From assembly GCF_004010195.1 (NCBI RefSeq), contig NC_057718.1:73903931-73925098 (forward strand): a stretch of 21,168 bases of DNA. The letters run 5' to 3'. Position 1 is the stretch's first letter. Every line of letters begins with the position of its first letter. This stretch comes from Chiloscyllium plagiosum (taxonomy: Eukaryota). The position numbers and the translations under genes were made by a program. Shown here piece after piece: positions 1 through 21,168 of this stretch. The notes beneath the pieces were generated by a model. The model was not told where the DNA came from. It saw nothing but the letters and a program-made list of their open reading frames with translations, and did no database searches.

Positions 1-1007
1 CAGTAAGAGGACGGTTTCAAGTTGGAAGGTTGGATCAGGGTTAAGGTGGGGGGAGGGGAAACTGGTGAAATCCACATTCATCCTGTGTGGATGGAGGGTC
101 CCAGGTGGAAGATGAGGCATTTTTCCTTGAGGTGTCGGATGGCTAGAGTTTGGAGAAGATGTGCTGGAAGGCATTGCTGACCATGAGGGAGGGGAAATTG
201 TGGTCGTTGAAGAAGGAGGTCAACTGGAATGTTCTTTGGTGGAATTGGTCCTCCTGAGAGCAGATGTGGCAGAGGTGGAGAAATTGGAAATAAGGGATAG
301 CATTTTGACAGGAGGCAGGGTGGGAGGAGGTGTAGTCCAAGTAACTGTGGGAGTCGGTGGGTTTGTAGTAGATGTTTGTGTTAAGTCGGTTGCTGGAAAT
401 GGAGACAGAGAGGTCCAGGAAAGGGAGGGAAGTGTCAGAGATGGCTCAGGTGAACTTGAGGTTTGGGTAGAAGGTGTTTGTGAAGTTGAACTGTTCAACC
501 ACGTGGGAGCATGAGGTGGCACCGATAGTCACCGATGTAGTGGATGAAAAGGTGGGGAATGGTGCCTGCGTAGCTGCGGACGATGGACTGTTCCATGTAC
601 CTGACGAAGCGGCAGACATAGCTGGGGCCCATGCGGGTGCCCATGGCTACCTCTTTGCCTGAAGGAAGTGGGAGGATTTGAATGAGAAATTGTTAGGGGT
701 GAGGACCACTTCAGCCAATCAAATGAGTGTGTCAGTGGAAGGGTACTGGTTGGGTTTGTGAGAGAGGAAGAAACGGAAGGCTTGGAGGCCTTTGTCACGG
801 TGGATGGATGTGTACAGGGACTGGATGTCCATGGTGAAGATGAGGTTTTGGGGGCTGGGGAAAGTCATGGAGGAGGTGGAGGGTGTGGGTGGTGTCCCAA
901 ATGTATCTGGGGAGTTCCTGGACCAAAGAGAACAGGACAGTGTCGATGTATGCAGAAGTAAGTTGGGTGGGGCAGGAGATGGCTGAGACGATGGATCGAC
1001 TGAAGCA

Positions 1008-1214
1008 GAGCTGAAAATGTGTAGCTGGAAAAGTGCAGCAGGTCAGGTAGCATCCAAGGAGCAGGAGAATCGACATTTCGGGCATGAGCCCTTCTTCAGG
1101 GCTCGTGCCCGAAATGTCGATTCTCCTGCTCCTTGGATGCTGCCTGACCTGTGCTTTTCCAGCAACACATTTTCAGCTCTGATCTCCAGCATCTGCAGTC
1201 CTCACTTTCTCCTA
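1008..1214. mobile_element. 207-bp palindromic PLE pseudo-LTR mini-element with 14-bp TSD
   Basis: Arms ~1008-1092 and 1098-1180 are reverse complements, followed by an unpaired 34-nt tail (1181-1214). The exact direct repeat gatcgactgaagca flanks it at 994-1007 and 1215-1228. Confidence 0.9.
1072..1099 (-). ncRNA. Minimal type I hammerhead ribozyme motif (PLE type)
   Basis: Minus strand reads CUGAAGA-A-GGGC-UCAU-GCCC-GAAA-UGUC: both core boxes, a 4-bp stem II and a GUC triplet. The 5' strand of stem I is replaced by the inversion junction. Confidence 0.65.
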
Positions 1215-2344
1215 GATCGACTGAAGCAATCAGGTTTGTGAATGTTGGTAGGAGGTAGAACTGGGTGGTGCGGGGTTCCTGGATTATGAGGTTGGAGGCT
1301 GTTCTGGGAGATCCCTTGAGGTGACGAAGTTGTGGATGGTCTGAGAAATTATGGTTTGGTGATGGGAGGTGAGGGGACAGTAGGAAGTTGGTGCCTAGCT
1401 TCAGTGGTGTTGAGGTTGGTGCGCCAAACCACCACTGCACCCCCCCCCCCGGTCTGCTGAATTGATGGAGTTTGGGGTTGGAGCGGAGGGCTGTGTGTTG
1501 CCATGGTGAGAGGTTGGAGTGGGTGAGAGAAGTTGAGGTGGTCAATGTCATGGTGGTAGTTGGAAATGAAGAGATCGAGGGTGGGTAACAGACCAACATG
1601 GGGTGTCCAGGTAGATGCGGTGTGTTGGAGGCGGAAGAGGGAGTCCTTGGAGGGTGGGTGGGAGTCTTGATGGAAAAAGTCTGCATGGAGGTGGAGGCGA
1701 CGGAAGAAAAGTTCAGTGTCGAACGTGTGTTGAATTCATTGATCCAGGATCTGCTGGGAAGTGTGGCAGCATGGTTAATGTTAGGTTCTTTTTCTTGAGA
1801 TTCTTACACCCTTGATGCAACTTCTGTGAACAACCAAAATTTTATTAAGCAAGTACAAGCTTTCCAGAGGAACCCTTAATACACTTTGCAGAGCTTTCTG
1901 AGCCGTGTCAAAGATTTTTCTGAATAAAAGAAACAGTCCTTCCTTTATACAGTACAAGAGTTTCCCACTGCAGTCAGTAACGCCCACAAGACGACCCAGC
2001 CATTCCCCCACAGTCACGTGCCACTTAAGACACAATGTAGTGTTCACATCATTTCCAGAAACAATGTAATGTAAATCATCCCCAGATGACTGGATCTGTT
2101 GTGAATCTTTTTTTAACTGAAGGATATGGTCAGAATTTTAATTGCAGTATTGTTATTGATTCTGAGTAGGTGATGATAATGTAATTTCTTTTACTCTGAA
2201 TAACTAGCAAATGTCCATACAAATGGCTCTGAACAACAAGAGATGGGAATGTAAATTCCTTAGTCTCCCTGTGAGACAGAGATGTACCACTCTACCCACA
2301 ATTTCCTTCAGGTCAACAGAGCAAATTAACCCTTTAATATCTCA

Positions 2345-2600
2345 TTTAGCATTGCTGCCTCACAGCTCCAGGGCCCTGCCCATTTCTGCATGGGTTTCCT
2401 CCAGGAGTTCCGGTTTCCTCCCACAATCCAAAGATATGCAAGTCAGGTGAATTGGCCATGCTAAATTGCCCATAGTGTTCAGGGATGTGTAGGTTATATG
2501 CATTAGTCAGGGGTAAATTGAGGAAAATAGAGTAGGGGAATGAATCTGGGTGGCTTACTCTTCGGAGGACCGGTGTGGACTGTTTCCACACTGTAGAGAT
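2345..2600 (+). mobile_element. HE1-like tRNA-derived V-SINE (head partly deleted)
   Basis: ttagcattgctgcctcacagc head remnant; V-domain-like tccggtttcctcccacaatccaaagat...ggtgaattggccatgctaaattgccc; CR1-like tail ctgtttccacactgtag. Confidence 0.8.
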
Positions 2601-2605
2601 GATAT

Positions 2606-3502
2606 GAGTCGGGTGGGGTGGGGTGGGGTCGGGGCAGGCAAATATCGATGGGGGGTGGTGACAGGAATGGAGAGTACAGGGGAGATGTGGAAACAGGGAA
2701 GTGGACCAGTGGGGACAAGACCAAGGGGACAGGGTTCAGAGGAGTGATTAAAGGATTAAGGGGAAATTGAGTGAAGGGACCCATGGATGATAATGGGGGA
2801 AGCAGAAGGAGGGGAACCAGAGAATGGAGAGGGAAGGTCGGATGTGGAGGGTAAATGGACTGGAGGAGTGAAGGGAGATAAGATGAGGGAGACTGGGACC
2901 GGGCCAGGGGAACGATCAGGCAAGCTGGGCAGGGTCAGGGGGATGACCGGGCTAGTGGCAGCAGAGGGCAAAGAGGCTGACTGGGATCAGGCTGACGGGC
3001 AGGGCCAAGGGGAAGACTGGGACTGGACTGACGGGGGTGGTTGTTTTTGGGAGATGGGTGGGTGGAGGNNNNNNNNNNNNNNNNNNNNNNNNNNNNNNNN
3101 NNNNNNNNNNNNNNNNNNNNNNNNNNNNNNNNNNNNNNNNNNNNNNNNNNNNNNNNNNNNNNNNNNNNNNNNNNNNNNNNNNNNNNNNNNNNNNNNNNNN
3201 NNNNNNNNNNNNNNNNNNNNNNNNNNNNNNNNNNNNNNNNNNGGTGCTGGAGGTTGGGGGACTGAGGCAGTGAGGGACGAGGGGGATCAGATTGGTGGGG
3301 AAGTAGGGGCACCAAGACTGGGGCAGTAGGGGGGCCTGGGTGGGGGAGGCTGTAGAAGAATGCTGAAGATGCGTGAAGATGGTCCCCGGGAAGGGGAATG
3401 GGTGAAGTAGAGAGTAGTCAGGGGCATGTGTAGTGGGACGAAGAGAGGAGGAAATGGCTCTGTTGGGCTGGGGGCGAAGAGCCCTATGGCAGGGGGAACA
3501 GG
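2606..3502. repeat. G/purine-rich low-complexity tract spanning an assembly gap
   Basis: Strong G excess and C depletion on the + strand with many GGG/GGGG runs; no convincing ORF. Confidence 0.75.
3069..3242. other. Assembly gap (174 N)
   Basis: Run of N from 3069 to 3242. Confidence 1.
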
Positions 3503-4682
3503 AACATAGAAACATAGATAGGAGCAGGAATAGGCCATTCATCGTGATCATGGCCGATTGTCCAGCTCAATAACCTAATCCTGCTTTCTTCCCATAACCT
3601 TTGATCCTATTTGCCCAAGTGCTAAGTCTAGCTGCCTCTAGAATACAGTCAATGTTTAGGCATCAACTACTTCCTGTGGTATGAATTCCATAGGCTCACC
3701 ACTGTTTGGGTGAAAAAATACCTCCTCTTCTCTGTTCTAAATGGTCCACTCCAAATTCTCAGACTGTGGTCCCTAGTTCTGGACACACTCACCATCAGGA
3801 ATATCCTCACTGCATCTACCCTGTCTAGTCTTGTTAGACTTTTATAAGTCTATTTGGGATTCCCCCCCTCATTTGTCTGAACTCCAGTAAAAACAGTCCT
3901 AACTTCGTCACTCTCTCCTCATACGTAAACCTTCGCTGCACTCCCTCGAGAGCGAGAGCATCCTTCTTCAGAAAAGGAGACCAAAATTGCAGACAGTATG
4001 CTAGGTGTGGCCTCTGTATAACTGCAACAACATATCTCCGCTCCTGTACTCGAAACCTCTCACAATAAAGGCCACCATACTATTTTGCCTCCTTTACTGC
4101 TTGATGCACCTGCATGCCTTTCTTCAGCGACTGGTGCACAAGAACACCCGGTCCTGCTGCACATTCCCCTCTCCCAATTTATAGCCTTTCAGGTAGTAAT
4201 CTGCCTCCTTGTTTTTGCTTCCAAAGTGGATAACCTTGTATTTATCCAAATTGTACCACATCTGCCATTGATTTGTCCATTCACCCAATCTGACCAGATC
4301 ATACTAAAGGGCCTCTGCATCCTTGTCACAGTTCATCATCCCACCCAACTTGGCATCATCTGCAGTCTTTGAGATATTGCACTTTGTTCCCTCATCCAAA
4401 TCATTAATATATATTATGAATAGCTGGGGTCATAGCACCGATCCCTGTGGCACTCGACTAGTTACTGCATGCCAATTTGAAACGGATTCATTAATTCCTA
4501 CTTCTTGTTTCCTCTCTACCAATCAATTTTCTGTCCATCTCAGTACACTTCCTGCAGTCCCATTTGCTTTAATCTTGCATAATAATCTCTTAGATGGGAC
4601 TTTGTCGAATGCCTACTGAAAGTCCAAATATACCACAAAAACTGGCTCCCCCTTGTCAACTCTACTAGTGAAATCTTCATGG
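3503..4682 (-). mobile_element. 5'-truncated CR1-clade LINE (RT to 3' end), decayed
   Basis: The 3' microsatellite tail reads aacatagaaacatag on + at ~3503. Minus-strand RT remnants include SKTADDAKLGG (~4345-4372), a GVPQGSVL-like segment (~4430-4455) and a LDFQ.AFDKVP-like segment (~4595-4630). Confidence 0.85.
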
Positions 4683-4880
4683 ATTTAGGTGATGGGAAGT
4701 GGGGATGGGTTGAGAGGATGGAGCAAGTCGATATGAGGGGATGTGAAATGGGTGGCAATTGATTTGGATGATGGGAGAGTTAGATTAGGGAATAGGTTGT
4801 GGTGTGGGATTGGGATAACAGAATGGGATATGTGGAGATATGGTAACTGATGGGATGTGCTTTGGGGATGCAATAGCATT
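4683..4880. repeat. G/T-rich low-complexity tract (continues the G-rich region beyond the CR1)
   Basis: Repeated gggat/gatgg-like words, C-poor; similar sequence recurs at ~5345-5680. Confidence 0.6.
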
Positions 4881-4916
4881 TAGGATGTAAGTAATATAGG
4901 TAAATATATATTCACT

Positions 4917-5004
4917 ATAGATGTTACCTGAAGATGTTATCTAGCATAGTGACAAAACATCTGAAAATGAACCTTGCAGCTCAGTGAGCAAACCCACATC
5001 CAAA
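4917..5004 (+). mobile_element. ~88-bp solo PLE terminal fragment with a degenerate hammerhead
   Basis: ctgaaga-t-gttatctagcatagtgac-aaaacatc (4928-4961) resembles the 5761-5800 motif with GAAA changed to AAAA. Possible TSD atatattcact (4906-4916) / atatatttact (5005-5015). Confidence 0.6.
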
Positions 5005-5049
5005 ATATATTTACTGTTTCCTGTTTTGTGTAATCCGCAATGAACCCGT

Positions 5050-5247
5050 TACAGTCAGTTCTTCTGGAATGCGATAGTAGCGTTCCTGCATGACCCGCGC
5101 AATGCAACTAACACTTGGTGTTGGCGATGCAATTACGTTATACCCAACATGCATTGTAAAAGTTTGCACTTTACAAACTATTCACCTCATGGCGTTACAG
5201 CCAATTTGCCTTAAAGAAAGACACATTTATAGCTGAACTGTTTTGTA
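5050..5247. mobile_element. Degenerate Tc1/mariner-pogo (Tigger-like) MITE
   Basis: Starts TA-CAGTCAGTTCTTC and ends GCTGAACTGTTTTG-TA, giving imperfect terminal inverted repeats bounded by TA; ~200 bp and non-coding. Confidence 0.5.
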
Positions 5248-5685
5248 TCACAGTATTATTGTTTTATATGTAGTGGCTGTATATCACAGTTGGTATCAGT
5301 GTAATATAGAATAATTATATAATTTCACGGTACTGGAAAAAAAATTGGAATGCTTGGATGTGAGTTGGTAACCGCATAGGTAATGAAATGAGATTGTAGA
5401 TAGATTGAGGTCAGGAGATGGGGTTGTTGGATATGAGCTGGTTAGGCATTGGGTTGGGATCTTGTTTGAGAGGTGAAAGGATCGAGGTGGGAGAAAATGG
5501 ATGTGGGTCGGACCTGTAGGAAGAGGGATATGGGGAAAGTTTATGGGTCATTATGGTTTAGGAATGGGAGGGTACAAGGAAGAGGTAGAGTAGATAAGAG
5601 GGATGGGAAGAAGATAGGGAAGTGGTAGAGGTTGAGGCAGAGCTGAGGTGAGAGAAAAGGGTGAGAAGTGGTTAGCACAGTGGTT

Positions 5686-5900
5686 TGAAAATCTGTGAGA
5701 AGATTTGTAGCTCGGGTGCTCGTTGTTGTGGTTCTGTTCACCGAGCTGGGAATTTGTGTTGCAGATGTTTCGTCTCCTGTCTAGGTGACATCCTCAGTGC
5801 TTGGGAGCCTCCTGTGAAGCGCTTCTGTGATCTTTCCTCCAGCATTTGTAGTGGTTTGAATCTGCCGCTTCTGGTTGTCAGTTCCAGCTGTCAGTTGCAG
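5686..5900 (-). mobile_element. PLE 3'-terminal fragment (second PLE family) containing a hammerhead
   Basis: Contains the 5761-5800 motif, followed on the minus strand by ...cccagctcggtgaacagaacc...cccgagctacaaatcttctc, which is related to the 4917-5004 fragment. Confidence 0.7.
5761..5800 (-). ncRNA. Minimal type I hammerhead ribozyme motif
   Basis: Minus strand reads GCA-CUGAGGA-U-GUC-A-CCU-AGAC-AGG-A-GAC-GAAA-CAUC-UGC: stem I GCA/UGC, stem II GUC/GAC plus CCU/AGG, both core boxes and an AUC triplet (probably CpG-decayed GUC). Confidence 0.78.
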
Positions 5901-5919
5901 TACTGCTTCACCAATGTGT

Positions 5920-6070
5920 TTTTTATTCATCTGTGAGACAAGGGCATCATTGGCTGGCCAGCATTTATTGCCCATTCCCAGTTGTTGAGAAAGTGGTGGT
6001 GGGCTTTCTTCTTGACCTGCTACAATCCATGGACTGCAAATAGACCCATGCCTTAAAATTGGAATGTCCA
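5920..6070 (-). mobile_element. LINE (CR1/L2 group) 3'-end fragment sharing its tail with the Deu-SINE-like element
   Basis: Minus strand reads ccaccactttctcaacaactgggaatgggcaataaatgctggccagccaatgatgccc; the same tail occurs at ~16765-16820. Confidence 0.6.
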
Positions 6071-6282
6071 TATCTGGGTGGGAATGTCAGGTAAAGTCAG
6101 AATGGTGAACTGTGTGTAGTGTGTGCTTTGAGTGTTTTTGTTTATAGTAGAACTTCTAAGTCTTAAATACAAGTCTTAAAGCCATTTTAAAATTCTGTAA
6201 TTAATTAGAAGTTATGCATACATAAACCTAGTAAAGTTTGAATGCAAGCGATTACTGTGATATCACTCTGTTTTACCTAAAG

Positions 6283-6403
6283 GTATCTACACATTCTTAT
6301 GATGTTCTGGTCATTCCTTGCTGGAGTTGTGACTTTCTATTGTTCACTTGGACCTGACTCACTTTTGCCCAATATTCTCTTCCATACTGAGCGAAAACCA
6401 AAG
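6283..6403 (+). CDS. SNX14: Sorting nexin 14 internal coding exon (121 bp; hydrophobic N-terminal transmembrane segment; probably exon 2)
   Basis: Acceptor ttttacctaaag| at 6282 and donor |gtaaat at 6404. After one leading base it translates [40 protein letters not shown], matching recalled human SNX14 [40 protein letters not shown]. Ends on a codon boundary. Confidence 0.96.
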
Positions 6404-6790
6404 GTAAATCTGAATTATCTTATTCAAGAATAATTGATAACTTGTCATTTTCTAAGTAATACAGGCGAATGTATATTCACCATCTTTCCTGTGTTCGTGC
6501 AATCTACGATGTAACCATTGTATAATTTCCCAGTTATTGTATCATATCACAGTGCCGTTGTTATATGTAGTGTCCTGTCTATTGCAGCTGGTATCAGTGT
6601 AATATTGAATGGTTATATAATTTCACAGATTATTTGACACCAGTCAAAATGTTGGAATCTATTGTTAAAGAAAAATATGCTAGATTGGATGGCCAATGTG
6701 GTTTTAGGAAAGGCAAAGCATGTTTAACAAATTTATTAAAAACTGAAAGAACGGTGGATGCTTTAAATCAGAAATAAAAACAGAAGTTGC

Positions 6791-9265
6791 TGAGCCTTCT
6801 GTTTTAGGAAAGGTTTTGGAAAGGATTATAAGAGATAAGATTTATAATCATCTACAAGCAACAGTTTGATTTCCGATAGTCAACATGGTTTCGTCAAGGG
6901 TAGGTCGTGTCTCACAAATCGAGTTTTTTGAGAAGGTGACCAAGCATGTAGATGAGGGCAGGGCAGTTGACGTGGTATACATGGACTTCAGTAAAGCCTT
7001 TGATAAGGTTCCACACAGTAGACTGTTGGAGAAAATGCAGAAGCATGGAATTGAGGGTGATTTCGCAGTTTGGATTAGAAACTGGCTTTCTCATAGCGAG
7101 CAGGGTAGACGTCCGGTACGTGGCCACTGCCATCCGACGCCTTAAAACAGTGGTGCTTGGACCCGGCGTAATGCATCAGTTGGAGGATTTTCAGGTGTGC
7201 GGTGGAATCCCATCTGCGCTCACCCCTGCCCGGACGGAATTTCACATTGGCCCCAAGATCCCGTATTTCCCCCAGGAACCTGTGCCCCACAACCTGAGCC
7301 GCCTCTGGAATTTTAGTTTTGTCCCCTTTAAGGACATAAAACAGTGGGCCCTGTATTGACTGCTGCTGCACATCGTCCACCTCTTCTCCCTCATCTACTG
7401 CCCGGATACCCCTTGACGTGCCCATTTGCCACCGGACAATGGGGATCCCCAGTGGCGGGCTCTCTATGCAGGAGTCCTCCCCCTTTCTCTCGGGGATCTG
7501 TGGTGGAGGGTGCTGCACGCAGCGGTCCCCTGCAACCGCAGATTGTGGTGGTTCACGGATTCCCAGCCCAACTGCTTGTTCTGTGGTGCTGTGGAGTCGG
7601 TGGACCATGTATATATCGGGTGTGGGTGCTAGCACTCTTTTTTTTGATTTACTCAAAAACCACCTCCTCTGTTTTTGGTTCACGCTCCTGATCTTTGGAC
7701 ACCCAGTACAGAGGGGGAGGGCAGGTCTGAAGACGACCTCGTGGGTATGCTCTTGGGCCTGGCCAAACTGGCCATAAACAGGTCGAGGCAGTGGGCCGTG
7801 GAGGGGGGTCGTTAGGGCCGATTGCCTGCCCCTCTTCCGCGGTTATGTTAGAGCCTGGGTGTCTCTGGAAAAGGAGCACGCGGTGTCCATCAACACCCTG
7901 GAGTTGTTCAGGGAGAGGTGGGCGCCGCAGGGAATGGAGTGTATTATTTCCCCCTCCAACTCTCTTTTGATTTAATCCCTGCCCTTCACTGTTTGATCGG
8001 ACAGCACTGCCCTTTGATGTGAAGGGCACTGCTTGTCACTGGCCACTTGGGTGTTTTCCTATCTTCCTGGTGGTGGAAATTGAATAAAGATTCGTGCACC
8101 TTGTGTCTTTCACTGTGTCTCACACCTGCACACACACACCATGGGTGCTGGGGACAAAATAAGCACTACTGCAGTTAGGTAGTAGTGTGGGGGTTTAAAA
8201 AAAAGAAAAAAAAAATAGAAACTGGCATTCTGAAAGAAGGCAGTGAGTGGTGGTTGATGGAAAATATTCAGCCTGGAGACCGGTCACTAGTGGTGTGCCA
8301 CAAGGATCTGTTTTGGGACCACTGCTGTTTGTCATTTTTATAAATGACTTAGACACAGGCATAAGTGGATGGATTAGTAAATTTGCAGATGACACTAAAG
8401 TTGGTGGAGTAGTAGACAGTTTGGAAGAATGTTACAGGTTGCAGGGGGACTTGGATAAACTGCAGAATTGGGCTGAGAGGTGGAAAATGGAGTTCAATGC
8501 AGCTAAATGTGAGGTGATGCACTTTGGGAAGAATAACAGGAAGGCAGAGTACTGGGTCAGTGGAAAGATTCTTGGTAGTGTGGTTGTGCAGAGGGATCTT
8601 GGAGTCCATGTACATAGACCCCTGACAGTTGCCACCCAGGTGGATTGTACGGTGTGTTAGGTTTCATTGGTAGAGGGATTGAGTTCCGGAGCCTCAATAT
8701 CATGCTGCAACTATACAAAACGCTGGTGCGGCCACACTTGGAATATTGTGTACAGTTCTGGTCCCCATATTTCGGGAATGATGTGGAAGCATTGAAAAAG
8801 GTGCAGAGGAGATTTACCAGGATGTTGCCTAGTCTGGAGGGAAGGTCTTATGAGGGAAGGCTGAGAGACTTGGATCTGTTCTCATTGGAAAGAAGGTGGG
8901 TAAGAGGGGATTTGATAGAGACATACAAGATGATCAGAGGATTAGCTAGGGTAGACAGTGAAAGTCTTTTTACTAGGATGATGACGTCAGCTTGTACGAG
9001 GGGGCATAACTATAAATTGAGGGGTGATAGATTTAAGACAGATGTCAGAGGAAAGTTCTTTACGCAGAGAATGGTAAGGTCGTGGAATGTCCTACCTGCT
9101 AATGTAGTCAACTCAGCCACATTAGGGAGATTTAAACAATCCTTAGATAAGCACATGGATGATTTTGGGATAGTGTAGGGGGATGAGCTGAGAATAGTTT
9201 GTAGGTTGGTGCAACATTGAGGTCCGAAGGGCCTGTTCTGCGTTGTATTATTCTATGTTCTATGT
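6791..9265 (+). mobile_element. Relatively young 5'-truncated CR1 LINE (RT domain to 3' tail), interrupted by Tx1 at 7092-8215
   Basis: Motifs QHGFVKGRSCLT, VYMDFSKAFDKVPH, SGVPQGSVLGPLLF, FADDTK and LYKTLVRPHLEYCVQFWSP (ORFs 6885, 8247, 8645); stop at 9178; tail ttctatgttctatg at 9251-9264. Confidence 0.95.
7092..8215 (+). mobile_element. 5'-truncated Tx1/L1-clade LINE (ORF2 C-terminus, 3' UTR, poly(A)) with 16-bp TSD
   Basis: GDLWWRVLHAAVPCNRRL and CCHC finger CLFCGAVESVDHVYIGC (zf-RVT type); LLGLAKLAINRSR..FRERW, stop ~7976; A-rich tail 8197-8215. TSD tagaaactggc(t/a)ttct at 7076-7091 and 8216-8231. Confidence 0.92.
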
Positions 9266-9804
9266 AAAAGCTCAGCAGGCCTGGCAGCATCTACGAAGAG
9301 AAGTCAGAGTTAATATTTTGCGTTCTGAGGAAGAGTTACTGAACTCCACGTTAACTCTGTATAGATGCTGCCAGACCTGCTGAGCTTTTCCAGCAACTTC
9401 TGTTTTAGTTAACAAACTTATTGATGTGTTTGGGGATAGATTTAGTAAGATAAAAGAAAGCTAACAGTTATATGTTTGAATTTCCAAAAATATATTCAGT
9501 CAGATGCCATGCAAAAGTGAGTATGCAACAATTGACTTTGTGGAATTGGGTGTAATATATTAGCATGGTTGGAGGATTGATCAATGGACAGAAAGAATGT
9601 AGAGATAATAAGGCTATGTGCAAGGTCTCAAATGCTTATTATCGATATGAATTACTATATGGGAGACATTGAGTGTAATGTATTCAAGTTTGGTGATACA
9701 AAGCTAGGTTGCTATGTTAACTCTAGGAATAACACTTATAGATAAGAGTAACAAGATGGAGTATCATGAAGAAATGAGGTTTATTCATTCTGGTCATCAG
9801 ACTA

Positions 9805-10400
9805 AAAAGCAGAATTATATTCATTATTTTTCATTCTAAGATTATCCTTATAGAACAAAAATGATTTTGGAAGACTACAGTTAATGCATCTATTTTCTCC
9901 TCTCTACTTTTAAGACCCTGTAATTCAACACATCTGGTCCTGGGGACTGGTCAACCTTTAAATCTAGTAGCTTTCCCATGACGTTTCCTCTGGTGGTGGA
10001 GGTGATTGTTTTAAGTTTCTCTTTCTCTCGATTTTGAAGTGGCTGTAGGAAGTTTTCTCGGTTTACTTTGAAGATAGACTGAATACCTGTTCAACCCCTA
10101 TTTCCTAGCAGTAAATGATCAGATTCCCAGACATACACTGTAGAGGACGAGCAATAACTATAATTATTCATCGTCTTGAAATAGTTGCAGAAACTGATAC
10201 TGTTACATTAATAGCTAGCTTTCTCTCTCATACTAATTTTATTCCTTTTTTGTGAGATTTAAGAAACAGCAAGAAGTGACAAATCTTTGCAGATTTTCTT
10301 TCATTTGATGCAACCTTTAACTTTTTCAATCATCCACAAATGATGCACCCTTCTCAAAGAACATTTATTTCTCTTGGGATTTGCTCAGGGCTATTAAATA
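9805..10400 (-). mobile_element. Old CR1 ORF2 linker-region fragment
   Basis: Minus-strand remnants SPGPDVLNYRVLK (~9908-9947) and IDALTVVFQN (~9865-9895). Right boundary approximate. Confidence 0.6.
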
Positions 10401-10627
10401 TCTCAAATTAACAGAACTATCCCACCACCTTTTCTCAGTTTCCTCTCCTTTTGACATATTAAATGCATACACATTCAAATACAATCTTAATTTTGTCTCT
10501 GTCTTTTTTTATATCTCTAACATTATCTGCTGATGCACTCTTAAATTTATATGCTTTTTGCAAGGACTACATATTTAATTTAAAAATGTAAACTGCAAAC
10601 TAGAAGTTTGAATTATTTTGTTTACAT

Positions 10628-11180
10628 TATAAGACATGGGACCATTTGGCCCATTGAATCTGCTCTGCTATTCGATCATGGCTGATATGCTTCTCAACTC
10701 CAAACTTCTGCCTTCTCCCCATGACCTTTGGTCCCTTGATTAATCAAGAACCTATCTATCTCAATCTTAAAGAAACTCAATGACTTGGCCTCCACACCCT
10801 TCTGTGGCGATGAATTCTACTCTCTGGCTAAAGCAGTTTCTCCTCATCTCAGTTCTAATGCATCATCCCTTCACTCTGAGGCTGTGCCTTGGGGTACTAG
10901 TTTGTCCTCTTAGTGGAAGCATATTTTCCACGTCCCTACTCTCCAAGCCTCTCAATATCCTCTAAGCTTCAATCAGATCCCCTCAATCTTCTAAACTCTG
11001 ATTACAGATCCAGAGTCCTCAATACTTATGTGACAAGCCCTTCATTCCCAAGATCATTCTTGTGAGCTTCCTCTGGACCCCATCCAAGGGCAGCACATCC
11101 ATTCTTTGATAAGGGGCCCAAAACTGTCACAATATTCCAAATGTGCTCTGACCTGAACCTTTGTTTAGCCTTAGCAGTAT
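10628..11180 (-). mobile_element. CR1 LINE 3' portion
   Basis: + strand begins ataagacatggg...ccatttggcccattgaatctgctc, the reverse of a CR1 3' UTR; an LEYC.QFWAPY-like segment lies on the minus strand at ~11110-11140. Confidence 0.75.
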
Positions 11181-11183
11181 ATC

Positions 11184-11415
11184 ATACAATCCCTAAATTA
11201 TGGAAGCAGACCATTTGGCACACCGACCCTCCAAAGAGCAGCCCACCTAGATCCACCCTCCTACCCTTTCCCTGTAACCCTGCATTCCCCAAGGCTAATT
11301 AACTTAGCCTACACATACCTGGATACTATGGGCAATTTAACATGGCCAATCCAACTAACCTGTACGTTCTTGGACTGTGGGAGGAAATTGAAGCACAGTG
11401 AGGAAACCTATATAG
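11184..11415 (-). mobile_element. HE1-like V-SINE, 5'-truncated
   Basis: ctatgggcaatttaacatggccaatccaactaacctg...ttggactgtgggaggaaa is the reverse complement of the V-domain at 2410-2475. Confidence 0.78.
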
Positions 11416-11419
11416 GCTT

Positions 11420-12572
11420 GGAGAAAATCAGAAACAAAAACAAGTTGCTGGAAAAGTTCAGCAGATCTGGCAGCATTTGTGAAGAGAAATCAGAGTTAAC
11501 ATTTTGGATCTGGTGACCCTTCCTCAGAGCTGATGGTAGCTAGGAAAATGTTGGTTTATATGCTGAAGATAGGGTGGGGGGGGAGAGGAGAGGATAAGGA
11601 ATAAATGATAGGTGGGGATAGAGCTGAAAGAGAGAGACAGACAAATGACTGGATAACAGTCTGGCTAGAAGAGTGAATAGTTGTTAATGGAGACTGTTAC
11701 TGGCTAACAATAAGTATTGTGTAATGGCAGACTGTGATAGTGAGATCTGGTGTGTGAGGTTGGGGGCAAGGACACAGGAGAGTTCACACCCTAAAATTAT
11801 TGAACTCTCCAAGTGGAAAATGATGTGATGTTCTTTCAACTTGCACTTAGCTTCACTGGAGCACTGCACAAGCCTGAGACAGAGATGTTGGCCAGGGAAC
11901 AGGTTGGCAGCTGGCATTAGCAGGCAGCTGGAAGCTCAGGGTCATTTTTTGCAGATAGAATGTAGGTGTTCTGTGAAATGGTCACCTAGTCCACACTTTG
12001 TTTCCCCAATCTAGAGGAGAACACATTGTGAACAGTAAACTGTATTATGTGAAGTGCCGGTAAAGTGTTGCTTCACCTGGAATATATGTTTGCTGCCTTG
12101 GATAATGAGGAAAGAGGAAATCGGCATGTGTTTCACCTTGAGCAATTGCAGCAGAAGGTGCTGTGGGGCCCTGAGGGCAGGGATGAGGGGTTGGTTGTTG
12201 GGAGTGAAGGAAGAGTGGACCAGTGCCCCAAAGGAAATGATTCCTGCGGAAAGGGGGCAAGGGAGGGGAATACAAGTCTGATGGTGGCATCTCGCTGAAG
12301 GTGGCAGAAATGGTAGCTGATGATCTCCTGGATGTGGATGCTGGTGGGATGGTAGGTAAGGATTGCTGATGTTGGAGGGAAGAGTGAGAGACAGGGCAGA
12401 AATACAGGGGATGGGTCAGGTCCAATGGAGACCACAATCTACAACTGTGTTCTGGTTGAGGAAGAAGGCGGATATTTTGGAGGTTTCCTCATCAAAATTG
12501 ACCTCATCAGAGCATATACAATGTGGACGGAGGAATGGGAGAATGGAATGGAGTCTTTACAGGAAGCAGAGT
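11420..12572 (-). mobile_element. PLE 3' half (RT C-terminus, GIY-YIG endonuclease, 3' UTR, pseudo-LTR), decayed
   Basis: Minus strand gives SCKDSIPFS (~12540-12565), YCSQCVLL*IGETKCGLGDHFTEHLHSICK (~11950-12040) and QCSSEAKCKLKEHHIIFHLE. Degenerate hammerhead CUGAGGA-A-GGGUC-ACCA-GAUCC-AAAA at ~11500-11527. Confidence 0.85.
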
Positions 12573-13043
12573 GAGATGCTGAATGTTCTGTACTCAAAGA
12601 TCTCTGCTTTATCCCTCTGCGCCCCCACCTTAATGAATTTCAGGCACAACATGATGTCAAACTCTTCTTCTGTTGTCTTTGCCTCTGTGTCCATATCTTT
12701 GGACGAGAGTCCTCTTCCTGTCCCACCGATTCCTTCGCCCAGCTCCAACACTCCCTCCACCTAGACCCCTGCCTTTGGCCTTTGACCTGCACTTGATCTG
12801 TTCATTGAGAACTGTCAACATTGGTCGCCTCAATTTCTCTGCACCCCTCACCCAATCCACACTGTCTCCCTCTGAACTGACTGTACTCTATGCGCTTAGA
12901 TCCAACCCTAACTTTGTTATTAAGCCTGCTGTTAAGGGTGGTGCTGTTATAGTCTGGCGTACTGACCTCTACATTGCAGTTTTTGGATTAGTGGTGCTGG
13001 AAAAGCACAGCAGGTTAGGCAGAATCCGAGGAGCAGTAAAATC

Positions 13044-13071
13044 AACGTTTCGGGCAAAAGCCCTTCATCAG
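13044..13071 (-). ncRNA. Minimal type I hammerhead ribozyme motif
   Basis: Minus strand reads CUGAUGA-A-GGGC-UUUU-GCCC-GAAACGUU, with the palindromic ACGU stem III typical of dimer-dependent PLE hammerheads; stem I is weak. Confidence 0.75.
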
Positions 13072-13554
13072 GGTTACAGGCAGAGTGCCTAAAGGGTGCA
13101 GAGATAAATGAGTGAAGGGTGGGGGTGGGGAGAAAGTAGCATAGAGTCTTCAGGGCAGAGGAAATGACCTGGGAGTTGCAGTGGGAGACGGACTCCCTGA
13201 GATTCTTGTAGAGAGAGGAGGAAAACCTCTTCAAGGCAGGCATCCTTGCAAGAGGATTCGCAGTAGGGATAAAATCAACTAGGTAAAAACAATGAGCCAT
13301 TAATCCAGAATCTGGTTTCCAGATCTGCAGTCATTGTTTTTACCTAGTTGATTTTATCCCTACTGCGAATCCTCTTGCAAGGATGCCTGCCTTGAAGAAG
13401 TTTTCCTCCTCTCTCTGAAAGAATCTCAGGGAGTCCCTCTCCCACTGCAACTCCCAGGTCATTTCCTCTGCCCTGAAGACTCTATGCTACTTTCTCCCCA
13501 CCCCCACCCTTCACTCATTTATCTCTCCACCCTTCAGGCACTCTGCCTGTATCC

Positions 13555-13581
13555 CTGATGAAGGGTTTTGTCCGAAACGTT
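13555..13581 (+). ncRNA. Minimal type I hammerhead ribozyme motif with weakened stem II
   Basis: CUGAUGA-A-GGG-UUUUG-UCC-GAAACGUU; counterpart of 13044-13071 with a 1-nt deletion and a C>T change. Confidence 0.65.
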
Positions 13582-15414
13582 GATTTTACTTCTCCTCGGA
13601 TGCTGCCTGACCTGTTGTGCTTTTCCAGCACCACTAATCCAGAATCTGGTTTCTAGTATCTGCAGTTATTGTTTTTACCTCTACATTGCAGAGGTGGAGT
13701 GCTAGCTCTCCGATACCTCCTCCTATCTCCTCCTGGACCATAACCTCCACATGGAATATCAGGCCATTGTGTCAACTATGGTCACTGACTTAATTTCATC
13801 TGCTGATCTTCCCCTAACCACTGCCTTCAAACGGATAGTCCCCCAGCCTCACATCTCATTCCTAAAATCCACAAACTGGATTTCCCAGCACACCCATTGT
13901 TTCAGTCTGCTCCTGTCCCACAGAACTCCCAAGTTCCTACCTTGACTTCCCTGCCCAGTTACATCCGTGATTCCTCTGACACTTAATCCAGTTTCAGAAT
14001 TTTCAGTTTGCAGTCATCTTCACAGTGACGTGCAATCCTTTACACATCCATCCCCCACCAGGACGGTCTCAGGGCTCGCAGCGTCTTCTTGGAGCAAAGG
14101 CCTGAACTGACCCAACCAATACCACCCTCCTCTGCTTGGCCAAGCTCATCCTCACCCTTAACTTCTCTTCTAACTCCTCTCAGTTTCTTCAGATCAGAGG
14201 GGTGACTATGGGTATGCACTTGGGCACCAGTTATGCGTGTCTCTGTGCGCGGTTTGTGGAACATTACTTGTTTCAGTTCTATTCTGGCCCCCCATCCACA
14301 ACTCTTTCTTCAATATATCATTGATACAATCAGTGCTCTTCCCTCTCTCGTCTGGAATTGGAAACGTTCATTGGTTTCACTTCCGATTCCCTCACTTTCA
14401 CCTGATACATCTCTGACTCTTCCCTTCCTTGACATCTGTTCCCATTTCTGAGGATAAACTGGCTACTAATATCCACTATAAACTCACCAACCCCCATTGC
14501 TGTCTGGACTACACATTCTCGCACTCTGCTTCTTGTAAAGACTGTATTCAATTATCCCAGTTTGTCCGTCTCCGTTGCAAATTCTGATAAGGCCAACTTC
14601 GACAAGGGAGCATCTGAGATTTCCACCTCCTTCCTCAAGCAAGAATTCCCCAGCACTGTTGTCAATAGTGCTCTCAACCAGGTCTGACCAATCTCCCACA
14701 CTTCTGCCTTCACACCATCTCTTTCCTCCCACAACAGTGATAGGGTTTCCCTCATCCTTATCCCCCATCCCACCAGCATCTACATCCAGATCATCAGCTG
14801 CTATTTCCATCACCTCCAGCGAGATGCCACTACCAGACAGACATTCCCCTCCTGAGTCTACAGGGACCGTTTGCTGTGGAACACCTGATCCACTCTTTCA
14901 TTCCCAATACCCACAACAGCCACATGGCACCTTTCCCTGCAAAAGCTGAAGGTGTAACACCTGCCCATTTACCTCTTCCTTCCTCTTTGTTCAGCAACAC
15001 TCCCCAGGGCCTTACCATTAAGTGTAGACGTCCTGCCCTGATTTGCCTTTCCAAAATGCAGCACCTCTTGTTTATCTAAATTAAACTTCATCTGCCAATT
15101 CTCATCTGATCAAGATCCCATTGTACTGTGAGGTAAGCTTCTTCACTGTCCACTGCACCTCCAATTTTGGTGTCATCTACAAGATATACCTCCTGTGTTC
15201 GCACTCAAATAATTTTATATAAATAAAGAAAAGCACTAGAACCAGCACCGATTCTTTTGGCACTCTACTGGTCACAGGCCTCCAGTCTGAAAAGCAACAG
15301 TCCATCACCATCCTCTGACTTCTACCTTCGAGCCAGTTCTGTATCCAAATGGCTAGTTCTCCCTCTATTCCATGTGATCTAACCTTGCGAACCAGTCTAC
15401 CATGAGGAATCTTG

Positions 15415-15686
15415 AAGAGGGCAGAGATTTAGGGTGAGAGGGGAAATAGTTAAAAGGGACCTAAGGGGAAATTATTTTACGCAAAAGGTGGTGTGTGTAT
15501 GGAATGAGCTGCAGTGGTGCAGGCTGGTACAAGTACAACCTTTTAAAAGGCATCTGGATGGATACATGAATAGGAAGGGTCGAGAGGGATATGGACCATG
15601 TGCTGGCAAATGGGGCTAGATTAATTTAGGATATCAGGTTGGCATGGACGAGTTGGATCGAAAGGTCTGTTTCTGTGCTATATATC
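15415..15686 (+). mobile_element. Short CR1 3'-end insertion
   Basis: RGEIVKRDLRGNYFTQKVVCVWNEL..FKRHLDGYM, then 3' UTR ggcatggacgagttgg...ggtctgtttctgtgcta. Probable TSD tgaggaatcttg (15403-15414) / tgagggaccttg (15687-15698). Confidence 0.8.
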
Positions 15687-16065
15687 TGAGGGACCTTGCG
15701 AAAGTCTTACTAAAATCCATGTAGACAACATTTACTGCTGTACTCTCATCAATCATCCTCATTGCCTCAAAAAAATCAATCAAATTAGTAAGACATGACA
15801 TGCCATGCACAAAGTCATAGTGACTGTCCTTAATTAAGTCATGCTTTTCCAAATGCGCATAAATGCTACCCCTAAGAAACCTCATCAGTAGCTTCCCGAC
15901 CACTGATGTGGAGACGCACTGGTCTATAATTTCCTGGATTATCCCTATTTCCCTTCTTAAACAGAGGAACAGCATTAACTAATTGCCAGTCCTCAGGGAC
16001 CTTGCCAATGGCTAGAGGGGATATCAAGATTTTGGTCAAGCCCTCAGTAATCTTCTCCCTTGGCC

Positions 16066-16163
16066 ACTTGATAACCTGGGGTAGATCCCATCAAAGCCTG
16101 GGGACTTATCCAACTTGATAACCTGGGGTAGATCCCATCAAAGCCTGGGGACTTATCCAACTT
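16066..16163. repeat. Perfect 47-bp tandem duplication
   Basis: acttgataacctggggtagatcccatcaaagcctggggacttatcca at 16066-16112 and 16113-16159, with a third actt at 16160-16163. Confidence 0.95.
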
Positions 16164-16304
16164 AATGCTCTTGAAGAACATTAACATTACTTCTTTCTTG
16201 ACCTCAAAATGCCTTAGCAGATTAGCGTGCGCCACACTAATTTCACTACCTGCCATGTCCTTCCCCTTGTGAATATCGACCCAAGGTATTCATTTAGGAG
16301 TTTT

Positions 16305-16495
16305 ACTTTTATAGGTTGGTGGATACATACACATTAAATGAAAGCTTTCTAAAGAAATTTGGATAAGTGCATGAAAGAGAATACTTGCAGAGATTTGAAA
16401 GAGTGAAAGAGACTCACTGATTCGTTCTTCAAAAGAGTCAGTGGCAACTTTATGGGCCAAATGACCCCTTTTTGCATTGTGCTGTTCTATAATTT
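16305..16495 (+). mobile_element. Old CR1-like 3'-end fragment
   Basis: ttggataagtgcatgaa...atgggccaaatgacccc...tgtgctgttctat resembles CR1 3' UTRs. Confidence 0.5.
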
Positions 16496-16719
16496 TGAGT
16501 CGTATTCTTTCCTAGTATTTGGTTGAAAATTGTTTCTCAGTTTTGCTGCAAAGTATTCAAAACCTTGTTAAAGAATACTACATGCCAATAATGATGACCT
16601 TGTACAAAAAAGACATTCACTTGTTTTAAATGTTCTTATTCACCTGCCATAGAAAATGCTATTTACAGAAATCCCTGTTCTTAAATTTTCAGTCTGCTTC
16701 AATCTGTAATCAATCTGCT

Positions 16720-17175
16720 CAGATGTTATTACACACCTCGAGCATGTGGTACTTTTTTTCTCATTCACAGCATGAGGGCTTTGCTGGCTAGGTCAGCATT
16801 TATTGCCCATCCCTAATTGCTCAGAGGGCAGCTAAGAGTCAACCATGTTGCTATGAGTCTGGAGTCACTTATAGGCCATACCAGATAAGGATGGCAGTTT
16901 CCTTTCTCTAAAGGGCATTAGTGAACCAGATAGGTTTTTTTCTGACAATCGACAGTGGATTCATGGTCACCTTCAGACACTTAATTCCAGATATTTATTG
17001 AATTCACACTCCACCATCTGCTGTGACTGGATTCGGACCCAGGTTCCCTGAGTATTGCCTGGATCTCTGGATTAACATTCCAGTGATAGTACCACAATGC
17101 TATTTCCTCCCCTTCCCTTGAACCTGGGTGTCTCTGTCCATGGATAGGGATGTGACCACTGCACCATAAGAGGGG
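16720..17175 (-). mobile_element. Short tRNA-derived SINE remnant (16720-16753 plus 17117-17175) split by the Deu-SINE-like element
   Basis: The joined minus strand reads ccctcttaTGGTGCAGTGGtcac...ccaGGTTCAAG|TACCacatgctcgaggtgtg, giving Pol III A-box and B-box-like motifs. Confidence 0.6.
16753..17112 (-). mobile_element. Near full-length tRNA-headed Deu-SINE-like element (SacSINE1-like)
   Basis: Minus strand has A-box-like tagcattgtggt, B-box-like gggtccgaatcc, a core gtgactccagactcatagcaacatggttgactcttagctgccctctg, tail gggatgggcaataaatgctg and an A-rich end. Confidence 0.72.
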
Positions 17176-18091
17176 TTGGGAGAAAGCTGATATTAGAAAG
17201 AAAGCAGGTGGTCACCCAACAGTAGTCATTAACTTCAGGAGAATGAAAATGAGAACATCACATTGTGTAAAGCTGAAGAAGTATAAATGCATAAAAAACA
17301 TACTACTATGTAATGCTCAGCATGTGAATACTAGTTTTTACTCGTGAGAAGGGAATACAGTTTAAAAAGTAAATAGGAAGGATTTTGCTGTAGATTCATA
17401 CCTGTGTATGTTATGAGAAATGTATATTTTCTTAATTTTGTACTTCTTCGATGAAAGTTGACATTGGGTAGTGAGCATGGTTTGTTTCAGGCACCTTGTG
17501 TCAGCATGAAGTTCAGGGCAGCACAGCTAAGTGCAGAGCAATGTTCCGCCTCGTTTTAGTATCTTGCTTTATGCTGACTTCATACGATTTTGCCACTGCA
17601 GCAAACTGAGATTTTTAAACATTTTGTGCCAGTCCCTGAGTGGTGTTACTGGTTGACACTGAATTGGATTAAGGCTACCTATCCTTAGTTCACCATGGTG
17701 CCTTCTGGTTGATGGGAAGCTGATTCCATCTGTGGGAGCCCAAAATCTAATGTGCTTCACCACACAGTCTCTTCTGCAATGCACCAAACCTTTGTCCTCC
17801 ACTACGCTCCAATTGGAAGTATCATCTAATTCTTTACTCTGAGAGCATCTTTTGAAACTATTTCATTTCAGGTTTCAAATAAGAATTATTTCTTTGAGGT
17901 GAATCTTGTACTATATTGCTAAAATAGGATTATGTTAATGAGATGCTAATGAGCTAAATTTACATGTTTCTCCAGTGCACTTTAATCTTTGTCCATCAAG
18001 ACTGACACTATACATGTTGGTAGAATGCTTATGATGTTCGATTTAAACTGTTAAAGTTTGCCAGTAATTTTGCTTTTTTTTTTACTTACAG

Positions 18092-18168
18092 CAACTAGAA
18101 CAGCAAGAACTCTTTCCCCAAGGTCATAGCTGTGCTGTCTGTGGAAAAGTCAAATGTAAAAGACATAA
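18092..18168 (+). CDS. SNX14: Sorting nexin 14 internal coding exon (77 bp; probably exon 3)
   Basis: Polypyrimidine acceptor ...tttttacttacag| and donor |gtaagt. Translates [25 protein letters not shown] plus 2 nt, matching recalled human [25 protein letters not shown], in frame with the 6283-6403 exon (intron 6404-18091, 11,688 bp). Confidence 0.97.
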
Positions 18169-19019
18169 GTAAGTGCATCAGACCAAACTTGTACTTAACC
18201 ACTGGTGTACATTTCCTTAGTTAAGTTCTAAACTGCATCAAGATCTCTTGAAGCTCATCGTTCAAGGCAAATTTAAATGATGCACTGTTTGTGTGTTGAA
18301 TTGTTCATGTAGCAATTCAGTAATCTAAAGGAAGATGACTGATAGTGCTTTGGGCATAAGCTTTCTGTATTTTCACTTGTAATGCAAAATAACCTGCCTT
18401 CAAAAAACCTGAATGATTTAATAATTATATTAGAAAGAACACCGTCATATAGAGTGGAAAGAGACTTTTACACCATTGTGAAAGTCTATCCAATTATCAG
18501 ATTGCCCTTCTCTTTCCCATTAATCCTGAATTTTTTTAAATGGATCAGACACATCTGCATGGATTGGTTGGGTAAATTCTGCACCTCATTTAGATTTTAA
18601 TTGTCATCATCTTTATTGAGATATTAAACTGTTTATTCTGTTATTTATCAATTCTTGCATCTCCCATTGTATTAAGAAAAGAACTGAACCATTTTGCTGT
18701 TTTATTTGCACTATTTTATTCAGATGGCATATTTATCAGGAAACTCAACTGTAAATTACGTGTAGCAGGTGCACCTGACTGAAGATTATAAATGTTATTT
18801 GTTCTGCTCATTTCTGTTTTGCTACAAACTGTGGTTTGCAGCTTAAACAAGACCGACAAAGAGCAATGACAATGAGGTGGAGATTAAGCTGCTAATGCTG
18901 ATATTGCATTCAGAGATTAAGTTAGGTTATGAAGATATTATACAGTTCAGTAATTTGCAGGAAGGAGTTCGAAATCATTTTAACTTGTTATGTTTCTAGT
19001 TCAGCATAATGTGGATATG

Positions 19020-19660
19020 TCATAGAATCTTAGGAGTTTAAGATGCACGAGACCATTTGACCTCTTGTGTCTGTGCTGACTAAAATGTTACCCAATTTAA
19101 TCCCACTTTCCAGCTCTTTGTCCATTGCCCTGCAAATTGCAACATTTGTGGTGCATATCCAGGTGCTATGTTGAAATATAATATTGGTTTCTGCCTTGAT
19201 CAGCATTGAGATGGGAAGATGCCACCATACTCTGAATGATAAAAGGTCGCAACTGACAAAGAATGAGACAGGTGTTATTTTAAATCTATGCATTTTTGAT
19301 GATGTCTTCTACAGCAAAAAAAATTGTTTCCAAATAGTTTCTTAATTTTATATCACTTAATTAACACTCGTAAAGTCTTCTATTCCAAAGCGGAGAAAGT
19401 CATGACTGCAGATGCTGGAGATAAGCATTGAAAAGTGTAGCACTGGAAAAGCACAGCAGGTTAGGCAGCTGTGGAGCAGGAGGGTCTACGTTTCAGGCGC
19501 ATAAGCACTTCATGTGTTCCAAAGAGAGACCCCAAACTATCCAGTCTCCTCTTTATAGCTAAAACCTTTTAGTGCTGACTCTATCATTGTATCTCTAGTT
19601 TAATCACATCATCCTGCATCATAGTGACCAGAATAAGTGATAGCATGAGCCTTGTTCTAT
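19020..19660 (-). mobile_element. Old CR1 3' portion, interrupted at 19391-19514
   Basis: tcatagaatcttagg...gaccatttgacctcttgtgtctgtgctg is the reverse of a CR1 3' UTR; decayed LDSLG.SLE-like remnant at ~19515-19550. Confidence 0.6.
19391..19514 (-). mobile_element. Solo PLE pseudo-LTR fragment with TSD
   Basis: gactgcagatgctggaga...ctggaaaagcacagcaggttaggcagc is homologous to 1008-1214 and 12980-13680. TSD tattccaaag (19381-19390) / tgttccaaag (19515-19524). Confidence 0.75.
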
Positions 19661-19701
19661 AATGTTATCAACATGACCAAATTTACTAAATATCCCCCAA
19701 G

Positions 19702-19808
19702 TAAGAAACAAAAAGAGAAAATTCTACAGAAATTCAGCAGGTCTTGAAGCATCTCTGGAGCGAGAAATAGAATTAATGTTTTCAGTCCTACAAAATTCCT
19801 CTTCAGCT
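19702..19808 (-). mobile_element. Old PLE pseudo-LTR fragment
   Basis: gaaattcagcaggtcttgaagcatctctggagcgagaaatagaattaatgttttc...tcttcag resembles 11430-11527 and 9266-9320. Confidence 0.55.
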
Positions 19809-19830
19809 ATGATTCTATATCCCAAATAAG

Positions 19831-20063
19831 ATTTGAACAAGATTTTTCTTTTTGCAATTTGATTCTGATTTTTGCTAAAATTAATGTAAATTTATTGAGA
19901 GTTAATAGGCAAATAATTAAATTTATCCTTTTATTTGAATTATTATTTGCCTATTAACTCTCAATAAATTTACATTAATTTTAGCAAAAATCAGAATCAA
20001 ATTGCAAAAAGAAAAATCTTGTTCAAATACTTAATTAAATTTATCCTTTTATTTGAATTATTA
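19831..20063. repeat. Perfect 87-bp inverted repeat with a 24-bp spacer, plus a 32-bp direct duplication of the spacer region
   Basis: 19831-19917 is the exact reverse complement of 19942-20028; taattaaatttatccttttatttgaattatta occurs at 19914-19945 and 20032-20063. Confidence 0.95.
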
Positions 20064-20797
20064 AGTACATGCAGCAAAAGTACACTTTACATTCCCACAA
20101 ACTTCCCCCATTGCTTCCCATGAACATGTGGCACTGTGTAGCTACATAGTTCAAAAATGTAGTTTTTTAAAATTCATGCAGAACTGGTCAGAAGTCCTGT
20201 ATCTGACAGCAGCTTATATCTTTGAGTTCACAAGTATGATTGTCTGCATTTCTATGAACCTTTCTGCCTCAGGTTATAGTGGTTCTACTTGTATAGCTTT
20301 TCAGAGTTCCTGTTCAATCAACCAAGCAGTAACACCTTGGTTCACTGGTTGGCCATGTCTAGTAAAATACCCAGTCCCAGTGTTGAGCTACTCACACAGG
20401 CTGCCACGTTTTATATCTTTAGAGTCAGCTTAATGTATCACCAAGAAATCTGGTTACCTTTTTCTGCAAATCAGAAAATCTGACTTCCTGAGTGATTTAT
20501 TTTCTTTCCTCAAGAATTTTGTTTCTCTTTCAGTCTCTGCTTCCCTTTGTGTCATTTGCGCGTTGTTACTCCTTCATCCTGTAGTTACATTTCTTGTAAC
20601 TCTCCATTATGTCTGCTGTTCTCCTTTCTGCTTTCTTAATTTCCTTCCATGTCAAGGGTTGCCAGGTCACATGGACCAATATTTCTTATTATTCAAGAAA
20701 AATACAATTAATCCCTTCTTTTGCTGAGGTCTCTGAGTTAAGTCTGTGGATGACAGTGCCCTTTGTCATGGAGCTCTTCAGGGCAAACCTCTGTGAA

Positions 20798-21168
20798 AGA
20801 GCTGAAAATGTGTTGCTGGAAAACCACAGCAGGTCAGGCAGCATCCAAGGAGCAGGAGAATCGACGTTTCGGGCATGAGCTCTTCAGGAATGAGGAAAGT
20901 GTGCCCAGCAGGCTAAGATAAAAGGTAGGGAGGAGGGACTTGAGGTACGGGCATTGGAAATGCGATTGGTGGAAGGAGGTCAAGGTGAGGGTGATAAGCC
21001 GGAGTGGGGGTAGGGGCGGAGAGGTCAGGAAGAAGATTGCAGGTTAGGAAGGCGGTGCTGAGTTCGAGGGATTTGACTGAGACAAGGTGGGGGGAGGGGA
21101 AATGAGGAAACTGGAGAAATCTGAGTTCATCCCTTGTGGTTGGAGGGTCCCTAGGCGGAAGATGAGGC
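20798..21168 (-). mobile_element. PLE 3' end (GIY-YIG C-terminus, 3' UTR, pseudo-LTR), running off the window
   Basis: Minus strand gives LIFRLGTLQPQGMNSDFSSFLIS (~21100-21166). 20798-20880 is nearly identical to 1007-1089. Hammerhead boxes CUGAAGA..GAAACGUC at 20863-20887 have a 3-nt stem II deletion. Confidence 0.88.

Follow-up and report, generated by a model that had tools for sequence, protein, structure and literature searches.

A 727-base insertion at positions 12965–13691 of a 21,168-nucleotide stretch of Chiloscyllium plagiosum DNA (the window) is very probably a deleted derivative of a Penelope-like element (PLE) that was inserted in a known inverted form. It is a shortened PLE with both ends and a hammerhead motif, arranged as a mirror-image pair and nested in an older PLE copy. 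Since this layout is the usual outcome of PLE insertion, the insertion is probably a dead remnant, as opposed to a new family of circular RNAs. It likely represents a low-copy, internally deleted, non-autonomous PLE that occupies one or a few loci. The insertion and its target comprise the following features.

12596–14972 (+): target, an older decayed PLE RT open reading frame (tblastn with P0025, P0012, P0020 and P0024; translation)
12950–13243 (−): frame of 98 codons that opens at the PLE start codon and spans the join and the hammerhead; PLE protein match in codons 1–32 only
12965–12979: left copy of the target-site duplication (TSD); the final 3 letters could also be assigned to the left-arm end
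12977–13295 (−): left arm, the deleted unit in inverted orientation and lacking the tail
13044–13071 (−): hammerhead motif in the left arm (minimal type I) with intact core, 4-bp stem II and GUU triplet
13147–13148 (−): left-arm join, where the 5' body meets the 3' UTR, with the letters of 13478/13479
13296–13330: unpaired 35-nt centre of the head-to-head pair
13297–13345 (+): upstream 5'-truncated pseudo-LTR and tail (terminal repeat), without hammerhead
13346–13478 (+): PLE 5' body, made up of the leader and codons 1–32 from the ATG at 13383; stop at 13416–13418 in the right arm
13479–13554 (+): pyrimidine-rich remnant of a PLE 3' UTR; different sequence precedes it in its native context, loose ends in contigs
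13555–13581 (+): hammerhead motif in the right arm (minimal type I), with its cut predicted at 13581/13582
13582–13648 (+): remaining pseudo-LTR, common to many other PLE ends and with the highest contig depth
13649–13680 (+): tail, in the right arm only; its last 4 letters overlap the TSD
13677–13691: right copy of the TSD, a 15-bp repeat of 12965–12979

As the first-pass annotation had claimed, the whole insertion is flanked by a TSD, whose two copies match at 15/15 letters (rough chance ~4e-7). The annotation had also described a recurrence of 13301–13345 at 13635–13680 with a period of 334 nt, and the terminal repeat 13297–13345 indeed returns at 13631–13680 (46/50 columns, one gap), the period being 334 upstream of the gap and 335 downstream. 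The right half is, as stated there, a terminally redundant unit with one hammerhead (core at 13555, plus strand), and the left arm is an inverted second copy: read on the minus strand, 12977–13295 is 95.3% identical to 13331–13648 over 319 columns, with a hammerhead core at 13071. The two arms differ at 13 positions in 311 columns (4.2%). They are identical in the 68 columns nearest to the centre, and the differences are spread over the rest of the arms on both sides of the join. The term inverted dimer holds for the two opposite-strand copies, but these amount to 0.95 and 1.15 units and do not form a head-to-tail dimer. Tandem Repeats Finder detected no array at the insertion locus. The unit is 334 nt long with a GC content of 48.5%, and the tail measures 32–39 nt, depending on the choice of the left-arm end. 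Counted on the sequence, the right end of the insertion lies 113–117 nt past the start of stem II.

The PLE-insertion features sought at the locus are all present: a pseudo-LTR in partial tandem, an inverted 5'-truncated copy, a tail at one end, a TSD and a hammerhead motif. The available text of Craig et al. 2021 (PMC8557442) describes PLE pLTRs that result from partial tandems, an adjacent inverted truncated copy and a 30–40-nt tail that is often found at one end only. The same layout with 8–10-bp TSDs is given in the available part of Arkhipova et al. 2013 (PMC3846280), where one derivative with an internal deletion has inverted pLTRs and a TSD of 10 bp, and what is available of Goubert et al. 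2022 (PMC8969392) summarises it alike. The insertion resembles the EN+ PLE insertions of the first two accounts in its pseudo-LTR, inverted copy, one-end tail, TSD and location within another element. It differs from them, as far as they are available, in the loss of nearly the whole ORF, in its shark host and in its 15-bp TSD with 4 and 3 letters overlapping the ends. Since nearly all of the ORF is missing, the inverted copy covers almost the entire unit.

The target frame shows the expected interruption and duplication, since the alignment of P0012 breaks off at 12978 (12817–12978, residues 269–322) and resumes at 13679 (13679–13825, residues 319–367). P0025 aligns to the target at 12817–12978 and 13837–14882, and translation reveals a remnant of a CX4CxxC linker near the end of the target PLE frame.

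The join 13478/13479 on the plus strand has the same letters in the left arm, at 13148/13147 on the minus strand. The ATG at 13383 opens the peptide MPALKKFSSSL; the frame is then stopped in the right arm and open in the left arm. The annotation had read the unit as a fusion of a PLE 5' region beginning at this ATG to a PLE 3' UTR, and both protein matches and contig pieces bounded at 13478/13479 agree with that reading. Of 11 candidates for the 50 residues upstream of the join, one matched: P0001, a Chiloscyllium punctatum protein with 91% identity over 32 residues and divergence afterwards; P0001 has 59 relatives in a search of 1.84 billion representatives. The left-arm frame could be aligned to 7/61 proteins, the seventh of which is confined to codons 1–23. 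The annotation had considered that the join might be contiguous in a full-length PLE; all six proteins that reach it (6/6, all from sharks) continue differently past codon 32, with the parent sequence and not that of the unit. Judged by these alignments and by the read contigs described below, the join is not native to the PLE. Beyond codon 32, the 98-codon frame is likely a chance open frame. Relatives of the fused peptide were sought among 2 candidates, none of which scored, and in Atlas, which gave no usable match; both are weak negatives.

P0025 is a protein of 882 aa with a C-terminal GIY-YIG domain and a CX4CxxC linker between RT and endonuclease. It is 29% identical to P0001 over 127 aa (residues 36–162 of P0001), which links P0001 to a full-length protein. 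None of 153 candidates scored in the search for a full-length parent among long proteins, and Pfam gave no match above cut-off for six window frames and P0001. A CX2-5CxxC linker marks Neptune and Nematis in the available text of Craig et al. 2021 (PMC8557442), and the parent PLE looks Neptune-like, a clade that is read from the linker of a relative; Poseidon had been considered for the parent and was dropped once the linker was seen. The single ORF for RT and GIY-YIG endonuclease is missing from the unit except for 32 codons, the lost part being roughly 2.5–3 kb as estimated from P0025. The unit is non-autonomous, as the annotation had it, and carries the insertion marks of a PLE (TSD, tail, inverted copy). 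Motif searches gave 0 matches for the join in metagenome contigs and 0 matches for the 3' UTR in viral contigs. The 5' motif was matched at 25 + 3 loci, which we rejected as chance because each match is confined to 20–26 letters around the motif.

Both hammerhead motifs resemble the minimal hammerheads of metazoan PLEs, as described in the available text of Cervera and de la Pena 2014 (PMC4209133), in their intact core, the extra base between 9 and 10.1, the G10.1–C11.1 pair and the absence of helix III. They differ from these in stem I, which is mismatched in both copies, and stem II has 4 bp as opposed to 7–8 bp in the Schistosoma families. In the same text, minimal hammerheads require a same-sense partner, and opposite-strand pairs occur 100–700 bp apart. 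Stem I of the left arm has a C–A mismatch at the second pair. In the right arm, pairs 2 and 3 are mismatched, and stem II with its loop has lost one base and changed another. At 13553, each of the three DNA-type runs has T in >99% of contig depth, and so do 22/22 RNA reads; both arms carry C at the equivalent position, which leaves the second pair of stem I mismatched. A stem I of four pairs results from T at 13553 together with A at 13552, the letter of the left arm. Since the mismatch is common to both arms, the motif of the template was already impaired. With E values of up to 1 allowed, Rfam returned 11 matches, none of which reaches the gathering score or is a hammerhead, and in the right arm the hammerhead motif is not the lowest-energy fold. 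An argument from the GUU as opposed to a GUC triplet was dropped, as C accounts for only 36–52% of contig depth at 13581.

Each arm ends before a second hammerhead; the upstream cut site would lie another ~50 and 85 nt away. With a single hammerhead and ~1.15 units per strand, excision of a monomer is impossible at this locus. The read-through RNA is predicted to form a hairpin of >300 bp (−627 kcal/mol, 91% paired). Because such a hairpin would bury the motif, we predict the locus to be inert.

The 5' and 3' halves are both abundant in read contigs of three organisms, where they mostly occur apart. The contig figures rest on 24 pieces listed of 96,505 and 15 joints listed of 87. Two of the 24 listed pieces end at 13478 and four start at 13479, and two of these six carry 40 and 68 unmatched letters beyond the join; in 47 contigs of run X9, other letters are found upstream of 13479. 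The join is crossed by 2/24 listed pieces, both of which are gapped and neither of which is the window's exact join. Record 21 of run X9 matches 76 + 32 letters with 4 other letters and 9 gap letters (depth 18.7), and record 13 of run X14 matches 26 letters on the 5' side, below the bridging rule of the tool, with 3 gap letters (depth 23.2). Going by these two pieces, related fusions exist in two organisms. A high-depth contig bridging the join is absent among the 24 listed pieces. A depth of 18.7, compared with the locus-specific 6.17 in X9, suggests few copies, depth being no copy number. A high-copy unit would be expected among the longest pieces; since contigs drop rare variants, the missing exact join proves nothing in itself.

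Eight of the 15 listed joints lead from the 5' body (13404–13459) to 13478–13581, with breakpoints other than that of the window and depths of 10–80. Six more connect the tail end at 13344–13346 to 13566–13601, and one lies within the 3' part; most listed joints are marked 'between: not known'. Many independent low-copy fusions would fit these joints better than one amplified unit. The annotation had rated the insertion as the best candidate for an undescribed family; among the pieces and joints listed, the gapped, low-depth crossings and the varied breakpoints fit such a family less well. We found no description of this shark unit in the literature searched, and the supplement of Li et al. 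2026 (10.64898/2026.07.22.740005) may contain one. A joint that goes back from 13635 to 13301 was discarded as evidence of a concatemer, for it is the terminal repeat itself and expected of any partial-tandem PLE. Both arms differ from the family majority at 13357, 13511, 13513 and 13553, and these four common letters indicate that one template gave rise to both. In the poly(A) single-cell run X21, 1,881 of ~13 million records matched, in both orientations and 91 of them at ≥99% likeness, with no joints and no piled ends at the predicted cut. Since a poly(A) library would miss circles, this run is uninformative on expression.

As to the course of events, we lean towards one insertion of an internally deleted, non-coding PLE, in which the join pre-existed in a linear source RNA and both cut ends were primed. 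A deletion or template switch at the source locus would first have removed ~2.5–3 kb of the ORF. The join-bearing RNA would have been bound in trans by the RT and endonuclease of a full-length relative, and the endonuclease would have cut both strands of the older PLE, ~11–15 bp apart. Both cut ends may then have primed cDNA synthesis at two family start sites that bound the tail, helped by microhomologies of 3–4 nt. Both cDNAs would have ended in the upstream pseudo-LTR and been joined head to head, and the arms would have drifted by ~2% each afterwards. The hammerhead comes from the pLTR, carried its mismatch in the template already and was likely dispensable for insertion.

Priming on both strands is our preferred mechanism, which would carry over from a Poseidon element to a Neptune-like one. 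Frangieh et al. 2024 (PMC11167929) showed for the PLE of Anolis, PAc, that both target strands are cut and extended, that two RT starts bound the tail and that hammerhead mutants still insert in vitro. The unit resembles PAc in having two end sites that bound the tail and in the distance from stem II to the outer end, the anole start being at 111–118. PAc differs from the unit in that it is autonomous, belongs to the Poseidon clade and has its ORF start within the hammerhead; here, the conserved start lies past the tail, and the relatives have a linker of the Neptune/Nematis type. The window contains a second head-to-head insertion of PLE ends, from another family, at 994–1228. It has a 14-bp TSD and a tail on the plus arm only, and its arms end at sites homologous to those of the 12965–13691 insertion. 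It is these tail-bounding ends in the window, together with the anole RT starts, that lead us to prefer both-strand priming. The conserved inner site is where the left arm stops, which favours two independent primings on a join-bearing RNA.

The anole RT needed ~55–60 nt downstream of its start (PMC11167929). Given this need for ~57 nt, the source RNA likely ran on from the tail into a further 5' body. Such an RNA could come from a partial tandem as well as from an array or a circle, and this point speaks for a bolder reading. The eight listed joints from the 5' body to the 3' part and that of the window have their breakpoints 59–133 nt past the tail, a distance to which the tool's way of listing may contribute and which is at or beyond the ~57 nt needed by the anole RT. 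This bolder reading, which we consider doubtful, is that shark PLEs repeatedly shed mini-elements with exactly the cis-signals of the RT, and that the 334-nt unit was re-mobilised from a tandem or circle as an incipient retrozyme formed by ORF deletion and not out of a bare pLTR. The cis-signals would on this doubtful reading be the 3' UTR, the hammerhead, the tail and 60–130 nt of 5' body past the tail.

The join may instead have been made during this insertion, by a jump of the RT from 13479 to another RNA at 13478. The left arm would then be a fold-back copy of the first cDNA that was cut at the tail, and there would be no source locus. We regard this as rather unlikely, but of the alternatives it survives best. 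It predicts the same sequence as a pre-existing join, and an exact bridging contig is absent among the 24 listed pieces, as noted. Partial tandems arise from joining successive cDNAs, and the six listed joints that leave the tail end can be counted in its favour. So can the self-priming by which Arkhipova et al. 2013 (PMC3846280) interpret head-to-head palindromes and the endonuclease resolution to which Craig et al. 2021 (PMC8557442) ascribe the tail, both in the text available. However, the tail-less end lies at the same site in both TSD-flanked insertions, matching two fixed RT starts, the centre has no clear fold-back microhomology, and near-identical fusions are found in two organisms. 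The annotation's statement that the join predates the inversion stands insofar as the join is the same in both arms; it need not predate the insertion event, since the second arm may be copied from the first cDNA.

Animal retrozymes are tandem repeats with type I hammerheads, which are cut to monomers and circularised (available text of Cervera and de la Pena 2020, PMC7229834). In the available part of their preprint, Li et al. 2026 (10.64898/2026.07.22.740005) propose a PLE origin for animal retrozymes generally, define an active element by the motif in two consecutive units, admit minimal hammerheads and report retrozymes averaging 363 bp in the one chondrichthyan sampled. The annotation's suggestion that the unit derives from the PLE itself is backed by both halves but is not new, given the general proposal of Li et al. 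Measured against the available text of both papers, the unit is like a non-LTR retrozyme in its monomer of 150–450 nt, GC <50%, non-coding character, TSD of >4 bp, type I hammerhead and kinship with PLEs. Unlike retrozymes, it has no two same-strand hammerheads in head-to-tail order (PMC7229834) and its ribozyme is minimal and mismatched, not canonical; it also carries an ORF start in addition to a pLTR.

It is improbable that there is a true non-LTR retrozyme family to which the 334-nt unit belongs as monomer, with arrays elsewhere, self-cleavage of dimers, circularisation and reinsertion by a PLE RT. Its length and GC content fit (PMC7229834, text available), as do the chondrichthyan average and the acceptance of minimal hammerheads by Li et al. 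In a circle, the tail would be followed by the 5' body, which the anole RT requires (PMC11167929), and two contigs cross at or near the join. Nevertheless, the arms stop short of the upstream cut site, each strand has a single hammerhead, the locus holds no array, and the stem I mismatch in both arms points to an impaired template ribozyme. The circular fold of the unit is unremarkable (z −1.1; 5/60 shuffles as good), the fusion breakpoints vary and their depths are low. The retrozyme-like circular or concatemeric RNA that the annotation proposed is thus not supported; the layout is of the PLE type, the hammerheads lie on opposite strands with a common stem I mismatch, and no high-depth bridge is listed. 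A further parallel is offered by the non-autonomous Chlamys PLEs such as MRC1 (Craig et al. 2021, PMC8557442), likewise a non-coding PLE derivative with pLTRs that is mobilised in trans. MRC1 differs, in the text available, in being highly active, often in head-to-tail arrays, and in belonging to a clade mostly without canonical hammerheads.

Still less probable is the insertion of a long PLE with long inverted arms, after which one arm suffered a DNA deletion and gene conversion or hairpin repair carried it over to the second arm. Microhomology-mediated deletions have disabled many Penelope copies (Arkhipova et al. 2013, PMC3846280, in the part available), and the identity of the arms near the centre would agree with conversion. 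Yet this course requires two extra events, the differences elsewhere are spread on either side of the join, and clear microhomology is absent at the join. An assembly artefact in the form of a fold-back chimera has next to no probability: long inverted repeats are difficult to assemble (PMC8557442, text available) and the window contains an N gap near 3100–3250, but the arms differ by 4.2%, the TSD is perfect, and a contig of run X9 matches 13658–13740 (83 letters) with 0 differences at depth 6.17, so that the right junction is no assembly error.

The insertion neatly illustrates how a deleted PLE copy looks in the known inverted layout, and it is of modest mechanistic use. Two TSD-flanked insertions end at the same tail-bounding sites, in agreement with the RT starts determined in vitro. 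The present copy was inserted with its hammerhead mismatched, in line with the in vitro mutants. Should arrays or a circle of the unit be found, they would reveal a route from an ORF-deleted PLE to a retrozyme and map the minimal cis-signals for the mobilisation of vertebrate PLEs.

Further PLE copies are found in the window. The 994–1228 insertion is centred on a hammerhead and nested in an older minus-strand PLE ORF (158–1723); both TSD-flanked insertions of the window thus lie within older PLE ORFs, with 2–3 letters of TSD overlap at the tail-less end. The target PLE is itself inverted (~11420–15000), 12112–12576 on the minus strand matching 14519–14977 at 67%, and a minus-strand pLTR end lies near 11426–11530. 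An older inverted pair at 9263–9405 consists of PLE-end fragments of a third family; a TSD was sought for it and not found. Single minus-strand PLE ends occur at 19392–19513 (full tail) and 20798–21168 (inner-site end, part of stem II lost). The N run (assembly gap) at ~3070–3245 is located inside a purine/pyrimidine-skewed stretch resembling a PLE 3' UTR.

The window also holds other features. An AT-rich perfect palindrome at 19831–20063 has 87-nt arms, which are 100% complementary, and a 24-nt spacer; Rfam gave only sub-threshold miRNA-like matches for it, and an exact 32-nt repeat of its centre follows it. RT-like ORF fragments are located at 6870–7145, 8247–9178 and 15177–16289 and presumably resemble CR1/L2 LINEs. 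A perfect 47-nt tandem duplication is found at 16066–16159, within a LINE-like ORF fragment.
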